Part shown: piece by piece, positions 1-40,176 of the stretch | How the letters are laid out: the number at the start of each line of letters is the position of its first letter | Numbering within the stretch: position 1 is the stretch's first letter | Sequence record: PQ850602.1 | From: Escherichia phage EmilieLinder_Bas103 | Length of the DNA stretch: 40,176 bases | Direction: 5' to 3' (one strand) | Notes under the pieces: model-generated | What the model was told of the DNA's origin: nothing | Seen by the model: only the letters and a program-made list of their open reading frames with translations | The model's database searches: none | Position numbers and translations under genes: made by a program

Positions 1-204
1 ATGCTGTCTTTAGATTTTAACAACGAGGTAGTGAAGGCTGCTCCGATTGTAGGGACTGGTGTAGCAGATGGTGCTGCCAGACTATTTTGGGGGCTTTCAT
101 TAAACGAGTGGTTCTATATTGCTGCTATCGCCTACACAGTGGTTCAGATTGGTGCCAAGGTAGTCGATAAGATGATTGACTGGAAGAGAGCAAATAAGGA
201 GTGA
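1..204 (+). CDS. 17.5: Holin (T7 gp17.5-like, class II holin)
   Basis: 67-aa ORF with hydrophobic segments; near-identical to T7 gp17.5 from memory; stop TGA 202-204; RBS aggagg lies at window end (circular permutation). Confidence 0.9.
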   Translation: MLSLDFNNEVVKAAPIVGTGVADGAARLFWGLSLNEWFYIAAIAYTVVQIGAKVVDKMIDWKRANKE

Positions 205-209
205 TACGT

Positions 210-479
210 ATGGAAAAGGATAAGAGCCTTATTACATTCTTAGAGATGTTGGACACTGCGATGGCTCAGCGTATGCTTGCGGACCTTTCGGACCCTGAGC
301 GCCGCTCTCCGCAACTCTATAACGCCATCAACAAACTGTTAGACCGCCACAAGTTCCAGATTGGTAAGTTGCAGCCGGATGTTCACATCTTGGGTGGCCT
401 TGCTGGTGCTCTTGAAGAGTACAAAGAGAAAGTCGGTGATAACGGTCTTACGGATGACGATATTTACACTTTACAGTGA
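210..479 (+). CDS. 18: Terminase small subunit / DNA maturation protein A (gp18)
   Basis: 89-aa ORF starting MEKDKSLITFLEML at ATG 210 (ORF track starts at upstream GTG 201); matches T7 gp18. Confidence 0.9.
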   Translation: MEKDKSLITFLEMLDTAMAQRMLADLSDPERRSPQLYNAINKLLDRHKFQIGKLQPDVHILGGLAGALEEYKEKVGDNGLTDDDIYTLQ

Positions 480-481
480 TA

Positions 482-545
482 TACTCAAGGCCACTACCTA
501 TAGTGGTCTTTATGGATGTCATTGTCTATACGAGATGCTCCTACG
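482..545 (+). promoter_or_regulatory. RNase III processing hairpin R18.5
   Basis: Imperfect hairpin ACTCAAGGCCACTACCTATAGTGGTCTTTATGGATG typical of T7 RNase III sites; position between genes 18 and 18.5. Confidence 0.5.
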
Positions 546-573
546 TGAAATCTGAAAGTTAACGGGAGGCATT

Positions 574-1017
574 ATGCTGCAATTTTTACGTAAGCTAATC
601 CCTTGGGTTCTCGCTGGGATGCTATTCGGGTTAGGATGGCATCTAGGGTCAGACTCAATGGACGCTAAATGGAAACAGGAGGTACACAATGAGTACGTTA
701 AGAGAGTTGAGGCTACGGCGAGCACTCAAAGAGCAATCAATGAAATATCGGCTAAGTATCAAGAAGACCTTGCCGCGCTGGAAGGGAGCACTGATAGGAT
801 TATTTCTGATTTGCGTAGCGACAATAAGCGGTTGCGCGTCAGAGTCAAAACTACCGGAGCCTCCGATGGTCAGTGTGGATTCGAGCCTGATGGTCGAGCC
901 GAACTTGACGACCGAGATGCTAAGCGTATTCTCGCAGTGACCCAGAGGGGCGACGCATGGATTCGTGCGTTACAGGATACTATTCGTGAACTGCAACATA
1001 AGCAGGAAATCAAGTAA
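574..1017 (+). CDS. 18.5: Inner-membrane spanin / Rz-like lysis protein (gp18.5)
   Basis: 147-aa ORF with N-terminal TM segment and coiled-coil; matches T7 gp18.5. Confidence 0.9.
   Translation: MLQFLRKLIPWVLAGMLFGLGWHLGSDSMDAKWKQEVHNEYVKRVEATASTQRAINEISAKYQEDLAALEGSTDRIISDLRSDNKRLRVRVKTTGASDGQCGFEPDGRAELDDRDAKRILAVTQRGDAWIRALQDTIRELQHKQEIK
689..940 (+). CDS. 18.7: Outer-membrane spanin / Rz1-like lipoprotein (gp18.7), embedded in 18.5 in another frame
   Basis: 83-aa ORF fully inside 18.5 in +1 frame; lipobox-like ...ATISGC followed by Pro-rich region; T7 gp18.7 is 83 aa. Confidence 0.75.
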   Translation: MSTLRELRLRRALKEQSMKYRLSIKKTLPRWKGALIGLFLICVATISGCASESKLPEPPMVSVDSSLMVEPNLTTEMLSVFSQ

Positions 1018-1026
1018 GGAGGCAAC

Positions 1027-2787
1027 GTGTCTACTCAAGCCAATCGTAATGCGCTCGTAGTGGCGCAACTGAAAGGAGACTTCGTGGCGTTCCTGTTCGT
1101 CTTATGGAAGGCGTTAAACCTTCCGGTGCCAACTAAGTGTCAGATTGACATGGCTAAGGTACTGGCGAATGGAGAAAACAAGAAGTTTATCCTACAGGCT
1201 TTCCGTGGTATCGGTAAGTCATTCATCACATGTGCGTTCGTTGTGTGGTCCTTATGGAGAGACCCTCAGTTGAAGATACTTATCGTATCAGCCTCTAAGG
1301 AACGTGCAGACGCTAACTCCATCTTCATTAAGAACATCATTGACCTTCTACCGTTCCTAGCTGAGTTAAAGCCAAGACCCGGACAGCGTGATTCTGTAAT
1401 CAGCTTTGACGTTGGCCCAGCTAAACCTGACCACTCTCCTAGTGTTAAATCGGTGGGTATCACTGGTCAGTTAACTGGTAGCCGTGCTGACATTATCATT
1501 GCGGATGACGTTGAGATTCCGTCGAATAGTGCAACTATGGGTGCCCGTGAGAAGCTATGGACTCTGGTTCAGGAGTTCGCTGCGTTACTTAAACCGCTGC
1601 CTTCCTCTCGCGTTATCTACCTTGGTACACCTCAGACCGAGATGACTCTCTATAAGGAACTTGAGGATAACCGTGGGTACACCACTATCATCTGGCCTGC
1701 TCTGTACCCAAGGACGCGTGAAGAGAACCTCTATTACGCACAGCGTCTTGCTCCTATGTTACGCGCTGAGTACGATGAGAACCCTGAGGCACTCGCTGGG
1801 ACTCCTACGGACCCTGTGCGCTTTGACCGTGATGACCTGCGTGAGCGTGAGTTGGAATACGGTAAGGCTGGCTTCACACTACAGTTCATGCTTAACCCGA
1901 ACCTGAGTGATGCCGAGAAGTACCCTCTGAGGCTCCGTGACGCTATCGTAGCGGCCTTAGACTTAGAGAAGGCCCCAATGCATTACCAGTGGCTTCCGAA
2001 CCGTCAGAACATCATTGAGGACCTTCCTAACGTGGGTCTTAAAGGTGATGACCTGCATACCTATCATGATTGTTCCAACAACTCAGGTCAGTATCAACAG
2101 AAGATTCTGGTCATTGACCCTAGTGGTCGCGGTAAGGACGAAACAGGTTACGCTGTGCTGTACACCTTGAACGGTTACATCTACCTTATGGAAGCTGGAG
2201 GTTTCCGTGATGGCTACTCCGATAAGACCCTTGAGTTGCTCGCTAAGAAAGCGAAGCAATGGGGAGTCCAGACGGTTGTCTATGAGAGTAACTTCGGTGA
2301 TGGTATGTTCGGTAAGGTATTCAGTCCTATCCTTCTTAAACACCACAACTGTGCGATGGAAGAGATTCGTGCTCGTGGTATGAAGGAGATGCGTATTTGT
2401 GATACCCTTGAGCCAGTCATGCAGACTCACCGCCTTGTCATTCGTGATGAGGTCATTAGGGCCGACTATCAGTCCGCTCGTGATGTAGACGGTAAGCATG
2501 ACATTAAGTATTCACTGTTCTACCAGATGACCCGTATCACCCGTGATAAAGGCGCTCTGGCTCACGATGACCGATTAGATGCCCTTGCGTTAGGCGTTGA
2601 GTATCTCCGTGAGTCCATGCAGTTGGATTCCATTAAGGTCGAAGGTGAAGTGCTTGCTGACTTCCTTGAGGAGCACATGATGCGTCCTACAGTGTCTGCC
2701 ACGCACATCATTGAGATGTCTGTGGGAGGGGTTGATGTGTACTCTGAGGACGATGAGGGTTACGGTACGTCTTTCATTGAGTGGTGA
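1027..2787 (+). CDS. 19: Terminase large subunit / DNA maturation protein B (gp19)
   Basis: 586-aa ORF, GTG start after RBS taaggagg; Walker-type ATPase and nuclease regions; near-identical to T7 gp19 (586 aa). Confidence 0.95.
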
Positions 2788-2866
2788 TTTATGCAGTAGG
2801 ATTGCATAGGGATTCATTAGAGACCACGGAAGGTCGATTTTTAAGTTATTGAATATAAAGAGAAAT

Positions 2867-2889
2867 CAATTCGACTCACTATAGGGAGA
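2867..2889 (+). promoter_or_regulatory. T7 RNAP promoter phiOR
   Basis: CAATTCGACTCACTATAGGGAGA, close match to 23-bp T7 promoter consensus; +1 G about 2884; upstream of gene 19.5. Confidence 0.8.
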
Positions 2890-3043
2890 GGAGGGACGAA
2901 AGGTTACTATATAGATACTGAATGAATACGTATAGAGTGCATAAAGTATGCATAGTAGTGTACCTAAAGTGACCTCTAAGAATGGTGATTATATTATATT
3001 AATATCACCTTAACTTAAAGACCAACATAAAGGGAGGAGACTA

Positions 3044-3193
3044 ATGTTCCGCTTATTGTTGAACCTATTGCGGCATAGAGTCACCTACCGCTTTCTTATG
3101 GTACTTTGTGCTGCCATTGGGTACGCATCGCTTACTGGAGACCTCAGTTCACTGGAGTCTACCGTTTGCTCTTTACTCACTTGTAGCGATTAG
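3044..3193 (+). CDS. 19.5: gp19.5-like small protein
   Basis: 49-aa ORF MFRLLLNLLRHRVTYRF... with RBS agggaggag; absent from ORF track (<60 aa); matches T7 gp19.5 from memory. Confidence 0.7.
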   Translation: MFRLLLNLLRHRVTYRFLMVLCAAIGYASLTGDLSSLESTVCSLLTCSD

Positions 3194-3432
3194 GGTCTTC
3201 CTGACCGACTGATGGCTCACCGAGGGATTCAGCGGTATGATTGCATCACACCACTTCATCCCTATAGAGTCAAGTCCTAAGGTATACCCATAAAGAGCCT
3301 CTAATGGTCTATCCTAAGGTCTATACCTAAAGATAGGCCATCCTATCAGTGTCACCTAAAGAGGGCCTTAGAGAGGGCCTAAGGAGTCCCTAGAGGGTCC
3401 TTTAAAATATACCATAAAAATCTGAGTGACTA

Positions 3433-3591
3433 TCTCACAGTGTACGGACCCAAAGTTCCCCCATAGGGGTCCCTAAAGCCCAGCCAATCACCTTGAGTCA
3501 ACTTTCAGTTGACTTTGAGGGTCCCTAAGGGTTGGGGTTGGTCCTTTGGGTTTGTCTTTGAGTGTTGCTTTGAGTGTCTCTTTGTGTCCCT
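3433..3591 (+). repeat. Terminal repeat (single copy, as at a concatemer junction); mature genome ends predicted here
   Basis: Begins TCTCACAGTGTACGGACC and ends ...GTGTCTCTTTGTGTCCCT, matching T7 160-bp direct terminal repeat from memory; only one copy in window, so repetition is inferred. Confidence 0.6.
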
Positions 3592-3602
3592 ATCTGTTAC
3601 AA

Positions 3603-3732
3603 CCTCCTAAAGTCACCTCCTAAAGTCACCTCCTAAAGTCACCTCCTAAAGTCACCTCCTAAAGTCACCTCCTAAAGTCACCTCCTAAAGTCACCTCCTA
3701 AAGTCACCTCCTAAAGTCACCTCCTAAAGTCA
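3603..3732 (+). repeat. Perfect tandem array: 10 x 13-bp unit CCTCCTAAAGTCA
   Basis: Directly counted 10 identical head-to-tail 13-bp units immediately right of the terminal repeat; T7 has irregular CCTAAAG-containing repeats here. Confidence 0.95.
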
Positions 3733-3893
3733 TTCCTACCGTCTACAGCCTAAAGCCTAAACCTAAAGACCCATCAAGTCAACGCCTATCTTAAAGTATC
3801 CTCTAAAGACCAGCCTAAAGCCTATCCCTAAAGCCTATCCTATAGATGCCCTGTTGTTGCCTATAAAGAGATAATCTTCAATCATTGTCTTTC

Positions 3894-3916
3894 TAATACG
3901 ACTCACTATAGAGAGA
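3894..3916 (+). promoter_or_regulatory. T7 RNAP promoter phiOL (variant, GAG at +1..+3)
   Basis: TAATACGACTCACTATAGAGAGA; one change from consensus in the initiating region. Confidence 0.7.
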
Positions 3917-3979
3917 CAGACAGAGAGAGACTACTTAAAGAGCCTTAAAGAGAGAAATTAAAGTTTTTAAAAAAGAGTA

Positions 3980-4008
3980 TTGACTTAAAGGGTCATAGGG
4001 TTTACTAT
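3980..4008 (+). promoter_or_regulatory. Host sigma70 early promoter A1
   Basis: -35 TTGACT, 17-bp spacer, -10 TACTAT; upstream AAAAAGAGTA A-tract; corresponds to T7 A1. Confidence 0.75.
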
Positions 4009-4105
4009 TCATCTCGTCAACGGGACAACGGCCCAAAGCCACTCCCTGAGATACCGGAGTCAACCGGATAAGTAGGCAGCCTGTAAGCCATACGAAAAAC
4101 AGGCA

Positions 4106-4135
4106 TTGACAACATGCAGTAACATGCAGTAAGAT
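4106..4135 (+). promoter_or_regulatory. Host sigma70 early promoter A2
   Basis: -35 TTGACA, 18-bp spacer, -10 TAAGAT; corresponds to T7 A2. Confidence 0.7.
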
Positions 4136-4213
4136 ACACAGCGTCAATCGGTAGCACACGGTGTCTTCTAGGTGACTTAAGCGCACCACGGCACATAAGG
4201 TGAAACAAAATGG

Positions 4214-4242
4214 TTGACAACATGAAGTAAACACGGTACGAT
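4214..4242 (+). promoter_or_regulatory. Host sigma70 early promoter A3
   Basis: -35 TTGACA, 17-bp spacer, -10 TACGAT; corresponds to T7 A3. Confidence 0.75.
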
Positions 4243-4335
4243 GTACCACATGAAACGACAGTGAGTCACCACACTGAAAGGTGATGCGGTCTAACGAAAC
4301 CTGACCAAAGACGCTCTTTAACAATCTGGTAAATA

Positions 4336-4398
4336 GCTCTTGAGTGCATGACTAGCGGATAACTCAAGGGTATCGCAAGATGCCCTTTATGATATCCA
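4336..4398 (+). promoter_or_regulatory. RNase III processing hairpin R0.3
   Basis: Hairpin ...ACTCAAGGGTATCGCAAGATGCCCTTTATGAT... upstream of gene 0.3, as in T7. Confidence 0.5.
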
Positions 4399-4424
4399 CT
4401 AACAACACTATGAGGTAACACAAG

Positions 4425-4772
4425 ATGGCTATGTCTAACATGACTTACAAAAACGTTTTCGGCCACGCTTACGAAATGCTGAAAGAAAACATCCGTTATG
4501 ATGACATCCGCGACACTGATGACCTGCACGATGCTATTCACATGGCTGCCGATAGCGCCGTTCCGCACTACTACAGCGACATTTTCAGCGTAATGGCAAG
4601 TGAAGGCATTGACCTTGAGTTCGAAGACTCTGGTCTTATGCCGGACACCAAGGACGTGACCCGCATTCTACAGGCTCGCATCTATGAGCAACTCACACTC
4701 GACCTCTGGGAAGACGCTGAGGACTTACTGAACGAGTACCTTGAGGAAGTCGAGGAAGAGGAAGAAGAGTAA
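4425..4772 (+). CDS. 0.3: Ocr, DNA-mimic anti-restriction protein (gp0.3)
   Basis: 115-aa highly acidic [25 protein letters not shown]..., near-identical to T7 Ocr; first early gene after A1-A3. Confidence 0.95.
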
Positions 4773-4924
4773 TGACTAATAGCACGCAATACGGTCTGAC
4801 CGCTCAAACTGTGCTGTTCTATAGTGACATGGTGCGCTGCGGGTTTGATTGGTCGCTCGCAATGGCACACCTTAAGGAACTGTACGAAAACAACAAGGCA
4901 ATAGCTTTGGAATCTGCTGAGTGA
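4772..4924 (+). CDS. 0.4: gp0.4-like small early protein (T7 gp0.4 is reported to inhibit FtsZ)
   Basis: 50-aa [35 protein letters not shown]..., start overlaps 0.3 stop (TAATG); matches T7 gp0.4; absent from ORF track (<60 aa). Confidence 0.8.
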   Translation: MTNSTQYGLTAQTVLFYSDMVRCGFDWSLAMAHLKELYENNKAIALESAE

Positions 4925-4967
4925 TAGACTAAAGGTCGCTCCTAGCGAGTGGCCTTTATGATTATCA
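4921..4967 (+). promoter_or_regulatory. RNase III hairpin R0.5, copy 1 of a 47-bp direct repeat
   Basis: GTGATAGACTAAAGGTCGCTCCTAGCGAGTGGCCTTTATGATTATCA; stem GTCGCTC/GAGTGGC; repeated at 5227-5273. Confidence 0.6.
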
Positions 4968-4992
4968 CTTAACTTGCAATAGGACTAACATC

Positions 4993-5193
4993 ATGAGTAA
5001 ACTTCTGGCAACCTCTAAAATCAAAGGCCAATGCACTGTAACACTGCGCGAGTATGAGCACGGGGCAATGGGGAGCACCTATGTTGTTCGGTACGGTAAA
5101 CAGGTCACGCATTGGGTAAACCTTGTTTTGGCGCAAGAAGAGTATCAAGCCTGTGTGATACACCAAGCAACATGTGCAGGCTGGAATGATTGA
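4993..5193 (+). CDS. Hypothetical early protein (66 aa), cassette ORF between duplicated RNase III sites
   Basis: ORF with RBS (agga) 8 nt upstream; Cys-containing soluble protein MSKLLATSKIKGQCTV...; no resemblance to T7 proteins I can recall. Confidence 0.6.
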   Translation: MSKLLATSKIKGQCTVTLREYEHGAMGSTYVVRYGKQVTHWVNLVLAQEEYQACVIHQATCAGWND

Positions 5194-5226
5194 CACGCAC
5201 TGGACAATAGACTTCGAGTCTACCCA

Positions 5227-5273
5227 GTGATAAACTCAAGGTCGCTCCTAGCGAGTGGCCTTTATGATTATCA
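5227..5273 (+). promoter_or_regulatory. RNase III hairpin R0.5, copy 2 of the 47-bp direct repeat
   Basis: GTGATAAACTCAAGGTCGCTCCTAGCGAGTGGCCTTTATGATTATCA; 45/47 identical to copy at 4921-4967, 306 bp downstream of it. Confidence 0.6.
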
Positions 5274-5292
5274 TTCTATGAGGATTAAACGC

Positions 5293-5463
5293 ATGACGAC
5301 TGGAATCTTTATGGCAACCGTTGCAGTATTCGTAGCGATGGGATGGCGTAGCACCGCGTTGGAGCGCTCAAAGTTCCTTAAGCAACGTGATGCACTACTA
5401 GAGAAGTTTGACTCTGAGGGGCGCGGTCAGGAAGCTCTGGAGGCAATAAAGTGCTATCGCTAA
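5293..5463 (+). CDS. Hypothetical small membrane protein (56 aa), positional analog of T7 gene 0.5
   Basis: ATG with RBS gagga; one predicted TM helix (GIFMATVAVFVAMGW) then charged tail; sequence unlike T7 gp0.5 from memory. Confidence 0.55.
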   Translation: MTTGIFMATVAVFVAMGWRSTALERSKFLKQRDALLEKFDSEGRGQEALEAIKCYR

Positions 5464-5648
5464 TTATCATCACTGGTTACGCTCTAATCCTATACGTGTT
5501 CCTTAGAGACTTCCGCAAGGGTATAAAGGTTCACAAAGCAACGCTAAGTTACTTTAAATACGGATTCCTACCACGGTTTACGGTACGTGAACACAACGGG
5601 CGCTTTAAGGCGAACAAAGTAGGCATCTTTTACGTAGCAACTCATTAA
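5451..5648 (+). CDS. Hypothetical small membrane protein (65 aa), positional analog of T7 gene 0.6
   Basis: GTG start 6 nt after GGAGG, overlapping the previous ORF end; N-terminal TM segment [17 protein letters not shown] then basic tail. Confidence 0.45.
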
Positions 5649-5670
5649 TCACACTTGGAGAATACATAAA

Positions 5671-6750
5671 GTGAACATCACCGACATCATGAACGCTATC
5701 GACGCAATCAAAGCACTGCCAATCTGTGAACTTGACAAGCGCCAAGGTATGCTCATCGACTTACTGGTAGAGATGGTCAACAGCGAAACATGCGATGGAG
5801 AGCTAACCGAACTGAATCAGGCACTTGAGTTTCAAGACTGGTGGACTACCTTGAAGTGTCTCACGGCTGACGCAGGGTTCAAGATGCTCGGTAATGGTCA
5901 CTTCTCGGCTGCTTATAGCCACCCGCTGCTGCCTAACAGAGTGATTAAGGTGGGCTTTAAGAAAGAGGATTCAGGCGCAGCATACACCGCATTCTGCCGC
6001 ATGTATCAGGGCCGTGCCGGTATCCCTAACGTCTACGATGTACAGCGTCACGCTGGATGCTATACGGTTGTACTCGATGCACTGAATGATTGTGAGCGTT
6101 TCAACAATGATGAACATTATAAATACGCTGAGATTGCAAGCGACATCATTGACTACAAATCAGATGAGCACGATGAGCTAACTGGGTGGGATGGCGAGTT
6201 CGTTGAGACTTGCAAGCTAATCCGCAAGTTCTTTGAGGGTATCGCTTCGTTCGACATGCACAGTGGGAACATCATGTTCGATGATAATGATGTACCATAC
6301 ATTACCGACCCTGTATCGTTCTCACAGAAGAAAGACGGTGGCTCGTTCAGTATTGACCCTGAGGAACTCATCAAGGAAGTCGAGGAGGTCGCACGTCAGA
6401 AGGAAATTGACCGCGCTAAGGAACGTAAAGCACGTCATGTGGGTCGATTGGAGGCACGCAGATTCAAACGTCGCAACCGCAAGGCACGTAAAGTACACCA
6501 AGCGAAGCACAAGCGAATGGTCGCTGCGTGGCGAATGGCTGAACGTCAAGAACGACGTAACCATGAGAGAGCTGTAGATGTACTAGGAAGAACCGATAAC
6601 GCTATGCTCTGGGTCAACATGTTCGCTGGGGACTTTAAGGCGCTTGAGGAACGAATCGCAGCGCACTGGTGTAAAGCTGACCGAATGGCTATCGCTAATG
6701 GTCTTCCGCTTAACATCGACAAGAAACTTGACGCAATGCTAATGGGCTGA
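5671..6750 (+). CDS. 0.7: Ser/Thr protein kinase / host transcription shutoff protein (gp0.7)
   Basis: 359-aa ORF, GTG start; near-identical to T7 gp0.7 including the basic C-terminal region. Confidence 0.95.
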
Positions 6751-6805
6751 TAGTCTTATCTTACAGGTCATCTGCGGGTGGCCTGAATAGATACGATTCA
6801 CTAAC
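6751..6805 (+). promoter_or_regulatory. RNase III processing hairpin R1
   Basis: Hairpin TCTTATCTTACAGGTCATCTGCGGGTGGCCTGAATAGATACGA upstream of gene 1, as in T7. Confidence 0.5.
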
Positions 6806-6820
6806 CGGAAGAGGCACTAA

Positions 6821-9472
6821 ATGAACACGATTAACATCGCTAAGAACGACTTCTCTGACATCGAACTGGCTGCTATCCCGTTCAACACTCTGGCTGACCA
6901 TTACGGTGAGCGTTTAGCTCGCGAACAGTTGGCCCTTGAGCATGAGTCTTATGAAATGGGTGAAGCACGCTTCCGCAAGATGTTTGAGCGTCAACTTAAA
7001 GCGGGTGAGGTTGCGGATAACGCTGCCGCTAAGCCTCTCATTACTACTCTGCTCCCCAAGATGATTGCACGCATCAACGATTGGTTTGAGGAAGTGAAAG
7101 CTAAGCGCGGTAAGCGCCCGACAGCCTTCCAGTTCCTGCAAGAAATCAAGCCGGAAGCGATAGCGTACATCACCATTAAGACAACTCTGGCTTGCCTAAC
7201 GAGCGTAGACAATACAACCGTTCAGGCTGTAGCAAGTGCAATCGGTCGAGCTATTGAGGACGAGGCGCGCTTTGGTCGAATCCGTGACCTTGAAGCTAAG
7301 CACTTCAAGAAAAACGTTGAGGAACAACTTAACAAGCGCGTAGGGCACGTCTACAAGAAAGCATTCATGCAGGTTGTAGAAGCGGATATGCTCTCTAAGG
7401 GTCTACTTGGTGGCGAGGCGTGGTCTTCGTGGCATAAGGAAGACTCCATTCACGTTGGTGTGCGCTGCATTGAGATGCTCATTGAGTCCACCGGAATGGT
7501 TAACTTACATCGTCAAAATGCTGGCGTAGTAGGGCAAGACTCGGAGACTATCGAACTTGCACCGGAATACGCTGAGGCTATCGCAACCCGTGCAGGTGCG
7601 CTTGCTGGTATCTCTCCGATGTTCCAGCCTTGCGTAGTTCCTCCTAAACCGTGGACTGGTATTACTGGTGGTGGATATTGGGCTAACGGTCGTCGTCCTC
7701 TGGCACTGGTGCGTACTCACAGCAGGAAAGCACTGATGCGCTACGAAGACGTTTACATGCCTGAGGTGTACAAGGCGATTAACATTGCGCAAAACACCGC
7801 ATGGAAAATCAACAAGAAAGTCCTAGCGGTAGCCAACGTAATCACCAAGTGGAAGCATTGCCCTATAGAGGACATCCCAGCGATTGAACGTGAAGAACTC
7901 CCGATGAAACCGGAAGACATCGACACGAATCCTGAGGCTCTCGCTGCATGGAAACGTGCTGCTGCTGCTGTGTACCGCAAGGACAAGGCTCGCAAGTCTC
8001 GCCGTATCAGCTTAGAGTTCATGCTTGAGCAAGCCAACAAGTTCGCTAACCATAAGGCCATCTGGTTCCCTTACAACATGGACTGGCGCGGTCGCGTTTA
8101 CGCTGTGTCAATGTTCAACCCGCAAGGTAACGACATGACCAAAGGACTGCTGACGCTGGCTAAAGGAAAACCAATCGGCAAGGAAGGTTATTACTGGCTG
8201 AAAATCCACGGTGCAAACTGTGCTGGTGTCGATAAGGTTCCGTTCCCTGAGCGCATCAAGTTCATTGAGGACAACCATGAGAACATCATGGCTTGCGCTA
8301 AGTCTCCACTGGAGAACACTTGGTGGGCTGAGCAAGATTCTCCGTTCTGCTTCCTCGCGTTCTGCTTTGAGTACGCTGGGGTACAGCACCACGGCTTAAG
8401 CTACAACTGCTCTCTTCCGCTGGCGTTCGATGGGTCTTGCTCTGGCATTCAGCACTTCTCCGCTATGCTCCGAGATGAGGTTGGTGGTCGCGCTGTTAAC
8501 CTTCTGCCTAGCGAAACCGTTCAGGACATCTACGGGATTGTCGCTAAGAAAGTCAATTTGATTCTGCAAGAAGACGTAATCAACGGAACCGACAACGAAG
8601 TAGTTACCGTGACTGATGAGAACACTGGTGAAATCTCTGAGAAAGTCAAGCTGGGCACTAAGGCGCTGGCTGGTCAGTGGTTGGCTTACGGTGTAACACG
8701 TAGCGTGACTAAACGTTCAGTAATGACTCTGGCTTACGGGTCCAAAGAGTTCGGCTTCCGTCAACAAGTGCTGGAGGACACCATTCAGCCAGCAATTGAT
8801 TCCGGTAAGGGTCTGATGTTCACGCAACCGAATCAGGCTGCTGGATACATGGCGAAACTGATTTGGGAAGCTGTTAGCGTTACGGTGGTAGCCGCTGTGG
8901 AGGCAATGAACTGGCTCAAGTCCGCTGCTAAGCTGCTGGCTGCTGAGGTCAAAGATAAGAAGACTGGAGAGATTCTTCGCAAGCGTTGCGCTGTACATTG
9001 GGTAACTCCTGATGGGTTCCCAGTGTGGCAGGAATACAAGAAGCCAATTCAGACTCGCTTGAACCTGATTTTCCTCGGTCAGTTCCGCTTACAGCCAACC
9101 ATTAACACTAACAAGGATAGCGAGATTGATGCACACAAACAGGAGTCCGGTATTGCTCCTAACTTTGTACACAGCCAAGACGGTAGTCACCTGCGTAAGA
9201 CTGTAGTGTGGGCGCATGAGAAGTACGGCATCGAGTCTTTTGCATTGATTCACGACTCCTTCGGGACCATTCCGGCTGACGCTGCTAACCTGTTCAAAGC
9301 TGTTCGCGAAACTATGGTGGACACCTATGAGTCTTGTGATGTACTGGCTGACTTCTATGACCAGTTCGCTGACCAGTTGCATGAGTCTCAACTTGACAAA
9401 ATGCCAGCACTTCCGGCTAAAGGTAACTTGAACCTCCAAGACATCCTTAAGTCAGACTTCGCGTTTGCGTAA
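6821..9472 (+). CDS. 1: T7-type single-subunit DNA-dependent RNA polymerase (gp1)
   Basis: 883-aa ORF, about 98 percent identical to T7 RNAP from memory; specificity-loop ...QPNQAAGYM... (Asn as in T7), consistent with the T7-type promoters in this window. Confidence 0.98.
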   Translation: MNTINIAKNDFSDIELAAIPFNTLADHYGERLAREQLALEHESYEMGEARFRKMFERQLKAGEVADNAAAKPLITTLLPKMIARINDWFEEVKAKRGKRPTAFQFLQEIKPEAIAYITIKTTLACLTSVDNTTVQAVASAIGRAIEDEARFGRIRDLEAKHFKKNVEEQLNKRVGHVYKKAFMQVVEADMLSKGLLGGEAWSSWHKEDSIHVGVRCIEMLIESTGMVNLHRQNAGVVGQDSETIELAPEYAEAIATRAGALAGISPMFQPCVVPPKPWTGITGGGYWANGRRPLALVRTHSRKALMRYEDVYMPEVYKAINIAQNTAWKINKKVLAVANVITKWKHCPIEDIPAIEREELPMKPEDIDTNPEALAAWKRAAAAVYRKDKARKSRRISLEFMLEQANKFANHKAIWFPYNMDWRGRVYAVSMFNPQGNDMTKGLLTLAKGKPIGKEGYYWLKIHGANCAGVDKVPFPERIKFIEDNHENIMACAKSPLENTWWAEQDSPFCFLAFCFEYAGVQHHGLSYNCSLPLAFDGSCSGIQHFSAMLRDEVGGRAVNLLPSETVQDIYGIVAKKVNLILQEDVINGTDNEVVTVTDENTGEISEKVKLGTKALAGQWLAYGVTRSVTKRSVMTLAYGSKEFGFRQQVLEDTIQPAIDSGKGLMFTQPNQAAGYMAKLIWEAVSVTVVAAVEAMNWLKSAAKLLAAEVKDKKTGEILRKRCAVHWVTPDGFPVWQEYKKPIQTRLNLIFLGQFRLQPTINTNKDSEIDAHKQESGIAPNFVHSQDGSHLRKTVVWAHEKYGIESFALIHDSFGTIPADAANLFKAVRETMVDTYESCDVLADFYDQFADQLHESQLDKMPALPAKGNLNLQDILKSDFAFA

Positions 9473-9480
9473 CGTCAAAT

Positions 9481-9503
9481 TAATACGACTCACTATAGAG
9501 GGG
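9481..9503 (+). promoter_or_regulatory. T7 RNAP promoter phi1.1A
   Basis: TAATACGACTCACTATAGAGGGG. Confidence 0.85.
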
Positions 9504-9556
9504 ACAAACTCAAGGTCATTCGCAAGAGTGGCCTTTATGATTGACCTTCTTCCGGT
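9503..9556 (+). promoter_or_regulatory. RNase III processing hairpin R1.1
   Basis: ACTCAAGGTCATTCGCAAGAGTGGCCTTTATGATTGACC hairpin between the two 1.1 promoters. Confidence 0.5.
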
Positions 9557-9579
9557 TAATACGACTCACTATAGGGGAA
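9557..9579 (+). promoter_or_regulatory. T7 RNAP promoter phi1.1B
   Basis: TAATACGACTCACTATAGGGGAA. Confidence 0.85.
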
Positions 9580-9657
9580 CCTTAAGGTTTAACTTTAAGA
9601 CCCTTAAGTGTTAATTAAAGATTTAAATTAAAGAATTACTAAGAGAGGACTTTAAGT

Positions 9658-9789
9658 ATGCGTAACTTCGAAAAGATGACCAAACGTTCTAACAGTAACG
9701 CTCATGACAGCTTCGAGGCAACCAAGGGCCGCAAGTTTAATAAACCATTACGCACCCGTGCTCATAAACGCTGCTGGGAGAGTCAATAA
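9658..9789 (+). CDS. 1.1: gp1.1-like small basic protein
   Basis: 43-aa ORF MRNFEKMTKRSNSNAH... with RBS gagagga; matches T7 gp1.1; absent from ORF track. Confidence 0.75.
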   Translation: MRNFEKMTKRSNSNAHDSFEATKGRKFNKPLRTRAHKRCWESQ

Positions 9790-9790
9790 G

Positions 9791-10063
9791 ATGGGACGTT
9801 TATATAGTGGCAATCTGGCAGCATACAAAGATGCTATCAAGCGCCTAAGAGAAGACCATGCCGTCGATGTGGTCACTGAGACTTATCGACGTGAAGACTA
9901 CGCACAGCGCCGATGGGTAGCTGGCGAGACTCTTCGAGTGGTCTTGCGGAATGGCGTAGAGCTAACATCCAAGAGGTTCGAACAGTCAGACGAAGACGTT
10001 CGCTGTAACGCACAGACGGAATGGCTCCGTAAGGTACACAGTGATTTGAAGCACTGGAAGTAA
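9791..10063 (+). CDS. 1.2: gp1.2-like protein (T7 gp1.2 inhibits host dGTPase Dgt); conserved termini, divergent core
   Basis: 90-aa ORF from ATG 9791 (MGRLYSGNLAA... ...DLKHWK); ORF track frame extends upstream to 9704 but the T7-like start is at 9791. Confidence 0.75.
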   Translation: MGRLYSGNLAAYKDAIKRLREDHAVDVVTETYRREDYAQRRWVAGETLRVVLRNGVELTSKRFEQSDEDVRCNAQTEWLRKVHSDLKHWK

Positions 10064-10083
10064 TACGACTCAGTATAGGGACA
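10061..10083 (+). promoter_or_regulatory. T7 RNAP promoter phi1.3
   Basis: TAATACGACTCAGTATAGGGACA (the characteristic G at -5 of T7 phi1.3). Confidence 0.85.
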
Positions 10084-10122
10084 ATGCTTAAGGTCGCTCA
10101 TTGAGTGGCCTTAGTCATTTAA
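10084..10122 (+). promoter_or_regulatory. RNase III processing hairpin R1.3
   Basis: TTAAGGTCGCTCATTGAGTGGCCTTAGTCATT hairpin upstream of ligase gene. Confidence 0.5.
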
Positions 10123-10143
10123 CCAAACATGGAGATAAACATT

Positions 10144-11205
10144 ATGATGAACATTAAGACCAGCCCATTTAAAGCCGTGTCTTTCGTAGAGTCTGCCATT
10201 AAGAAAGCTCTGGATAACGCTGGGTATCTTATTGCTGACATTAAGTACGATGGTGTGCGTGGTAACATCTGCGTAGACAATACTGCTAACTGCTGCTGGC
10301 TCTCTCGTGTGTCTAAAACGATTCCGGCACTGGAGCACTTAAACGGATTCGATGTTCGCTGGAAGCGTCTGCTGAACGATGACCGTTGCTTCTACAAAGA
10401 TGGCTTTATGCTAGATGGTGAACTCATGGTCAAGGGCGTAGACTTTAACACAGGGTCTGGCCTACTGCGCACCAAGTGGCTCAACAAGAATAACTTTGAG
10501 TTCGACGTTGGCGGTGTACCTCCGCTCAAGGGGTCCAAGGTTGAGTTCGCGTTGGACACCAAACGTCTGAGTGTCAAACTGTACGCTATCCTCCCTCTGC
10601 ACATCGTGGAGTCTGGGGAAGACTATGATGTCATGACGTTGCTCATGCAGGAACACGTTAAGAACATGCTGCCTCTGCTACAGGAATACTTCCCTGAAAT
10701 CGAATGGCAAGCGGCTGAATCTTACGAGGTCTACGATATGGTAGAACTACAGCAACTGTATGAGAAGAAGCGTGAAGAAGGCCATGAGGGTCTCATTGTG
10801 AAAGACCCGATGTGCATCTATAAGCGAGGCAAGAAGTCCGGCTGGTGGAAAATGAAGCCTGAGAACGAGGCTGATGGTGTTATCCAAGGTCTTGTATGGG
10901 GTACGAAAGGTCTGGCTAACGAAGGAAAAGTGATTGGCTTTGAGGTGCTTCTTGAGAGTGGTCGTGTAGTAAACGCCACAAACATCTCTCGCGCCTTAAT
11001 GGACGAGTTCACGGCTAAGGTTAAACAGACCATTAGCTTCCGTGAGGACTTTGAGGACTTCGGGGCCGAACCCGAAGACACCAACCCATACCACGGGTGG
11101 CAGTGCCAGATTAGCTACATGGAGGAAACACCTGATGGCTCTCTGCGTCACCCATCGTTCGTAATGTTCCGTGGTACCGAGGATAACCCTAAAGAGAAAA
11201 TGTAA
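10144..11205 (+). CDS. 1.3: ATP-dependent DNA ligase (gp1.3)
   Basis: 353-aa ORF from MMNIKTSPFKAV...; adenylation lysine motif DIKYDGVRG; matches T7 ligase; ORF track offers upstream ATG 10129. Confidence 0.93.
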   Translation: MMNIKTSPFKAVSFVESAIKKALDNAGYLIADIKYDGVRGNICVDNTANCCWLSRVSKTIPALEHLNGFDVRWKRLLNDDRCFYKDGFMLDGELMVKGVDFNTGSGLLRTKWLNKNNFEFDVGGVPPLKGSKVEFALDTKRLSVKLYAILPLHIVESGEDYDVMTLLMQEHVKNMLPLLQEYFPEIEWQAAESYEVYDMVELQQLYEKKREEGHEGLIVKDPMCIYKRGKKSGWWKMKPENEADGVIQGLVWGTKGLANEGKVIGFEVLLESGRVVNATNISRALMDEFTAKVKQTISFREDFEDFGAEPEDTNPYHGWQCQISYMEETPDGSLRHPSFVMFRGTEDNPKEKM

Positions 11206-11209
11206 TCAC

Positions 11210-11243
11210 ACTGGCTCACCTTCGGGTGGGCCTTTCTGCGTTT
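11210..11243 (+). terminator. Early transcription terminator TE (intrinsic, host RNAP)
   Basis: GC-rich hairpin GGCTCACC-TTCG-GGTGGGCC followed by TTTCTGCGTTT; identical in form to T7 TE. Confidence 0.85.
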
Positions 11244-11258
11244 ATAAGGAGACACTTT

Positions 11259-11414
11259 ATGTTTAAGAAGGTAGGTAAATTCCTTGTGGCTTGGGCAGCT
11301 ATCCTTACGTTTGCATATCTTCTGGCGGTATACCCTCAAGCAGCACTTGTAGTAGTGGGCGCTTGTTGTCTAGCGGCAGCGTGTGCTTGCGTGTGGTGCT
11401 TCGTCAATTGCTAA
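11259..11414 (+). CDS. 1.4: gp1.4-like small hydrophobic protein
   Basis: 51-aa ORF MFKKVGKFLVAWAAILTFAYLLAVYPQ... with RBS aaggag; matches T7 gp1.4. Confidence 0.75.
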   Translation: MFKKVGKFLVAWAAILTFAYLLAVYPQAALVVVGACCLAAACACVWCFVNC

Positions 11415-11434
11415 TACGACTCACTAAAGGAGGT
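11412..11434 (+). promoter_or_regulatory. T7 RNAP promoter phi1.5
   Basis: TAATACGACTCACTAAAGGAGGT. Confidence 0.85.
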
Positions 11435-11441
11435 ACACACC

Positions 11442-11534
11442 ATGATATACTTAATGCCATTACTCATTGTCATCTTAGGATGCCTTGCGCTTCACTATAC
11501 TGACGATGATGATATGCCAGATGGTCACGCTTGA
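11442..11534 (+). CDS. 1.5: gp1.5-like mini-protein (30 aa): hydrophobic N-terminus plus acidic tail
   Basis: MIYLMPLLIVILGCLALHYTDDDDMPDGHA; RBS within phi1.5 (aaggagg); matches T7 gp1.5. Confidence 0.65.
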   Translation: MIYLMPLLIVILGCLALHYTDDDDMPDGHA

Positions 11535-11557
11535 CGACACCACTAAGGAGATACCTT

Positions 11558-11674
11558 ATGACGTACTTAATGCCACTACTGATGCTATTCTTGGTGTCAT
11601 TACTCATTCTCATCCCTGTATATGCTGTACTGCGTGATGATGACGATGATGACACACAAGATGACCACGCTTAA
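11558..11674 (+). CDS. Second gp1.5-like mini-protein (38 aa), tandem paralog
   Basis: MTYLMPLLMLFLVSLLILIPVYAVLRDDDDDDTQDDHA; RBS taaggag 7 nt upstream; same N-terminal MxYLMPLL and poly-Asp tail as 1.5; not in T7 as I recall. Confidence 0.55.
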   Translation: MTYLMPLLMLFLVSLLILIPVYAVLRDDDDDDTQDDHA

Positions 11675-11694
11675 TACGACTCACTAAAGGAGGT
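11672..11694 (+). promoter_or_regulatory. T7 RNAP promoter phi1.6
   Basis: TAATACGACTCACTAAAGGAGGT overlapping the stop of the preceding mini-ORF. Confidence 0.85.
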
Positions 11695-11699
11695 ACTAT

Positions 11700-11960
11700 A
11701 TGTTTCGACTTCATTACAACAAAAGTCTTGAGAATTTCACGGTTCGCCGTGTTGACCGTTCAATCGTATGTGCGAGCGAGCGCCGAGCTAAGTTACCTCT
11801 TATTGGTAACACAGTTCCTTTGGCACCGAGCGTCCACATCATTATCACCCGTGGTGACTTTGAGAAAGCAATAGACAAGAAACGTCCGGTTCTTAGTGTG
11901 GCAGTGACCCGCTTCCCGTTCGTCCGTCTGTTACTCAAACGAATCAAGGAGGTGTTCTGA
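11700..11960 (+). CDS. 1.6: gp1.6-like protein
   Basis: 86-aa [34 protein letters not shown]...; matches T7 gp1.6. Confidence 0.85.
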
Positions 11961-12499
11961 TGGGATGCATAGCTTGCTTAGAGAAAGACGACCGTTATCC
12001 ACACACCTGTAATAAAGGAGCTAACAATATGACCGAACGTGAACAAGATATTATCATTAAGTTGATAGATAATAACGAGGGTCGTACTGGCGACACGTCT
12101 GGTTGCGGCCTGTTCTGTGCTGGAGTACCTTGTGGTGAGTGCCCTGTAACAAACGATGAGAACATTACCTTAGGTGAAATCCGAGCGATGGACCCACGTA
12201 AACATCATCTGAATAAACTTGAGGTAACTCCTACAGACGACCAGCCTTCCTCTGAGCCAATCGAAGGTGTCACTAAGCCTTCCCATTACATGCTGTTCGA
12301 CGACATTGAGGCTATCGAGGTGATTGCCCGCTCAATGACTTGTGAGCAGTTCAAAGGTTACTGCTTCGGGAACATCCTTAAGTACCGACTGCGTGCTGGT
12401 AAGAAGTCCGAACTGGCTTACTTAGAGAAAGACATGGCGAAAGCTGACTTCTATGGGGAACTGTACGAGAAACATAAGGATAAGTGCTATGACGCGTGA
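11960..12499 (+). CDS. 1.7: Nucleoside monophosphate kinase-like protein (gp1.7), N-terminally shorter than T7
   Basis: 179-aa ORF starting [22 protein letters not shown]; start overlaps 1.6 stop; T7 gp1.7 (196 aa) has 17 extra N-terminal residues. Confidence 0.85.
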   Translation: MGCIACLEKDDRYPHTCNKGANNMTEREQDIIIKLIDNNEGRTGDTSGCGLFCAGVPCGECPVTNDENITLGEIRAMDPRKHHLNKLEVTPTDDQPSSEPIEGVTKPSHYMLFDDIEAIEVIARSMTCEQFKGYCFGNILKYRLRAGKKSELAYLEKDMAKADFYGELYEKHKDKCYDA

Positions 12500-12708
12500 A
12501 GAACTTCAAGCCGCATCGGTGAAGCGTAGAGCGCACAGGTTCTATCGGGCATACAAGGCTCTGCGCATGGGTATGCTGATGTTCTCGTTAGGACACAGTG
12601 AATATTGTGATAGTGACCTCCTACCGTTTGCTTATAAGAAGACACCCAGTCTGATTATCAAGGTAGAGGAGTATGAATATTCTGACGACTGTGTTATGGT
12701 GAACCGCT

Positions 12709-12716
<8 letters not shown>
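12489..12716 (+). CDS. Hypothetical protein (75 aa), extra gene between 1.7 and 1.8
   Basis: ORF from ATG 12489 (MTREELQAASVKRRAHRFYRAYKALRMGMLMFSLGHSEY...), overlapping the 1.7 stop and the 1.8 start; no T7 counterpart recalled. Confidence 0.5.
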
Positions 12717-13021
<305 letters not shown>

Positions 13022-13024
<3 letters not shown>

Positions 13025-13044
13025 TACGACTCACTATTAGGGGG
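13022..13044 (+). promoter_or_regulatory. T7 RNAP promoter phi2.5 (A-initiating)
   Basis: TAATACGACTCACTATTAGGGGG; +1 A at about 13039 as in T7 phi2.5. Confidence 0.85.
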
Positions 13045-13093
13045 GGAAGCCTCCCTTTGAGAAACCAAATGAAACCTAAAGGAGATTAACATT

Positions 13094-13792
13094 ATGGCTA
13101 AGAAGATTTTCACCTCTGCGCTGGGTACTGCTGAACCTTACGCTTACATCGCTAAGCCGGACTACGGCAACGAAGAGCGTGGCTTCGGGAACCCTCGCGG
13201 TGTCTACAAAGTTGACCTGACTATTCCCAACAAAGACCCGCGCTGCCAACGCATGGTCGATGAAATCGTGAAGTGTCACGAAGAGGCTTATGCTGCTGCC
13301 GTTGAGGAATACGAAGCGAATCCACCTACGGTAGCCCGTGGTAAGAAACCACTGAAACCGTATGAAGGCGAAATGCCGTTCTTCGATAACGGTGACGGCA
13401 CGACTACCTTTAAGTTCAAATGCTACGCGTCTTTCCAAGACAAGAAGACCAAAGAGACCAAGCACATCAATCTGGTTGTGGTTGACTCCAAGGGTAAGAA
13501 GATGGAAGACGTTCCGATTATCGGTGGTGGCTCTAAGCTGAAAGTCAAATACTCTCTGGTTCCGTACAAGTGGAACACCGCTGTAGGTGCAAGCGTTAAG
13601 CTGCAACTGGAATCCGTAATGCTGGTCGAACTGGCTACCTTTGGTGGCGGTGAAGATGATTGGGCTGACGAAGTTGAAGAGAACGGCTATGTTGCCTCTG
13701 GTTCTGCCAAAGTGAGCAAACCACGCGACGAAGAAAGCTGGGACGAAGACGACGAAGAGTCCGATGAAGTAGACGAAGACGGAGATTTCTAA
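13094..13792 (+). CDS. 2.5: Single-stranded DNA-binding protein (gp2.5)
   Basis: 232-aa ORF with acidic C-terminal tail ...DEDDEESDEVDEDGDF; near-identical to T7 gp2.5. Confidence 0.96.
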   Translation: MAKKIFTSALGTAEPYAYIAKPDYGNEERGFGNPRGVYKVDLTIPNKDPRCQRMVDEIVKCHEEAYAAAVEEYEANPPTVARGKKPLKPYEGEMPFFDNGDGTTTFKFKCYASFQDKKTKETKHINLVVVDSKGKKMEDVPIIGGGSKLKVKYSLVPYKWNTAVGASVKLQLESVMLVELATFGGGEDDWADEVEENGYVASGSAKVSKPRDEESWDEDDEESDEVDEDGDF

Positions 13793-14248
13793 GTGGCTGG
13801 CGCATACGCTGCGCGTGGTATCCGAAAGGTCGGGACATTCCGTTCCGGCCTAGAAGATAAGGTCTCTAAGCAGCTAGAGGGTAAGGGCATTCAGTTCGAC
13901 TATGAACTATGGAAAATCCCTTACGTTGTCCCTGCGAGCAACCATGTGTATACTCCAGACTTCCTGCTGCCTAACGGAATCTTTATTGAAACCAAGGGTT
14001 TATGGGAGAGTGACGACCGAAAGAAACACTTATTGGTTCGCGAACAGTTCCCCGAACTGGACATCAGACTGGTGTTCTCAAGCTCACGCACAAAGCTGTA
14101 TAAAGGGTCTCCGACCAGTTATGGCGAGTTCTGCGAAAAGCACGGTATTCTGTTTGCTGACAAATTAATTCCTGTAGAATGGCTCAAAGAACCCAAAAAG
14201 GAGGTGCCATTTGACAAGCTGAAACAATCGAAGGGAGGAAAGAAATAA
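13793..14248 (+). CDS. 3: Endonuclease I, Holliday junction resolvase (gp3)
   Basis: 151-aa ORF, GTG start immediately after 2.5 stop; matches T7 gp3; no gene 2.8 lies between 2.5 and 3. Confidence 0.92.
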   Translation: MAGAYAARGIRKVGTFRSGLEDKVSKQLEGKGIQFDYELWKIPYVVPASNHVYTPDFLLPNGIFIETKGLWESDDRKKHLLVREQFPELDIRLVFSSSRTKLYKGSPTSYGEFCEKHGILFADKLIPVEWLKEPKKEVPFDKLKQSKGGKK

Positions 14249-14703
14249 TGGCTCGTGTACAGTTTAAACAACGTGAATCTACTGACGCAATCTTTGTTCA
14301 CTGCTCGGCTACCAAGCCAAGTCAGAATGTAGGTGTCCGTGAGATTCGTCAGTGGCATAAAGAGCAAGGTTGGCTTGATGTCGGGTATCACTTTATCATC
14401 AAGCGCGATGGTACTGTAGAGGAAGGCCGAGATGAGACGGCTGTAGGCTCTCACGCTAAGGACTACAATCACAACTCTATTGGTGTCTGCCTTGTAGGTG
14501 GTATCGACGATAAAGGTAAGTTTGACGCTAACTTTACGCCAGCCCAAATGCAATCCCTCCGCTCACTGCTTGTCACACTGCTGGCTAAGTACGAAGGCGC
14601 TGTGCTTCGCGCGCATCACGATGTGGCACCTAAGGCTTGCCCTTCGTTCGACCTTAAGCGTTGGTGGGAGAAGAATGAACTTGTAACTTCTGACCGAGGG
14701 TAA
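14248..14703 (+). CDS. 3.5: Lysozyme / N-acetylmuramoyl-L-alanine amidase and RNAP inhibitor (gp3.5)
   Basis: 151-aa ORF MARVQFKQRESTDAIFVHCSATKP..., near-identical to T7 lysozyme. Confidence 0.96.
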   Translation: MARVQFKQRESTDAIFVHCSATKPSQNVGVREIRQWHKEQGWLDVGYHFIIKRDGTVEEGRDETAVGSHAKDYNHNSIGVCLVGGIDDKGKFDANFTPAQMQSLRSLLVTLLAKYEGAVLRAHHDVAPKACPSFDLKRWWEKNELVTSDRG

Positions 14704-14706
14704 AAC

Positions 14707-14793
14707 ATGATTATTCACGAAATGGGTTTATACGATTTGATTTATCATCTTGCTTTCTTACTGGCAATGGTGTACGTACTGACCCGTAATTAA
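14707..14793 (+). CDS. Very small hydrophobic ORF (28 aa) between 3.5 and phi3.8
   Basis: MIIHEMGLYDLIYHLAFLLAMVYVLTRN; the same sequence region exists in T7 as I recall; coding status uncertain. Confidence 0.25.
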   Translation: MIIHEMGLYDLIYHLAFLLAMVYVLTRN

Positions 14794-14810
14794 TTGAACT
14801 CACTAAAGGG

Positions 14811-14813
<3 letters not shown>
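14791..14813 (+). promoter_or_regulatory. T7 RNAP promoter phi3.8
   Basis: TAATTGAACTCACTAAAGGGAGA (characteristic TTGAA variant of T7 phi3.8). Confidence 0.8.
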
Positions 14814-16619
<1,806 letters not shown>

Positions 16620-16622
<3 letters not shown>

Positions 16623-16642
16623 TACGACTCACTAAAGGAGAC
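16620..16642 (+). promoter_or_regulatory. T7 RNAP promoter phi4.3
   Basis: TAATACGACTCACTAAAGGAGAC. Confidence 0.85.
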
Positions 16643-16647
16643 ACATC

Positions 16648-16860
16648 ATGTTCAAACTGATTAAGAAGTTAGGCCAACTGCTGGTTCGCATGTACAACGT
16701 GGAAGCCAAGCGTCTGAACGATGAGGCTCGTAAAGAGGCCACACAGTCACGCGCTCTGGCTATTCGAGCCAACGAACTGGCTGACAGCGCATCCACTAAA
16801 GTTACCGAAGCTGCCCATGTAGCAAACCAAGCTCAGCAACTTTCCAAATTCTTTGAGTAA
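16648..16860 (+). CDS. 4.3: gp4.3-like protein
   Basis: 70-aa ORF MFKLIKKLGQLLVRMYNVEAKRLNDEARK...; matches T7 gp4.3. Confidence 0.85.
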   Translation: MFKLIKKLGQLLVRMYNVEAKRLNDEARKEATQSRALAIRANELADSASTKVTEAAHVANQAQQLSKFFE

Positions 16861-16879
16861 TCAAACAGGAGAAACCATT

Positions 16880-17149
16880 ATGTCTAACGTAGCTGAAACA
16901 ATCCGTCTATCCGATACCGCTGACCAGTGGAACCGTCGAGTCCACATCAACGTGCGCAACGGTAAGGCGACTATGGTTTACCGCTGGAAGGACTCTAAGT
17001 CCTCTAAGAATCACACTCAGCGCATGACGTTGACAGATGAGCAAGCACTGCGTCTGGTCAATGCGCTTACCAAAGCTGCCGTGACAGCAATTCATGAGGC
17101 TGGTCGCATCAATGAAGCTATGGCTATCCTCGACAAGATTGATAGCTAA
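16880..17149 (+). CDS. 4.5: gp4.5-like protein (T7 gp4.5 is reported to inhibit Lon protease)
   Basis: 89-aa ORF MSNVAETIRLSDTADQWNRRVHINVRNGK... with RBS aggaga; ORF track starts at upstream ATG 16853. Confidence 0.85.
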   Translation: MSNVAETIRLSDTADQWNRRVHINVRNGKATMVYRWKDSKSSKNHTQRMTLTDEQALRLVNALTKAAVTAIHEAGRINEAMAILDKIDS

Positions 17150-17193
17150 GAGTGGTATCCTCAAGGTCGCCAGAGTGGTGGCCTTCATGAATA
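17149..17193 (+). promoter_or_regulatory. RNase III processing hairpin R4.7
   Basis: GAGTGGTATCCTCAAGGTCGCCAGAGTGGTGGCCTTCATGAATACT hairpin. Confidence 0.5.
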
Positions 17194-17216
17194 CTATTCG
17201 ACTCACTATAGGAGAT
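17194..17216 (+). promoter_or_regulatory. T7 RNAP promoter phi4.7
   Basis: CTATTCGACTCACTATAGGAGAT. Confidence 0.8.
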
Positions 17217-17222
17217 ATTACC

Positions 17223-17630
17223 ATGCGTGACCCTAAAGTTATCCAAGCAGAAATCGCTAAGTTGGAAGCTGAACTGGAGGACGTTAAGTACCATGAGGCC
17301 AAGACACGCTCCGCTGTTCATATCTTGAAGAACTTAGGCTGGACTTGGACAAGACAGACTGGCTGGAAGAAACCAGAAGTCACCAAGCTGAGCCACAAGG
17401 TGTTCGATAAGGACACTATGACCCACATCAAGGCTGGTGATTGGGTTAATGTTGACACTGGGGCCATCGCTCGTTATGGCTACGTCCGTAGATTGATAGG
17501 TAAGATTGCTCACGTATCATACATCACAGGTGTAACTCCACGAGGTGCAATAGTTGAGGATAGTGCCCACCAGTTTCATACAAACTTCTTGACAGTTGTC
17601 TCGTATGAAGAGATTGTTAAGTCACGATAA
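17223..17630 (+). CDS. 4.7: gp4.7-like protein
   Basis: 135-aa ORF MRDPKVIQAEIAKLEAELEDVKYHEAK...; matches T7 gp4.7. Confidence 0.85.
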   Translation: MRDPKVIQAEIAKLEAELEDVKYHEAKTRSAVHILKNLGWTWTRQTGWKKPEVTKLSHKVFDKDTMTHIKAGDWVNVDTGAIARYGYVRRLIGKIAHVSYITGVTPRGAIVEDSAHQFHTNFLTVVSYEEIVKSR

Positions 17631-17648
17631 TCAATAGGAGAAATCAAT

Positions 17649-19607
17649 ATGATCGTTTCTGACATCGAAGCTAACGCCCTCTTAGAGAGCGTCACTAAGT
17701 TCCACTGCGGGGTTATCTACGACTACTCCACCGCTGAGTACGTAAGCTACCGTCCGAGTGACTTCGGTGCGTATCTGGATGCGCTGGAAGCCGAGGTTGC
17801 ACGAGGCGGTCTTATTGTGTTCCACAACGGTCACAAGTATGACGTGCCTGCATTGACCAAACTGGCAAAGTTGCAATTGAACCGAGAGTTCCACCTTCCT
17901 CGTGAGAACTGTATTGACACCCTTGTGCTGTCACGCTTGATTCACTCTAACCTGAAAGACACCGATATTGGTCTCCTGCGTTCCGGTAAGTTGCCGGGGA
18001 ACCGCTTTGGGTCTCACGCTTTGGAGGCGTGGGGTTATCGCTTAGGCGAAATGAAGGGTGAATACAAGGACGACTTTAAGCGTATGCTTGAAGAGCAAGG
18101 TGAAGAATACATTGATGGAATGGAGTGGTGGAACTTCAACGAAGAGATGATGGCCTATAACGTTCAGGACGTTGTGGTCACTAAAACTCTCCTTGAGAAG
18201 CTACTCTCTGACAAACATTACTTCCCTCCTGAGATTGACTTTACGGACGTAGGATACACTACGTTCTGGTCAGAATCCCTTGAGGCCGTTGACGTTGAAC
18301 ATCGTGCTGCATGGCTGCTCGCTAAGCAAGAGCGCAATGGGTTCCCGTTTGACACGAAAGCAATCGAAGAGTTGTACGTAGAGTTAGCTGCTCGCCGCTC
18401 TGAGTTGCTCCGTAAATTGACCGAAACGTTCGGCTCGTGGTATCAGCCTAAAGGTGGCACCGAAATGTTCTGCCATCCGAGGACTGGTAAGCCATTGCCT
18501 AAATACCCTCGCATTAAGATACCTAAAGTTGGTGGTATCTTTAAGAAGCCTAAGAACAAGGCACAGCGAGAAGGCCGTGAGCCTTGCGAACTGGACACCC
18601 GCGAGTACGTTGCTGGTGCTCCTTATACGCCAGTTGAGCACGTAGTGTTTAACCCATCGTCTCGTGACCACATTCAGAAGAAACTCCAAGAGGCTGGGTG
18701 GGTCCCCACGAAGTACACCGATAATGGTGCGCCTGTGGTGGACGATGAGGTACTCGAAGGAGTACGTGTAGATGACCCTGAGAAGCAAGCTGCCATCGAC
18801 CTCATTAAAGAGTACCTGATGATTCAGAAGCGAATCGGACAGTCTGCTGAGGGAGACAAGGCGTGGCTTCGTTACGTTGCTGAGGACGGTAAGATTCATG
18901 GTTCTGTTAATCCCAACGGCGCTGTTACTGGGCGCGCTACTCACGCTTTCCCTAACCTCGCACAAGTACCCGGTGTCCGTTCTCCTTATGGTGATAAGTG
19001 CCGCGCTGCTTTTGGCGCTGAACATCACCTAGACGGTATTACTGGTAAGCCTTGGGTTCAGGCTGGCATCGACGCATCCGGTCTGGAGCTACGCTGCTTG
19101 GCCCACTTCATGGCTCGCTTTGATAACGGTGAGTACGCTAGAGAGATTCTTCATGGCGACATCCACACTAAAAACCAGCTAGCTGCTGAATTACCTACCC
19201 GTGATAACGCAAAGACGTTCATCTATGGGTTCCTCTATGGTGCTGGCGATGAGAAGATTGGGCAGATTGTTGGTGCTGGTAAAGAGCGCGGTAAGGAACT
19301 CAAGAAGAAATTCCTTGAGAACACCCCCGCGATTGCAGCACTCCGCGAGTCTATCCAACAGACGCTTGTCGAGTCCTCTCAGTGGGTAGCTGGTGAGCAA
19401 CAAGTCAAGTGGAAACGCCGCTGGATTAAAGGTCTGGATGGTCGTAAGGTACACGTTCGTAGTCCTCACGCTGCCTTGAATACACTACTGCAATCTGCTG
19501 GTGCTCTTATCTGCAAACTGTGGATTATCAAGACCGAAGAGATGCTAGTAGAGAAAGGCTTGAAGCATGGCTGGGATGGGGACTTTGCGTACATGGCATG
19601 GGTGCAT
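17649..19607 (+). CDS. 5: DNA polymerase (gp5), exon 1 (codons 1-653, ends ...FAYMAWVH)
   Basis: Near-identical to T7 DNA polymerase residues 1-653 incl. exonuclease motifs and thioredoxin-binding region; reading frame is broken after His653 (motif C HDE) by an inserted element. Confidence 0.93.
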
Positions 19608-20208
19608 AAACTATCTCATTGTGCACATTAAATCTGGTGAACTCGGTGAAACCCTTCTGGGGCAATACCGAGCCAAGCCATAGGGAGGATATATGAGAGG
19701 CAAGAAGTTAATCCTTGCGGCCACAGAGAGTGGTTGTATCATCCCTACGTCGCACAAACTTAATGCTGATGGTTATTTCCGAAAGAAGACGAACGGTGTC
19801 CTAGAGATGTATCACAGGACAGTCTGGAAGGAACACTACGGAGATATACCAGAAGGGTATGAAGTAGACCACAAGTGTAGGAACAGGGCGTGCTGTAACG
19901 TAGAGCACCTCCGGTTACTAGAAGGTTCTGAGCATACAGTCAAGACAAACAGGGAACGCTACGCTGACCGTAAAGAGTCCGCGAAGGAATACTGGTTGGA
20001 GACTGGATGTACAGGGACACACTTAGGTGAGAAGTTTGGTGTAACGTTCTCTGCCGCTTGTAAGTGGATTAGAGAGTGGAAGGCGTAGAGACTATCCGAA
20101 AGGAGTAGGGCCGAGGGTGAGATTCCCTCGTTACCCGAAGCGCCAGACAGTCAACTCAAAGGCTGATGATATAGTCCGACACTCCTAGTAATGGGAGAAT
20201 ACAGAAAG
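19608..20208 (+). mobile_element. Group I intron (601 nt) in DNA polymerase gene 5, carrying an HNH homing endonuclease ORF
   Basis: Insertion exactly between codons His653 and Asp654 of an otherwise T7-colinear gp5; 5' exon ends in U, intron ends in G; intron GUGCAC (19621-19626) can pair with exon GUGCAU to form P1; 601 nt restores frame. Confidence 0.85.
19693..20088 (+). CDS. Intron-encoded HNH homing endonuclease (131 aa)
   Basis: Strong RBS gggagg 6 nt upstream; HNH motif EVDHKCRNRACCNVEHLRLLEGSEHTVKTN; C-terminal helix-turn-helix-like region. Confidence 0.85.
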   Translation: MRGKKLILAATESGCIIPTSHKLNADGYFRKKTNGVLEMYHRTVWKEHYGDIPEGYEVDHKCRNRACCNVEHLRLLEGSEHTVKTNRERYADRKESAKEYWLETGCTGTHLGEKFGVTFSAACKWIREWKA

Positions 20209-20364
20209 GATGAGATTCAAGTAGGTTGCCGTACCGAAGAGATTGCTCAGGTGGTCATTGATACCGCACAAGAAGCAATGCGCTGGGTTGGAGACCACTG
20301 GAACTTCCGGTGTCTTCTGGATACCGAAGGTAAGATTGGTCCTAACTGGGCCGTATGTCACTGA
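20209..20364 (+). CDS. 5: DNA polymerase (gp5), exon 2 (codons 654-704, DEIQVGCRTEEIAQVV...GPNWAVCH)
   Basis: Matches T7 gp5 C-terminus; joins exon 1 in frame once 19608-20208 is removed, giving 704 aa as in T7. Confidence 0.9.
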   Translation, partial: DEIQVGCRTEEIAQVVIDTAQEAMRWVGDHWNFRCLLDTEGKIGPNWAVCH

Positions 20365-20383
20365 TACTATAGGAGAAATTATT

Positions 20384-20686
20384 ATGGCTATCACCAAGAA
20401 ATTTAAAGTGTCCTTTGATGTTACCGCTGTAATTACTAGTGAAGGTGAACGAAACCTACAAGACTACGTCATGCGAGTTGCCAAGGCAGTAGCCGCTGGT
20501 GAACAAGTTGATGACTTTAAGAAAGAGTTGCTTGTCCAAGCGTTGACGAATGGTCCTGAGGGCCTCGCTACGTTCCTGATTAAGCATGGACTTCGCTCCT
20601 TCGTTAAGGATAGCTACAATGACATGAGCGAGTCTGAGCGTAAACTGATTCGACTCTCTCCTGCAACTGTACGGGAGGTGTTCTGA
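20384..20686 (+). CDS. 5.5: gp5.5-like protein (T7 gp5.5 binds host H-NS); divergent core
   Basis: 100-aa ORF MAITKKFKVSFDVTA... ...SPATVREVF with RBS aggaga; termini match T7 gp5.5, middle differs; ORF track starts in gene 5 exon 2 at 20243. Confidence 0.8.
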   Translation: MAITKKFKVSFDVTAVITSEGERNLQDYVMRVAKAVAAGEQVDDFKKELLVQALTNGPEGLATFLIKHGLRSFVKDSYNDMSESERKLIRLSPATVREVF

Positions 20687-20895
20687 TGTCTGACTACTTG
20701 AAAGTGCTGCAAGCAATCAAAAGTTGCCCTAAGACTTTCCAGTCCAACTATGTACGGAACAATGCGAGCCTCGTAGCGGAGGCCGCTTCCCGTGGTCACA
20801 TCTCATGCCTGACCACAAGTGGACGTAACGGTGGTGCTTGGGAAATCACTGCTTCTGGTACTCGCTTTCTTAAACGAATGGGAGGGTGTGTATAA
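20686..20895 (+). CDS. 5.7: gp5.7-like protein
   Basis: 69-aa ORF MSDYLKVLQAIKSCPKTFQSNYVRNNASLVAEAASRGH..., near-identical to T7 gp5.7. Confidence 0.9.
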   Translation: MSDYLKVLQAIKSCPKTFQSNYVRNNASLVAEAASRGHISCLTTSGRNGGAWEITASGTRFLKRMGGCV

Positions 20896-21053
20896 TGCCT
20901 AGCGACCTTGTGACTATTCCTCGCGATGTGTGGAACGATATGCAGGGCTACATCGACTCTCTTGAACGTGAGAACGATAGCCTTAAGAATCAACTAATGG
21001 AAGCTGACGAATACGTGGCTGAGCTAGAGGAGAAACTTAATGGCGCTTCTTGA
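20895..21053 (+). CDS. 5.9: gp5.9-like protein (T7 gp5.9 inhibits RecBCD)
   Basis: 52-aa ORF MPSDLVTIPRDVWNDMQGYIDSLERENDSLKNQLMEADEYVAELEEKLNGAS; start overlaps 5.7 stop; matches T7 gp5.9. Confidence 0.85.
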   Translation: MPSDLVTIPRDVWNDMQGYIDSLERENDSLKNQLMEADEYVAELEEKLNGAS

Positions 21054-21942
21054 CCTTAAACAATTCTACGAGTTACGTGAAGGCTGTGACGACAAGGGTA
21101 TCCTTGTGATGGATGGAGACTGGCTGGTCTTCCAAGCGATGAGTGCTGCTGAGTTTGATGCCTCATGGGAGGAAGAGATTTGGCACCGCTGCTGTGACCA
21201 CGCTAAGGCACGTCAGATTCTTGATGATTCCATTAAGTCCTATGAGACCCGTAAGAAGGCTTGGGTAGGTGCTCCGATTGTACTTGCGTTCACCGATAGT
21301 GTTAACTGGCGTAAAGAACTGGTTGACCCGAACTACAAGGCTAACCGTAAGGCCGCTAAGAAGCCTGTAGGTTACTTTGAGTTCCTTGATGCCCTCTTTG
21401 AGCGAGAAGAGTTCTATTGCATCCGTGAGCCTATGCTTGAGGGTGATGACGTTATGGGAGTTATTGCTTCCAATCCGTCTGCCTTCGGTGCTCGTAAGGC
21501 GGTAATCATCTCGTGCGATAAGGACTTTAAGACCATCCCTAACTGTGACTTCCTGTGGTGTACCACTGGTAACATCCTGACTCAGACCGAAGAGTCCGCT
21601 GACTGGTGGCACCTCTTCCAGACAATCAAAGGTGACATCACCGATGGTTACTCAGGGATTGCCGGATGGGGTGATACCGCCGAGGACTTCTTGAATAACC
21701 CGTTCATAGTCGAGCCTAAAACGTCTGTGCTTAAGTCTGGCAAGAACAAAGGCCAAGAGGTTACTAAATGGGTTAAACGCGACCCTGAGCCTCATGAGAC
21801 GCTTTGGGACTGCATTAAGTCCATTGGCGCTAAGGCTGGTATGACCGAAGAGGATATTATCAAGCAGGGCCAGCTGGCTCGCATCCTTCGGTTCAACGAG
21901 TACAACTTTATTGACAAGGAGATTTACCTGTGGAGACCGTAG
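21040..21942 (+). CDS. 6: 5'-3' exonuclease (gp6)
   Basis: 300-aa ORF near-identical to T7 gp6; overlaps 5.9 end. Confidence 0.96.
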   Translation: MALLDLKQFYELREGCDDKGILVMDGDWLVFQAMSAAEFDASWEEEIWHRCCDHAKARQILDDSIKSYETRKKAWVGAPIVLAFTDSVNWRKELVDPNYKANRKAAKKPVGYFEFLDALFEREEFYCIREPMLEGDDVMGVIASNPSAFGARKAVIISCDKDFKTIPNCDFLWCTTGNILTQTEESADWWHLFQTIKGDITDGYSGIAGWGDTAEDFLNNPFIVEPKTSVLKSGKNKGQEVTKWVKRDPEPHETLWDCIKSIGAKAGMTEEDIIKQGQLARILRFNEYNFIDKEIYLWRP

Positions 21943-22043
21943 CGTATATTGGTCTTGGTCTTTGTGGTCTCGGAGTGTGCCTCATTTCGTGGGGCCTTTT
22001 GGACTTAGCCAGAATAATCAAGTCGTTACACGACACTAAGTGA
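21930..22043 (+). CDS. 6.3: gp6.3-like small protein
   Basis: 37-aa ORF (GTG start) METVAYIGLGLCGLGVCLISWGLLDLARIIKSLHDTK overlapping gene 6 stop; T7 gp6.3 is 37 aa. Confidence 0.55.
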   Translation: METVAYIGLGLCGLGVCLISWGLLDLARIIKSLHDTK

Positions 22044-22106
22044 TAAACTCAAGGTCCCTAAATTAATACGACTCACTATAGGGAGATAGGGGCCTTTATG
22101 ATTATT
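22041..22106 (+). promoter_or_regulatory. RNase III processing hairpin R6.5 (encloses phi6.5)
   Basis: GATAAACTCAAGGTCCC...GGGGCCTTTATGATTAT arms flank the promoter. Confidence 0.5.
22064..22086 (+). promoter_or_regulatory. T7 RNAP promoter phi6.5 (class III)
   Basis: TAATACGACTCACTATAGGGAGA, perfect consensus. Confidence 0.9.
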
Positions 22107-22140
22107 ACTTTAAGATTTAACTCTAAGAGGAATCTTTATC

Positions 22141-22395
22141 ATGTTAACACCTATTAACCAATTACTTAAGAACCCTAATGATGTTCCAGACGTGCCTCGT
22201 GCAACCGCTGAGTATCTACAGGTTCGATTCAACTATGCGTATCTCGAAGCGTCTGGTCATATAGGACTTATGCGTGCTAATGGTTGTAGTGAAGCCCACA
22301 TCTTGGGTTTCATTCAGGGCCTACAGTATGCCTCTAACGTCATTGATGAGATTGAGTTACGCAAGGAACAACTAAGAGATGATGGGGAGGATTGA
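22141..22395 (+). CDS. 6.5: gp6.5-like protein
   Basis: 84-aa [36 protein letters not shown]...; matches T7 gp6.5. Confidence 0.88.
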
Positions 22396-22399
22396 CCTT

Positions 22400-22666
22400 A
22401 TGTGTTTCTCACCGAAAGTTAAAGTTCCGAAGATGGATACCAATCAGATTCGAGCCGTTGAGCCAGCGCCTCTGACCAAAGAAGTGTCAAGCGTGGAGTT
22501 CGGTGGGTCCTCTGATGAGACGGATACCGAAGGAACCGAAGTGTCTGGACGCAAAGACCTCAAGGTCGAACGCGACGATTCCGTAGCGAAGTCTAAAGCC
22601 AGTGGTACTGGTTCCGCTCGTATGAAATCTTCAATCCGTAAGTCCGCATTTGGAGGTAAGAAGTGA
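22400..22666 (+). CDS. 6.7: gp6.7-like virion protein
   Basis: 88-aa ORF MCFSPKVKVPKMDTNQIRAVEPAPLTKEV...; matches T7 gp6.7; ORF track starts at 22379. Confidence 0.85.
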   Translation: MCFSPKVKVPKMDTNQIRAVEPAPLTKEVSSVEFGGSSDETDTEGTEVSGRKDLKVERDDSVAKSKASGTGSARMKSSIRKSAFGGKK

Positions 22667-23067
22667 TGTCTGAGTTCACATGTGTGGAGGCTAAGAGTCG
22701 CTTCCGTGCAATCCGGTGGACTGTGGAACACCTTGGGTTGCCTAAGGGATTTGAAGGACACTTCATAGGTTACAGCCTCTACGTGGATGAAGTAATGGAT
22801 ATGTCTGGTTGTCGTGAAGAGTACATTCTGGACTCTACCGGAAAACATGTAGCGTACTTCGCGTGGTGCGTAAGCTGTGACATTCACCACAAGGGAGACA
22901 TTCTGGACGTTACGTCAGTTGTTATTAATCCTGAGGCAGACTCTAGGGGCTTACAGCGATTCCTAGCGAAACGCTTTAAGTACCTTGCAGAACTCCACGA
23001 TTGCGATTGGGTGTCTCGTTGTAAGCATGAAGGCGAGACAATGCGTGTATACTTTAAGGAGGTATAA
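22666..23067 (+). CDS. 7: gp7-like protein (T7 host-range protein gp7)
   Basis: 133-aa ORF MSEFTCVEAKSRFRAIRWTVEHLGLPKGF...; start overlaps 6.7 stop; matches T7 gp7. Confidence 0.88.
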   Translation: MSEFTCVEAKSRFRAIRWTVEHLGLPKGFEGHFIGYSLYVDEVMDMSGCREEYILDSTGKHVAYFAWCVSCDIHHKGDILDVTSVVINPEADSRGLQRFLAKRFKYLAELHDCDWVSRCKHEGETMRVYFKEV

Positions 23068-23070
23068 GTT

Positions 23071-23391
23071 ATGGGTAAGAAAGTTAAGAAGGTAGTGAAG
23101 AAAGTCACCAAGCCAGTTACGAAAGCTGTGAAGAAAGTTACCAAGGAAGTGACTCGTCCTATTAAACAGGTCGCTGGTGCGCTGGCAGGTGGTGCTGGTG
23201 AAGCACAGGTGGTTGAAGTTCCACAACCAACAGCCGCTGCTACTCCTGCTGCACAAATTGTTGACGTACCTGAGAAAGAGGTTTCCACTGAGGACGAAGC
23301 ACAGACCGAAAGCGGACGCAAGAAAGCTCGTTCTGGCGGTAAGAAGTCCTTGAGTGTAGCCCGTAGCTCCGGTGGCGGCATCAACATTTAA
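23071..23391 (+). CDS. 7.3: gp7.3-like tail-associated virion protein
   Basis: 106-aa Lys/Ala/Val-rich ORF MGKKVKKVVKKVTKPVTKAVKK...; matches T7 gp7.3. Confidence 0.88.
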   Translation: MGKKVKKVVKKVTKPVTKAVKKVTKEVTRPIKQVAGALAGGAGEAQVVEVPQPTAAATPAAQIVDVPEKEVSTEDEAQTESGRKKARSGGKKSLSVARSSGGGINI

Positions 23392-23405
23392 TCAGGAGGT
23401 GACAC

Positions 23406-25016
23406 ATGGCTGAGAAGCGTACAGGTCTAGCCGAGGAAGGCGCAAAGTCGGTCTATGAGCGATTAAAGAACGACCGTGCTCCTTATGAGACTCGTGCCCA
23501 AAACTGCGCTCAGTACACCATTCCGTCCCTCTTCCCAAAGGATTCCGATAACTCATCCACAGACTACACAACTCCGTGGCAAGCTGTGGGTGCTCGCGGT
23601 CTCAATAACTTGGCCTCCAAGCTCATGCTGGCTCTCTTCCCGATGCAAACGTGGATGAAACTTACCATCTCTGAGTATGAGGCCAAACAGTTACTGAACG
23701 ACCCCGATGGACTCGCTAAGGTCGATGAGGGTCTCTCGATGGTAGAGCGTATCATCATGAACTACATTGAGTCTAACAGCTACCGAGTGACTCTCTTTGA
23801 GGCTCTCAAACAGTTAGTCGTAGCGGGTAACGTCCTGCTGTACCTACCGGAGCCGGAAGGGTCAAACTATAATCCCATGAAGCTGTACCGATTGTCTTCT
23901 TATGTGGTCCAACGAGACGCATTCGGCAACGTTCTGCAAATGGTGACTCGTGACCAGATAGCTTTTGGTGCTCTCCCTGAGGACATCCGTAAGGCTGTAG
24001 AAGGTCAAGGTGGTGAGAAGAAACCTGATGAGACCATTGATGTGTACACTCACATCTACTTGGACGAAGAGTCAGACGAATATCTCCGCTACGAAGAGGT
24101 TGAAGGTATGGAGATACAAGGCTCCGATGGGGCGTATCCTAAAGATGCTTGCCCATACATCCCGATTCGAATGGTTCGTCTGGACGGTGAATCCTACGGT
24201 CGTTCGTACATTGAGGAATACTTAGGTGACTTACGGTCCCTTGAGAATCTCCAAGAGGCTATCGTCAAGATGTCCATGATTAGCTCTAAGGTTATCGGCT
24301 TAGTGAATCCTGCTGGTATCACCCAGCCACGCCGACTGACCAAAGCTCAGACTGGTGACTTCGTTACTGGTCGTCCAGAAGACATCTCGTTCCTCCAACT
24401 GGAGAAGCAAGCAGACTTTACTGTAGCCAAGGCTGTAAGTGACGCTATTGAGGCTCGACTTTCGTTTGCCTTTATGTTGAACTCTGCGGTTCAGCGCACA
24501 GGTGAACGTGTGACCGCCGAAGAGATTCGGTATGTCGCTTCTGAACTTGAAGATACTTTAGGTGGTGTCTACTCTATCCTTTCTCAAGAATTACAATTGC
24601 CTCTGGTACGAGTGCTCTTGAAGCAACTACAAGCCACGCAACAGATTCCTGAGTTACCTAAGGAAGCAGTAGAGCCAACCATTAGTACAGGTCTGGAAGC
24701 AATCGGTCGTGGTCAAGACCTTGATAAGCTGGAGCGTTGTGTCGCTGCGTGGGCTGCTCTTGCTCCTATGCGTGATGACCCTGACATCAACCTTGCGATG
24801 ATTAAGTTGCGCATTGCGAACGCTATCGGCATTGACACTTCTGGTATCCTTCTTACCGAAGAACAGAAGCAACAGAAGATGGCTCAGCAGTCTATGCAAA
24901 TGGGTATGGATAGTGGTGCTGCTGCGCTTGGTCAAGGTATGGCTGCACAGGCTACGGCTTCACCTGAGGCTATGGTTGCTGCTGCTGATTCCGTAGGTTT
25001 ACAGCCTGGCATTTAA
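23406..25016 (+). CDS. 8: Portal (head-tail connector) protein (gp8)
   Basis: 536-aa ORF near-identical to T7 gp8. Confidence 0.97.
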   Translation: MAEKRTGLAEEGAKSVYERLKNDRAPYETRAQNCAQYTIPSLFPKDSDNSSTDYTTPWQAVGARGLNNLASKLMLALFPMQTWMKLTISEYEAKQLLNDPDGLAKVDEGLSMVERIIMNYIESNSYRVTLFEALKQLVVAGNVLLYLPEPEGSNYNPMKLYRLSSYVVQRDAFGNVLQMVTRDQIAFGALPEDIRKAVEGQGGEKKPDETIDVYTHIYLDEESDEYLRYEEVEGMEIQGSDGAYPKDACPYIPIRMVRLDGESYGRSYIEEYLGDLRSLENLQEAIVKMSMISSKVIGLVNPAGITQPRRLTKAQTGDFVTGRPEDISFLQLEKQADFTVAKAVSDAIEARLSFAFMLNSAVQRTGERVTAEEIRYVASELEDTLGGVYSILSQELQLPLVRVLLKQLQATQQIPELPKEAVEPTISTGLEAIGRGQDLDKLERCVAAWAALAPMRDDPDINLAMIKLRIANAIGIDTSGILLTEEQKQQKMAQQSMQMGMDSGAAALGQGMAAQATASPEAMVAAADSVGLQPGI

Positions 25017-25036
25017 TACGACTCACTATAGGGAGA
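25014..25036 (+). promoter_or_regulatory. T7 RNAP promoter phi9 (class III)
   Basis: TAATACGACTCACTATAGGGAGA overlapping gene 8 stop. Confidence 0.9.
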
Positions 25037-25115
25037 CCTCATCTTTGAAATGAGAGATGGCAAGAGGTTGGAGTCCTCGGTCTTCCTGTAGTTCAACTTT
25101 AAGGAGACAATAATA

Positions 25116-26039
25116 ATGGCTGAATCTAATGCAGACGTATATGCATCTTTTGGCGTGAACTCCGCTGTGATGTCTGGTGGTTCCATTGAGGAACATGAAC
25201 AGAACATGCTGGCTCTTGATGTTGCTGCCCGTGATGGCGATGATGCAATCGAGTTAGCGTCCGACGAAGTGGAAACAGAACGTGACCTGTATGACAACTC
25301 TGACCCGTTCGGTCAAGAGGATGACGAAGGTCGCATTCAGGTTCGTATTGGCGATGGCTCTGAGCCGACCGATGTGGACACTGGTGAAGAAGGCTTTGAG
25401 GACACCGAAGGTTCCGAAGAGTTTACACCGCTGGGTGAGACTCCAGAAGAACTGGTAGCTGCCTCTGAGCAACTTGGTGAGCACGAAGAGGGCTTCCAAG
25501 AGATGATTAACATTGCTGCCGAGCGTGGTATGAGCGCCGAGACCATCGAGGCCATCCAGCGTGAGTACGAGGAGAACGAAGAGTTGTCCGCTGAGTCCTA
25601 CGCTAAGCTGGCTGAAATTGGCTACACTAAGGCTTTCATTGACTCGTACATTCGTGGTCAAGAAGCTCTGGTGGAGCAGTATGTAAACAGTGTCATTGAG
25701 TACGCTGGTGGTCGTGAACGTTTTGATGCACTGTATAATCACCTTGAGACGCACAACCCTGAGGCTGCACAGTCGCTGGACAATGCGTTGACCAATCGGG
25801 ACTTAGCGACCGTTAAGGCTATCATCAACTTGGCTGGTGAGTCTCGCGCTAAGGCGTTCGGTCGTAAGCCAACTCGTAGTGTGACTAATCGTGCTATTCC
25901 GGCTAAACCTCAGGCTACCAAGCGTGAAGGCTTTGCGGACCGTAGCGAGATGATTAAAGCTATGAGTGACCCTCGGTATCGCACAGATGCCAACTATCGT
26001 CGTCAAGTCGAACAGAAAGTAATCGACTCGAACTTCTGA
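25116..26039 (+). CDS. 9: Capsid assembly scaffolding protein (gp9)
   Basis: 307-aa acidic ORF near-identical to T7 gp9. Confidence 0.96.
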   Translation: MAESNADVYASFGVNSAVMSGGSIEEHEQNMLALDVAARDGDDAIELASDEVETERDLYDNSDPFGQEDDEGRIQVRIGDGSEPTDVDTGEEGFEDTEGSEEFTPLGETPEELVAASEQLGEHEEGFQEMINIAAERGMSAETIEAIQREYEENEELSAESYAKLAEIGYTKAFIDSYIRGQEALVEQYVNSVIEYAGGRERFDALYNHLETHNPEAAQSLDNALTNRDLATVKAIINLAGESRAKAFGRKPTRSVTNRAIPAKPQATKREGFADRSEMIKAMSDPRYRTDANYRRQVEQKVIDSNF

Positions 26040-26052
26040 TAGACTCTGAAAT

Positions 26053-26075
26053 TAATACGACTCACTATAGGGAGA
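26053..26075 (+). promoter_or_regulatory. T7 RNAP promoter phi10 (class III) with gene 10 leader
   Basis: TAATACGACTCACTATAGGGAGA followed by the familiar leader GGTTTCCCTCTAGAAAT...TTTAACTTTAAGAAGGAGA. Confidence 0.92.
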
Positions 26076-26133
26076 CCACAACGGTTTCCCTCTAGAAATC
26101 ATTCTTGTTTAACTTTAAGAAGGAGACATACAC

Positions 26134-27165
26134 ATGACTACTATGACTGGTGGACAGCAACTGGGTACTAACCAAGGTAAAGGTGCAAGTGCTTCTGATA
26201 AACTGGCGTTGTTCTTGAAGGTATTTGGTGGTGAAGTTCTGACTGCATTCGCTCGTACCTCTGTGACCACTTCTCGCCACATGGTCCGTTCCATCTCCAG
26301 CGGTAAATCCGCTCAGTTCCCTGTACTGGGTCGCACTCAGGCAGCTTACTTGTCTCCGGGTGAGAACCTCGATGATAAACGTAAAGACATCAAACACACC
26401 GAGAAGACCATCACCATTGATGGCCTCCTGACGGCTGACGTTCTGATTTACGATATTGAGGACGCGATGAACCACTATGACGTTCGCTCTGAGTATACCT
26501 CTCAGTTGGGTGAATCTCTGGCTATGGCTGCTGATGGTGCGGTTCTGGCTGAGATTGCTGGCCTGTGTAACTTGGCGGGCGCCTCTAATGAGAACATTGA
26601 TGGCTTGGGTACTGCTACCGTAATTGAGACCACTCAGGACAAGGCGGCACTTGCCGACCAAGTTGCTCTGGGTAAGGAGATTATTGCGGCTCTGACTAAG
26701 GCTCGTGCGGCTCTGACTAAGAACTATGTTCCGGCTGCTGACCGTGTGTTCTACTGCGACCCAGATAGCTACTCTGCGATTCTGGCAGCACTGATGCCTA
26801 ATGCTGCAAACTACGCTGCTCTGATTGACCCTGAGAAGGGTTCTATCCGCAACGTTATGGGCTTTGAGGTTGTAGAAGTTCCGCACCTCACCGCTGGTGG
26901 GGCTGGCACTACTCGTGATGATACTACTGGTCAGAAGCATGCCTTCCCTGCCACTAAGAGTGGTAACGACAAGGTTGCTAAGGACAACGTTATCGGCCTG
27001 TTCATGCACCGCTCTGCGGTAGGTACTGTTAAACTGCGTGACTTGGCTCTGGAGCGCGCCCGCCGTGCTAACTTCCAAGCAGACCAGATTATCGCTAAGT
27101 ATGCAATGGGCCACGGTGGTCTGCGCCCAGAAGCTGCTGGTGCAGTGGTTTTCAAGGGGAAGTAA
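26134..27165 (+). CDS. 10: Major capsid protein 10A
   Basis: 343-aa ORF MTTMTGGQQLGTNQGKG... near-identical to T7 gp10A. Confidence 0.97.
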   Translation: MTTMTGGQQLGTNQGKGASASDKLALFLKVFGGEVLTAFARTSVTTSRHMVRSISSGKSAQFPVLGRTQAAYLSPGENLDDKRKDIKHTEKTITIDGLLTADVLIYDIEDAMNHYDVRSEYTSQLGESLAMAADGAVLAEIAGLCNLAGASNENIDGLGTATVIETTQDKAALADQVALGKEIIAALTKARAALTKNYVPAADRVFYCDPDSYSAILAALMPNAANYAALIDPEKGSIRNVMGFEVVEVPHLTAGGAGTTRDDTTGQKHAFPATKSGNDKVAKDNVIGLFMHRSAVGTVKLRDLALERARRANFQADQIIAKYAMGHGGLRPEAAGAVVFKGK

Positions 27166-27323
27166 TGCTGGGAGTGGCCTCAACGGTCGCTGCTAGTCCC
27201 GAAGAGGAGAGTGTTACTTCAACAGAAGAAACCTTAACGCCAGCACAGAAGGCCGCACGCACCCGCGCTGCTAACAAGGCCCGAAAGGAAGCTGAGTTGG
27301 CTGCTGCCACCGCTGAGCAATAA
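26134..27323 (+). CDS. 10: Minor capsid protein 10B, made by -1 ribosomal frameshift near end of 10A
   Basis: Slippery G GTT TTC at about 27147-27153; -1 frame stays open for 57 codons to TAA 27321-27323 and encodes ...VASTVAASPEEESVTSTEETLTPAQKAARTRAANKARKEAELAAATAEQ as in T7 10B. Confidence 0.7.
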
Positions 27324-27324
27324 C

Positions 27325-27372
27325 TAGCATAACCCCTTGGGGCCTCTAAACGGGTCTTGAGGGGTTTTTTGC
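27325..27372 (+). terminator. Tphi, T7 RNAP late terminator
   Basis: CTAGCATAACCCCTTGGGGCCTCTAAACGGGTCTTGAGGGGTTTTTTG, the canonical Tphi hairpin plus U-run. Confidence 0.95.
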
Positions 27373-27388
27373 TGAAAGGAGGAACTAT

Positions 27389-27979
27389 ATGCGCTCTTAC
27401 GATATGAACGTTGAGACTGCCGCTGAGTTATCCGCTGTGAACGACATTCTGGCATCTATCGGGGAACCTCCGGTATCGACGCTGGAAGGTGATGCTAACG
27501 CAGACGTGGCGAACGCTCGACGTATTCTCAATAAGATTAACCGACAGATTCAGTCTCGTGGTTGGACGTTCAACATTGAGGAAGGTGTAACGCTCTTACC
27601 TGATGTTTACTCCAACCTGATTGTATACAGTGATGACTATTTATCCTTAATGGCTACTTCCGGTCAGTCCATCTACGTGAACCGAGGAGGCTATGTGTAT
27701 GACCGAACGAGTCAAACAGACCGCTTTGACTCTGGCATTACAGTGAACATTATCCGTCTTCGAGACTACGATGAGATGCCTGAGTGCTTCCGCTACTGGA
27801 TAGTAACAAAGGCTTCCCGTCAGTTCAACAACCGATTCTTTGGGGCACCAGAAGTAGAGGGTGTACTCCAAGAAGAGGAAGATGAGGCTAGACGCCTCTG
27901 TATGGAGTACGAAGTGGACTACGGTGGGTACAATATGCTGGATGGCGATGCGTTCACTTCTGGTCTACTGACTCGCTAA
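27389..27979 (+). CDS. 11: Tail tubular protein A (gp11)
   Basis: 196-aa ORF near-identical to T7 gp11. Confidence 0.96.
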
Positions 27980-27999
27980 TAATCAATAAGGAGGCTCTA

Positions 28000-30387
28000 A
28001 TGGCACTCATTAGCCAATCAATCAAGAACTTGAAGGGTGGTATCAGCCAACAGCCTGACATCCTTCGTTATCCAGACCAAGGGTCACGCCAAGTTAACGG
28101 TTGGTCTTCGGAGACCGAGGGCCTCCAAAAGCGTCCACCTCTGGTTTTCCTTAAGACACTGGGAGGAAGCGGTGACTTAGGGCAAGCACCTTTAATCCAC
28201 TTGATTAACCGTGATGAGAACGAACAGTATTACGCTGTGTTCACTGGTACAGGAATCCGTGTGTTTGACCTTGCCGGAAACGAAAAGCAGGTACGCTATA
28301 CCACTGATGGTTCTACGTACATACAAACGCAGAACCCTAGGAATGACCTAAGGATGGTAACGGTGGCTGACTATACGTTCATCGTAAACAGAAACATCCG
28401 TGTCACGCGAAATACCAACGCAGTGAACCTAGCAGGATTTAACCCTAAGAAGGACGCATTAATCAACGTTCGTGGTGGTCAGTATGGTCGTACCTTACAG
28501 ATTATGATTAACGGTGGTTTACAAGCCTCCTATCAGATTCCTGATGGTTCACAGCCAGCACACGTTAATAACACGGACGCTCAGTGGTTAGCAGAAGAGT
28601 TGGCTCGCCAGTGTAGAGCAAATGCTCCGGGATGGGCCTTCAATGTTGGGCAGGGTTTTATCCACATCATAGCACCTGCGGGTCAACAGATTGATTCCCT
28701 GATGACGAAGGATGGCTATGCTGACCAATTGATTAACCCTGTTACTCACTACGCTCAGTCATTCTCTAAGTTGCCACCTAACGCTCCTGACGGGTACATG
28801 GTGAAAATCGTAGGGGATTCTTCCAAGTCTGCTGACCAGTACTACGTTCGCTATGACGCTACTCGTAAAGTCTGGGTTGAAACATTAGGCTGGAATGTTA
28901 ACAATCAGCTTCTGTATGAAACGATGCCTCACGCATTGGTTCGCGCTTCTGACGGTAACTTTGAGTTCAGGTGGATTGAGTGGAGTCCTAAAACCTGTGG
29001 TGATGATGACACAAACCCGTGGCCTTCCTTCATGGACTCCACAATCAACGATGTGTTCTTCTTCCGTAACCGTTTAGGTTTCCTTAGTGGAGAGAATATC
29101 ATCTTGAGTAGAACCGCTAAGTACTTCAACTTCTACCCAGCGTCAATCGCAAACTTAAGTGACGATGACCCTATCGACGTAGCTGTGAGTACCAACCGAA
29201 TCGCAATCCTTAAGTACGCCGTTCCGTTCTCTGAGGAGTTACTCATCTGGTCCGATGAAGCACAATTTGTCCTGACTGCTTCCGGTACTCTCACGTCGAA
29301 GTCAGTTGAGTTGAACCTAACGACTCAGTTTGACGTACAGGACCGAGCGAGACCTTATGGGATTGGTCGCAATGTCTACTTTTCTAGTCCGAGGTCCAGC
29401 TTCACGTCCATCTACAGATATTACGCTGTGCAGGACGTAAGTTCCGTTAAGAACGCTGAGGACATTACAGCACACGTTCCTAACTATATCCCCAATGGTG
29501 TGTTCAGTATATGCGGTAGTGGTACGGAAAACTTCTGTTCTGTACTATCTCATGGGGACCCAAGTAAAATCTTCATCTACAAATTCCTGTACCTGAACGA
29601 AGAGTTGAGACAACAGTCGTGGTCTCATTGGGACTTTGGGGAAAACGTACAGGTTCTGGCTTGTCAGAGTATCAACTCAACTATGTATGTGATTCTTCGC
29701 AATGAGTTCAATACGTTCCTAGCTAAAATAGCTTTTACTAAGAATGCCATTGACTTACAAGGTGAACCATATCGTGCCTTTATGGATATGAAGGTTCGCT
29801 ACACGATTCCTAGAGGAACATACAACGATGACTCATTCACTACCTCTATTCATCTTCCAAACATTTATGGCGCTAACTTCGGGAGAGGCAAAATCACTGT
29901 ACTCGAACCTGATGGTAAGATAACAGTGTTTGAGCAGCCTGCTGCGGGGTGGAATAGTGACCCTTGGCTGAGACTCAACGGTAACTTAGAGGGACGAACG
30001 GTGTACATTGGGTTCAACATTAACTTCGTCTATGAGTTCTCTAAGTTTCTCATCAAGCAGACTGCCGACGATGGGTCAACCTCAACGGAAGACATTGGTC
30101 GCTTGCAGTTACGCCGAGCGTGGGTTAACTATGAGGAGTCTGGTACGTTCGACATTTATGTTGAGAACCAATCGTCAAACTGGAAGTACACAATGGCTGG
30201 TGCCCGCTTAGGCTCTAACGCTCTGAGGGCTGGGCGATTGAACTTAGGGACAGGACAATACCGATTCCCTGTGGTTGGTAACGCCAAGTTCAATACAGTG
30301 TCTATCTTGTCTGACGAGACTACCCCGCTGAACATCATTGGGTGTGGCTGGGAAGGTAATTACTTACGTAGAAGTTCAGGTATTTAA
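28000..30387 (+). CDS. 12: Tail tubular protein B (gp12)
   Basis: 795-aa ORF near-identical to T7 gp12. Confidence 0.96.
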   Translation: MALISQSIKNLKGGISQQPDILRYPDQGSRQVNGWSSETEGLQKRPPLVFLKTLGGSGDLGQAPLIHLINRDENEQYYAVFTGTGIRVFDLAGNEKQVRYTTDGSTYIQTQNPRNDLRMVTVADYTFIVNRNIRVTRNTNAVNLAGFNPKKDALINVRGGQYGRTLQIMINGGLQASYQIPDGSQPAHVNNTDAQWLAEELARQCRANAPGWAFNVGQGFIHIIAPAGQQIDSLMTKDGYADQLINPVTHYAQSFSKLPPNAPDGYMVKIVGDSSKSADQYYVRYDATRKVWVETLGWNVNNQLLYETMPHALVRASDGNFEFRWIEWSPKTCGDDDTNPWPSFMDSTINDVFFFRNRLGFLSGENIILSRTAKYFNFYPASIANLSDDDPIDVAVSTNRIAILKYAVPFSEELLIWSDEAQFVLTASGTLTSKSVELNLTTQFDVQDRARPYGIGRNVYFSSPRSSFTSIYRYYAVQDVSSVKNAEDITAHVPNYIPNGVFSICGSGTENFCSVLSHGDPSKIFIYKFLYLNEELRQQSWSHWDFGENVQVLACQSINSTMYVILRNEFNTFLAKIAFTKNAIDLQGEPYRAFMDMKVRYTIPRGTYNDDSFTTSIHLPNIYGANFGRGKITVLEPDGKITVFEQPAAGWNSDPWLRLNGNLEGRTVYIGFNINFVYEFSKFLIKQTADDGSTSTEDIGRLQLRRAWVNYEESGTFDIYVENQSSNWKYTMAGARLGSNALRAGRLNLGTGQYRFPVVGNAKFNTVSILSDETTPLNIIGCGWEGNYLRRSSGI

Positions 30388-30460
30388 TTAAATGTTCTCC
30401 CTGTGGTGGCTCGAAATTAATACGACTCACTATAGGGAGAACAATACGACTACGGGAGGG
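30385..30460 (+). promoter_or_regulatory. RNase III processing region R13 (approximate)
   Basis: Position and sequence TAATTAAATGTTCTCCCTGTGGTGGCTCG...ACGACTACGGGAGGG correspond to T7 R13; structure not verified. Confidence 0.35.
30418..30440 (+). promoter_or_regulatory. T7 RNAP promoter phi13 (class III)
   Basis: TAATACGACTCACTATAGGGAGA. Confidence 0.9.
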
Positions 30461-30467
30461 TTTTCTT

Positions 30468-30884
30468 ATGATGATTATAAGACCTACTAAAAGTACAGAC
30501 TTTGAGGTATTCACTCCGGCTCACCATGACATTCTTGAAGCTAAGGCTGCTGGTATTGAGCCGAGTTTCCCTGATGCTTCCGAGTGTGTCACGTTGAGCC
30601 TCTACGGGTTCCCTCTAGCTATCGGTGGTAACTGTGGGGGCCAATGCTGGTTCGTTACTAGCGACCAAGTGTGGCGACTTAGTGGAAAAGCTAAGCGAGA
30701 GTTCCGTAAGTTAATCATGGAGTATCGCGATAAGATGCTTGAGAAGTATGATACTCTTTGGAATTACGTATGGGTAGGCAATACGTCCCACATTCGTTTC
30801 CTCAAGACTATCGGTGCGGTATTCCATGAAGAGTACACACAAGATGGTCAATTTCAGTTATTTACAATCACGAAAGGAGGATAA
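30468..30884 (+). CDS. 13: Internal virion protein A (gp13)
   Basis: 138-aa ORF near-identical to T7 gp13. Confidence 0.93.
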   Translation: MMIIRPTKSTDFEVFTPAHHDILEAKAAGIEPSFPDASECVTLSLYGFPLAIGGNCGGQCWFVTSDQVWRLSGKAKREFRKLIMEYRDKMLEKYDTLWNYVWVGNTSHIRFLKTIGAVFHEEYTQDGQFQLFTITKGG

Positions 30885-30886
30885 CC

Positions 30887-31479
30887 ATATGTGTTGGGCA
30901 GCCGCAATTCCTATCGCTATATCTGGCGCTCAGGCTATCAGTGGTCAGCACACTCAGGCCAAAATGATTGCCGCTCAGACCGCTGCTGGTCGTCGTCAAG
31001 CCTTTGAACTTATGAAGCAGACGAACATCCAGAATGCTGACCTATCGTTGCAAGCTAGAAGTAAACTTGAGGAAGCGTCCTCTGAGTTGACCGCTCAGAA
31101 CATGCAGAAGGTCCAAGCTCTGGGGTCTATCCGAGCGGCTATCGGGGAGAGTATGCTTGAGGGTTCCTCAATGGACCGCATTAAGCGAGTCACAGATGGA
31201 CAGTTCATTCGGGAAGCCAATATGGTGACTGAGAACTATCGTCGTGACTATCAAGCAATATTCGCACAGCAACTTGGCGGTACTCAAAGTGCTGCAAGCC
31301 AGATTAGAGAAATCTATAAGGGCGAACAGAAGCAGAAGAGTAAGCTACAGATGGTTCTGGACCCACTGGCTATCATGGGGTCTTCCGCTGCGAGTGCTTA
31401 TGCATCCGGTGCGTTCGACTCTAAGCCCACAACTAAGGCACCTATTGTTGCCGCTAAAGGAACCAAGACGGGGAGGTAA
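30887..31479 (+). CDS. 14: Internal virion (ejection/core) protein B (gp14)
   Basis: 196-aa ORF from MCWAAAIPIAISGAQAISGQ...; RBS aaaggagg; ORF track frame extends upstream to 30814. Confidence 0.93.
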
Positions 31480-31485
31480 TAAGCT

Positions 31486-33729
31486 ATGAGTAAAATTGAA
31501 TCTGCCCTTCAAGCGGCACAACCGGGACTCTCTCGGTTACGTGGTGGCGCTGGTGGTATGGGCTATCGTGCGGCAACAACTCAAGCTGCACAGCCAAAGT
31601 CAAGCCTATTGGACACCATTGGTCGGTTCGCTCAGGCTGGTGCTGATATGTATACCGCTAAGGAACAGAGAGCACGAGACCTAGCTGACGAACGCTCCAA
31701 CGAGATTATTCGTAAGCTGACCCCTGAGCAACGTCGAGAAGCTCTCAACAATGGGACCCTTCTGTATCAGGATGACCCATACGCTATGGAAGCACTGCGA
31801 GTCAAGACTGGTCGTAACGCTGCGTACCTTGTGGACGACGACGTTATGCAGAAGATCAAAGAGGGTGTCTTCCGTACTCGTGAAGAAATGGAAGAGTATC
31901 GTCACAGTCGTCTTCAAGAGGGCGCTAAGGCATACGCTGAGCAGTTTGGTATTGACCCTGATGACGTTGACTATCAGCGTGGTTTCAACGGGGACATCAC
32001 CGAGCGTAACATCTCGCTGTATGGCGCACATGATAACTTCTTGAGCCAGCAAGCTCAGAAGGGTGCCATCATGAACAGCCGAGTGGAACTCAACAGTGTC
32101 CTTCAAGACCCTGATATGCTGCGTCGTCCAGACTCTGCGGACTTCTTTGAGAAGTACATCGACAACGGTCTGGTTACTGGAGCAATCCCGTCGGACGCTC
32201 AGGCTACACAGCTTATAAGCCAAGCGTTCAGTGACGCTTCTAGCCGTGCTGGTGGTGCTGACTTCCTGATGCGAGTCGGTGACAAGAAGGTAACACTTAA
32301 CGGAGCCACTACGACTTACCGAGAGTTGATGGGTGAAGAACAGTGGAATGCTCTCATGGTCACAGCACAACGTTCTCAGTTTGAGAATGACGCTAAGCTG
32401 AACGAGCAGTACCGCTTGAAGATTAACTCTGCGCTGAACCAAGAGGACCCTCGTATTGCATGGGAGATGCTTCAAGGTATCAAGGCTGAACTAGATAAGG
32501 TTCAACCTGATGAGCAGATGACACCACAACGTGAGTGGTTAATCTCGGCACAGGAGCAAGTTCAGAATCAGATGAACGCATGGACGAAAGCTCAAGCAAA
32601 AGCTCTGGATGACTCAATGAAGTCTATGAACAAACTTGACGTAATAGACAAGCAGTTCCAGAAGCGAATCAACGGTGAGTGGGTCTCAACGGACTTTAAG
32701 GACATGCCAACAAACGAGAACACTGGTGAGTTCAAGCATAGTGATATGGTTAACTATGCCAATAAGAAGCTCGCGGAGATTGACCGCATGGATATTCCAG
32801 ATGGCGCTAAGGACGCTATGAAGTTGAAGTACCTTCAAGCGGACTCTAAGGACGGAGCATTCCGTACAGCTATCGGGACTATGGTCACTGATGCTGCTCA
32901 GGAGTGGTCTGCCGCTGTGATTAACGGTAAGTTACCAGAACGAACACCAGCTCTGGACGCTCTCCGTAGAATCCGTAATGCCGACCCTCAGTTGATTGCT
33001 GCGCTATATCCAGACCAAGCTGAGTTGTTCCTGACGATGGACATGATGGACAAGCAGGGTATTGACCCTCAGGTTATTCTTGATGCCGACCGACTGAGTG
33101 TTAAGCGGTCCAAAGAGCAACGCTTTGAGGACGATAAAGCATTCGAGTCTGCACTGAACGCGTCTAAGGCTCCTGAGATTGCCCGTATGCCAGCGTCACT
33201 ACGTGAATCTGCGCGTAAGATTTATGACTCGGTTAAGTATCGCTCAGGTAACGAAAGTATGGCTATGGAGCAGATGACCAAGTTCCTTAAGGAATCTACC
33301 TACACGTTCACTGGTGACGATGTTGATGGTGATACCATTGGTGTAATTCCGAAGAACATGATGCAAGTCAACTCTGACCCGAAATCGTGGGAGCAAGGTC
33401 GTGATATTCTGGAGGAAGCACGTAAGGGAATCATTGCGAGCAACACTTGGATAACTAATAAGCAACTGACCGTATATTCACAAGGTGATTCCATTTACCT
33501 TATGGACACAACTGGTCAAGTCCGAGTACGATACGACAAAGAGTTACTCTCGAAGGTCTGGAGTGAGAACCAGAAGAAACTCGAAGAGAAAGCTCGCGAG
33601 AAGGCTCTGGCTGATGTTAACAAGCGAGCACCTATAGTTGCCGCAACGAAAGCCCGTGAAGCTGCTGCTAAACGAGTCAGAGAGAAACGTAAACAGACTC
33701 CTAAGTTCATCTATGGACGTAAGGAGTAA
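31486..33729 (+). CDS. 15: Internal virion core protein C (gp15)
   Basis: 747-aa ORF near-identical to T7 gp15. Confidence 0.96.
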   Translation: MSKIESALQAAQPGLSRLRGGAGGMGYRAATTQAAQPKSSLLDTIGRFAQAGADMYTAKEQRARDLADERSNEIIRKLTPEQRREALNNGTLLYQDDPYAMEALRVKTGRNAAYLVDDDVMQKIKEGVFRTREEMEEYRHSRLQEGAKAYAEQFGIDPDDVDYQRGFNGDITERNISLYGAHDNFLSQQAQKGAIMNSRVELNSVLQDPDMLRRPDSADFFEKYIDNGLVTGAIPSDAQATQLISQAFSDASSRAGGADFLMRVGDKKVTLNGATTTYRELMGEEQWNALMVTAQRSQFENDAKLNEQYRLKINSALNQEDPRIAWEMLQGIKAELDKVQPDEQMTPQREWLISAQEQVQNQMNAWTKAQAKALDDSMKSMNKLDVIDKQFQKRINGEWVSTDFKDMPTNENTGEFKHSDMVNYANKKLAEIDRMDIPDGAKDAMKLKYLQADSKDGAFRTAIGTMVTDAAQEWSAAVINGKLPERTPALDALRRIRNADPQLIAALYPDQAELFLTMDMMDKQGIDPQVILDADRLSVKRSKEQRFEDDKAFESALNASKAPEIARMPASLRESARKIYDSVKYRSGNESMAMEQMTKFLKESTYTFTGDDVDGDTIGVIPKNMMQVNSDPKSWEQGRDILEEARKGIIASNTWITNKQLTVYSQGDSIYLMDTTGQVRVRYDKELLSKVWSENQKKLEEKAREKALADVNKRAPIVAATKAREAAAKRVREKRKQTPKFIYGRKE

Positions 33730-33755
33730 CTAAAGGCTACATAAGGAGGCCCTAA

Positions 33756-36700
33756 ATGGATAAGTACGATAAGAACGTACCAAGTGAGTATGATGGTCTG
33801 TTCCAGAAGGCGGCTGATGCCACAGGGGTCTCTTATGACCTTTTACGTAAAGTCGCCTGGACGGAATCACGATTTGTACCTACAGCTAAATCTAAGACTG
33901 GACCGCTAGGGATGATGCAATTCACCAAGGCTACCGCTAAGGCTATGGGGTTGCGAGTTACCGATGGTCCAGACGATGACCGACTGAACCCTGAGTTAGC
34001 TATTAATGCTGCCGCTAAGCACCTTGCTGAACTGGTGCGTAAATTTGATGGGGACGAACTCAAAGCTGCCCTTGCGTACAACCAAGGCGAGGGACACTTG
34101 GGTAATCCACAACTTGAGGCGTACTCCAAGGGAGACTTCGCGTCCATCTCTGAGGAAGGACGCAATTACCTGCGTAACCTTCTGGATGTTGCTAAGTCAC
34201 CTATGGCTGGGCAGTTGGAAACTTTTGGAGGTATCACCCCAAAGGGTAAAGGCATTCCGGCTGAGGTAGGATTGGCTGGAATCGGTCACAGTCAGAAAGT
34301 AACGCAGGAACTTCCTGAGTCCACAAGTTTTGACGTTAAGGGTATCGAACAGGAGGCTCCGGCGAAACCATTCGCCAAGGACTTTTGGGAGACCCACGGA
34401 GAAACACTTGACGAGTACAATAATCGTTCAACCTTCTTCGGATTCAAAAATGCTGCCGAAGCTGAACTCTCAAACTCAGTAGCTGGGATGGCTTTCCGTG
34501 CTGGTCGTCTCGACAATGGTTTTGACGTGTTTAAAGACACCATTACGCCGACTCGCTGGAACTCTCACATCTGGACTCCAGAAGAGTTAGAGAAGATTAG
34601 AAAAGAGGTTAAGAACCCTGCGTACATCAACGTGGTAACTGGTGGTTCCCCTGAGAATCTTGACGACCTCATAAAGCTGGCTAACGAGAACTTTGAGGCT
34701 GACTCCCGCGCTGCCGAAGCTGGCCTAGGTGCCAAACTGAGTGCTGGCGTTATTGGCGCTGGTGTGGACCCACTTAGCTATGTTCCTATGGTCGGTGTAA
34801 CTGGTAAGGGCTTTAAGTTAATCAATAAGGCTCTTGTAGTTGGTGCAGAAAGTGCTGCGCTGAACGTTGCATCCGAAGGTCTCCGTACCTCCGTAGCTGG
34901 TGGTGACGCTGACTACTCAGGGGCTGTTTTAGGTGGCTTTGTGTTTGGTGCTGGTATGTCTGCAATCAGTGACGCTGTAGCTGCTGGCCTGAAACGTAGT
35001 AAACCAGAAGCTGAGTTCGACAATGAGTTCATCGGTCCTATGATGCGATTGGAAGCCCGTGAGACCGCACGCAATGCCAACTCTACGGACCTCTCTCGGA
35101 TGAACACTGAGAACATGAAGTTTGAAGGTGAACATAATGGTGTCCCTTATGCGGAATTACCAACAGAGAGAGGTGCCGTGGTGTTACATGATGGCTCCGT
35201 ACTAAGTGCAAGCAACCCAATCAACCCTAAGACTCTCAAAGAGTTCTCAGAGGTTGACCCTGAGAAGGCCGCACGAGGAATCAAACTTGCTGGGTTCACC
35301 GAGATTGGTTTGAAGACCTTGGGGTCTGACGATGCTGACATCCGTAGAGTGGCTATCGACCTCGTTCGCTCTCCTACTGGTATGCAGTCTGGTGCCTCAG
35401 GTAAGTTCGGTGCAACAGCTTCTGACATCCACGAGAGACTTCATTGTACTGACCAGCGTACTTATAATGACTTGTACAAAGCAATGTCTGACGCTATGAA
35501 AGACCCTGAGTTCTCTACTGGCGGTGCTAAGATGTCCCGTGAAGAAGTTCGCTACACTATCTATCGTAGAGCGGCACTGGCTATTGAGCGTCCAGAGTTA
35601 CAGAAGGCACTTACTCCGTCTGAGAGAATCGTTATGGACATCATTAAGCGTCACTTTGACACCAAGCGTGAACTTATGGAAAACCCAGCAATCTTCGGTA
35701 ACACAAAGGCTGTGAGTATCTTCCCTGAGAGTCGTCACAAAGGGACTTACGTTCCTCACGTATACGACCGTCACGCCAAGGCGCTGATGATTCAACGCTA
35801 CGGTGCCGAAGGTTTACAGGAAGGTATTGCTCGTTCGTGGATGAACAGCTACGTCTCCAGACCTGAGGTCAAGGCCAGAGTCGATGAGATGCTTAAGGAA
35901 GTACACGGGGTGAATGAAGTAACGCCAGAGATGGTAGAGAAGTACGCTATGGATAAGGCTTACGGTATCTCCCATTCAGACCAGTTCACCAATAGTTCCA
36001 TAATCGAAGAGAACATTGAGGGCTTAGTAGGTATCGAGAACAACTCATTCCTTGAGGCGCGTAACTTGTTTGATTCGGACCTATCCATCACTATGCCAGA
36101 CGGACAGCAATTCTCAGTGAACGACCTAAGGGACTTCGATATGTTCCGCATCATGCCAGCGTATGACCGCCGTATCAACGGTGACATCGCCATCATGGGG
36201 TCTACTGGTAAAACCACTAAGGAACTTAAGGATGAGATTCTAGCTCTCAAAGCGAAAGCTGAGGGAGACGGTAAGAAGACTGGCGAGGTTCATGCCCTAA
36301 TGGATACCGTTAAGATTCTTACTGGTCGCGCTAGACGCAATCAGGACACTGTGTGGGAAACAGCACTGCGTTCCATCAATGACCTAGGGTTCTTCGCTAA
36401 GAACGCCTATATGGGTGCTCAGAACATTACGGAGATTTCTGGGATGATTGTCACTGGTAACGTGCGCGCTCTTGGTCACGGTATCCCAATTCTGCGCGAT
36501 ATACTCTACAAGTCTAAACCAGTCTCCGCTAAGGAACTCAAGGAACTCCATGCGTCTCTGTTCGGGAAGGAGGTGGACCAGTTGATTCGGCCTAAACGTG
36601 CTGACATTGTGCAGCGCCTAAGGGAAGCAACTGATACCGGACCTGCTGTGGCGAACATCGTAGGGACCTTGAAGTATTCCACACAGGAACTGGCTGCTCG

Positions 36701-37712
36701 CTCTCCTTGGACGATGATGTTGAATGGCACTACTAACTACCTTCTGGATGCTGCGCGTCAAGGGATGCTTGGGGATATTATTAGTGCCACCTTAACAGGT
36801 AAGACTACCCGCTGGGAGAAAGAAGGATTCCTTCGGGGTGCCTCCGTAACTCCTGAGCAGATGGCTGGCATCAAGTCTCTCATCAAGGAACATATGGTAC
36901 GTGGTGAGGACGGTAAGTTTACCGTTAAGGACAAGCAAGCGTTCTCTATGGACCCACGGGCTATGGACTTATGGCGACTTGCTGACAAGGTAGCTGATGA
37001 GGCAATGCTGCGTCCACATAAGGTGTCCTTACAGGATTCCCATGCGTTCGGAGCACTAGGTAAGATGGTAATGCAGTTTAAGTCTTTCACTATCAAGTCC
37101 CTTAACTCTAAGTTCCTGCGAACCTTCTATGATGGATACAAGAACAACCGAGCGATTGACGCTGCGCTGAGTATTATCACCTCAATGGGTCTCGCTGGTG
37201 GTTTTTATGCTATGGCCGTACACGTCAAAGCGTATGGGATGCCTAAGGAGAAACGTAAGGAGTACTTGGAGCATGCATTGGACCCAACCATGATTGCCCA
37301 CGCTGCGTTGTCTCGTAGTTCTCATTTAGGTGCTCCTTTGGCTATGGTTGACCTCATTGGCGGTGTCTTAGGGTTCGAGTCATCCAAGATGGCTCGCTCT
37401 ACGATTCTACCTAAGGACACCATGAAGGAACGTGACCCAAACAAGCCGTACACCTCTAGAGAGGTAATTGGCGATATGGGTTCAAACCTTCTGGAACAGA
37501 TGCCTTCTGCTGGCTTTGTGGCTAACGTAGGGGCGACCCTGATGAATGCTGCTGGTGTGGTTAATTCACCTAACAAAGCAACCGAGCAGGATTTCATGAC
37601 TGGCTTAATGAACTCTACAAAAGAGTTAGTACCGAACGACCCATTGACTCAACAGCTTGTGTTGAAGATTTATGAGGCGAACGGTGTTAACTTGAGGGAA
37701 CGTAGGAAATAA
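33756..37712 (+). CDS. 16: Internal virion core protein D with N-terminal lytic transglycosylase domain (gp16)
   Basis: 1318-aa ORF; N-terminal SLT-like motif ...AWTESRFVPTAKSKTGPLGMMQF; near-identical to T7 gp16. Confidence 0.97.
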   Translation: MDKYDKNVPSEYDGLFQKAADATGVSYDLLRKVAWTESRFVPTAKSKTGPLGMMQFTKATAKAMGLRVTDGPDDDRLNPELAINAAAKHLAELVRKFDGDELKAALAYNQGEGHLGNPQLEAYSKGDFASISEEGRNYLRNLLDVAKSPMAGQLETFGGITPKGKGIPAEVGLAGIGHSQKVTQELPESTSFDVKGIEQEAPAKPFAKDFWETHGETLDEYNNRSTFFGFKNAAEAELSNSVAGMAFRAGRLDNGFDVFKDTITPTRWNSHIWTPEELEKIRKEVKNPAYINVVTGGSPENLDDLIKLANENFEADSRAAEAGLGAKLSAGVIGAGVDPLSYVPMVGVTGKGFKLINKALVVGAESAALNVASEGLRTSVAGGDADYSGAVLGGFVFGAGMSAISDAVAAGLKRSKPEAEFDNEFIGPMMRLEARETARNANSTDLSRMNTENMKFEGEHNGVPYAELPTERGAVVLHDGSVLSASNPINPKTLKEFSEVDPEKAARGIKLAGFTEIGLKTLGSDDADIRRVAIDLVRSPTGMQSGASGKFGATASDIHERLHCTDQRTYNDLYKAMSDAMKDPEFSTGGAKMSREEVRYTIYRRAALAIERPELQKALTPSERIVMDIIKRHFDTKRELMENPAIFGNTKAVSIFPESRHKGTYVPHVYDRHAKALMIQRYGAEGLQEGIARSWMNSYVSRPEVKARVDEMLKEVHGVNEVTPEMVEKYAMDKAYGISHSDQFTNSSIIEENIEGLVGIENNSFLEARNLFDSDLSITMPDGQQFSVNDLRDFDMFRIMPAYDRRINGDIAIMGSTGKTTKELKDEILALKAKAEGDGKKTGEVHALMDTVKILTGRARRNQDTVWETALRSINDLGFFAKNAYMGAQNITEISGMIVTGNVRALGHGIPILRDILYKSKPVSAKELKELHASLFGKEVDQLIRPKRADIVQRLREATDTGPAVANIVGTLKYSTQELAARSPWTMMLNGTTNYLLDAARQGMLGDIISATLTGKTTRWEKEGFLRGASVTPEQMAGIKSLIKEHMVRGEDGKFTVKDKQAFSMDPRAMDLWRLADKVADEAMLRPHKVSLQDSHAFGALGKMVMQFKSFTIKSLNSKFLRTFYDGYKNNRAIDAALSIITSMGLAGGFYAMAVHVKAYGMPKEKRKEYLEHALDPTMIAHAALSRSSHLGAPLAMVDLIGGVLGFESSKMARSTILPKDTMKERDPNKPYTSREVIGDMGSNLLEQMPSAGFVANVGATLMNAAGVVNSPNKATEQDFMTGLMNSTKELVPNDPLTQQLVLKIYEANGVNLRERRK

Positions 37713-37732
37713 TACGACTCACTATAGGGAGA
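37710..37732 (+). promoter_or_regulatory. T7 RNAP promoter phi17 (class III)
   Basis: TAATACGACTCACTATAGGGAGA overlapping gene 16 stop. Confidence 0.9.
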
Positions 37733-37784
37733 GGCGAAAGAATCTTCTCCCTGTAGTCTCTTAGATTTACTTTAAGGAGGTCAA

Positions 37785-39581
37785 ATGGCTAACGTAATTA
37801 AAACCGTTTTGACTTACCAGTTAGATGGCTCCAAGCGTGATTTTAATATCCCGTTTGAGTATCTAGCCCGTAAGTTCGTAGTGGTAACTCTTATTGGCGT
37901 AGACCGAAAGGTACTTACGATTAATACAGACTACCGTTTTGCTACGCGTACTACCATATCACTGACCAAGGCTTGGGGTCCAGCCGATGGCTACACGACC
38001 ATCGAGTTACGTCGAGTAACCTCCACGACCGACAGATTGGTTGACTTTACGGATGGTTCAATCCTCCGTGCGTATGACCTCAACGTTGCTCAGATTCAAA
38101 CAATGCATGTAGCAGAAGAGGCCCGTGACCTTACTGCTGATACCATCGGTGTCAATAATGATGGTCACTTGGATGCCCGTGGTCGTAAGATTGTGAACCT
38201 AGCGTTCGCTACTGGCGACTATGATGCTGTTCCTCTGAAGCAGATTAAGGAACGTGAGAACTCTGCGTGGAACGCTGTTATTAAATCTGACGAACACGCT
38301 AACCGCTCCAACAGGGAAGCCAACCGCTCACACGACGAAGCTGACCGCGCGAAACGTGAAGCTGACCGCTCAACCCAACAGGCAGGTGCCTCTACGGCAC
38401 AGGCAGTTGAGTCCAAAACGCAAGCTGACCGTTCCAACTCTGAGGCCAACCGTGCTAAAGGTTATGCCGATAGTATGACCGCAAGTGTCGCTGAGGCCAA
38501 GAAGCAAGCTGACCGTTCCAACTCTGAGGCCAATCGTGCCCGTGATGAGGCAAATCGTGCTGCCGGAGAAGTGACTAAGGCTGCTGCTGAGGTTGCTAAA
38601 GCTGCTGCACATGTTGAGACAGCTAATGGACATGCTGACCGTGCTAACACTGAGGCAAACCGCTCTAAGAGTGAAGCTGACCGAGCCACTAACGAGGCCA
38701 ACAAGCTAGGTAGTATGAATGCACTTGCAGGGGCGGTTAGGGGAGTAAGTCCAGACCACTCCGTAGAGTGGGCATCTAATGCCGCGTTTAATGGCGAAAT
38801 TTCTAATAAGCGATCTATAACCTTAATGTCACCTGCTACTACTAACTCTATGGGTCAGATGGTTCATGAGTATGATGGTACTGACGGGCAATACGTATCA
38901 AATACATATTGGGCCATTAAGCACCCACACAGAGGGGATTGGCACATTCCGTATAAGGTTATAAACATACCTAACGACTCTACAGCATGGGAGATGCACT
39001 TCGGGGACTTAATGCGTTGTTTTAATGGATTGAGGGTCGAAGCATATAATAAACCACTAGGTGTTCACAATGGGGCTAATACAGGAGTGAATACCATCAC
39101 GTATGGACCGGGTGATTTAGGCCAAGGTGTGTGGGTATGCAACACCAGATGGAGTTTCTACGACGCAGGGTTAGAAATTGGATGGGTTCGCGGCGGCTCT
39201 ACTAATGGTAACGGCCTAATCAGGTGGAAACCAGAATCATCGCAATCCACGTATCACGATATTTGGCTAAACCCCAATGGCGAGGTGCAATTCCCAGCTG
39301 CGATTAAGGCAGGTGGTGCCACGGTCGCCGTTGATGGTAACATTGGCGGCTCTATCTGGGGTGGTCATCTATACGGATGGCTTAGAGAAAACACAGTCAA
39401 CCACATTTCGATGGGTGGTGTTAACTTGTCGCAGCTATGGAGGGCTGGAGGTGTTTCTGATGGCGGTGGTAAGGTGATAACTGGTATTATAAACTCGAAC
39501 GGCGATGAGCTGGTTGATGTATGCCAATGGCGAGTAATGCAATACGTCCGTAATAATGGACAACGTTTCAATATTTACTGA
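37785..39581 (+). CDS. 17: Tail fiber protein (gp17), chimeric: T7-like N-terminal domain, non-T7 shaft and distal domain
   Basis: 598-aa ORF; residues about 1-150 match T7 gp17 (MANVIKTVLTYQLDGS...DARGR), remainder differs and is 45 aa longer; shaft has repeated ADRSNSEANRA motifs. Confidence 0.93.
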   Translation: MANVIKTVLTYQLDGSKRDFNIPFEYLARKFVVVTLIGVDRKVLTINTDYRFATRTTISLTKAWGPADGYTTIELRRVTSTTDRLVDFTDGSILRAYDLNVAQIQTMHVAEEARDLTADTIGVNNDGHLDARGRKIVNLAFATGDYDAVPLKQIKERENSAWNAVIKSDEHANRSNREANRSHDEADRAKREADRSTQQAGASTAQAVESKTQADRSNSEANRAKGYADSMTASVAEAKKQADRSNSEANRARDEANRAAGEVTKAAAEVAKAAAHVETANGHADRANTEANRSKSEADRATNEANKLGSMNALAGAVRGVSPDHSVEWASNAAFNGEISNKRSITLMSPATTNSMGQMVHEYDGTDGQYVSNTYWAIKHPHRGDWHIPYKVINIPNDSTAWEMHFGDLMRCFNGLRVEAYNKPLGVHNGANTGVNTITYGPGDLGQGVWVCNTRWSFYDAGLEIGWVRGGSTNGNGLIRWKPESSQSTYHDIWLNPNGEVQFPAAIKAGGATVAVDGNIGGSIWGGHLYGWLRENTVNHISMGGVNLSQLWRAGGVSDGGGKVITGIINSNGDELVDVCQWRVMQYVRNNGQRFNIY

Positions 39582-39593
39582 TAGGAGGACAAT

Positions 39594-40121
39594 ATGGGAA
39601 CTTTACGTCACTATAAGAATTTCGTAAATTATACTCCAGAACGCACCAAAGAGAATGCAGACCTTCTAGACCACGGAGTCGGTTTCTCAAAGGACGAGAA
39701 TGGAAATGACTGGTATGAACTTCGCGAGACATTTCGCGAGGACACATGGAAACTTGTCTATGCTAAAGATGGGTCAGTTATCCAGTGTGAACAGGATGTT
39801 CAGGAGTTAGCCGTTCAGGGTTCTGCTGGGGTAGTTGAACTTGAGGAAATCCCTGCTGAGTACTCTCGGCATACTATGATGCAGTGGTGGTGGGACGGTG
39901 AGAAGCTCACTTGGTATCCAAGATACTTTGAGTACCAGAAGGCTCGTCTAATCGCTATGGCCTCCAAGAAGATTGAGCAGTATGCTGACTTTATGGCACT
40001 TGGGGAGGAGGGATTAGAAGGTCTACTAAATGCGTGGCGAGCCTATCGCCTTGCTGTATATAAAGTGGACCTAAGTGTTCTACCTTTTTACGATTGGCCT
40101 GAGAAGCCTGAGGACTTATAA
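39594..40121 (+). CDS. Tail fiber assembly chaperone (lambda Tfa / Mu gpU family)
   Basis: 175-aa ORF with RBS taggagg; C-terminal motif LLNAWRAYRLAVYKVDLSVLPFYDWPEKP resembles lambda Tfa ...[29 protein letters not shown] and Mu U (recalled); no T7 equivalent. Confidence 0.8.
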   Translation: MGTLRHYKNFVNYTPERTKENADLLDHGVGFSKDENGNDWYELRETFREDTWKLVYAKDGSVIQCEQDVQELAVQGSAGVVELEEIPAEYSRHTMMQWWWDGEKLTWYPRYFEYQKARLIAMASKKIEQYADFMALGEEGLEGLLNAWRAYRLAVYKVDLSVLPFYDWPEKPEDL

Positions 40122-40176
40122 CAACAACACAAGGAAAGACATGTAGTCCACGGAGGGACTCATTTAGGAGGATACA

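Follow-up and report, generated by a model that had tools for sequence, protein, structure and literature searches.

A perfect 13-bp tandem array at the concatemer junction of Escherichia phage EmilieLinder_Bas103 is probably an expanded, copy-number-variable block of the T7 SRL repeats

The window, by which we mean the whole 40,176-nucleotide stretch of DNA that was analysed (record PQ850602.1, Escherichia phage EmilieLinder_Bas103), is the genome of a T7-like podovirus (Teseptimavirus) in circularly permuted form. Over its first 25 kb it is 98.1% identical to Bas104 (PQ850595) and to Bas64/JeanTinguely (MZ501081), and its identity with T7 is about 92%. In T7 the terminal repeat comprises nt 1-160, which is also the last 160 nt of the genome; it ends with GTGTCCCT and is followed by ATCTGTT at 161. 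The T7 left-end sequence TCTCACAGTGTACGGACC occurs once in the window, at 3433. The left genome end of the window itself is TCTCACAGTG at 3433, the left-end 18-mer is unique in the window, and BLAST matches to linear records stop at this same position. Because there is just one terminal-repeat copy in the window, we take it to be a permuted assembly in which the site of the array lies at the concatemer junction. The features around this junction, from left to right, are the following.

3260 to 3432, plus strand: right-end short repeats of the SRR type on the other side of the terminal repeat, with CCTAAAG, CCTAAGG and CATAAAG heptamers in the same orientation
3433 to 3591, plus strand: terminal repeat, collapsed to one copy at the concatemer junction; its homologue is T7 nt 1-160
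3592 to 3598, plus strand: ATCTGTT, heptamer of the class II signal at which T7 RNA polymerase pauses or terminates in the concatemer junction (CJ), in the same position as T7 nt 161-167
3603 to 3732, no strand assigned: SRL block 1 (junction-proximal), ten perfect CCTCCTAAAGTCA units; the unit is that of T7 nt 185-197 and has 0-16 copies among relatives
3733 to 3893, plus strand: rest of the SRL, consisting of a conserved middle segment, then a second variable block and one AATCATTGTCTTT unit before phiOL
3754 to 3782, minus strand: A0, a leftward E. coli promoter with -35 TTGACT (3777-3782), a 17-bp spacer and -10 TAGGCT (3754-3759)
3894 to 3911, plus strand: phiOL, a promoter for the phage RNA polymerase, TAATACGACTCACTATA, with G as +1, in a position homologous to the phiOL annotation of T7

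The right-end repeats at 3260-3432 are nearly identical to the right end of T7 upstream of its terminal repeat. Within the terminal repeat of the window there is a 12-bp tandem repeat, CTTTGAGTGTCT, with 3.4 copies at 3544-3584. It is one unit shorter in Bas104 and longer in a contig from the metagenome assembly ERZ1036441; because the repeat count differs between genomes in this way, the length of the terminal repeat also varies by whole units. At the CJ, T7 RNA polymerase responds to a class II pause/termination signal whose conserved heptamer is ATCTGTT (bioRxiv 10.64898/2026.02.12.705533; PMC3276506). To the right of the array, Tandem Repeats Finder placed the second variable block of the SRL, made of 12-13-bp CCTAAAG units, at 3784-3842, and Bas64 has two extra units in this block. 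The AATCATTGTCTTT unit just before phiOL (3880-3892) is present once in the window and three times in Bas104.

In its hexamers and spacing, A0 of the window matches the A0 annotated in the T7.1 record DQ100054 and in NC_001604. DQ100054 places the -10 at 231-236 and the -35 at 255-259 and notes activity in vitro. In our scan with a sigma-70 consensus, A0 of the window fell below the threshold. A transcript from A0 would cross the array leftward. The host promoters A1-A3, which the same scan recovered, also lie to the right of the array. Several smaller observations were made in this part of the genome. The start of a phiOL transcript would fall within a short repeat of the AGAGACAGAC type, with two copies at 3911-3931, which differs slightly in length in Bas64. 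The spacer of A2, the hexamers of which are TTGACA at 4106 and TAAGAT ending at 4135, holds a perfect 10-bp tandem repeat, AACATGCAGT, with 2.2 copies at 4111-4132. A homing endonuclease gene annotated in Bas64 between the large terminase gene and gene 19.5 (639-1079 of the compared segment) is absent from Bas104 and from the window (2788-3043 compared).

Read directly from the sequence, positions 3603-3732 consist of ten head-to-tail copies of CCTCCTAAAGTCA with zero mismatches. Tandem Repeats Finder reported the array at 3602-3732 with a period of 13, 10.1 copies, 100% matches and a score of 262, which makes it by far the strongest tandem repeat of the 40-kb window. When up to one mismatch was allowed, the unit had ten matches in the window, all of them within the array, compared with 0.08 expected from shuffled sequence. 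Thus, the ten perfect 13-bp tandem copies proposed by a sequence-only reading of this DNA were found by all three approaches. The heptamer CCTAAAG has a wider distribution, with 25 occurrences in the window against 4.5 expected; all except one are on the plus strand (24/25) and 17 of the 25 fall within 3326-3833. The stretch from the junction to phiOL has 14 CCTAAAG and 17 YNTAAAG heptamers, every one on the plus strand. The array starts 11 bp past the end of the terminal repeat and 4 bp past ATCTGTT, with ACAA (3599-3602) in between, and it lies upstream of both the conserved leftward A0 promoter and phiOL. The sequence-only reading had placed the array directly after the terminal repeat and before phiOL; its order relative to phiOL was correct, but the array does not abut the terminal repeat, since ATCTGTT and ACAA intervene.

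This position and composition are those of a repeat region already annotated in T7. The T7.1 record DQ100054 gives 1-160 as the terminal repeat (TR), 175-338 as a repeat region with the name SRL, and 385-419 as phiOL. The array likewise sits between the terminal repeat with its concatemer junction and phiOL, and like the SRL it is composed of CCTAAAG-type heptamers in direct orientation approximately 12-13 bp apart. The array unit is identical to T7 nt 185-197, which lie inside the SRL and are the single occurrence of this 13-mer in T7, and the flanks of the array align with T7 and 20 other relatives. Roughly 280 genomes in databases have a match to the region. To compare it more widely, we parsed the interval from ATCTGTT to phiOL in 22 Teseptimavirus genomes and found a uniform architecture. 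A junction-proximal block of CCTAAAGT(C/A)(A/T)CCT units comes first, followed by a conserved middle segment with A0, then a distal block of CCTAAAGACCAK(A) units, and finally one to three AATCATTGTCTTT units and phiOL. Both the SRL annotation and this parse bear out the suggestion, made from the window alone, that T7 has degenerate CCTAAAG repeats at the corresponding place. The T7 SRL and the array thus share the site between TR/ATCTGTT and A0/phiOL, the CCTAAAG heptamer, its orientation, its spacing of approximately 13 bp and an identical 13-mer. They differ in that T7 has one perfect copy amid degenerate ones, whereas the window has ten identical copies, and in the length of the interval from the junction to phiOL, which is 227 bp in T7 and 302 bp in the window. 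Judged by these sequence comparisons, the array is an expanded junction-proximal block 1 of the T7 SRL, hence an ordinary element and not a new one. Similar expanded arrays are already in public records (Bas104, PHB20). The first description of the SRL is reportedly that of Dunn and Studier (1983), published along with the sequence of T7, and we know of no established function for it. A full-text literature search, with the classical packaging papers outside its reach, returned no paper on the function or variability of the SRL or of CCTAAAG repeats.

We also considered whether the array encodes or specifies something on its own. No open reading frame runs through the array, and those of at least 20 amino acids that touch it are all on the plus strand and stop within the first three units. 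With a period of 13 bp, TAA appears in every plus-strand frame within 39 bp. A protein-coding repeat was therefore rejected. A search of 3000-4600 against Rfam gave no match at E<=1. The plus-strand RNA of the array is predicted to be fully unstructured (minimum free energy 0), and the minus-strand RNA is predicted to form a long G-U-rich hairpin (-43.3 kcal/mol, z = -5.2), a fold that arises in the prediction only from self-pairing of the repeat via G-U pairs. With neither an Rfam family nor a conserved stable fold, a structured or known non-coding RNA was rejected. A sigma-70 promoter created by the array was rejected as well, since the promoter scan recovered only A1, A2 and A3; a check by hand of the 13-bp register revealed no acceptable -35/-10 pair on either strand. 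Lastly, we rejected an origin from a host or prophage because two tandem units had no match in 185,579 bacterial and archaeal species genomes.

By contrast with the uniform order of its elements, the SRL is highly variable in the number of its units. The sequence-only reading had asked for copy number to be compared between isolates, and in the 22 genomes the length of the perfect run of CCTCCTAAAGTCA ranged from 0 to 16. PHB20 has 16 units (plus one variant unit), the window 10, Bas104 9, SYGE1 5, an IME390-like genome 4 (plus one), and ESh1 and PVN09 3 each. Eleven genomes have two units; T7, Bas102 and Yanou have one, and PHB19 has none. Over the same genomes the interval from the junction to phiOL spans 185-390 bp. 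Large differences occur between phages that are otherwise very similar. Bas104 with nine copies and Bas64 with two are each approximately 98% identical to the window over 25 kb, and PHB20 (16+1), which is classified in species IME390, shares its flanks with the IME390-like genome (4+1). In the junction region, an alignment of the window with Bas64 has just 5 substitutions in 376 aligned positions; its indels measure 104 bp, equal to 8 units, and 24 bp, equal to 2 distal-block units. Compared with Bas104, the window differs here by one 13-bp unit of the array, one 12-bp unit within the terminal repeat, and changes in repeat units both in the distal block and ahead of phiOL. From these two comparisons, gain and loss of whole units seems to be the dominant change in the junction region.

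The array behaves in these genomes as a minisatellite (variable-number tandem repeat) does, with identical head-to-tail units whose number differs between close genomes. The idea that the array is a recently expanded, copy-number-variable element, raised from the window alone, agrees well with the 10, 9 and 2 copies found at approximately 98% identity and with 16+1 against 4+1 copies in PHB20 and its relative. In Bas104, vB_EcoP_PHB20 (MN481366), vB_EcoP_SYGE1 (MW883060) and the IME390-like genome from IMG/VR, the array has an identical 13-bp unit and occupies the same position. Bas104 has both flanks in common with the window and nine copies against its ten, whereas the flanks of PHB20 (16+1), the IME390-like genome (4+1) and SYGE1 (5) differ from those of the window, which argues for independent expansions in PHB20/IME390-like and in SYGE1. 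Runs of at least five units thus occur in three flank contexts (window with Bas104; SYGE1; PHB20 with the IME390-like genome), and on this ground we regard expansion as recurrent. As a comparison from an unrelated virus, 16-nt units in the inverted terminal repeats of monkeypox virus (PMC10101126) are likewise perfect, head-to-tail, non-coding, located beside a terminal repeat and variable in number between close lineages. Monkeypox virus is of another type, replicates in another mode and has termini of another structure, and the resemblance is one of behaviour and not of homology.

Two further observations concern the repeats of relatives. In the IME390-like genome and PHB20, all three distal heptamers are CCCAAAG and not CCTAAAG, and neighbouring units have thus changed in concert. 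In Klebsiella phage K11, the ATCTGTT junction is directly followed by a 12-bp repeat of different sequence, CACCTGAGGTTA, with 3.7 copies (218-262 of the compared segment), and among Klebsiella phages the same query span gave matched lengths of 312-372 bp. Variable repeats past the junction may be a general trait of the subfamily.

We consider it probable, at roughly two chances in three, that the array is an expanded allele of SRL block 1, a minisatellite formed by slippage or unequal exchange whose copy number is tolerated. According to this explanation, one ancestral 13-bp unit, found once in T7 and twice in most relatives, would have been amplified to at least ten identical copies. Amplification would have come about by slipped-strand mispairing during replication or by out-of-register recombination between units in concatemers. 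The array would then be non-coding DNA placed between the conserved ATCTGTT pause site and the A0 promoter, and copy number would drift up and down because the spacing between these two elements is evidently not constrained.

The number of units in the window needs to be treated with some caution. It is possible, although we lean against it, that the array exists but that ten is a collapsed or inexact count, an explanation which overlaps with that of an expanded SRL block. To evaluate this we simulated assembly with de Bruijn graphs in which N units were set between the flanks of the window. With k=127 the graph was unambiguous for N<=10, and for every N>=11 it contained a cycle with a shortest path of exactly 10 units, the number found in the window. 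The corresponding collapse values at k=55, 77 and 99 were 5, 6 and 8 units. The bearing of these values on the window depends on its assembler and read length. At 131 bp, the array is almost too long for 150-nt reads to cover. In the metagenome assembly ERZ1036441, one contig ends (12115-12174) and another starts (1-47) inside this same array, and the caution about assembly that accompanied the sequence-only reading was justified both by these breaks and by the collapse value of 10. The ERZ1036441 sample contained a related phage with at least five units. On the other hand, independent records with 9 (Bas104) and 16+1 units (PHB20) show that long arrays do get assembled, and for this reason the array is certainly long. 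Ten units may be a lower bound. More generally, the array is a point at which T7-like phage genomes assembled from short reads break and may be collapsed, so copy numbers in databases are to be read with care.

The location of the array also raises the question of whether the units serve in DNA processing. They could be extra binding sites for gp18, gp19 or the polymerase-lysozyme complex, with the number of copies tuning the cutting of the left end or duplication of the terminal repeat. The start of the array just 4 bp past the ATCTGTT pause heptamer fits with this. So does the report (PMC3276506, citing Zhang and Studier 2004) that DNA maturation is initiated through an interaction of gp18 and gp19 with the polymerase-lysozyme complex at its pause. 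The heptamers are conserved, oriented and present on both sides of the terminal repeat, and repeats occur at the corresponding position in T3 and K11. In addition, four units (52 bp) correspond to approximately five helical turns, so every fourth site would be on the same face of the helix. Against such a role, viable close relatives have anywhere from 0 to 16 copies. Moreover, phages with very different arrays share a 100% identical small terminase, gp18 (210-476 in the window), namely the window (10), Bas104 (9), SYGE1 (5), Bas64, AV103 and ESh3 (2 each) and Yanou (1). Co-variation of copy number with the small terminase was therefore rejected, and the number of sites is not constrained together with a cognate small terminase as would be the case in a terminase recognition array. 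T3 has only about four heptamers past its junction, yet its gp18 is 93% identical to that of T7 and interchangeable with it (PMC3276506). Overall, we think it unlikely that the units act as a dose-dependent protein-binding array. Protein binding, which the sequence-only reading had suggested, is not favoured by the comparisons made here.

A useful comparison is the cosB of lambda, where R sites bound by gpNu1 are, like the array, short direct repeats near the site at which terminase cuts the concatemer (PMC2366019). Unlike those of cosB, the units of the array are candidate sites only, and their number varies while the small terminase is identical. The two also differ in their relation to the direction of packaging. 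T7 DNA enters the cell left end first. Combined with the last-in-first-out rule for packaged DNA (PMC2366019), this makes it probable that the end carrying the array is packaged last. The sequence-only reading had put the array next to the end where packaging initiates; this probably does not hold, since the array lies to the left-end side, and that side would be packaged last.

These results lead back to the expanded SRL block with tolerated copy number. We asked if the two variable blocks of the SRL compensate for each other and hold the total number of heptamers constant. Totals were 9-13 in genomes without expansion and 16, 17 and 21 in those with expansion, and with a range of 9 to 21 compensation was rejected. 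Because gp18 is invariant, the heptamer total is unconstrained, T3 has few heptamers, and the array has no open reading frame, Rfam match or promoter, the extra copies seem to be tolerated rather than needed. Neutrality of copy number is something we infer from the viability of isolates with very different copy numbers. The extra copies would most likely be without a number-dependent function of their own. The region as a whole is a separate matter. In the window and its relatives the TAAAG core and its orientation are strongly conserved and the heptamers lie on both sides of the terminal repeat. Since TAAAG is the built-in anchor of our information-content table, the table shows just that the two preceding positions are Y and C/A/T and does not serve as an independent test of the conservation of the core. 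Because the core is conserved, heptamers flank the terminal repeat and K11 has a repeat there too, the SRL region as a whole may be functional. Whatever the nature of this function, it would reside in the conserved TAAAG-containing heptamer, and far fewer units than are present in the window would suffice.

A role at the level of RNA was also weighed. The plus strand of the unit contains TCACCTCCT, which we take to be nine bases of the 3' tail of 16S rRNA (the anti-Shine-Dalgarno). This sequence occurs nine times in the window, always inside the array, and the complement of the array carries AGGAGGTGA, a perfect Shine-Dalgarno sequence, ten times. RNA from the array could thus mimic the anti-Shine-Dalgarno or the Shine-Dalgarno, and a leftward transcript from A0 or a rightward transcript from a promoter at the junction could titrate ribosomes or mRNA leaders early in infection. 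Pairing of the complement RNA with the 16S tail amounts to -15.9 kcal/mol per unit compared with -8.8 for the ribosome-binding site of T7 gene 10. The conserved hexamers and spacing of A0 and the predicted lack of any structure in the plus-strand RNA are consistent with this idea. Rightward transcription could start at a cryptic host promoter of the junction. In reporter constructs, E. coli RNA polymerase used the junction sequence of T7 as an extended -10 promoter of the TGnTA type, and those who made the constructs suggest that the region may act at the RNA level (bioRxiv 10.64898/2026.02.12.705533). In the window, however, the -10 of the junction is TACAAC, without the T at -7, and several relatives have TGTTCA, without the A at -11. 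The predicted self-fold of the minus-strand RNA would mask the Shine-Dalgarno motifs, most relatives manage with two copies, and the match to the motif was spotted post hoc. We therefore regard this mimicry as extremely improbable.

Together, these data point to an expanded SRL block of variable, tolerated size. A much less expected outcome, to which we give little credence, is that the number of units is a tunable cis-acting dial, either by adding sites for the processing machinery at the paused polymerase or by adding Shine-Dalgarno/anti-Shine-Dalgarno mimics to an early transcript. If this were true, rapid slippage would let T7-like phages adapt concatemer processing or early translation to their hosts. 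The near-identical phages described here, with 0-16 identical units and an identical small terminase, form a natural allele series and a ready-made test set. This series could show whether the SRL repeats matter for concatemer processing, packaging and early transcription in T7-like phages.

Follow-up and report, generated by a model that had tools for sequence, protein, structure and literature searches.

The phiOL promoter of phage T7 is deemed weakly used and has been omitted from expression models, and it has been tied to genome entry mediated by the T7 RNA polymerase (RNAP) (PMC6171733, PMC6938266). In T7 lines evolved with an altered RNAP, phiOL was mutated and duplicated in four lines of four (PMC6171733). 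When the primary origin phi1.1A/B is absent, secondary origins are usable for T7 replication; phiOR and phi6.5 are named among them, and phiOL is not (PMC8373140). Even for T7, what phiOL does is poorly defined.

Two annotated phiOL promoters are available for comparison, those of T7 (NC_001604, nt 405) and of 13a (EU734174, 423–445). The T7 promoter reads TAATACAACTCACTATA followed by AGGAGA at +1 to +6, with A at +1 and A at −11, the latter lying in the triplet AAC (PMC6171733). The 13a promoter has the consensus core and A at +1. Both are directed rightward and are followed by a purine-rich leader and then by an AT-rich segment. At T7 replication origins, too, an AT-rich segment reportedly comes after a promoter. 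The T7 class III consensus promoters (phi6.5, phi9, phi10, phi13 and phi17) carry GGGAGA at +1 to +6 and belong to the late genes. Two T7 class II promoters already start with GAG, namely phi4c (GAGAGA) and phi1.1A (GAGGGA).

The locus compared here with these systems comes from Escherichia phage EmilieLinder_Bas103 (PQ850602.1). Further in this study the whole stretch of DNA analysed, 40,176 nucleotides long, is referred to as the window. The T7 left-end sequence TCTCACAGTGTACGG was found in it only once, at position 3433, which makes the window a circularly permuted version of a T7-like (Teseptimavirus) genome, assembled with one collapsed copy of the terminal repeat. For a 24-kb segment of the window the closest genome is that of Escherichia phage AnnaIndermaur_Bas104 (98.7% identity, 98% coverage), and JeanTinguely matches the segment with 97.1% identity; both are Teseptimavirus relatives. 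The top match for the left end is JeanTinguely (95.6%). The features used below are as follows.

2867–2889, plus strand: phiOR homologue, CAATTCGACTCACTATA followed by GGGAGA; the sequence after it is the same as that after T7 phiOR
3433–3591, plus strand: terminal repeat, one collapsed copy, starting with the left end TCTCACAGTGTACGG at 3433; the right boundary is approximate and placed by homology
3592–3598, plus strand: ATCTGTT, the pause motif of T7 RNAP at the concatemer junction (class II termination); single copy in the window
3602–3840, plus strand: left-end repeats, a perfect 13-bp tandem array plus CCTAAAG-type repeats
3894–3916, plus strand: predicted T7 RNAP promoter orthologous to phiOL (−17 to +6), TAATACGACTCACTATA followed by GAGAGA
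3911–3932, plus strand: predicted initially transcribed leader, purine-rich, (GA)3 CA GA CA (GA)4 CT; a GA tract whose length varies among relatives
3933–3942, plus strand: conserved ACTTAAAGAG block just 3' of the variable leader; its CTTAAAG core is invariant in 28 aligned phiOL regions
3951–3980, plus strand: AT-rich stretch (+41 to +70), about 85% A+T by composition, downstream of phiOL as in T7
3980–4008, plus strand: homologue of the host σ70 promoter A1 (TTGACT, 17-nt spacer, TACTAT), aligned with the T7 A1 region
4106–4135, plus strand: homologue of the host promoter A2 (TTGACA, 18-nt spacer, TAAGAT)
4214–4242, plus strand: homologue of the host promoter A3 (TTGACA, 17-nt spacer, TACGAT)
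4425–4772, plus strand: gene 0.3 (Ocr anti-restriction protein), 94% identity to T7 gp0.3 over 103 aa, E = 2e-73
6821–9472, plus strand: gene 1, T7-type single-subunit RNAP, 98.3% identity to T7 RNAP over 883 aa

The 23-mer at 3894–3916 is exactly TAATACGACTCACTATAGAGAGA. All 17 positions from −17 to −1 (3894–3910) match the consensus TAATACGACTCACTATA, and position +1 is G (G3911). The hexamer from +1 to +6 is GAGAGA instead of the consensus GGGAGA, the only departure being A3912 at +2 (G to A); lacking GGGAGA, the site does not fall among the full-consensus class III promoters. Aligned with the relatives, it occupies the columns of the phiOL annotated in T7 and 13a. The upstream block GCCTTGTTGTT...AATCATTGTCTT and, downstream, ACTTAAAGAG followed by the −35 region of A1 are common to the aligned relatives (MAFFT, n = 28). 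On the plus strand the site follows the terminal repeat and the CCTAAAG repeats and precedes A1–A3 and gene 0.3, which is the first gene downstream of phiOL and of the three host promoters. Because of this synteny and the alignment of the flanks with annotated phiOL, we regard the site as the phiOL orthologue of T7 and 13a. The identification as phiOL had been made in an earlier, sequence-only reading of this DNA, which also stated that GAG replaces GGG at +1 to +3 and that the phiOL of T7 departs from the consensus in another way; the exact sequence of the window and the T7 sequence given above agree with it on both counts.

The phiOL of the window thus occupies the position of the T7 and 13a promoters and shares with them the flanking blocks, the rightward direction, the purine-rich leader and the AT-rich segment behind it. 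It has neither the A at −11 nor the A at +1 of T7 phiOL. The consensus core is shared with 13a, whereas +1 is G and +2 is A in the window. With the class III promoters it is identical from −17 to +1, differing from them in the start hexamer and in its location at the left end instead of at late genes. The homologues of phi4c and phi1.1A in the window (at 15950 and 9481) also start with GAG. Both differ from phiOL in being located elsewhere in the genome; moreover, the upstream half of phi4c is non-consensus (CAATCCGACTCACTAAA), and phi1.1A is a part of the primary replication origin. Two other explanations of the segment were considered and rejected. No plus-strand ORF spans 3894–3916, and the site is not explained by coding. 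Over its first 80 nt, the predicted transcript folds no better than shuffled sequences (z = +1.17), which speaks against a structured leader RNA. A scan of 3300–4800 with Rfam gave no family match.

The site is one of a complete series. When the window was searched with the 18-mer TAATACGACTCACTATAG allowing up to three mismatches, 16 sites were found, all on the plus strand, compared to 0.04 expected in shuffled sequences; a looser scan gave 17 sites, all on the plus strand and in the orientation of the genes. These are therefore a real set of phage RNAP promoters and not chance matches. The 17 promoters are collinear, one to one, with the 17 annotated promoters of T7, and most are identical or nearly identical to them. 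By comparison with the T7 annotation, the promoter at 15950 is phi4c and not phi4.7. The RNAP encoded by gene 1 has the same AT-rich recognition loop and intercalating hairpin as T7 RNAP. In the specificity loop the sole change is M750I, with N748, R756 and Q758 kept. Given the overall identity and the retained promoter-contact residues, the polymerase reading the promoter at 3894–3916 is, as judged from its sequence, effectively T7 RNAP.

Other promoters of the window also differ from their T7 counterparts around the start. The phi1.1A homologue (9481–9503) starts with GAGGGG (GAGGGA in T7) and has T instead of C at −17, the phi1.1B homologue (9557–9579) starts with GGGGAA (GGAGAA in T7), and the phi2.5 homologue (13022–13044) starts with AGGGGG (AGGGAA in T7). 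Drift of the start region is general to early and middle promoters and not specific to phiOL. The phiOR homologue departs from the consensus at −17 and −13, positions at which T7 phiOR, a full consensus match, does not; the two promoters thus show the reverse of the situation in T7, where phiOL is degenerate and phiOR perfect. JeanTinguely (MZ501081) has at 28–50, near the right end and ahead of bas64_0007, a short ORF annotated as hypothetical, a promoter reading TAATTCGACTCACTATA followed by GGGAGA, and the sequence downstream of it is unlike that of phiOR in the window. This suggests that the right-end region differs between these two close relatives.

The left end around phiOL is rich in repeats. 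The ATCTGTT motif, whose role as the RNAP pause motif of the concatemer junction is described in PMC3276506, begins at, or directly after, the end of the terminal repeat in T7, 13a (annotated repeat of 170 bp) and Yanou (annotated repeat of 159 bp). The annotation of 13a places a "concatemeric junction" at the position equivalent to ATCTGTT of the window. The terminal repeat of T7 is said to be 160 bp long. Just to the right of the motif, positions 3602–3732 are occupied by a perfect tandem array of the 13-bp unit ACCTCCTAAAGTC (10.1 copies, 100% identity). This unit is present in nine copies in Bas104, five in SYGE1, two each in JeanTinguely and 13a, and one in Bas102, and it does not occur in T7, phiA1122 and Yanou. 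The array represents the CCTAAAG repeats of the left end in expanded form; the expansion may be functional, and it may be real or an assembly effect. Directly upstream of phiOL (region 3860–3893) lies the AATCATTGTCTT block, which is of variable length among the phages, with one to three tandem copies: Bas104 has three, 13a, SYGE1 and Bas102 have two each, and the window has a single copy.

Alleles of phiOL were compared in 28 distinct homologues. They were collected from the best BLAST matches to the window and from pattern matches, and the sample leans toward relatives. Pattern scans yielded eight loci in IMG/VR and three in a metagenome collection, and 12 further GenBank relatives were added. 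Megablast with a 64-bp query spanning the promoter returned one record, probably owing to the word size of 28 bp and perhaps to low-complexity filtering, and is unfit for counting alleles. The commonest start hexamer was GAGAGA, found in 15 of the 28 homologues, the window included; given the biased sample, this proportion is indicative and is not a frequency for the genus. The others were AGGAGA (8 of 28, T7 and 13a among them), GGGAGA (3 of 28, all three with A at −11), GGGGAG (1 of 28) and GGGGGG (1 of 28). A fully consensus −17 to −1 element combined with GGGAGA was seen in none of the 28, each sampled phiOL having at least one departure from the consensus. The GAGAGA start is paired with five different alleles of the −17 to −1 element, and it occurs on each of the two A1-region haplotypes; it is therefore widespread and not confined to one recent lineage.

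The entire 23-mer of the window recurs as well. It is found in Yersinia phage phiA1122 (AY247822) and in the Escherichia phages JeanTinguely (Bas64), AnnaIndermaur (Bas104), MeretOppenheim (Bas102) and JacobBurckhardt (Bas65), and also in two metagenomic contigs, one from IMG/VR and one from ENA. In the five phages it is located in the same place, between the repeats proximal to the terminal repeat and A1. They differ from the window in the length and composition of the GA-rich leader and in the number of AATCATTGTCTT repeats, and the promoter is unannotated in them, as phiOL is in the records of most relatives compared. The sequence-only reading had presented the GAG start as a noteworthy variant and had proposed an alignment with relatives as a check. 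With the 23-mer shared by phiA1122 and at least six others, GAG as the majority form in the alignment of 28 homologues, and two T7 promoters starting in the same way, that assessment does not hold. The GAG start is the commonest form of phiOL among the sampled relatives, already known and ordinary.

Variation is distributed unevenly along the locus. Most positions of the −17 to −1 core are invariant in the 28 relatives, while the sequence just upstream and just downstream contains indels; this contrast points to selection on the promoter. In the 28 homologues, 8–42 nt separate TATA from the ACTTAAAGAG block, and 60–90% of them are purines. The leader starts with 3 to 14 GA units in the 15 phages of the GAGAGA type, the leader of phiA1122 being (GA)14. 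Those of JeanTinguely, (GA)4 CA GA CA (GA)3 CT, and of contig L017, (GA)3 CA GA CA (GA)3 CT, differ from the leader of the window in GA units only. The start alleles of phiOL plausibly arise by replication slippage in this (GA)n tract of variable length. Since the dinucleotide tract begins at +1, slippage would let the initiating bases vary freely and would leave the binding element unchanged. The metagenomic contig L017 (ERZ1036441, 25,204 bp) is peculiar in another respect. At about 234–370 it contains phiOL with a GA leader as in the window, and after ...GAAATTAAAGT the A1–A3 region is replaced by an unrelated GAA/GAG-rich sequence ending with TAATGGCTAAC. It may be a natural deletion or recombinant without the host promoters, or a misassembly.

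The effect of the A at +2 may be estimated from studies of T7 RNAP. According to the account of Imburgio et al. 2000 given in PMC7668259, a non-consensus base at +2 approximately halves the yield, substitutions at +1 are not tolerated, and positions after +2 tolerate changes well; the two-fold figure refers to class III context templates in vitro, with a leader other than this one. RNAs starting with GAG are readily made by T7 RNAP from a class III promoter, with measurable 5' heterogeneity (PMC3683919). The phiOL of the window is hence predicted to behave as a consensus promoter of moderately reduced strength. It should be at least as strong as the weak phiOL of T7, and probably stronger, because its −17 to +1 sequence is fully consensus and that of T7 is changed at −11 and +1.

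Overall, we consider it highly probable that the site is a functional phiOL of a T7-like phage, with auxiliary roles, in which GAG is simply the commonest allele, produced by slippage under weak selection. From the observed sequence, synteny, conservation pattern and cognate polymerase we infer the start site, activity, strength and biological role. The T7-type RNAP of the phage would bind the consensus −17 to −5 element and melt the DNA from −4 to +2. Initiation would occur at G3911, with GTP incorporated first and ATP next, giving pppG-A-G. Transcription would proceed rightward through the purine-rich unstructured leader and the AT-rich segment into the early region with A1–A3 and gene 0.3. 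The A at +2 would lower the output about two-fold, and a degree of 5' heterogeneity or abortive product may come with it. The GAG allele most likely arises and persists through (GA)n slippage, with the exact initiating bases under weak selection. In analogy to T7, the auxiliary roles would be RNAP-driven entry of the left end of the genome when the phage RNAP is already present and, possibly, priming at a secondary origin.

A link of phiOL to replication is plausible by the same analogy. The sequence-only reading had implicated transcription from phiOL in packaging as well, and this is doubtful on geometric grounds. The promoter is located 295 bp to the right of ATCTGTT (3592–3598) and fires rightward, away from it, whereas phiOR (2867–2889) reads into the motif. 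The packaging link is unsupported because phiOL transcribes away from the pause site and phiOR into it.

The main competitor of slippage under weak selection is that the GAG start together with the (GA)n leader is a selected tuning device. It would weaken or delay escape from phiOL, or else an abortive or R-loop-prone purine RNA would prime left-end replication, the number of GA units acting as a rheostat. Several observations are in line with such tuning: none of the 28 homologues is fully consensus over −17 to +6, the three GGGAGA alleles all having A at −11; all 28 have a leader rich in purines; behind it in the window comes an AT-rich stretch, the arrangement of T7 origins; plasmids with T7 origins require inactivation of RNase H, consistent with RNA-primed initiation (PMC8373140); and phiOL changed repeatedly in experimental evolution (PMC6171733). 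On the other hand, five start hexamers coexist in close relatives, GGGAGA, GGGGAG and GGGGGG among them, and phages that are nearly identical differ in their number of GA units, as neutral slippage would give; the known effect of +2, as reported in PMC7668259, is modest. The coexisting hexamers and the differences in GA units favour near-neutral slippage, and we hold selected tuning to be unlikely. It is quite improbable, too, that the hypervariable (GA)n tract from +1 is a slippage-driven functional tuner of promoter escape, and/or that it forms a stable hybrid of purine RNA and DNA which primes left-end replication or aids entry.

The phiOL site could instead be a decaying or unused relic that is kept by recent common ancestry and contributes nothing, given that T7 phiOL is considered weak and is absent from the expression models (PMC6938266, PMC6171733) and that three strong host promoters downstream already drive the early region. 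We find this very improbable, as the core of the window is a perfect consensus match, most core positions have stayed invariant in 28 genomes despite the flanking indels and repeat expansions, and phiOL was mutated and duplicated under selection in the evolved T7 lines (PMC6171733). The A at +2 could also be a sequencing or assembly error in the low-complexity GA tract, with GGG as the true start; the dinucleotide repeat and the permuted assembly with its collapsed terminal repeat are in line with this. However, 14 genomes or contigs that were sequenced independently share the TATAGAGAGA junction, and the usual errors in such tracts are changes of length and not G-to-A substitutions, so that an error is scarcely credible.

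If the GA tract were functional, neither the choice between GAG, AGG and GGG nor the number of GA units would be neutral, both being under selection, and a tuner of this kind would bear on the long-neglected question of the purpose of phiOL; otherwise the variation matters little. The comparison also indicates, for the 28 homologues sampled, that the AGGAGA phiOL of T7 is not the typical form in the genus. The usual set of T7 promoters is retained in this phage, a result of use for annotation, since phiOL is mostly unannotated in the compared relatives.

What the first reader, a model, noticed from the sequence alone, without database searches (positions are those of the whole stretch)
4921..5273. 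Early-gene cassette: unknown 66-aa ORF bracketed by a 47-bp direct repeat of the R0.5 RNase III hairpin
Two copies of the R0.5-type hairpin (4921-4967 and 5227-5273, 45/47 identical) sit 306 bp apart, and the only content between them is an RBS-preceded 66-aa ORF (MSKLLATSKIKGQCTV...CAGWND) that I do not recognise from T7. Duplicated processing sites flanking one gene suggest acquisition or duplication by recombination at the conserved hairpin. The gene would be transcribed by host RNAP from A1-A3 among the host-takeover genes (ocr, 0.4, 0.7), which makes it a candidate for an uncharacterised anti-defence or host-shutoff factor.
Basis: partly seen in the sequence, partly recalled or inferred. 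Interest (0 to 1): 0.7.

Follow-up and report, generated by a model that had tools for sequence, protein, structure and literature searches.

The report
Hairpin-flanked early gene 0.45 cassette
A small T7-like phage early gene (gene 0.45, catalogued since about 2001 but of unknown function) sits between two copies of an RNA-processing hairpin, and its closest relatives lack exactly this 306-bp unit, so the hairpins probably also serve as the sites where the gene is swapped in and out.

Summary
Two R0.5-type hairpins (4921-4967 and 5227-5273) are 45/47 identical and 306 bp apart. Their 36-nt core is exact, and the repeat extends to 69 nt, into the 3' end of gene 0.4.

The 66-aa ORF is not an unknown gene. 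It is gene 0.45 of the phiYeO3-12/phiSG-JL2 lineage (phrog_6500). It occurs in 163 GenBank phage records, is under strong purifying selection (dN/dS about 0.08) and has no known function. Those records annotate the upstream hairpin as RNase III site R0.45.

About 20 GenBank records share the hairpin-0.45-hairpin layout. Most carriers have only the upstream hairpin.

The two closest genomes (98% identical) both lack the 306-bp unit. Each has a single hairpin that is a different chimera of the window's two copies. The 3' end of the second hairpin is also a mosaic junction. Recombination between hairpins therefore gains and loses the cassette, much like PeSL cassettes in T4-like phages.

Each hairpin should also act as an RNase III site, which would release a roughly 306-nt mRNA carrying only gene 0.45. 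This step is inferred.

An anti-defence role is untested and has no supporting similarity. This is an ordinary member of a known kind, with a modestly interesting evolutionary mechanism.

The parts
3980..4242 (+). Three sigma-70 promoter-like sites (A1-A3 equivalents at 3980-4008, 4106-4135 and 4214-4242). Host RNA polymerase starting here would transcribe the cassette.
   Evidence: There is no T7-type promoter between 3912 and 9481.
4772..4924 (+). Gene 0.4 (50 aa). Its last 22 nt and its stop codon (4922-4924) lie inside repeat copy 1.
   Evidence: phrog_7202. 100% amino-acid identity to the JeanTinguely and Bas104 0.4 genes.
4899..4967 (+). Direct repeat copy 1 (69 nt): the 3' end of gene 0.4 plus hairpin HP1.
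   Evidence: family D2. The 22-nt extension is significant.
4921..4967 (+). HP1, an R0.5/R0.45-type RNase III processing hairpin. It matches T7 R0.5 at 46 of 47 positions. The predicted cut is after 4959.
   Evidence: The cut position is inferred from the T7 R0.5 cleavage site, which I recall from memory.
4981..4984 (+). Shine-Dalgarno AGGA, 8 nt upstream of the ATG of gene 0.45.
   Evidence: The motif ATAGGACTAAC is conserved upstream of 0.45 in all carriers and is listed as the SD in PMC4925675.
4993..5193 (+). Gene 0.45 (66 aa, 7.4 kDa, pI 7.8), a conserved early protein of unknown function. Predicted fold: four beta strands then a C-terminal helix carrying C54-x2-H57-x3-C61-A-G.
5198..5229 (+). 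Small hairpin in the tail after the 0.45 stop (CACUGG...CCAGUG, -12.8 kcal/mol). It overlaps the 5' arm of HP2's lower stem. Its role is unknown.
5205..5273 (+). Direct repeat copy 2 (69 nt): a non-coding remnant resembling the 3' end of gene 0.4, plus hairpin HP2.
5227..5273 (+). HP2, the second R0.5-type hairpin, with the GATAAAC signature typical of hairpins that follow 0.45. The predicted cut is after 5265. Its 3' end is the mosaic junction with the downstream T3-type genes.
5293..5463 (+). Downstream small early gene (56 aa, in the 0.5 position, phrog_25811). It is the first gene of the mRNA that starts at HP2.
   Evidence: 99-99.5% nucleotide identity to JeanTinguely and Bas104.

Best explanation
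The region is a modular early-gene cassette of T7-like phages (subfamily Studiervirinae). It holds gene 0.45, a conserved 66-aa class I protein of unknown function, between two copies of the R0.5/R0.45-type RNase III processing hairpin.

At the RNA level (inferred): host RNA polymerase starting at A1-A3 reads through the region, and RNase III cuts on the 3' side of each hairpin's internal loop. HP1 ends the ocr-0.4 mRNA and starts the 0.45 mRNA. HP2 ends the 0.45 mRNA, leaving a protective 3' stem-loop, and starts the mRNA for the 0.5-position gene through 0.7. Its 5' end would be the same as in phages that lack the cassette. Gene 0.45 would therefore be expressed from its own mRNA of about 306 nt without disturbing its neighbours.

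At the DNA level (shown by comparison): the hairpins are 36-69 bp of portable homology, and phage recombination uses them to add, remove and re-join cassettes. HP2's 3' end is the junction between a Yanou-like 0.45 module and a JeanTinguely-type downstream module. The nearest relatives carry one chimeric hairpin where the window has hairpin-gene-hairpin. JeanTinguely's hairpin bears the signature of hairpins that follow 0.45, which marks it as a deletion scar.

The protein most likely binds a host or nucleic-acid target through a conserved C-terminal helix motif (CxxHxxxCAG). This last point is speculative.
For: Identity of the gene:
- tblastn finds 163 phage records. Cedecea phage Yanou matches at 100%, and 'gp0.45' of phiSG-JL2 at 91%.
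- phrog_6500 matches at E 2e-44.
- phiYeO3-12 and phiSG-JL2 annotate gene 0.45 and RNase III site R0.45.
- Median dN/dS is 0.084. Variable columns by codon position are 19, 14 and 55.

The hairpins:
- HP1 matches T7 R0.5 at 46/47 and HP2 at 45/47.
- Across 25 distinct hairpins, 97.9% of cells are paired and 6 pairs show compensatory changes. None of 500 shuffles reached this.

Recombination:
- JeanTinguely and Bas104 are 98.1% identical to the window over 25 kb, and both lack exactly the unit.
- JeanTinguely's single hairpin is the 0.4 flank plus the copy-2 variants (GATAAACTCAAGG).
- Bas104's single hairpin is the copy-1 variants (GATAGACTAAAGG) plus the copy-2 3' flank (ATCATTCTATGAGG). These are two different crossover points.
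- The unit's interior is 97.6% identical to Yanou, while the flanks are 99-100% identical to JeanTinguely and Bas104.
- The window's downstream module (5274-5670) otherwise occurs only in phages without 0.45. Every other phage with 0.45 followed by a second hairpin continues into a T7-type gene 0.5.
- Hairpins directly after gene 0.4 have G at position 7 in 19 of 21 cases. Hairpins after 0.45 have A in 11 of 12 cases (Fisher p = 4e-6). JeanTinguely is one of the two exceptions.
- EG1 has three hairpins bracketing two different genes, and Yanou has an extra ORF in the same slot.
Against: - RNase III cleavage of either copy was not tested. It is inferred from near-identity to T7 R0.5.
- HP1's A4931 variant closes part of the internal loop (-27.3 against -19.8 kcal/mol), so the two copies may not be cut the same way.
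- The direction of the change (gain in the window, or loss in its relatives) is not fully resolved. All five 0.45-less phages that share the downstream module could reflect an ancestral absence.
- The remnant of the 0.4 3' end in front of HP2 is not explained by simple crossover within the hairpin. It needs an older duplication or an illegitimate join.
- Most 0.45 carriers have only one hairpin, so the second copy is not needed for expression.
- Nothing is known about what the protein does.
Confidence: 0.75

Rival explanations
1. Recent one-way acquisition. A Bas104-like ancestor with a single hairpin gained the unit once, either by double crossover within the hairpins or by integration of a 306-bp hairpin-0.45 circle from a Yanou-like donor. 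No losses are involved, and JeanTinguely's hairpin is just a variant.
For: All five database phages that share the window's downstream module lack 0.45. The unit's interior is 97.6% identical to Yanou and only 84-94% identical to other carriers. HP1 keeps the A4931 variant otherwise seen only in Bas104, and HP2 keeps the recipient-type 3' flank.
Against: JeanTinguely shares the window's ocr allele (99.4%), whereas Bas104's ocr is 88.5% identical. JeanTinguely also carries the post-0.45 hairpin signature directly after gene 0.4, which is rare (2 of 21). That fits a deletion from a window-like genome. A gain and a loss can both have happened.
Confidence: 0.35
2. One reading: gp0.45 is an anti-defence or host-shutoff factor acting alongside ocr, 0.4 and 0.7.
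For: It lies among the class I host-takeover genes. It is present in some phages and absent in close relatives, as accessory genes are. It is under strong purifying selection. Small proteins with the same fold occur in many unrelated phages.
Confidence: 0.3
3. The second hairpin is a neutral by-product of a duplication, or an assembly artefact, with no role in RNA processing or recombination.
For: Most 0.45 carriers manage with a single upstream hairpin.
Against: About 20 independent GenBank records share the hairpin-0.45-hairpin layout. The second copy keeps full pairing and a characteristic signature across them. The flanks of the two copies differ, so an assembly collapse or expansion is unlikely. 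Chimeric single hairpins in sister genomes show that the copies do recombine.
Confidence: 0.07
4. The hairpins act mainly as transcription terminators or attenuators, as PeSL stem-loops do, rather than as RNase III sites.
For: They are stable GC-rich stems in intergenic positions.
Against: No T-run follows the stems on the + strand, and the terminator scan found none there. The sequence is nearly identical to T7 R0.5, an established RNase III site (established knowledge; annotated as such in T3, phiYeO3-12 and phiSG-JL2). The essential RNA polymerase gene lies downstream and must be transcribed from A1-A3.
Confidence: 0.05

Closest known systems
Gene 0.45 and RNase III site R0.45 of Yersinia phage phiYeO3-12 (AJ251805) and Salmonella phage phiSG-JL2 (EU547803)
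   Same: The protein is homologous over its full length (86-91% amino-acid identity, 66 aa). It has the same conserved leader (ATAGGACTAAC...ATG) immediately 3' of an R0.5-type hairpin, and the same position in the class I early region.
   Different: In those T3-like phages the gene follows the SAM hydrolase gene and runs straight into gene 0.6, with no second hairpin. Here it follows ocr-0.4 and is closed by a second hairpin plus a remnant of the 3' end of gene 0.4.
T7 RNase III site R0.5, between genes 0.4 and 0.5
   Same: HP1 matches at 46/47 and HP2 at 45/47. The hairpin overlaps the 0.4 stop codon in the same way. It has the same two-helix structure with an internal loop.
   Different: T7 has one copy and no gene 0.45. 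The window has two copies, and HP1 carries a C-to-A change (4931) that extends the upper stem.
PeSL (promoter-early stem-loop) cassettes of T4-like phages RB49 and phi1 (Arbiol et al. 2010, PMC2839356; PMC4122927)
   Same: A small accessory ORF is flanked by two copies of a conserved regulatory element in one phage. A nearly identical phage has a single chimeric element in its place. The element both supplies expression signals and provides homology for excision and insertion.
   Different: PeSLs are sigma-70 promoter plus terminator units of about 100 bp. Here the element is a 47-69-nt RNA-processing hairpin with no promoter or terminator, in a podovirus with a single polycistronic early transcript. 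Mini-circles have not been looked for.
Hairpin-0.45-hairpin arrangement in other Teseptimavirus genomes (ESh3, vB_YpYeO9, CICC 80001, HZ2R8, Pila, 3A_8767, KKE5P, EG1, Yanou)
   Same: The order is the same: 0.4, hairpin (GATAG..), 0.45, hairpin (GATAAAC).
   Different: In all of them the second hairpin is followed by a T7-type gene 0.5. The window joins it to the T3-type 0.5/0.6 module of the JeanTinguely group, a combination not found among 50,697 phage records.

Membership tests
Gene 0.45 family (phiYeO3-12/phiSG-JL2 gp0.45; phrog_6500) | Full-length sequence homology to the named gp0.45 proteins | tested here: met
   phrog_6500 E 2.4e-44 over residues 1-66. 91% identity to phiSG-JL2 gp0.45 and 86% to phiYeO3-12.
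Gene 0.45 family (phiYeO3-12/phiSG-JL2 gp0.45; phrog_6500) | Located in the class I early region, directly downstream of an R0.5/R0.45-type hairpin with the conserved leader | tested here: met
Gene 0.45 family (phiYeO3-12/phiSG-JL2 gp0.45; phrog_6500) | A real protein-coding gene under purifying selection | tested here: met
   Median dN/dS 0.084 over 176 pairs. Third-position variation dominates.
T7-group RNase III processing sites (R0.5 type) | Sequence near-identity to an experimentally established site (T7 R0.5) | tested here: met
   46/47 for HP1 and 45/47 for HP2.
T7-group RNase III processing sites (R0.5 type) | Conserved two-helix hairpin with an internal loop, supported by covariation | tested here: met
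   97.9% of cells paired, 6 pairs with compensatory changes, 0 of 500 shuffles as high. Slid controls gave 24-50% paired. Folds.
T7-group RNase III processing sites (R0.5 type) | Cleavage by host RNase III in vivo or in vitro | not testable with these tools
   Needs RNA mapping in rnc+ and rnc- hosts.
PeSL mobile regulatory cassettes (T4-like phages) | An accessory ORF flanked by two copies of a conserved regulatory element, with a single chimeric element in a near-identical genome | tested here: met
   The window compared with JeanTinguely and Bas104. PeSL definition read.
PeSL mobile regulatory cassettes (T4-like phages) | The element contains a sigma-70 early promoter | tested here: not met
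   No promoter-like site within or next to either hairpin.
PeSL mobile regulatory cassettes (T4-like phages) | The element's stem-loop acts as a terminator or attenuator | tested here: not met
   No T-run and no terminator-like site on the + strand. The element is an RNase III-type hairpin.
PeSL mobile regulatory cassettes (T4-like phages) | Excised mini-circles detectable in lysates | not testable with these tools
   Needs outward-facing PCR or deep sequencing.
Characterised phage anti-defence or host-takeover proteins | Sequence or fold similarity to a characterised member | tested here: not met

The most novel reading that the evidence does not exclude
In T7-like phages, the conserved R0.5-type RNase III hairpins double as recombination linkers for a pool of self-contained early-gene cassettes. 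Examples are 0.45, the 94-aa gene of EG1 and ORF3 of Yanou. Each cassette arrives with its own processing site, so it becomes a separate stable mRNA. This would be an RNA-processing counterpart of the PeSL system of T4-like phages. It may move through 300-bp circles or short double crossovers, and it would explain the gene-by-gene mosaicism of the early (host-takeover and anti-defence) region. Separately, gp0.45 would be the founding member of a wide family of phage-only 60-70-aa proteins with a conserved CxxHxxxCAG helix, possibly binding a metal and acting on a host target.
Probability: 0.45. Interest if true: 0.5.

Novelty: new member of a known kind. Interest (0 to 1): 0.3.

Why it matters
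The early region of T7-like phages holds their host-takeover and anti-defence genes and varies gene by gene between close relatives. If the RNase III hairpins are the joints at which these genes are exchanged, that would explain how such phages re-assort counter-defence genes without disrupting early mRNA processing. It would also give phage engineers a natural 'plug-in' site. Gene 0.45 is widespread, strongly conserved and entirely uncharacterised. Near-isogenic natural pairs (the window phage against BASEL phages Bas64 and Bas104) differ at this locus by exactly this gene, though not genome-wide (98.1% identity), which offers a convenient starting point for finding its function.

Tried and rejected
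- Function of gp0.45: Pfam, NCBIfam and PADLOC scans gave no hits. A profile search of PDB sequences gave a best E of 1.3. Foldseek against PDB found nothing below E 0.39.
- The afdb50 fold library was unavailable.
- The two long proteins in the HMM search, a cadherin-like repeat protein and a Listeria-Bacteroides repeat protein, are repeat artefacts that match only a beta-hairpin segment.
- Genomic context of the distant homologues P0020 and P0022 was uninformative.
- Literature: 'gp0.45' appears only in annotation tables. The Silas et al. accessory-gene screen does not contain the sequence, and its ocr-linked orf24 is a different protein. I found no paper describing RNase III sites as recombination linkers.
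- Pierce, Kong and Masker 1991 (direct-repeat deletion in T7) and Kiljunen et al. 2005 (nonessential genes of phiYeO3-12) are cited elsewhere but are not held, so I could not read them.
- The IMG/VR scan for the hairpin core added few new Teseptimavirus early regions.
- My first hairpin regex missed copies with indels or divergent loops and had to be redone (then).
- The minus-strand ORFs that overlap 0.45 (75 aa and 37 aa) are rejected because the codon-position pattern fits the + frame.

Full report
**Observation**

The window is a circularly permuted genome of a T7-like phage. Its early region runs from three sigma-70 promoters (3980, 4106, 4214) through these genes:
- ocr (4425-4772)
- gene 0.4 (4772-4924)
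- the feature in question
- two small genes (5293-5463 and 5451-5648)
- the 0.7 kinase (5671-6750)
- the RNA polymerase (6821-9472)

No T7-type promoter lies between 3912 and 9481.

- The 36-nt core is exact, and none of 100 shuffles matched it.
- The repeat is in fact 69 nt long (87% identical). Its 5' extension in copy 1 is the end of gene 0.4. The matching stretch before copy 2 is non-coding and agrees at 15 of 22 positions. Of 40,111 other 22-mers in the window, only that stretch itself scores as high.
- Both copies fold strongly as RNA (-27.3 and -19.8 kcal/mol).

**What the ORF is**

The 66-aa ORF (4993-5193) is not an unknown gene.
- tblastn finds it in 163 phage records, mostly at 80-100% identity.
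- It is phrog_6500, 'unknown function' (E 2e-44).
- Yersinia phage phiYeO3-12 and Salmonella phage phiSG-JL2 name it gene 0.45. Both records annotate the hairpin in front of it as 'putative RNase III site R0.45'.
- T3 itself lacks it: SAM hydrolase, then R0.5, then gene 0.6.
- It is a real gene. Median dN/dS is 0.084, and variable columns by codon position number 19, 14 and 55.

A search of 1.84 billion cluster representatives found about 30 distant clusters. Nearly all are 60-90-aa proteins. Family-wide, Y34, G35, A47 and C61 are invariant, H57 is nearly invariant, and C54 is usually conserved. Together these give a CxxHxxxCAG motif on the C-terminal helix.

AlphaFold predicts four beta strands followed by a helix (pLDDT 86). 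The fold recurs in uncharacterised proteins of about 60 aa from many unrelated phages (TM 0.75-0.85). It matches nothing characterised in the PDB beyond generic hits. Its function remains unknown.

**What the hairpins are**

HP1 differs from T7 R0.5 by one base and HP2 by two. Across 25 distinct hairpins from related phages:
- 97.9% of cells are paired.
- Six pairs show compensatory changes.
- No shuffle or slid control comes close.

They are members of the T7-group family of RNase III sites. Cleavage itself could not be tested.

From the T7 R0.5 cleavage position, which I recall from memory (nt 1468, base 39 of the hairpin), the cuts would fall after 4959 and 5265. That would release a 306-nt mRNA carrying only gene 0.45, ending in a 3' stem-loop. 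The upstream and downstream mRNAs would keep the same ends they have in phages without the cassette. This step is inference.

**How common the arrangement is**

In Teseptimavirus genomes that carry 0.45, the order is 0.4, hairpin, 0.45, hairpin. It is seen in ESh3, vB_YpYeO9, CICC 80001, HZ2R8, Pila, 3A_8767, KKE5P and an IMG/VR contig.
- Yanou has an extra 68-aa ORF in the slot.
- EG1 has three hairpins bracketing a 94-aa gene and 0.45.

A blastn search with the whole unit suggests about 20 GenBank records have both hairpins. Most of the 163 carriers, typically T3-like and Klebsiella phages, have only the upstream one.

**Evidence for recombination at the hairpins**

1. The two nearest genomes, AnnaIndermaur_Bas104 and JeanTinguely (Bas64), are 98.1% identical to the window over 25 kb. 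Both lack exactly the 306-bp unit.
2. Their single hairpins are different chimeras of the window's two copies.
   - JeanTinguely has the gene 0.4 flank followed by the copy-2 variants (GATAAACTCAAGG).
   - Bas104 has the copy-1 variants (GATAGACTAAAGG) followed by copy 2's 3' flank (ATCATTCTATGAGG).
   - So one crossover lies in AGTGATA and the other in the 36-nt core.
3. Hairpins directly after gene 0.4 carry G at position 7 in 19 of 21 distinct cases. Hairpins after 0.45 carry A in 11 of 12 (Fisher p = 4e-6). JeanTinguely is one of the two exceptions, as expected if its hairpin is the scar of a deletion.
4. The unit's interior is 97.6% identical to Yanou. The flanks are 99-100% identical to JeanTinguely and Bas104.
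5. The window's downstream module (5274-5670) is otherwise found only in phages without 0.45. Every other second hairpin is followed by a T7-type gene 0.5. The 3' end of HP2 is therefore itself a mosaic junction. No record among 50,697 has the window's combination.

I conclude that hairpin-to-hairpin homologous recombination has both built this arrangement and removed it in a sister lineage. Whether the window gained the unit recently or inherited it is not settled. I give the pure-gain model about 0.35.

T7 is known to delete efficiently between short direct repeats (Pierce, Kong and Masker 1991, seen only as a citation; the details are from my own knowledge).

**Comparison with what is known**

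The gene and its upstream site are already catalogued, so the specific 'unknown ORF' claim fails.

The mechanism closely parallels the PeSL cassettes of T4-like phages. There an ORFan flanked by two elements in RB49 is replaced by one chimeric element in phi1, with excision and insertion possibly passing through mini-circles (PMC2839356). It is not a PeSL, because the element has no promoter and no terminator. It is an RNA-processing site in a polycistronic early transcript.

I found no paper describing T7-group RNase III sites as recombination linkers. The library lacks most of the older T7 literature, so I cannot claim that nobody has described this.

**What remains unexplained**

- The 0.4-like remnant in front of HP2 is not produced by a simple crossover inside the hairpin. 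EG1 has an analogous remnant of its 94-aa gene in front of its third hairpin. Both point to an older duplication or an illegitimate join.
- A small hairpin in the tail (5198-5229) overlaps HP2's lower stem.

**Verdict**

The gene is a known but uncharacterised conserved early gene. The cassette idea is supported by comparative evidence. The anti-defence idea is untested. Interest is modest: the finding is an ordinary member of a known kind. It also exposes a tidy mechanism that may not have been described, and it identifies convenient natural near-isogenic phage pairs for testing gp0.45.

Noticed in passing
window 3602-3732: A perfect tandem array of 10.1 copies of the 13-nt unit ACCTCCTAAAGTC, with further CCTAAAG-type repeats at 3784-3842. 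It lies between the end of the late region and promoter phiOL (3894), where T7 has its short CCTAAAG repeat arrays next to the terminal repeat. Copy number was not compared with relatives.
   Followed up: partly
window 4931 (HP1) against 5237 (HP2): HP1 has A where T7 R0.5 and HP2 have C. This extends the upper stem and shrinks the internal loop (-27.3 against -19.8 kcal/mol). In this survey only Bas104 shares the variant. In T7 sites the internal loop determines single-strand cleavage (from my own knowledge), so the two copies may be processed differently.
   Followed up: partly
window 5198-5229: A small hairpin (CACUGG..UAGACU-ucg-AGUCUA.CCAGUG, -12.8 kcal/mol) lies right after the 0.45 stop. 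Its 3' arm overlaps the 5' arm of HP2's lower stem, so the two structures compete. The outer CACTGG/CCAGTG arms recur in CICC 80001 and HZ2R8, and the inner CTGG/CCAG part also in ESh3 and vB_YpYeO9.
   Followed up: partly
L016 (Escherichia phage EG1) 1585-2280; L002 (Cedecea phage Yanou) 1405-1979: EG1 has three R0.5-type hairpins bracketing a 94-aa gene and then 0.45. The stretch before its third hairpin repeats the 3' end of the 94-aa gene (GATTTGCAATACTAG against GATTTGTAATACTAG). Yanou has an extra 68-aa ORF (phrog_16587) between the first hairpin and 0.45. This suggests an extensible array of hairpin-linked cassettes.
   Followed up: partly
window 4425-4772 against 4772-5670: The early region is mosaic gene by gene. 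The ocr allele is 99.4% identical to JeanTinguely but only 88.5% to Bas104, while gene 0.4 and the genes after HP2 are 99-100% identical to both.
   Followed up: partly
window 4993-5190 (protein); P0020-P0048: gp0.45 belongs to a wider family of 60-90-aa proteins, from phages where the source is known (the BFVD matches and one phage-like contig; most HMM hits carry no source information). The family shares a YG turn and a C-terminal CxxHxxxCAG[WFY] motif, with C61 invariant and H57 at 90% or more. The three residues are spaced so that they would fall on one face of the helix (inferred from the i, i+3, i+7 spacing), which suggests a metal or ligand site.
   Followed up: partly
hits H69 and H179 (MT350293, 'Enterococcus phage EFA-2'): A record labelled as an Enterococcus faecalis phage carries a typical enterobacterial T7-like early region, with hairpin-0.45-hairpin at 88% nucleotide identity. 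The host label looks doubtful.
   Followed up: no
window 5293-5648: The two small genes after HP2 (56 aa, phrog_25811; 65 aa, phrog_2385) resemble the T3-type 0.6/0.65 alleles (76-82% nucleotide identity over parts of the region to T3-like phages) rather than T7 genes 0.5/0.6, even though the phage uses T7-consensus promoters.
   Followed up: no

Follow-up and report, generated by a model that had tools for sequence, protein, structure and literature searches.

Two small early genes with predicted membrane anchors, one a T3-type allele of gene 0.6, in Escherichia phage EmilieLinder_Bas103

Gene organization of the early region

The window analyzed here is the whole 40,176-nt stretch of DNA from Escherichia phage EmilieLinder_Bas103 (sequence record PQ850602.1), and all features described below lie on its plus strand. 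Two small open reading frames are located upstream of gene 0.7. ORF A (5293-5463) starts with ATG and encodes 56 amino acids, with a putative N-terminal membrane anchor at about residues 2-18 and a charged tail of two predicted helices; it belongs to phrog_25811. ORF B (5451-5648) starts with GTG and encodes 65 amino acids, with a predicted N-terminal membrane helix and a basic, three-stranded beta mini-domain; by sequence it is a T3-type gp0.6 (phrog_2385). Lengths, coordinates and the GTG start agree with the original prediction for this region.

Both ORFs are preceded by a Shine-Dalgarno sequence. In ORF A this is GAGGA at 5280-5284, read from the sequence 8 nt 5' of the ATG, and in ORF B it is GGAGG at 5439-5443, within codons L49-E50 of ORF A. 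Start codon and Shine-Dalgarno of ORF B are thus both contained in the 3' end of ORF A, and the two coding regions overlap by 13 nt, an arrangement compatible with the translational coupling that had been proposed for them. The spacer between GGAGG and GTG is 7 nt (caataaa) instead of the 6 nt first given, a trivial correction. The GGAGG is kept wherever a T7-like homologue has the 13-nt overlap, even in loci L013 and L014, which are 57% diverged, and an equivalent GGAGG or AGGAG precedes the start of ORF A in T3-like and metagenomic homologues.

Longer versions of ORF A have been annotated in related phages (61 aa in Bas104, 78 aa in Bas64 and Bas65). Both starts were rejected because they lack a properly placed Shine-Dalgarno, and the 78-aa start also because its reading frame crosses the RNase III hairpin; the 56-aa start is preferred because it is conserved across all lineages. 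ORF B is omitted from several annotations, such as those of SYGE1 and JB01.

ORF A and ORF B fill the interval from an R0.5-type RNase III processing hairpin to the 0.7 kinase gene, where T7 has 0.5 and 0.6A/B. The hairpin at 5227-5274 folds at -19.3 kcal/mol (z -2.95), and its 3' arm (TGGCCTTTATGATTA...) recurs in T7 and T3 ahead of genes 0.5/0.6, the matching T3 stretch falling inside the annotated RNase III site R0.5. Downstream of both ORFs are the genes of the 0.7 protein kinase (5671-6750), which shows 99% identity to the N-terminus of the T7 kinase, and of RNA polymerase.

The hairpin at 5227-5274 is a second copy. A direct repeat of 69 nt, consisting of the 3' end of gene 0.4 and the R0.5 hairpin, was found by repeat search at 4899-4967 and again at 5205-5273, with 87% identity between the copies and a spacing of 306 nt; the hairpin of the first copy folds at -23.6 kcal/mol (z -4.9). 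The two copies bracket a 0.45 cassette with a gp0.45-type gene at 4993-5193, whose 66-aa product matches phrog_6500 at E 2e-44 and is 69% identical to 13a gp0.45 and about 91% identical to phiSG-JL2 gp0.45. This cassette is an extra, Bas104 being without it. Neither the gp0.45-type gene nor the duplicated hairpin just upstream of ORF A was mentioned in the original prediction.

Host polymerase would transcribe ORF A and ORF B. Matches to the A1-A3-like promoter consensus occur at 3980-4242, upstream of both ORFs, in numbers not above those of shuffled sequence, and an Rfam scan of 3500-7000 returned no matches. Cleavage by RNase III at the 5227-5274 hairpin would then leave one processed early mRNA carrying ORF A, ORF B and 0.7, with the hairpin as its 5' end.

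Conservation and coding capacity

ORFs of similar length are abundant by chance in this DNA, with dozens across all frames, and ORF A and ORF B might be read as chance ORFs in the leader or spacer of the 0.7 mRNA, one or both of them not translated. The frequency of such short frames, the GTG start of ORF B and the behavior of annotations, which skip ORF B or vary the start of ORF A, would fit that reading. The two ORFs stand above chance, however, because they are conserved. In pairwise comparisons over 65 ungapped codons, ORF B and its homologues from T3-like phages, K11 and L013/L014 give saturated synonymous differences (pS 0.69-0.85) against pN of only 0.17-0.26, so that the protein has been maintained where synonymous sites are exhausted. 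ORF A and a 57%-identical homologue give pS 0.57 and pN 0.27; pN reaches 0.46 between lineages, and among very close relatives, where counts are tiny, dN approximates dS. Purifying selection has kept both families conserved and is strong for ORF B. Start positions and the Shine-Dalgarno sequences before them are likewise conserved across lineages, ORF B is represented by 162 protein clusters and by 790 phage records, and its AF2 model is confident (pLDDT 93). A lack of translation is thereby made extremely improbable, and we regard it as close to certain that ORF A and ORF B are genuine early (class I) accessory genes with the identities assigned here.

BASEL phages Bas104 and Bas64 share 98% identity with this T7-like coliphage, and the annotated hypothetical proteins of Bas104 that correspond to ORF A and ORF B match them at 97-100% (ORF A 100%). 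Both proteins have already been annotated as hypothetical in these near-identical phages and do not represent a new system.

ORF B is a T3-type gene 0.6

ORF B matches phrog_2385 over residues 1-65 at E 3.2e-28 in a PHROG profile search, and BLASTP aligns 65/65 residues with 68% identity to T3 gp0.6 and 71% to K11 gp0.6A. These similarities identify it as the T3-type allele of gene 0.6. The 790 records of the family include many from Klebsiella phages, and almost all of those listed have the length of a T7-like genome, about 38-42 kb; in the phage collection the T3 type of gene 0.6 is commoner than the T7 type (790 vs 213 records). At 50% identity the family falls into only 12 clusters. In an alignment of 111 sequences (A1), ORF B carries all invariant residues (G24, A30, T44, R46, F52, K53, N55, K56, V57, G58 and T64); residues 41-65 are almost invariant and the transmembrane sequence is variable.

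The T3 gp0.6, phiYeO3-12 gp0.6A and K11 gp0.6A proteins resemble ORF B in the N-terminal transmembrane helix, in an invariant 19-residue tail and in the place directly before the 0.7 kinase gene. Differences lie in the surroundings. The GTG of ORF B is placed 13 nt inside the preceding gene, whereas T3-like phages use an ATG, either in an ATGA overlap or free-standing; ORF B is not followed by a gene 0.65; and the backbone around ORF B is T7-like, with ocr and a T7-type 0.4, whereas a T3-like backbone has SAMase.

Searches beyond the family gave little. Scans of NCBIfam, PADLOC and Pfam, the latter in a copy that seems to be without the gp0.5 model PF26813, found no matches to ORF A or ORF B, and a sequence-profile search of the PDB found none for ORF B and only chance-level matches for ORF A (E 0.5 or worse). 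Foldseek with the ORF B model gave a best E of 2.1 against the PDB and only members of its own family in BFVD, where the best match was the phiYeO3-12 'putative 0.6B protein' (TM-score 0.97); the three-stranded sheet has no structural relative outside the family in either database. The ORF B profile, run against 1.84 billion representative proteins, retrieved only 12 small clusters (32-93 aa) and no relative that is larger or characterized. A literature search on the ORF A and ORF B families found no experimental or functional study.

ORF A belongs to a small family in the gene 0.5 slot

ORF A matches phrog_25811 at E 4.7e-8, its residues 5-53 aligning with profile positions 3-50 of 52. This family is present in 48 phage records and is a small one, located in the gene 0.5 slot of T3-like phages and of a subset of T7-like phages. 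In all five T3-like phages examined a member lies directly upstream of gene 0.6, and inspection of loci showed the family upstream of the 0.6-slot gene in some T7-like phages as well. Among 5.8 billion sequences, the T7-like subfamily of ORF A makes up no more than 9 protein clusters. A scan of IMG/VR with the ORF A alignment yielded only two loci, and one of these, L012 on a high-GC 73-kb contig, was rejected as a spurious out-of-frame match.

The closest described counterparts are 52-aa proteins of Teetrevirus, such as gp3 of Citrobacter phage SH2 and Kpn11_03 of Kpn-11mx, and tblastn finds ORF A 35-41% identical to Teetrevirus proteins. As in ORF A, a hydrophobic helix ending in GW is followed by a basic helix and then by the D-x-EGRG-x-EA-x-E motif, which is invariant, and the gene lies immediately before the 0.6-slot gene and overlaps it, often 3' of gp0.45. 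ORF A exceeds these proteins by 4 residues, and its overlap with the next gene is 13 nt vs 4 nt. In the family alignment (A3) the motif appears in ORF A as an invariant D-x-E-G-R-G-x-E-A-x-E from D40 to E50, followed by K53, and W18 is conserved.

Relation to T7 gp0.5 and gp0.6

The two ORFs occupy positions that in T7 belong to gp0.5 (phrog_16572, PF26813) and gp0.6A/B (phrog_8393, PF26851), and several likenesses accompany this. T7 gp0.5, a class I product of 47 aa encoded straight after R0.5, is hydrophobic and putatively membrane-associated, and its gene overlaps 0.6A by ATGA much as ORF A overlaps its neighbor; gp0.6A/B, encoded before 0.7, is small, very basic (pI 10.4), early and dispensable. 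ORF A and ORF B might therefore be taken for highly diverged orthologues that keep the functions of gp0.5 and gp0.6, so that nothing has been replaced; for gp0.6 the function would be inhibition of MreB, of which T7 gp0.6 is reportedly an inhibitor (Molshanski-Mor et al. 2014). The shared slots, with a small, hydrophobic first gene overlapping the second in both phages, are consistent with orthology, and so is a faint C-terminal BLASTP resemblance of RKINKIGSGYDRTH to a 15-residue stretch (E 0.05).

Direct comparisons point the other way. BLASTP of ORF A and ORF B with T7 gp0.5 and gp0.6 gave nothing significant. The PHROGs differ, ORF A lacking a phrog_16572 match even at E up to 10 and ORF B lacking a phrog_8393 match, and hhalign returned probabilities of 0.5% for the ORF B family (A1) with the T7 0.6A family (A5) and 0.7% for the ORF A family with T7 gp0.5. 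The conserved core of T7 gp0.6, VMPIHT.NGATVCTPDGFAMKQRIERLKREL, is absent from ORF B. In composition, T7 gp0.5 is hydrophobic and glycine-rich nearly throughout and, unlike ORF A, has no charged helical tail, whereas gp0.6A/B is soluble, without the hydrophobic segment of ORF B and unrelated to it in sequence; its family also extends to large myoviruses, whereas the listed ORF B records are almost all of T7-like genome size. In phage JacobBurckhardt, moreover, the two modules are joined by an illegitimate crossover at ATCATCA and not by homologous alignment.

Two local similarities were considered and set aside. The C-termini of T7 gp0.6A and ORF B (NKIG..Y..TH and NKVG.FY.ATH) were rejected as homologous because the T7 0.6A family does not itself conserve the segment, most members ending at INKI or LNNI, and because of the hhalign value of 0.5%. 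A BLASTP likeness (E 0.05) between ORF A and the 0.6B extension of T7 is at chance level.

Orthology is accordingly very improbable, and on sequence grounds neither ORF is related to T7 gp0.5 or gp0.6. The original prediction that neither protein resembles its T7 counterpart was borne out, the clear homology that it had named in advance as counter-evidence being absent. Its further claim, that T7 genes 0.5/0.6 are replaced here, holds in so far as the proteins are not homologous. As a novelty it does not stand: the 0.6 gene is of the T3/phiYeO3-12/K11 type, and the exchange is a routine replacement of accessory genes, part of the allelic mosaicism already known at the 0.5 and 0.6 slots.

Mosaic arrangements were seen at several loci, in a sample of 19 that were retrieved mostly through ORF A matches and is biased to that extent. 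ORF A is paired with a T7-type 0.6A in JacobBurckhardt and at locus L011, and in T3 and K11 ORF B occurs on its own, with ORF A missing; ORF A thus appears not to be an obligate partner of ORF B. In L013/L014 both ORFs are present and the kinase is absent, and in phage 13a a deletion fuses the first 17 codons of ORF A to the 3' end of the kinase gene. None of the 19 loci carries both types of 0.6 in one phage. These exchanges and losses favor the view that the two genes are dispensable. The amounts of ORF A may be coupled to whichever allele of 0.6 follows it.

Membrane anchors and predicted structure

Each protein begins with a hydrophobic helix and continues in a charged or basic tail, as had been predicted. 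The 17-residue Kyte-Doolittle mean is 2.43 for residues 2-18 of ORF B and 1.82 for residues 1-17 of ORF A; at about 15-17 residues the segment of ORF A is short, and averaged over 19 residues it reaches a borderline 1.55. ORF B has a pI of 10.4, with 11 K/R vs 2 D/E, and ORF A has 9 K/R vs 7 D/E. For phage AP5, a published TMHMM analysis found a transmembrane domain in its T3-type gene 0.6 (PMC4283147), and NCBI names one member of the ORF B family 'putative transmembrane protein'.

In the AF2 model of ORF B, a helix (2-28) is followed by strands at 31-36, 40-46 and 52-57 and a short helix at 59-63. The model of ORF A consists of helices at 2-19, 22-41 and 45-55, with moderate confidence (pLDDT 73.5). 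Conservation along helix 2-28 of ORF B is alpha-helically periodic, with a peak at 95 degrees that 50/5000 permutations reach; for the membrane segment alone the periodicity is not significant (878/5000 permutations).

Charge distribution was counted in 111 members of the ORF B family and 13 of the ORF A family. The mean number of K/R before the helix is 0, and within 15 residues after it 4.2 (ORF B) and 4.9 (ORF A); the predicted N-tails of both families have only 1-3 residues. Because no K/R precedes the helix and 4-5 follow it, an N-out/C-in orientation is predicted, and both proteins are probably single-pass anchors of the inner membrane with cytoplasmic tails.

Possible roles in infection

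With this topology, ORF B would present its nearly invariant basic beta mini-domain, and ORF A its helical hairpin with the invariant DxEGRGxEAxE motif, at the cytoplasmic face of the membrane. There the tails may bind a membrane-proximal target conserved across Enterobacterales. A specific binding module in ORF B would be in keeping with the near-invariance of residues 41-65 beside a variable transmembrane sequence, and with the helical periodicity of conservation along helix 2-28. If the tails do bind such a target, the proteins would be dispensable host-takeover factors, equal in functional class to their slot neighbors T7 gp0.4 and gp0.6, whose targets are FtsZ and, reportedly, MreB. A host-takeover role acting on a target at the cytoplasmic face is suggested by genomic position and topology, and we hold it at somewhat less than even odds. 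For the whole statement taken jointly, that is, the identities, the membrane anchoring and a dispensable early role in host takeover, we estimate a probability of about 0.5. A target in common with T7 gp0.6 is not firmly implied by the shared slot, because accessory slots routinely hold unrelated functions.

A more specific and speculative proposal, which we consider unlikely as it stands, is that an uncharacterized early mechanism of host manipulation at the inner membrane is represented by both ORFs together or by ORF B without its partner, ORF B being present in about 800 sequenced Autographiviridae. A single-pass anchor with a basic beta mini-domain of about 35 residues and novel fold would block an envelope or membrane-proximal machine conserved in Enterobacterales and distinct from FtsZ, MreB and the other known targets of T7 early proteins. 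ORF A would be a modulator coupled to it, acting by way of the DxEGRGxEAxE hairpin.

The genes might instead act against host defence, with the membrane-anchored tails neutralizing a membrane-associated abortive-infection or exclusion system. Their neighbor in the early accessory region is ocr, which neutralizes restriction and BREX; their alleles turn over by recombination, and ORF A diverges fast (pN 0.46 between lineages). In T7-like phages, counter-defence genes are concentrated in the early accessory region (bioRxiv 10.1101/2023.04.06.535777). ORF B, however, is very strongly conserved over many host genera, which is unusual for a protein that tracks variable and sporadic defence systems. 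Neither sequence is present in the supplements of a phage accessory-gene screen (Silas et al. preprint), and PADLOC, although uninformative for anti-defence proteins, gave no similarity. An anti-defence role is on this evidence improbable.

Superinfection exclusion, in which the inner-membrane proteins would block genome entry of a second T7-like phage, for example by disturbing the gp14-16 ejection channel, is slightly less probable again; the original prediction had raised it alongside modulation of host physiology. Small early single-pass membrane proteins would suit such a role, T4 Imm and Sp being analogous exclusion proteins of the membrane, and conservation of the ejection core proteins extends over the phages in which ORF B is conserved. 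The conserved parts of ORF A and ORF B, however, are predicted to be cytoplasmic, with almost no periplasmic residues, and an incoming channel is met first from the periplasm. The selective value of exclusion is doubtful in the short lytic infections of T7-like phages, no experimental report of it was found in the literature, and neither protein shows sequence or fold similarity to any characterized protein.

A host-takeover role at the cytoplasmic face of the membrane remains the preferred reading. With 790 records, T3-type gp0.6 ranks among the commoner early proteins in T7-like phages. As a conserved early protein of 65 residues, apparently membrane-tethered and probably binding a conserved host target, ORF B is a cheap and tractable candidate for finding a takeover target, and the BASEL phages offer a ready genetic system for T3-type gp0.6.

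Gene status of ORF A and ORF B

The two ORFs (both on the + strand) lie exactly where the original prediction placed them, at 5293-5463 (ORF A, 56 aa, phrog_25811) and 5451-5648 (ORF B, 65 aa, phrog_2385). Dozens of ORFs of comparable length are found in all frames of the window, so length alone is no proof that either is a gene; both are considered real on the basis of their conservation. ORF B matches its PHROG at E 3e-28 and is represented in 162 protein clusters of a 5.8-billion-protein collection and in 790 phage records (tblastn). Against T3-like, K11 and metagenomic homologues its pS is 0.69-0.85 (saturated) and its pN just 0.17-0.26. ORF A matches phrog_25811 at E 5e-8 and occurs in 48 phage records; pS and pN are 0.57 and 0.27 against a 57%-identical homologue, and 0.9 and 0.46 against the T3-like version. 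It is very improbable that either ORF is untranslated.

ORF A has GAGGA 8 nt upstream of its ATG. ORF B overlaps it by 13 nt and begins with GTG, preceded by GGAGG at 5439-5443 with a spacer of 7 nt rather than the predicted 6 nt, and a Shine-Dalgarno sequence precedes the same start position in every lineage compared. Translational coupling from ORF A to ORF B is plausible, because the Shine-Dalgarno sequence and start of ORF B sit within ORF A in both lineages and because T7 0.5 and 0.6A, which are unrelated to these ORFs, likewise overlap (ATGA).

Family identity and the early region

Neither ORF is homologous to T7 gp0.5 or gp0.6. BLASTP against these proteins gave nothing significant, the T7 proteins belong to different PHROGs (16572 for gp0.5 and 8393 for gp0.6), and profile-profile comparison yielded probabilities of 0.5% for the ORF B family with the T7 0.6A family and 0.7% for the ORF A family with T7 gp0.5. 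A faint C-terminal likeness between T7 0.6A and ORF B was attributed to chance, the segment not being conserved inside the T7 0.6A family. T7 gp0.5 itself continues to be described (PMC12798971) as a class I protein that is uncharacterised and putatively associated with the membrane.

Non-homology, membrane character and coupling, as originally proposed, are thus retained; the implied novelty is not, since ORF B represents the T3-type gene 0.6 and ORF A often lies next to that gene on its upstream side. Over all 65 residues ORF B shares 68% identity with T3 gp0.6 and 71% with K11 gp0.6A, and a search of the viral structure library with its AlphaFold model ranked the phiYeO3-12 "putative 0.6B protein" first (TM-score 0.97). 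ORF A is the counterpart, in the T7 lineage, of a 52-aa Teetrevirus protein, with which it shares a hydrophobic N-terminus closing in G-W, a following basic helix, and an invariant D-x-E-G-R-G-x-E-A-x-E..K motif in the family alignment. In SH2, Kpn-11mx, F1M1C, KPP-5 and phiSG-JL2, the 52-aa protein is encoded directly 5' of gene 0.6 with an ATGA overlap, usually downstream of gp0.45. As genes, ORF A and ORF B are nothing new; near-identical phages already have annotations for both.

The window is the genome of a T7-like coliphage; over the first 25 kb it shares 98% identity with the BASEL phages AnnaIndermaur_Bas104 and JeanTinguely_Bas64. Matches to A1-A3-like host promoters at 3980-4242 (consensus matches only, with a scan count not above that of shuffled sequence) are followed by ocr (gene 0.3, 4425-4772), gene 0.4 (4772-4924, 90% identity to T7 gp0.4), an R0.5-type RNase III hairpin (4921-4967), a gp0.45-type gene of 66 aa (4993-5193), a second hairpin copy (5227-5274), ORF A, ORF B, the 0.7 kinase (5671-6750) and the RNA polymerase gene (from 6821). 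From the Teetrevirus gene order and the features shared with ORF A, the 0.45 - ORF A - 0.6 order is therefore a T3-group early module on a T7-type backbone (ocr and T7-type 0.4).

The gp0.45-type gene is flanked by a 69-nt direct repeat (4899-4967 and 5205-5273; 87% identity, 306-nt spacing), each copy comprising the final codons of gene 0.4 and the R0.5 hairpin. Because this unit occurs only once in Bas104 and Bas64, which lack a 0.45 gene, the 0.45 cassette looks inserted, or deletable, through recombination between RNase III sites. Bas104 also carries an additional 68-aa ORF (Bas104_0006, 389-595) between the A promoters and ocr. It seems absent from the window (compared at about 4243-4424), as the window's ocr begins about 300 nt earlier, and represents a further cassette difference between phages of 98% identity.

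Mosaic of the 0.5 and 0.6 slots

Across 19 loci, mostly retrieved through ORF A matches and hence a biased sample, the 0.5 and 0.6 slots between R0.5 and the 0.7 kinase behave as independent cassettes. ORF A occurs with ORF B in the window, Bas104, Bas64, SYGE1, JB01 and two metagenomic contigs, and Teetrevirus loci carry their own versions of both. ORF A is combined with a T7-type 0.6A in JacobBurckhardt and in locus L011, T7 0.5 with T7 0.6A in T7 and KKE5P, and ORF B stands without ORF A in T3 and K11. The arrangements in T3, K11 and JacobBurckhardt indicate that the two are not obligate partners. Both 0.6 types together were seen in none of the 19 loci of this ORF A-biased sample. The T3-type 0.6 allele is the commoner one in the phage collection, with 790 records against 213 for the T7 type. 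ORF A and T7 gp0.5 are each a minority allele, with 48 and 78 records respectively. The pair in the window is accordingly a known mosaic.

Direct evidence for illegitimate exchange between module types is found in Escherichia phage JacobBurckhardt (MZ501078, 1447-1503, aligned with 5451-5475 of the window). A crossover at the microhomology ATCATCA has produced a hybrid ORF of 18 codons, in which the opening 7 codons of ORF B run into the closing codons of T7 gene 0.5; a T7-type 0.6A follows.

In phage 13a (NC_011045, 1169-1303), a 44-aa protein annotated 'gp0.7' consists of the first 17 residues of ORF A (MTTGIIMATFAVIVAMGWR) and the last ~25 residues of the kinase. The deletion took the remainder of ORF A together with the 0.6 slot (ORF B) and most or nearly all of the kinase; these genes are therefore dispensable for a viable phage. 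Two metagenomic T7-like contigs (L013, 959-1553; L014, 1128-1716) retain both ORF A, at 57% identity, and ORF B; as in the window, the overlap is 13 nt and ORF B starts with GTG. The kinase is absent, and an unrelated acidic 65-aa ORF occupies its place upstream of the RNA polymerase gene.

Predicted membrane anchor and possible role

The N-terminal segment is strongly hydrophobic in both proteins (Kyte-Doolittle mean: ORF B, 2.43 over residues 2-18; ORF A, 1.82 over residues 1-17). Among 111 ORF B and 13 ORF A relatives, no K/R lies on its N-side, and the 15 residues on its C-side contain on average 4.2 and 4.9, respectively. By the positive-inside rule, each protein is predicted to be an anchor that spans the membrane once, N-out/C-in, and leaves essentially no residues in the periplasm. 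A transmembrane domain was predicted by TMHMM for the T3-type gene 0.6 of phage AP5 (PMC4283147).

The AlphaFold model of ORF A (pLDDT 73.5) has three helices, with the EGRG motif in the turn between the last two. In that of ORF B (pLDDT 93), a long helix (2-28) leads into three strands (31-36, 40-46, 52-57), and a short helix follows at 59-63. Residues 41-65 of this family are almost invariant, and the membrane segment varies apart from Y10, I13 and F17. The conservation profile of helix 2-28 shows a helical periodicity reached by 50 of 5000 permutations; for the membrane part alone it was not significant (878/5000).

Pfam, NCBIfam, PADLOC, PDB sequence profiles and Foldseek against PDB and BFVD gave no relatives of known function. 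For ORF A and ORF B, the lack of a Pfam hit is weaker evidence than it seems: the precomputed annotations name recent Pfam families for T7 early proteins (PF26807, Phage_T7_GP04; PF26851 on gp0.6A homologues and PF26813 on longer ones), and the Pfam scan missed even the window's gp0.4, these models seemingly being absent from the library searched. Only 12 small clusters came out of an exhaustive profile search covering 1.84 billion representative proteins, so that the ORF B family has no detectable relatives past this handful. Almost all phage records with ORF B are genomes of T7-like size. No functional study of either family was found in the literature. T3-type gp0.6 is a very widespread and strongly conserved early membrane protein, for which the BASEL phages would offer a simple test system.

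The early proteins of T7 include host-takeover factors, among them gp0.4, whose target is FtsZ, and gp0.6, whose target is MreB. Given the position of ORF A and ORF B among such genes, our best guess is that they may have a dispensable host-takeover role. Anti-defence and superinfection exclusion are both live rivals to it. The almost invariant tail, variable membrane segment and periodicity of helix 2-28 suggest that the ORF B helix would serve mainly to tether the protein and may pack through one face. Specific binding would fall to the basic beta mini-domain, with a target at the cytoplasmic membrane face that may be conserved across Enterobacterales.

In the Salmonella phage phiSG-JL2 (1650-1889), gp0.6A reaches 79 aa because 14 residues are repeated exactly in tandem where the membrane helix meets the first strand, so an insertion is evidently tolerated next to the membrane.

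Follow-up and report, generated by a model that had tools for sequence, protein, structure and literature searches.

Gene 1.2 of Escherichia phage EmilieLinder_Bas103 is a recombinant: both of its ends are of the T7 type, and codons 12-88 between them belong to the Berlinvirus-type class of alleles, which is 90 amino acids (aa) long. The window analyzed here is the entire stretch of 40,176 nucleotides in record PQ850602.1, taken 5' to 3' on one strand, and represents a whole T7-like genome, to which all positions below refer (Table 1). We consider it quite probable that this chimera was produced by homologous recombination, that its product would still inhibit the host dGTPase (Dgt), and that escape from the F-plasmid abortive-infection protein PifA was the most likely benefit of the exchange.

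The allele, its Berlinvirus affinity within a Teseptimavirus backbone, and the likely link to PifA resistance have already been published for phage JeanTinguely, and because that case is nearly identical, the finding is real but ordinary. The present analysis adds crossover points mapped within a few bases; conserved gene ends that double as recombination arms, the left one formed by the codons of the N-terminal 'warhead' and the right one by the phi1.3 promoter; the coincidence of the Dgt contacts with conserved residues; and the delineation of discrete allele classes that cross genera and evolve under purifying selection.

Gene 1.2 and the predicted fold of its product

The gene opens with the ATG at 9791 and closes with the TAA at 10061-10063 (complete open reading frame (ORF) of 90 codons plus stop: MGRLYSGNLAAYKDAIKRLREDHAVDVVTETYRREDYAQRRWVAGETLRVVLRNGVELTSKRFEQSDEDVRCNAQTEWLRKVHSDLKHWK), and its product reads MGRLYSGNLAAYKDAIKRL...SDLKHWK. 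This protein is a genuine member of the T7-like gp1.2 family of dGTPase inhibitors: it scores 46.3 bits against Pfam PF10922 (cutoff 22), with residues 1-90 aligned to profile positions 1-85, matches PHROG 2949 end to end (E = 2.9e-34), and in a phmmer search retrieves PDB entries 2MDP (E = 8e-10) and 7U65 chain G (E = 1e-9), both proteins being covered end to end. The initial annotation, which was made from the sequence alone, gave the coordinates of this gp1.2 homolog exactly, and its description of T7-like termini is accurate as well: residues 1-11 are identical to those of T7 gp1.2, and the C-terminus is LKHWK, compared with LKDWK in T7. Its estimate that about 60 central residues differ is fair; in the DNA, the foreign sequence spans codons 12-88 (9825-10052). 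An identical copy of the protein, looked up by exact sequence in a collection of 15 billion proteins, was absent.

Table 1 Features of gene 1.2 and its surroundings in the window
Feature	Coordinates	Strand	Basis or remark
RNAP, T7-type, 883 aa	6821-9472		upstream of gene 1.1
Gene 1.1, 43 aa	9658-9789	+	Pfam PF08200, E = 3e-12
Gene 1.2, dGTPase-inhibitor homolog of 90 aa, 90-aa 'Berlinvirus-type' allele class	9791-10063	+	full-length matches to PF10922, PHROG 2949, and PDB 2MDP/7U65
T7-backbone-type codons 1-11 (MGRLYSGNLAA), left homology arm/crossover zone, N-terminal 'warhead'	9791-9824	+	site-by-site comparison
Imported Berlin-type segment, codons 12-88: rest of helix alpha1, three beta strands, most of helix alpha2	9825-10052	+	identity profiles
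20-nt block ACTGGAAGTAATACGACTCA, right crossover zone: last gene 1.2 codons, stop, upstream half of phi1.3	10053-10072	+	alignment
Promoter phi1.3, TAATACGACTCAGTATAGGGACA	10061-10083	+	T7-type promoter scan; overlaps gene 1.2 TAA
Gene 1.3, DNA ligase, 358 aa	10129-11205	+	ORF list and annotations of relatives

The longest ORF in this region, which starts at 9704 and encodes 119 aa, was rejected as the gene, the family match beginning only at its residue 30, that is, at the ATG at 9791. The record of phage 64795_ec1 annotates a long form of the gene 1.2 ORF. Two minus-strand ORFs (9898-10101 and 9873-10013) have no PHROG match. Transcription in T7-like phages proceeds from one strand only.

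The gene order RNAP, 1.1, 1.2, phi1.3, ligase is the same as in T7, with genes 1.1 and 1.2 abutting (the gene 1.1 stop, TAA at 9787-9789, ends one base before the gene 1.2 ATG). The scan for T7-type promoters yielded 10 matches, with 0 expected, and phi1.3 is exactly the T7 sequence annotated at 6409 in the T7 genome.

Overall, the 90-aa gp1.2 of the window is 40% identical to the 85-aa protein of T7, and has five extra residues, namely, EDH following helix alpha1 and two within the beta1-beta2 region. The relationship is detectable in the divergent center as well: residues 14-80 give a local BLOSUM62 score of 57 against T7 gp1.2, compared with 23.8 +/- 4.5 for 300 shuffles, and the family motifs R53, G55, F63, D67-E-D-V70, N73, T76, and W78-L79 are retained there. 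An AlphaFold2 (AF2) model built from an alignment of 81 sequences (mean pLDDT 82) comprises a helix (6-23), three strands (25-36, 41-52, 57-63), and a second helix (68-89), in the layout H-E-E-E-H. This predicted fold conforms to the pattern of the family seen in 2MDP, a three-stranded antiparallel sheet under two helices. The top PDB match of the model in a Foldseek search is 7U66_G, the Dgt-bound T7 gp1.2 (TM 0.85/0.90, rmsd 2.0 A, 35% identity), followed by 7U65_G, also T7 gp1.2 with Dgt, and then by the NMR structure 2MDP. Because the best matches of the model are all structures of T7 gp1.2, the fold is predicted to persist through the divergent center. Altogether, the window protein has in common with T7 gp1.2 (PDB 2MDP; 7U65-7U67) the family, the fold, the synteny, the N-terminal warhead, and the motifs DEDV, T.WL, and L..W.

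Mosaic structure and crossover zones

Over bases 1-25000, identity of the window is 98.1% to phages AnnaIndermaur (Bas104) and JeanTinguely (Bas64), as against about 92% to T7 and JacobBurckhardt. Compared with the latter two phages in 50-nt bins, identity is mostly 0.88-1.0 over 9000-9700, with isolated lower bins against JacobBurckhardt; declines to 0.70-0.80 (T7) and 0.62-0.80 (JacobBurckhardt; 0.62 in the 9800 bin) in 9700-9800; falls to 0.30-0.50 in the core, 9850-10050; and at 10050 rises sharply to 0.98. Like AnnaIndermaur, AV103, and EG1, the window has a variant 3' half of gene 1.1 (about 9700-9775), whose identity to T7 is only about 76%. In the low-identity stretch, 40-nt bins show 62-90% identity between the window and BA14, whose flanks are otherwise unlike those of the window.

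Site-by-site comparison locates the transitions. Within 9791-9824, there is 1 mismatch between the window and T7, compared with 10 between the window and BA14. The switch to BA14-type sequence occurs at 9825 (TAC, as opposed to TTC in T7), and this type continues through 10052. The following 20-nt block (10053-10072) is identical in all seven phages aligned (7/7), BA14 included. From 10073 on, at the positions that determine the specificity of phi1.3, the window again coincides with T7, whereas the BA14 promoter differs. The junctions at 9825 and within 10053-10072 thus delimit a foreign segment of 228 bp, codons 12-88. The conserved ends of gene 1.2, themselves backbone DNA, served as the crossover sites and provided the homology for them; the N-terminal codons are kept alike by protein function and the 3' end by the promoter.

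BA14 gp1.2 occupies the same slot between genes 1.1 and 1.3 and is about 82% identical to the window protein (about 79-80% at the nucleotide level). The window differs from BA14 in its T7-type codons 1-11, in its T7-type promoter downstream of the stop, and in the genus to which its backbone belongs. With the best match from outside Teseptimavirus, BA14, reaching only about 79% nucleotide identity, the transfer appears to be old or to have come from an unsampled lineage. The closest known counterpart is JeanTinguely (MZ501081), a Teseptimavirus isolated on E. coli K-12, whose gp1.2 (QXV80864.1) is 98.9% identical to that of the window, with the single difference E77A, and 99% identical at the nucleotide level. 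The core is 100% identical up to about 10000 and 93-95% identical in the bins at about 10000-10030, and the T7-type flanks and the junctions are the same; the two genomes differ in the 3' end of the ligase gene and the downstream homing-endonuclease region. AnnaIndermaur has flanks about 100% identical to those of the window, but its gene 1.2 is just 62-84% identical (81% for the protein), which indicates repeated exchange at this locus among very close relatives. Judging from these sequence comparisons, the gene 1.2 locus is an exchange hotspot.

Two accounts that the initial annotation had set against its own reading of a divergent core are contradicted by these data. Uniform divergence was rejected because a sharp-edged patch appears in the sliding profiles against T7, JacobBurckhardt, BA14, AnnaIndermaur, AV103, 64795_ec1, and JeanTinguely, identity to T7 being 92-98% in the flanks and only 30-50% in the core. 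The chance that the core is an artefact, that is, a compensated frameshift or a sequencing error within a T7-type gene, is negligible. The alternative frames score at the null level (28 and 19 for the other frames of T7 gene 1.2 against the window core, 22 and 26 for the other frames of the window against the T7 core), compared with 57 in frame; a frameshift would leave at least 90% nucleotide identity in the core, rather than 30-50%; and independent isolates share the sequence (99% nucleotide identity in JeanTinguely, 91% in 64795_ec1, 88% in AV103). It is also very unlikely that the allele was replaced through co-conversion driven by a homing endonuclease of the HNH family encoded between genes 1.2 and 1.3 that was later lost or never transferred. 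An HNH ORF does lie directly 3' of phi1.3 in AnnaIndermaur, Yanou, and 64795_ec1, and AnnaIndermaur, with its flanks of about 100% identity, departs from the window precisely in gene 1.2 and the HNH insertion. However, neither the window nor JeanTinguely has an endonuclease there, and the spacer between genes 1.2 and 1.3 is 100% T7-type (10053-10099). Moreover, the HNH gene of AnnaIndermaur shares only about 63% identity with that of Yanou/64795_ec1, and the two adjoin different gp1.2 sub-variants, which argues against a simple linkage between HNH gene and allele.

Allele classes of gp1.2

The gp1.2 family is small and limited to T7-like phages: the profile search identified 142 members, with 16 representatives in a library of 1.8 billion representatives. 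In a sample of 81 sequences, identity to the window gp1.2 falls into two separate ranges, 0.31-0.40 with 53 sequences and 0.64-1.0 with 28, and no value lies between them. We accordingly assigned proteins to the 90-aa class by identity of at least about 64% to class members, as opposed to at most 40% to the 85-aa class. The window protein fits the 90-aa class by its length of 90 residues, the EDH insertion, and an insertion before the second strand. Its identity to gp1.2 of BA14, EG1b, AV103, Yanou, and 64795_ec1 is 79-98%, and BA14 and the rest of the class (285P, Kvp1, FE44, PYPS50, and others) are likewise 90 aa long and share its two insertions compared with T7. The phage database contains 64 records with at least 60% identity to the window protein and 373 with less; the T3-like and Klebsiella-phage sub-classes lie at 50-61%. 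The gp1.2 of T3 and T7M (Teetrevirus, 92 aa; the T7M gene is identical to that of T3, PMC3276506) is 57% identical to the window protein and falls within the same 90-aa super-class. Its annotation is that of a dGTPase inhibitor able to overcome F exclusion. It forms a clearly separate sub-class, and its properties are not simply transferable to the window protein.

The classes do not follow phage taxonomy. Within Teseptimavirus, the 85-aa class is found in T7 and JacobBurckhardt and the 90-aa class in JeanTinguely, 64795_ec1, AV103, Yanou, and the window phage; within Berlinvirus, BA14 has the 90-aa class and Yepe2 the 85-aa class. The EG1 genome has both classes, as two genes in tandem, and K1F encodes an 87-aa relative of the 85-aa class. 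Among megablast-level matches to the 1-kb region, the core is covered in 13 of the 217 records, so the window allele is in the minority among T7-like backbones.

Across all classes, the low-entropy columns are 1-9, 15, 18-19, 24, 27, 48-49, 53, 55, 63, 67-70 (DEDV), 73, 76, 78-79, 86, and 89, with M1, G2, R3, Y5, S6, G7, N8, D67, E68, D69, V70, T76, W78, L79, L86, and W89 invariant or nearly so; columns 29-47 and 54-66 are highly variable. From this entropy profile, conserved ends and a variable center are a pattern of the whole family and no peculiarity of the window protein. Within the 90-aa class, many core columns have an entropy of at most 0.5 bits. Pairwise Nei-Gojobori dN/dS between the window and seven members is 0.04-0.14 over the gene as a whole; residues 14-66 give 0.13-0.28 and the ends 0.01-0.11. 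These comparisons stay inside the class because between classes the divergence has reached saturation. On these estimates, gene 1.2 of the 90-aa class is under purifying selection; positive selection within the class was rejected, pairwise dN/dS being below 0.3 everywhere.

Dgt contacts, PifA, and the meaning of the swap

In the structure of T7 gp1.2 with E. coli Dgt (Klemm et al. 2022, PMC9478638), the N-terminus of the inhibitor (G2, R3) inserts in the Dgt active site and helix alpha1 lies between two subunits; Y5, S6, G7, A10, and V65 are named as contacts with monomer A and F12, K13, and Y28 as contacts with monomer E, and the remainder of the protein is described as contact-free and hanging into solvent. 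Eight of these 10 contacts are identical in the window protein (G2, R3, Y5, S6, G7, A10, K13, and V70, which corresponds to V65 of T7), and F12 is conservatively replaced by Y; the comparison omits Dgt position 193, which is V in the K-12 translation and F193 in PMC9478638. T7 Y28, which stacks on Dgt R436, is without an aligned aromatic residue, pairing with V28 or T31 depending on the alignment, and the insertion E21-D22-H23 lengthens helix alpha1 beside the Y28 interface. Given the conserved contacts, Dgt inhibition is likely to be retained. As in T7, the de-formylated N-terminus (G2, R3) would enter the Dgt active site, with helix alpha1 wedged between two Dgt subunits and dGTP or GTP held in a non-catalytic pose, an arrangement that would preserve dGTP for phage DNA synthesis. 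Mutants of T3 gene 1.2 also reportedly fail on optA1 hosts, which overproduce Dgt; if this is correct, the 90-aa super-class would inhibit Dgt. A literature search for published tests of Dgt inhibition by gp1.2 of the 90-aa Berlin class found none. Because gp1.2 is non-essential on wild-type E. coli (PMC9478638), growth of these phages on K-12 is no proof that they inhibit Dgt, nor does co-occurrence on K-12 establish inhibition of E. coli Dgt by both classes.

With the Dgt contacts conserved and the rest of gp1.2 free of contacts, the swap apparently replaces mainly surface that does not touch Dgt. The exchange would alter the beta-sheet exposed to solvent and, on helix alpha2, the outward-facing side; the altered protein would most likely no longer trigger PifA or, possibly, other sensors of gp1.2. 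JeanTinguely has been described as a PifA-resistant Teseptimavirus whose gp1.2 allele is Berlinvirus-like, and T7 and JacobBurckhardt as PifA-sensitive (Maffei et al., PMC8594841); PifA resistance correlates with one gp1.2 clade (2025 BASEL paper, PMC11990801). PifA sensitivity is associated with the T7 allele (85 aa), whereas the window allele is not of the T7 type. In the part of PMC3276506 that cites Schmitt and Molineux 1991, F exclusion needs T7 gp1.2 or gp10, and T3 gp1.2 prevents it; according to a preprint, the ApeA defense is triggered by T7 gp1.2, too (PMC11482910). The link to PifA is correlative and imperfect: a Kayfunavirus with another gp1.2 variant is an exception, being PifA-sensitive, and the capsid protein gp10 also contributes (PMC11990801). 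Considering the plating of JeanTinguely and the correlation with allele class, escape from gp1.2-sensing defenses, PifA first, appears to be the most probable selective meaning of the swap.

Two other explanations bear on this conclusion. In the initial annotation, the divergent core was proposed to reflect adaptation to a different host Dgt allele, in which case the allele class would track the dGTPase of the usual host. An alignment of Dgt from 79 Enterobacteriaceae genomes offers some grounds for this: positions that bind gp1.2 vary by genus (R137 is R/K/S; H182, H/Q/W/Y; H227, H/N/D/S/T/R; R436, R/Q/H/S/G; F437, F/L/I), Klebsiella Dgt has a distinct set (S137/W182/S436/L437), and the partner of the only unmatched contact, T7 Y28, is the variable R436. 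We nevertheless find such adaptation quite improbable, the core having been imported whole. Escherichia and Shigella show no variation in the contact set, save for H227, which differs in most sequences, and P233T in one; a single E. coli K-12 strain was the isolation host of JeanTinguely and JacobBurckhardt, which carry opposite classes; both classes are represented among phages of Escherichia, Salmonella, Yersinia, and Erwinia; EG1 holds both in one genome; and nine of the 10 contacts are identical or conservative, the divergent part being the surface that hangs into solvent (PMC9478638). Dgt co-evolution may be relevant to the gp1.2 family at large, but the isolation of both classes on the same K-12 strain, the conserved contacts, and the import of the allele argue that it is no explanation here, and PifA escape appears to fit the evidence better. 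The arms race that had been suggested along with it fares differently in its two parts: no such signature is seen with respect to Dgt (within-class dN/dS 0.04-0.14), and an arms race with defense sensors of gp1.2 is plausible, PifA being the candidate in the literature (PMC8594841, PMC11990801) and ApeA a further one in a preprint (PMC11482910). Together, the conserved Dgt contacts, the discrete cross-genus classes under purifying selection, and the mapped junctions turn arms-race hypotheses toward host sensors of gp1.2 rather than Dgt. The genomes of the T7 group are mosaics, and it is conceivable, if somewhat unlikely, that gene 1.2, lying between two short recombining conserved blocks, was swapped without any selective meaning. 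Consistent with such neutral mosaicism, there are other mosaic patches nearby, in the 3' half of gene 1.1 and in the ligase gene at about 10450-10600 and about 11000-11100, and gp1.2 is non-essential on ordinary hosts (PMC9478638). Against it, the classes are discrete and each is well conserved inside (core dN/dS 0.13-0.28), exchange at the locus is repeated even between genomes with 98-100% identical flanks, and the published PifA-sensitivity phenotype segregates with the allele.

The 228-bp segment represents a clean cassette for allele swaps. Apart from passive escape from PifA, the core of the 90-aa class might provide an additional functional surface for actively blocking PifA or some other gp1.2 sensor, such as ApeA. 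This reading draws on the statement in the same part of PMC3276506 that T3 gp1.2 'prevents' F exclusion and on the conservation of the core within the class (dN/dS 0.13-0.28), and we regard it as rather unlikely. If it holds, EG1-like phages would keep tandem alleles because the two proteins do different jobs.

Mosaic patches around gene 1.2

The 3' half of gene 1.1, immediately upstream of gene 1.2, contains a distinct variant patch that differs from T7 by a 3-nt indel as well as by substitutions (see table). The same variant is present in AnnaIndermaur, AV103 and EG1, and comparison of the patch with BA14 revealed no BA14 likeness. The mosaic is thus built of at least two layers on its left side.

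Two more patches of low identity lie in the ligase gene (gene 1.3). In the first of these, only T7 is divergent (0.45-0.76), whereas the other Teseptimavirus relatives retain identity of at least 0.88; the second is poorly conserved with respect to every relative compared. The 3' end of the ligase gene (11150-11250) is unlike those of JeanTinguely and JacobBurckhardt, in both of which a homing endonuclease that is missing in the window overlaps the ligase end.

In AnnaIndermaur (PQ850595, 3001-3712, compared with window positions 9791-10128), the flanks of gene 1.2 are approximately 100% identical to those in the window, but gene 1.2 itself shows only 80% nucleotide and 81% amino acid identity. 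This phage also carries an HNH endonuclease ORF between the phi1.3 promoter and the ligase gene, and a different HNH ORF (about 63% nucleotide identity) occupies the same site in Yanou and 64795_ec1. The distinct gene 1.2 of AnnaIndermaur, together with the HNH insertion, may reflect homing-associated co-conversion.

Ahead of gene 1, the window is about 3.6 kb longer than T7 (RNAP gene at 6821 vs 3171), and JeanTinguely and AnnaIndermaur likewise contain extra sequence there relative to T7. Two matches to T7-type promoters were detected far upstream of the RNAP gene (see table).

Features of the window and the EG1 gene pair
Feature	Genome	Position	Properties
T7-type promoter match	window	2867-2889	far upstream of RNAP gene
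T7-type promoter match	window	3894-3916	far upstream of RNAP gene
Gene 1.1 variant patch	window	9700-9775	~76% identity to T7
Ligase patch	window	10450-10600	low identity to T7 alone
Ligase patch	window	11000-11100	identity 0.30-0.64
First gp1.2 gene	EG1		88 aa; 85-aa class; C-terminus LKDWKEAL
Second gp1.2 gene	EG1		90 aa; Berlin-class

Gene 1.2 in EG1 and 64795_ec1

Escherichia phage EG1 (MG488277, 3235-3773) has a tandem pair of gp1.2 genes (see table). The joint between the two genes (GACTGGAAG followed by GAGGCACTCTAATGGG) is the same as the gene 1.1/1.2 junction of BA14, in which gp1.1 ends in NWKEAL, so that the duplication looks like the product of a crossover at the common CTGGAAG microhomology. 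In 64795_ec1 (KU927499), gene 1.2 is entered in GenBank as a 118-aa 'hypothetical protein ORF5' (3417-3773) that starts within gene 1.1. With the homologous ATG lying at 3501, the annotated start appears to be mis-called.

Host Dgt residues contacted by gp1.2

Among 79 Enterobacteriaceae Dgt sequences, gp1.2-contacting residues differ between host genera at R137, H182, H227, R436 and F437, with a mean of 2.9 distinct residues per column at contact positions vs 2.1 in other columns. Klebsiella and Raoultella share the set S137/W182/S436/L437; such variation could be relevant to gp1.2 of Klebsiella phages. Dgt F193 has been described as a backbone hydrogen-bond partner of gp1.2 Y5 (PMC9478638), whereas residue 193 in the translated K-12 dgt (L013, 1238-2755) is V, in the context L-V-H. 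This mismatch may be a matter of numbering or typography, and the contact comparison leaves out position 193. Two records titled Enterobacter hormaechei chromosomes (CP170191 and CP169086) contain Dgt 100% identical to that of E. coli K-12, compared with about 85% identity for the remaining Enterobacter sequences, and may be mislabelled.

Follow-up and report, generated by a model that had tools for sequence, protein, structure and literature searches.

A probable diverged second copy of the phi1.5-promoter/gene 1.5 cassette in a small lineage of T7-like phages

Escherichia phage EmilieLinder_Bas103 (PQ850602.1; the whole stretch of 40,176 nt that was analyzed is called the window below) carries two adjacent mini-genes, ORF A and ORF B, where T7 has the single gene 1.5. 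ORF A is the ortholog of the T7 gene, and ORF B is a diverged paralog of this known, uncharacterised mini-gene, with an altered architecture. Taken as a whole, the explanation that we consider probable is that ORF B represents a second, diverged copy of the cassette of phi1.5 promoter and gene 1.5, confined to one small lineage and arranged in tandem with the orthologous ORF A. The identity and origin of the locus as a promoter-gene cassette copy are well supported by sequence comparison, and a mode of action for the two products is suggested by analogy with gene 1.5 of T7 and T3.

The window is a T7-like genome of the Teseptimavirus type. The 12 kb around the locus are 98.2% identical to AnnaIndermaur_Bas104 and 97.8% identical to JeanTinguely (Bas64), both also Teseptimavirus. 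The region contains the following features:

10129-11205: ligase gene, upstream of the mini-gene region.
11259..11414, plus strand: gene 1.4 homolog, 51 aa, hydrophobic (phrog_17655, E 1.4e-30; Pfam DUF5464, E 2.5e-25).
11412..11434, plus strand: phage-RNAP promoter phi1.5, TAATACGACTCACTAAAGGAGGT, a base-for-base match to annotated T7 phi1.5 (34.3 bits).
11442..11534, plus strand: ORF A, ortholog of T7 gene 1.5, 30 aa, MIYLMPLLIVILGCLALHYTDDDDMPDGHA (phrog_12128, E 5.9e-19, full length).
11532..11551, plus strand: decayed promoter between the copies, TGACGACACCACTAAGGAGA, from the alignment to T7 phi1.6 / TAATACGACTCACTAAAGGAGA.
11558..11674, plus strand: ORF B, 38 aa, MTYLMPLLMLFLVSLLILIPVYAVLRDDDDDDTQDDHA, an extra gene relative to T7.
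11558..11581, plus strand: ORF B codons 1-8, MTYLMPLL, the extra octapeptide repeat (20/24 nt identical to A codons 1-8).
11582..11674, plus strand: ORF B codons 9-38 and stop, a full-length diverged gene 1.5 homolog, MLFLVSLLILIPVYAVLRDDDDDDTQDDHA (ungapped alignment to A).
11672..11694, plus strand: phage-RNAP promoter phi1.6, aligned with annotated T7 phi1.6 (34.3 bits).
11700..11960, plus strand: gene 1.6 homolog, 86 aa, downstream boundary of the cassette (phrog_1777, E 4.1e-41; gene 1.6 in T7).

Both ORFs lie between phi1.5 (11412) and phi1.6 (11672), in clear synteny with the annotated T7 record, and are separated by a spacer of 23 nt. The gene 1.4 homolog is found at the position of T7 gene 1.4 and belongs to the upstream context, outside the duplicated unit. 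Each mini-gene has its own Shine-Dalgarno site: AGGAGG (11428-11433), which is included in the 3' end of phi1.5, ends 8 nt ahead of the ATG of ORF A, and AAGGAG (11545-11550), which is contained in the decayed promoter, ends 7 nt ahead of the ATG of ORF B. The decayed promoter also overlaps the TGA stop of ORF A, and phi1.6 opens with the TAA that serves as the stop codon of ORF B. Runs of Asp codons are present at 11502-11513 in ORF A and at 11636-11653 in ORF B. An earlier note on this DNA had reported two adjacent mini-ORFs of 30 and 38 aa preceded by ribosome-binding sites, and its coordinates, lengths and peptide sequences were all exact.

T7 has one gene 1.5, not two. The earlier note had given T7 a single gene 1.5 between phi1.5 and phi1.6, and the annotated T7 genome (NC_001604) indeed has one, with a product of 29 aa (MMYLMPLLIVIVGCLALHCSDDDMPDGHA). 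A 611-bp query from the window could be aligned with T7 over 468 bp, in two pieces, and the approximately 143 extra bases correspond to ORF B with its leader. ORF A differs from T7 gp1.5 at five aligned positions and by one extra Asp; position, promoter and leader are alike, identifying it as the ortholog. ORF B is missing from T7. The family profile phrog_12128, a PHROG of unknown function, matches copy A (see the feature list). Copy B goes unrecognised by this family HMM, with no match at E <= 1 and unrelated PHROGs of unknown function as its best matches (2.6e-4 to 9e-4), and Pfam and NCBIfam returned no family for either copy.

In spite of this, the two copies are clearly related at the DNA level. 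Local alignment of the A and B coding sequences gave a score of 47, compared with 17.0 +/- 3.1 (maximum 33) for 2000 codon shuffles, none of which reached the observed value. For the ungapped pairing of A codons 1-18 with B codons 9-26, 35 of 54 nt were identical, and 0 of 20,000 codon shuffles did as well. The best register aligns all of A, without gaps, to B from the internal Met9 onwards (offset 8), with identity of 14/30 amino acids and 62/90 nt, versus 27-54 of the 90 nt for the remaining registers. This bears on the shared N-terminus that the earlier note had described: the octapeptide is present at the start of both peptides, but N-to-N is not the best register, as the whole of A corresponds to B residues 9-38.

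The gapless alignment from Met9 indicates that ORF B consists of a complete 30-codon homolog preceded by an in-frame repeat of its first 8 codons. The first 8 codons of A differ from B codons 1-8 at 4 positions and share 19/24 nt with B codons 9-16, and the two octapeptide repeats within B share 15/24 nt. The differences from A (4 + 5) thus sum to the 9 between the B repeats, as expected from independent divergence from an A-like ancestor. In the first repeat of B the amino-acid sequence was retained, and in the second four or five of the 8 residues were altered. Homology between the copies extends to the leader and to the stop/promoter junction. For the extra ORF, homology to gene 1.5 thus takes in both ends and the leader, and its description as a diverged tandem duplication, already given in the earlier note, stands. 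The description fits an event in place as well as the import of an allele.

The duplicated unit comprises more than the coding sequence. Phages with one copy (T7, KKE5P, WX1, AV103 and several IMG/VR contigs) have a phi1.6 whose first triplet doubles as the TAA stop of gene 1.5. The window sequence that follows ORF A, TGACGACACCACTAAGGAGATACC, can be aligned to a phi1.6-type promoter, with indels and substitutions in the core. Together, the spacer alignment and the stop/promoter junction of the single-copy phages point to a unit made of promoter, leader and gene, and the unit boundaries fall at promoter starts.

The middle promoter is dead, judging by its sequence. On a position weight matrix built from 16 promoter-like sites of the window, real promoter sites score 29-40 bits, and the best score in 11500-11580, around the A-B spacer, was -18.3 to -18.6 bits. 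The spacer fails to match the 23-nt consensus for T7-RNA-polymerase promoters, particularly in the -12 to -5 core. Its decayed form is identical in kind in 7/7 two-copy genomes. Due to this decay, ORF B would have no promoter of its own, a difference from T7 gene 1.5, and would be transcribed from phi1.5 or further upstream. Decay of the middle promoter also means that the homology able to delete the copy again is gone. Scans for sigma-70 promoters and intrinsic terminators in 11100-11800 found nothing above chance.

A plausible route to this arrangement starts from the single-copy phages, in which phi1.5 and phi1.6, two near-identical phage promoters, bound the cassette. If these repeats of ~21-25 bp recombined unequally, either within one phage or between co-infecting relatives, the order promoter-1.5-promoter-1.5-promoter-1.6 would result. 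The later changes can be read from the sequences: the middle promoter decayed, ORF B gained its in-frame repeat of 8 codons, and the B protein diverged faster than A.

Promoter repeats also flank the present pair. Positions 11412-11436 and 11672-11696 form a perfect direct repeat of 25 nt (100% identity, spacing 260 nt), with both mini-genes in between, and recombination between these repeats could delete the pair. The phi1.6 sequence of the window, JeanTinguely, Bas104 and SYGE1 (...GGAGGTAC) equals phi1.5 over 25 nt; T7, PDP351P2 and JacobBurckhardt have ...GGAGACAC.

The two-gene arrangement is not unique to the window genome. Using blastn with copy B as the query, we found it in 5 of 50,697 phage records (JeanTinguely, PDP351P2, Bas104, SYGE1 and JacobBurckhardt). 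All five have phi1.5, A, the decayed promoter, B and phi1.6, and copy B is 94-99% identical (DNA) across these relatives. Searched exhaustively with phmmer, 1.84 billion protein representatives yielded a single cluster with two Logan members, one from a full-length contig of 39.7 kb with the same two-gene layout and the other from a 2.2-kb contig that encodes a B-type peptide. Exact-pattern scans for copy B found none in IMG/VR and none in the JGI metagenome contigs. Scanning IMG/VR for the motif of the shared N-terminus returned 18 loci, none of them two-copy and about half of them unrelated chance ORFs. Four GenBank records (Bas64, Bas65, Bas104 and SYGE1) list the mini-ORFs as 'hypothetical protein' and nothing more, and the PDP351P2 record is unannotated. 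A limited literature search found no description of the duplication; gp1.5 is unmentioned in the BASEL paper, and the PhageMaP T7 essentiality preprint and the T7 holin-deletion paper contain nothing on gene 1.5.

The layout of Bas64, Bas65, Bas104, SYGE1 and PDP351P2 is like that of the window, with variation in Asp-run lengths and in the upstream context (gene 1.4, HNH endonuclease or nothing). The slot between ligase and phi1.5 is occupied by gene 1.4 in the window, Bas104 and T7. In Bas64 and Bas65 it holds a putative HNH homing endonuclease gene that overlaps the 3' end of the ligase gene (positions 131-601 of the locus extracted from JeanTinguely, L003, and 57-548 of that from JacobBurckhardt, L005). 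In SYGE1, PDP351P2 and KKE5P, phi1.5 follows TE with nothing in between. Three different upstream contexts among two-copy genomes mark the region as a recombination hot spot.

Presence of copy B is not predicted by similarity of the flanks. AV103, Yanou and 13a outrank JacobBurckhardt, described as a close relative of T7 in the BASEL paper, in 12-kb similarity to the window, yet they are without copy B (for AV103, the single copy was confirmed by direct reading of the sequence). Such patchiness, together with the mosaic character of the hot-spot region and its three upstream contexts, would be expected if ORF B were a divergent gene 1.5 allele from an unsampled T7-like lineage, recombined at the promoter repeats during co-infection, so that A and B would be pseudo-paralogs. 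We regard this as possible, if rather doubtful. The leader and first 8 codons of B also agree with it, as they share 89% identity with the 5' end of phi1.5-1.5 in phage KKE5P and resemble the KKE5P type of phi1.5 leader (GGAGATAC[AC]CTTATG), not the phi1.5 leader of the window itself. However, no genome with a B-type gene as its sole gene 1.5 was found in the 50,697 phage records, IMG/VR, the JGI contigs or the 1.84 billion protein representatives, and the same pattern would be expected from an old duplication in place if recombination between promoters then removed the copy repeatedly.

The degree of divergence between A and B is a further point in favour of import. All selection estimates are based on only ~25 synonymous and 89 non-synonymous sites. 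For A versus B(9-38), we obtained pS 0.44, pN 0.28, a dS of about 0.66 and a dN/dS of about 0.5. For A versus its orthologs at similar dS, the values were pS 0.35-0.51, pN 0.08 and dN/dS 0.10-0.17. With pS 0.44, the A/B split is not recent; its age is approximately that of the splits between Teseptimavirus species. The A-B distance is comparable to that between A and gene 1.5 of a Yersinia phage (dS 0.85) and much larger than the distances between B copies (pS <= 0.19), as expected for an imported allele. At the protein level, evolution was faster in B than in A.

Within its lineage, copy B has changed mostly at silent sites. The six B copies compared among themselves differ by pS up to 0.19 and pN at most 0.04, and JacobBurckhardt B is separated from JeanTinguely/Bas104 B by 3 synonymous and 0 non-synonymous changes. 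Over all known variants, the helix core of B (codons 9-25) has a single replacement. The Shine-Dalgarno sites of both ORFs are conserved, and both ORFs are open in 6/7 genomes. The exception is SYGE1, where a CAA->TAA change shortens B to 33 aa. Other variants are L7P in the B copy of PDP351P2, which also has a D->G change in the tail, and an interrupted Asp run, DDDYDG, in the Logan B variants. We take the SYGE1 stop, PDP351P2 L7P and the Logan DDDYDG together to mean that constraint is weak, on the tail at least. Overall, the comparisons suggest weak purifying selection on the B copies, tighter on the helix than on the tail. Substitutions of this kind would be expected if B is a translated peptide, as predicted, in which the helix is constrained and the acidic tail only loosely so.

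The same variants would be accounted for if ORF B were a functionless, slowly decaying remnant of the duplication, with a reading frame that is open just because it is short and young within the clade. The very narrow distribution, the premature stop in SYGE1, L7P in PDP351P2, the broken Asp run in Logan, the loss of B's own promoter and the A-B dN/dS of about 0.5 (versus 0.1-0.17 for A orthologs) would all be in line with such decay. Nevertheless, we consider it unlikely, because the Shine-Dalgarno site and start codon of B are kept in 7/7 genomes, indels are in frame (6 nt in Bas104 B; 3 nt in JeanTinguely A and JacobBurckhardt A), and hardly any replacement is seen in the helix core while silent sites change. 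Moreover, the B frame is open for at least 33 codons, at pS up to 0.19, in seven independent isolates or contigs, whose origins include Switzerland and China, and the N-terminal octapeptide of B was retained as amino acids despite 4/24 nt differing from A.

Two further kinds of variation were observed. The Asp runs are GAT/GAC triplet repeats that vary in length among close relatives (3 or 4 in A, 6 or 8 in B), which is consistent with replication slippage. Both mini-genes start with ATGATG (Met-Met) in every relative examined, including Bas64, Bas65, Bas104, SYGE1 and PDP351P2. In the window the second ATG was lost independently in the two copies, giving ATGATA (Ile) in A (11442-11447) and ATGACG (Thr) in B (11558-11563). 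This parallel loss may reflect a change affecting start-site choice, or it may be a coincidence.

Architecture rather than sequence is conserved across genera. The uncharged segment is 17 residues long in A, T7 gp1.5 and T3 gp1.5. In A (net charge of the peptide -5) it is followed by HYT-DDDD-MPDGHA, and in T3 gp1.5 (25 aa, MWLILFAIVATLGLMVADDNIWPDC) by DDNIWPDC. A fits the common build of about 17 uncharged residues plus a DD(D)-x-[MW]-P-D tail. In B, the repeat of 8 codons extends the uncharged segment from 17 to 25 residues (mean Kyte-Doolittle 2.35; net charge of the peptide -7), an Asp run follows, and TQDDHA takes the place of MPDGHA. With T7/T3 gene 1.5, copy B has in common the N-terminal octapeptide, the hydrophobic segment with an Asp run, the ...D-H-A terminus and a stop codon that lies inside the next promoter, and it is homologous over the full length of A. 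It differs from the T7 and T3 proteins in being 8 residues longer through the internal repeat (25 versus 17 uncharged residues), in having 6-8 rather than 3-4 Asp, and in lacking the M/W-P-D motif that these two proteins share.

The longer segment of B may span a membrane. AlphaFold2, run on the single B sequence, predicted a helix spanning residues 4-29, with a disordered tail (mean pLDDT 79; 85-90 in the first 20). A helix of this length reaches the ~20 residues required for a bilayer span, whereas A, with 17 uncharged residues, is borderline and short for a membrane span.

We favour the following picture of expression and function. A and B would share a single class II transcript, started at phi1.5 and at phage promoters further upstream, and each mini-gene would be translated from its own Shine-Dalgarno site. 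The products would be helical membrane peptides, anchored at the N-terminus and ending in a short, disordered tail rich in Asp. By analogy with T7 and T3, A and B may reside in the inner membrane and perturb or bind a host or phage factor in mid-infection, thereby affecting growth or host physiology and also, whether directly or not, DNA metabolism. B might be a sub- or neo-functionalised version, in which the octapeptide is kept, the helix spans the membrane over its full width and the longer tail is without M/W-P-D.

Bacteria and phages have small single-pass membrane peptides that modulate larger proteins or the membrane, for example MgtS, AcrZ, KdpF and type I toxins. As a purely functional analogy, A and B would resemble them in size (30-40 aa) and in the combination of one hydrophobic helix with a short charged tail; PHROG, Pfam and NCBIfam profiles detected no sequence relationship. 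The tails of type I toxins are usually basic, whereas those of A and B are strongly acidic. A reading of A and B as type I toxins or holin-like membrane toxins is disfavoured by these acidic tails (-5 and -7) and by a minus strand that gave no promoter signal above chance (one sigma-70-like match versus a shuffle mean of 1.0). Mimicry of gp2.5 and gp4 was also considered. The acidic C-termini of these proteins bind T7 DNA polymerase, and their terminal aromatic residue is essential. They end in ...DGDF and ...DTDF, the mini-proteins in ...DGHA and ...DDHA, and mimicry therefore found no support.

To our knowledge, T7 gene 1.5 has no assigned function. Two published phenotypes, both from the single-copy gene 1.5 of T7/T3, indicate that its product is expressed and physiologically active. 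T7 Gp1.5 expressed alone inhibits growth of E. coli in minimal medium and is toxic only there; the growth defect is relieved by stringent-like RNAP alleles, and no interaction of Gp1.5 with RelA, SpoT or RpoZ was seen (PMC13483052). Among ligase-deleted phages, knock-out mutations of gene 1.5 arose repeatedly, with parallel events in T7 and both T3 lines (PMC2696425), and this recurrence implies that the T7/T3 peptide is made and has a fitness effect. The knock-outs in the ligase context could in part be due to local transcriptional effects.

The protein phenotype also bears on whether the peptides matter at all. Each mini-gene might instead form a hairpin in the class II transcripts that affects stability, processing or translation, with the peptides being incidental. 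We give this hardly any credence. The fold of copy B beats shuffles (z -2.26, 2/200), but the folds of copy A, T7, T3, KKE5P and WX1 are no better than shuffles (z -0.80 to +0.78), the fold of the whole region has z -1.64, no Rfam match was found in the whole window, substitutions are patterned as in coding sequence, and the phenotype of T7 Gp1.5 is obtained with the expressed protein (PMC13483052). Since GAU and GAC, for Asp, are the reverse complements of AUC and GUC, for Ile and Val, every gene 1.5 mRNA examined can pair codons of the hydrophobic segment with codons of the tail; in the window this pairing would cover 11464-11513 (A) and 11589-11662 (B). Because the pairing is a consequence of codon complementarity and no fold but that of copy B is better than shuffles, the hairpin was rejected as a general explanation.

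A more specific functional proposal goes beyond the preferred reading of B as a diverged cassette copy. A and B could be a differentiated pair, in which B spans the membrane, carries a longer acidic tail, and either partners A via the shared MMYLMPLL or counteracts a costly activity of A, and in which GAT/GAC slippage tunes tail length. A's activity would then be the one that is lost in ligase-less T7/T3 and that is toxic under growth dependent on the stringent response. We consider this proposal quite improbable. If true, the pair would be a natural experiment on the role of gp1.5.

Independently of the proposal, a diverged paralog reveals which features were kept (the N-terminal octapeptide, the hydrophobic helix, the Asp run and the ...DHA end) and which are free to vary (helix length, the MPD motif and Asp number). 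The locus thereby offers ready-made natural variants for structure-function work on gp1.5. It also illustrates cleanly how phage promoters can serve as repeats for recombination, by which gene cassettes are duplicated or shuffled, with promoter decay stabilising the new copy. The wider biological importance is likely to be small, and the duplication as such would not surprise a specialist.

Elsewhere in the window, gene 5 (DNA polymerase) is interrupted in 19600-20365. A gathering-threshold Rfam scan found no intron model there, and nothing in the whole window. The first ORF (17649-19631) ends where T7 gp5 continues with HDEIQVGCRT, and the remaining gene 5 exon (DEIQVGCRTEEIAQVV...NWAVCH*) can be read from about 20212. 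Between the two parts, an ORF at 19693-20088 encodes an HNH_3 endonuclease (Pfam, E 1.5e-17). Group I introns with homing endonucleases have been reported in DNA polymerase genes of T7-like phages, and the interruption looks like such an element.

What the first reader, a model, noticed from the sequence alone, without database searches (positions are those of the whole stretch)
19608..20208. Group I intron with HNH homing endonuclease splitting DNA polymerase gene 5 at catalytic motif C
The gene 5 frame stops 8 codons after ...FAYMAWVH (TAA 19629-19631). The missing T7 C-terminus DEIQVGCRTEEIAQVV...CH resumes at 20209 in another frame. The gap is 601 nt, which restores the frame and gives 704 aa as in T7. 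The last exon nucleotide is U and the last intron nucleotide is G, and intron GUGCAC (19621-19626) can pair with exon GUGCAU to form a P1 helix with the U.G pair at the splice site. Inside is a free-standing ORF (19693-20088) with its own GGGAGG RBS and an HNH motif (DHKCRNRACCNVEHL...EH). An essential replicase therefore depends on self-splicing. The insertion sits in the conserved HDE motif C, a typical homing site. I recall reports of group I introns in DNA polymerase genes of a few T7-like phages, but cannot verify identity with them here.
Basis: partly seen in the sequence, partly recalled or inferred. Interest (0 to 1): 0.85.

Follow-up and report, generated by a model that had tools for sequence, protein, structure and literature searches.

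The report
Known self-splicing intron in T7-like polymerase gene

Summary
Gene 5 exon 1 (17649-19607) ends in GTGCAT. A 601-nt insert (19608-20208) follows. Exon 2 (20209-20364) starts with GATGAG. An intron-less relative lacks precisely these 601 nt. The joined exons give a 704-aa protein that aligns end to end with T7 DNA polymerase.

The insert folds as a group I intron. On 16 diverged homologues my hand model is 97% paired, against 35-48% in register-shifted controls, and 27 of 61 pairs show compensatory changes, covering P1, P10, P3-P9 and the P3/P7 pseudoknot. P7.1 and P7.2 joined by GUA match the published IA2 criterion. Rfam's group I model matches full length at E=1.8e-6 but scores 33 bits, below its gathering score of 50. 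An ORF-less relative scores 59.

The 131-aa ORF sits in P6a. It is an HNH_3 protein, 87% identical without gaps to I-TslI of phage PhiI, and is under purifying selection.

This is not new. The PhiI and W31 introns are also 601 nt with a 131-aa ORF at the same site. The 13a and Bas104 records (99.0% and 99.5% identical across the intron) already annotate gene 5 as a join. Interest is low.

The parts
17649..19607 (+). Gene 5 (DNA polymerase) exon 1: 653 codons, ending ...AWVH (GTG CAT).
   Evidence: ORF list. Pfam DNA_pol_A on the unspliced ORF stops at profile position 326/381. Boundary fixed by alignment with the intron-less allele.
19608..20208 (+). Group I intron, 601 nt, with IA2-type architecture and no P2. 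It starts AAACUAU and ends GAAAG (terminal G).
   Evidence: Clean 601-nt insertion relative to phage JacobBurckhardt. Rfam RF00028 full-length match at 33.1 bits, E=1.8e-6. Covariation test. RNAalifold.
19602..19626 (+). P1. Exon GUGCAU (19602-19607) pairs with the internal guide GUGCAC (19621-19626), with U.G at the 5' splice site. CUCAUU (19615-19620) is the P10 guide.
   Evidence: 100% of cells paired in 15 homologues. The first pair is G-C in 12 and A-U in 3.
20209..20214 (+). P10 partner: the first six bases of exon 2 (GAUGAG) pair with CUCAUU at 19615-19620.
   Evidence: 92% of cells paired. Two of the six pairs show compensatory changes, e.g. C-G in the window against U-A where exon 2 reads GAUGAA.
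19633..19674 (+). 5' half of the core: P3 5' strand UCUGGUG (19633-19639), P4 UCGGU (19643-19647) with ACCGA (19667-19671), P5 CCC (19652-19654) with GGG (19660-19662), and P6 5' strand GCC (19672-19674).
   Evidence: P3 has 5 of 7 pairs with compensatory changes, P4 2 of 5, P5 2 of 3, P6 1 of 3. All four helices are 100% paired. Coordinates.
19678..20079 (+). P6a (CCAU 19678-19681 with GUGG 20076-20079), enclosing the ribosome binding site and the endonuclease ORF.
   Evidence: By eye, three homologues carry ACUG/CAGU instead. The tool count is only 80% paired, because an indel misaligns four sequences. This is the least certain helix. An ORF in P6a matches what is published for PhiI and W31.
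19683..19688 (+). Shine-Dalgarno-like GGGAGG, 4 nt upstream of the ORF's ATG.
   Evidence: Read directly from the sequence. A GGAG core is conserved in this position in all homologues.
19693..20088 (+). Intron ORF of 131 aa: an HNH homing endonuclease and an allele of I-TslI. Its last codons (W K A stop) form the 3' strands of P6a and P6.
   Evidence: Pfam HNH_3 E=1.5e-17. PHROG 6254 E=2.7e-46. 114/131 identical without gaps to I-TslI of phage PhiI, AAV53690.1. dN/dS 0.07-0.22.
20082..20198 (+). 3' half of the core: P6 3' GGC (20082-20084), P7 5' GACUAU (20090-20095), P7.1 CCGAAAGG (20096-20103), AGUA linker, P7.2 (20108-20136), P3 3' CGCCAGA (20141-20147), P8 (20148-20165), P7 3' AUAGUC (20171-20176), P9 (20182-20197).
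   Evidence: Compensatory changes in P7 (2 pairs, from the Arash intron), P7.2 (4 pairs), P8 (4 pairs) and P9 (4 pairs). GAUAUAGUC matches the Rfam consensus exactly. Coordinates.
20209..20364 (+). Gene 5 exon 2: 51 codons (DEIQVGCRTEE...AVCH) plus the stop codon.
   Evidence: The spliced product is 704 aa. It is colinear with T7 DNA polymerase structures. Pfam DNA_pol_A then extends to profile position 380/381.

Best explanation
This is a mobile group I intron with IA2-type architecture, inserted between the His and Asp codons of the VHDE stretch of motif C in gene 5 of a T7-like phage. It is an allele of the PhiI/W31 DNA polymerase intron.

Inferred mechanism:

1. T7 RNA polymerase transcribes gene 5 together with the intron.
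2. The intron RNA folds into the group I core: P3-P9, the P3/P7 pseudoknot, and the P7.1/P7.2 extension.
3. The internal guide CUCAUU-GUGCAC aligns the two exons through P1 and P10.
4. An external guanosine attacks after the exon U at 19607. The freed exon end then attacks after the terminal intron G at 20208.
5. The exons are joined to read ...VH-DE..., so a full 704-aa polymerase can be translated.
6. The ORF in the P6a loop is translated from its own ribosome binding site into a 131-aa HNH endonuclease of the I-TslI type.
7. In mixed infections this enzyme cuts or nicks intron-less gene 5 alleles near the insertion site. Repair from the intron-bearing allele copies in the intron and short flanking exon tracts (homing).

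Shown here: the exact insertion, the restored reading frame, the RNA fold by covariation, the HNH family membership and the close identity to I-TslI, purifying selection on the ORF, and a mosaic pattern that indicates horizontal transfer.

Inferred from the literature on PhiI and W31: actual self-splicing, endonuclease activity and mobility.
For: - **Insertion.** A clean 601-nt insertion relative to an intron-less relative.
- **Product.** The spliced product is 704 aa and aligns 1-704 with T7 DNA polymerase. DNA_pol_A profile coverage rises from 326/381 to 380/381 after splicing.
- **Rfam.** RF00028 matches full length at E=1.8e-6. A related intron without a long ORF, in phage Arash, scores 58.9 bits, above the gathering score of 50.
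- **Covariation on 16 homologues.** 97.2% of cells are paired, against 34.6-47.5% when partners are slid by 1-3 columns. 27 of 61 pairs carry changes on both sides, against 3-9 in the slid controls. None of 500 shuffles reaches the observed values.
- **Independent prediction.** RNAalifold recovers P1, P3, P4, P5, P7.1, P7.2, P8 and P9.
- **Endonuclease.** HNH_3 at 63.4 bits. 87% identity to I-TslI of PhiI. 50% identity, E=8e-31, to the free-standing gp5.3 HNH of phiYeO3-12. dN/dS 0.07-0.22.
- **Transfer.** The intron is 92-100% identical to those of BUCT788 and Kayfunavirus PDP351P3, while the flanking exons are only about 50-70% identical.
- **Literature.** The PhiI and W31 introns are 601 nt with a 131-aa ORF named I-TslI (PMC1995217). 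They are IA2, have the ORF in P6a, sit at Pol I site 881, and splice in vivo and in vitro (PMC3428280 citing Bonocora and Shub 2004). I-TslI is listed among intron-encoded nicking enzymes that drive intron mobility (PMC8845596).
- **Existing annotation.** The 13a, Bas104, Bas102 and K1F records annotate the polymerase as a two-piece join.
Against: - The window's intron does not reach Rfam's curated gathering score: 33.1 against 50 bits, with no hit in gathering mode. The likely cause is the roughly 400-nt ORF insertion, but I could not rescore the ORF-deleted sequence.
- P6a is only 80% paired in the tool count because of alignment indels.
- Splicing, cleavage and homing were not measured for this sequence. 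The window's endonuclease differs from the characterised PhiI enzyme at 17 of 131 residues.
- The two primary papers (Bonocora and Shub 2004 and 2009) were not held. Their content is taken from citing papers and from memory.
Confidence: 0.95

Rival explanations
1. The intron splices, but its endonuclease is no longer a working homing enzyme. It might be fixed and immobile, or retained for another role such as helping splicing or excluding competing phages.
For: No activity was measured here. The protein differs from characterised I-TslI at 17 of 131 residues. Homing endonuclease genes often decay after fixation (general knowledge, reviewed in PMC3984707).
Against: The ORF is intact at 131 aa and has the HNH_3 motif. 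dN/dS of 0.07-0.22 across lineages shows continuing selection on the protein. Near-identical introns in diverged polymerase backgrounds indicate recent transfer. Only about 55 of about 694 related phage records carry the full intron, so empty target sites remain plentiful.
Confidence: 0.08
2. There is no splicing. The polymerase is made as two polypeptides that assemble: a 660-aa N-terminal piece ending ...VHKLSHCAH, and a 57-aa piece from the ATG at 20191.
For: Both ORFs exist. Several GenBank records annotate two separate polymerase CDSs.
Against: - The split would separate His from Asp-Glu inside catalytic motif C.
- The ATG at 20191 lies inside P9 and has no Shine-Dalgarno sequence. It reads ATA in 13a, HZP2, Bas102, PC192 and L004, where the change keeps the P9 pair (U-A instead of U.G).
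- Strong covariation shows that the RNA fold is what selection preserves.
- Homologous introns are reported to splice.
Confidence: 0.02
3. The insert is a different kind of element: an intein, a group II intron, an insertion-sequence or IStron-like element, or a free-standing endonuclease gene that has disrupted the polymerase gene.
For: None specific. These are the generic alternatives for a gene interrupted at a conserved motif.
Against: - The insert shifts the reading frame (601 = 3n+1) and carries stop codons in the gene 5 frame, which rules out an intein.
- The boundaries show no target-site duplication.
- In the E-value scan of 19400-20400 the only family below E=0.1 is group I (E=1.8e-6). 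The other two matches, ACA64 (E=1.5) and archaeal RNase P (E=0.72), are at chance level.
- The group I helices covary.
Confidence: 0.005

Closest known systems
[quoted passage not shown]
   Same: Same gene and same insertion site (Pol I position 881, H|DE). Same intron length (601 nt) and ORF length (131 aa). ORF in P6a, HNH family, IA2-type architecture without P2. The protein is 87% identical to PhiI I-TslI with no gaps.
   Different: This is an allelic variant of the 13a type, with 17 amino-acid differences from PhiI I-TslI. Synonymous divergence from the PhiI-like Bas102 allele is high (dS about 1.2), while the ribozyme parts are almost unchanged. I could not align the nucleotides with AY769989 or AY769990 because they are not in the collections.
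Annotated introns of phages 13a (EU734174), AnnaIndermaur_Bas104 (PQ850595) and JeanTinguely
   Same: 99.0% (13a) and 99.5% (Bas104) nucleotide identity over all 601 nt. Gene 5 is annotated as a two-piece join with an internal endonuclease CDS in 13a and Bas104. The whole genome is 98% identical to Bas104 and JeanTinguely.
   Different: A handful of point differences. For example, the window has G at 20193 where 13a has A, giving a U.G rather than a U-A pair in P9.
Phage K1F (Kayfunavirus) gene 5 intron with its 'gp5.3' homing endonuclease
   Same: Same site, same architecture and a 131-aa ORF. Noted in the literature as a putative group I intron (PMC4925675). The record annotates the polymerase as a join.
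   Different: About 80% nucleotide identity. The intron is 598 nt, and P10 is shorter.
Free-standing HNH endonuclease gene 5.3 of T3 and phiYeO3-12, next to an intron-less gene 5
   Same: Homologous protein: 50% identity over residues 6-89, E=8e-31. From my memory of Bonocora and Shub 2009, it cuts intron-less polymerase genes at the same position as I-TslI.
   Different: It is not inside an intron and lacks the C-terminal 40 or so residues. The window has no gene 5.3: gene 5.5 starts at 20384, directly after gene 5.
HNH-encoding group I introns in other phage DNA polymerase genes: SPO1 I-HmuI, SP82 I-HmuII, Bastille I-BasI, Pf-WMP3 I-PfoP3I
   Same: Group I intron plus HNH (nicking) endonuclease in a family A polymerase gene. 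Pf-WMP3 is also IA2, lacks P2 and has its ORF in P6a.
   Different: A different insertion site (Pol I position 674 or 676 against 881) and unrelated intron and ORF sequences. No PDB chain was detectable by sequence for the window ORF.

Membership tests
Group I intron (Rfam RF00028) | Score at or above the curated gathering threshold of the Rfam covariance model | tested here: not met
   33.1 bits against a gathering score of 50. There is no hit in gathering mode. In E-value mode the match covers model positions 1-253 at E=1.8e-6. A core homologue without the long ORF (Arash) scores 58.9, so the shortfall is most likely the insertion penalty for the roughly 400-nt ORF. I could not rescore an ORF-deleted sequence.
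Group I intron | 5' exon ends in U, which forms a U.G wobble pair with the internal guide in P1 | tested here: met
   U at 19607 pairs with G at 19621. U.G is present in 15 of 15 same-site homologues. P1 is 100% paired, with a G-C to A-U compensatory change in three sequences.
Group I intron | Terminal G at the 3' end of the intron, and a P10 pairing between the guide and the 3' exon | tested here: met
   G at 20208. All 16 aligned introns end in G. P10 (CUCAUU with GAUGAG) is 92% paired and has two pairs with compensatory changes.
Group I intron | Conserved core helices P3-P9, including the P3/P7 pseudoknot | tested here: met
   P3, P4, P5, P6, P7, P8 and P9 are 96-100% paired, and each has compensatory changes. 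Overall 97.2% of cells are paired against 35-48% in the slid controls, and no shuffle out of 500 reaches this. RNAalifold independently finds the nested helices.
Group I intron | Guanosine-dependent self-splicing | not testable with these tools
   Reported for the PhiI and W31 introns in vivo and in vitro (PMC3428280 citing Bonocora and Shub 2004). Not measured for this sequence.
Subgroup IA2 | Extra helices P7.1 and P7.2 between P7 and P3', joined by G-U-A (criterion as worded in PMC3428280) | tested here: met
   P7.1 is CCGAAAGG (20096-20103), followed by A-GUA and then P7.2 (20108-20136). P7.2 has four pairs with compensatory changes. P7.1 never varies, so it says nothing either way.
HNH endonuclease (Pfam HNH_3, PF13392) | Score above the Pfam gathering cut-off, with the His/Asn/His motif present | tested here: met
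   63.4 bits against 24.8, E=1.5e-17, residues 40-82. The motif DHKCRNRACCNVEHL is intact. PHROG 6254 'HNH endonuclease' matches at E=2.7e-46.
I-TslI (intron-encoded homing endonuclease of PhiI and W31) | Orthology: same length, same intron position, high identity to AAV53690.1 | tested here: met
   131 aa against 131 aa, 114/131 identical with no gaps. The close 13a allele falls in the same 90% cluster as AAV53690.1.
I-TslI / homing endonuclease | Site-specific cleavage or nicking of the intron-less allele, and ORF-dependent intron mobility | not testable with these tools
   There is indirect support only: purifying selection and near-identical introns in diverged exon backgrounds.

The most novel reading that the evidence does not exclude
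This intron lineage may be a pan-family parasite of motif C in family A polymerases. Full-length homologues sit at the same H|DE site in Autographiviridae of several genera, in 77-kb Gordonclarkvirinae phages, in a 112-kb Vibrio phage (Grimontviridae), and in Klebsiella, Edwardsiella and Aeromonas phages. A related core sits at a different polymerase site in the 180-kb Salmonella phage Arash.

Within this lineage, the window's 13a-type endonuclease allele and the PhiI-type allele have nearly saturated synonymous divergence, yet share an almost identical ribozyme. That pattern could reflect competing endonuclease specificities or repeated ORF exchange, as with SPO1 and SP82, rather than simple descent.
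Probability: 0.15. Interest if true: 0.35.

Novelty: already known. Interest (0 to 1): 0.1.

Why it matters
For the scan this is a validated positive control. A reader without tools identified the intron, its splice sites, the P1 pairing and the homing endonuclease correctly from raw sequence.

Biologically it adds little. The element was described in 2004 and 2009 and is annotated in near-identical genomes.

It has two practical uses.

1. Annotation. Many GenBank records of related phages still list the polymerase as two separate CDSs or as a truncated gene. The exact splice coordinates and the helix map given here could be transferred to them.
2. Model building. The 16-sequence alignment with 27 covarying pairs would support a dedicated covariance model for ORF-containing introns of this type, which Rfam's general model misses at its gathering score.

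Tried and rejected
- **Rfam at gathering threshold.** No hit anywhere in the window. The group I match appears only in E-value mode.
- **Hairpin hiding the ribosome binding site.** I tested the idea that GAGGAU pairs with AUCCUU in codons 7-9. Folding 19672-19735 gives z=-0.32 against shuffles and the minimum-energy structure does not contain that pairing. Idea dropped.
- **Phage promoter inside the intron.** The stretch CAAUACCGAGCCAAGCCAUAGGGAGGA looks superficially like a T7 promoter. No T7-promoter match with up to 3 mismatches lies in 19608-20208, while ten such promoters are found elsewhere. The endonuclease gene is therefore presumably transcribed as part of the gene 5 transcript.
- **Solved structures related to the ORF by sequence.** None found. 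The only hit is a chance match at E=0.13.
- **Primary papers.** Bonocora and Shub 2004 (PMC529087) and 2009 (PMC2856452) are not held. I relied on citing papers and on memory.
- **Exact-sequence look-up of the window ORF.** It is not in the protein collection. The link to I-TslI was made through the cluster of the 13a allele.
- **IMG/VR scan with the ORF.** Only 4 loci were returned. The phage GenBank collection was far richer.
- **Separate 57-aa C-terminal polypeptide.** Rejected because its ATG is not conserved.
- **P6a column counts.** They are unreliable because MAFFT misplaces a 7-nt indel in four sequences. I judged this helix by eye only.

Full report
**What the window is.** The 40,176-base window is a complete genome of a T7-like phage (Teseptimavirus). 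It is 98% identical over 95-98% of its first 25 kb to Escherichia phages AnnaIndermaur_Bas104 and JeanTinguely, and about 92% identical to T7. It is circularly permuted relative to the T7 map, with the terminase gene at 1027-2787 and the RNA polymerase gene at 6821-9472.

**Checking the observation.**
- The gene 5 ORF starts at 17649 and reads ...FAYMAWVH, with CAT at 19605-19607. It continues KLSHCAH and stops at TAA 19629-19631.
- The missing C-terminus DEIQVGCRTEEIAQVV...AVCH begins at 20209, in a frame shifted by +1.
- The gap 19608-20208 is 601 nt.
- Alignment with the intron-less relative JacobBurckhardt, and with phage 13a, shows a clean 601-nt insertion between ...GGGTACAC and GATGAA.... 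There is no target-site duplication, and the boundaries cannot slide.
- Joining the exons gives 653 + 51 = 704 codons.
- The product matches T7 DNA polymerase chains residue 1-704 to 1-704 in one stretch, at 1631 bits.
- The Pfam DNA_pol_A match extends to profile position 380/381 after splicing, against 326/381 for the unspliced ORF.
- The insertion lies between the His and Asp codons of VHDE. From established knowledge, T7 Asp654 and Glu655 (Klenow Asp882 and Glu883) are the motif C residues. A citing paper places the PhiI and W31 introns at E. coli Pol I site 881.

**Is it a group I intron?** Rfam's general model RF00028 finds nothing at its gathering score. With permissive filters it matches 19598-20198 over the whole model (1-253) at 33.1 bits, E=1.8e-6. 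About 400 nt of ORF are treated as an insertion, and the P7 3' element GAUAUAGUC matches the consensus exactly.

Because that score is sub-threshold, I tested the fold by comparative analysis. A blastn search with the intron found 115 phage records, and 55 of them cover at least 80% of it. I fetched 16 diverged representatives:
- 13a, HZP2, Bas102 and PC192;
- K1F, Ro45lw and CHRF_10037;
- two IMG/VR contigs;
- Aeromonas PT2, Klebsiella RCIP0053 and Edwardsiella DT115P1;
- the 77-kb Gordonclarkvirinae phages ECBP2 and PAS59;
- the 112-kb Vibrio phage Vp_R1;
- the intron of Salmonella phage Arash, which has a related core but sits at a different site.

I removed the ORF and aligned the rest.

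My hand model, in window coordinates:

| Helix | 5' strand | 3' strand |
|---|---|---|
| P1 | 19602-07 | 19621-26 |
| P10 | 19615-20 | 20209-14 |
| P3 | 19633-39 | 20141-47 |
| P4 | 19643-47 | 19667-71 |
| P5 | 19652-54 | 19660-62 |
| P6 | 19672-74 | 20082-84 |
| P6a | 19678-81 | 20076-79 |
| P7 | 20090-95 | 20171-76 |

The hairpins are P7.1 (20096-103), P7.2 (20108-36), P8 (20148-65) and P9 (20182-97).

Results of the pair count:
- 97.2% of cells are paired, against 34.6-47.5% when the 3' partners are slid by 1-3 columns.
- 27 of 61 pairs change on both sides, against 3-9 in the slid controls.
- None of 500 shuffles reaches any of the observed measures.
- P1, P10, P3, P4, P5, P6, P7, P7.2, P8 and P9 each contain compensatory changes.

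RNAalifold, which knows nothing of my model, recovers P1, P3, P4, P5, P7.1, P7.2, P8 and P9.

P7.1 and P7.2 joined by A-GUA fit the IA2 criterion quoted in PMC3428280. The window has no P2, although three homologues carry a P2 hairpin. The Arash intron has only a short hairpin in P6a and scores 58.9 bits with Rfam. This supports the view that the window's low score is an insertion penalty.

P6a is the weakest helix. It is 80% paired in the tool count because of a misaligned indel. By eye, CCAU/GUGG in the window corresponds to ACUG/CAGU in three sequences.

**Exon bases covary with the guide.** Intron-bearing alleles read GTGCAT|GATGAG. Those reading GATGAA have UUCAUU in the guide in place of CUCAUU. 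The intron-less allele reads GTACAC|GATGAA, which would lack the splice-site U and would mispair in P1 and P10. This fits co-conversion of short exon tracts during homing.

**The ORF.**
- 19693-20088 encodes 131 aa, preceded by GGGAGG. It passes Pfam HNH_3 at 63.4 bits against a cut-off of 24.8 and matches PHROG 6254.
- Its last codons (W-K-A-stop) form the 3' strands of P6a and P6, and the stop codon abuts P7.
- The 13a allele clusters at 90% identity with AAV53690.1, 'I-TslI [Phage PhiI]'. The window protein is 114/131 identical to it, with no gaps.
- It is 50% identical (E=8e-31) to the free-standing gp5.3 HNH of phiYeO3-12, which lies just downstream of an intron-less gene 5. From memory, this matches Bonocora and Shub 2009, who proposed that an endonuclease and an intron targeting the same site later merged.
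- The window has no gene 5.3.
- dN/dS is 0.07-0.22, so the protein is under selection.
- No T7-type promoter lies inside the intron. A hairpin hiding the ribosome binding site is not supported.

**Evidence of mobility.** The intron is 92-100% identical to those of BUCT788 and Kayfunavirus PDP351P3. Their polymerase exons are only about 50-70% identical to the window's, rising to about 80% in the 50 nt next to the intron. About 55 of about 694 related records carry the full intron.

**Comparison with what is known.**
- PMC1995217 tabulates the PhiI and W31 DNA polymerase introns as 601 nt with a 131-aa HNH ORF named I-TslI. These are the same numbers as here.
- PMC3428280 summarises Bonocora and Shub 2004: IA2, ORF in P6a, site 881, efficient splicing in vivo and in vitro.
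- PMC8845596 lists I-TslI among intron-encoded nicking enzymes that catalyse intron mobility.
- PMC4925675 notes the K1F intron.
- The GenBank records of 13a (2008), K1F, Bas102 and Bas104 annotate the polymerase as a two-piece join with an internal endonuclease. The window's intron is 99.0% identical to that of 13a and 99.5% identical to that of Bas104.

**Rivals.**
- A two-polypeptide polymerase is rejected. The 57-aa ORF's ATG lies inside P9, lacks a ribosome binding site, and reads ATA in the closest relatives, where the change preserves the P9 pair.
- An intein is excluded by the frame shift and the stop codons.
- A decayed, immobile endonuclease is unlikely given the purifying selection and the mosaicism, but it cannot be excluded without an assay.

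**Verdict.** The novelty rating is 'already known' and interest is low (0.1). The only mildly open points lie outside the finding itself. One is the breadth of this intron lineage across unrelated phage families at the same polymerase site. The other is the deep synonymous divergence between endonuclease alleles that share a nearly identical ribozyme.

Noticed in passing
window 37785-40121: A 598-aa tail fibre gene is followed by a 175-aa ORF (39594-40121) that matches the lambda gpK-type tail fibre assembly protein family (Caudo_TAP, E=7.9e-10). From memory, T7 itself has no such gene. This fibre-tip plus assembly-protein module is absent from the window's closest whole-genome relatives in the search. 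It is 92.8% identical to Cedecea phage Yanou, which suggests a swap of the receptor-binding module.
   Followed up: partly
L017 860-1130 (Salmonella phage Arash, OQ632216): A 271-nt group I intron with a core closely related to the window's intron. It has a P2 hairpin, and P6a is closed by a short hairpin holding only a 16-codon remnant ORF. It scores 58.9 bits with Rfam, above the gathering score. It interrupts a family A polymerase at a different site (..SVTF|GLLYG..). The record annotates the two halves as 'DNA polymerase nu' and 'DNA polymerase theta'.
   Followed up: partly
L012, L015, L014, L013, L016, L011 (ECBP2, PAS59, Vp_R1, RCIP0053, DT115P1, Aeromonas PT2): Full-length homologues of the intron and its HNH ORF sit at the same H|DE site in polymerase genes of phages well outside the T7 group: 77-kb Gordonclarkvirinae, a 112-kb Vibrio phage, and Klebsiella, Edwardsiella and Aeromonas phages. 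Most of these records annotate two separate polymerase CDSs or hypothetical proteins rather than a spliced gene.
   Followed up: partly
window 19693-20085 compared with L008 386-778 (Bas102, PhiI-type allele): The two endonuclease alleles differ at nearly saturated synonymous sites (dS about 1.2, dN/dS 0.07), while the flanking ribozyme segments differ at only a few positions. The ORF and the ribozyme may therefore have different histories or be under different constraints.
   Followed up: partly
window 1-3900: The window is a circular permutation of the T7 gene order. It begins in the 17.5/18/18.5/19 region (DNA_Packaging_2 at 201-479, an Rz-like lysis gene at 574-1017, terminase at 1027-2787). 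The genome's left-end early region follows. The terminal repeat is presumably collapsed into a single copy.
   Followed up: no
window 11700-11957: An 86-aa ORF, in what I take from memory to be the position of T7 gene 1.6, matches the Pfam family named 'Bladder cancer-related protein BC10' (PF06726, E=1.2e-22). That is an odd family name for a phage early gene.
   Followed up: no
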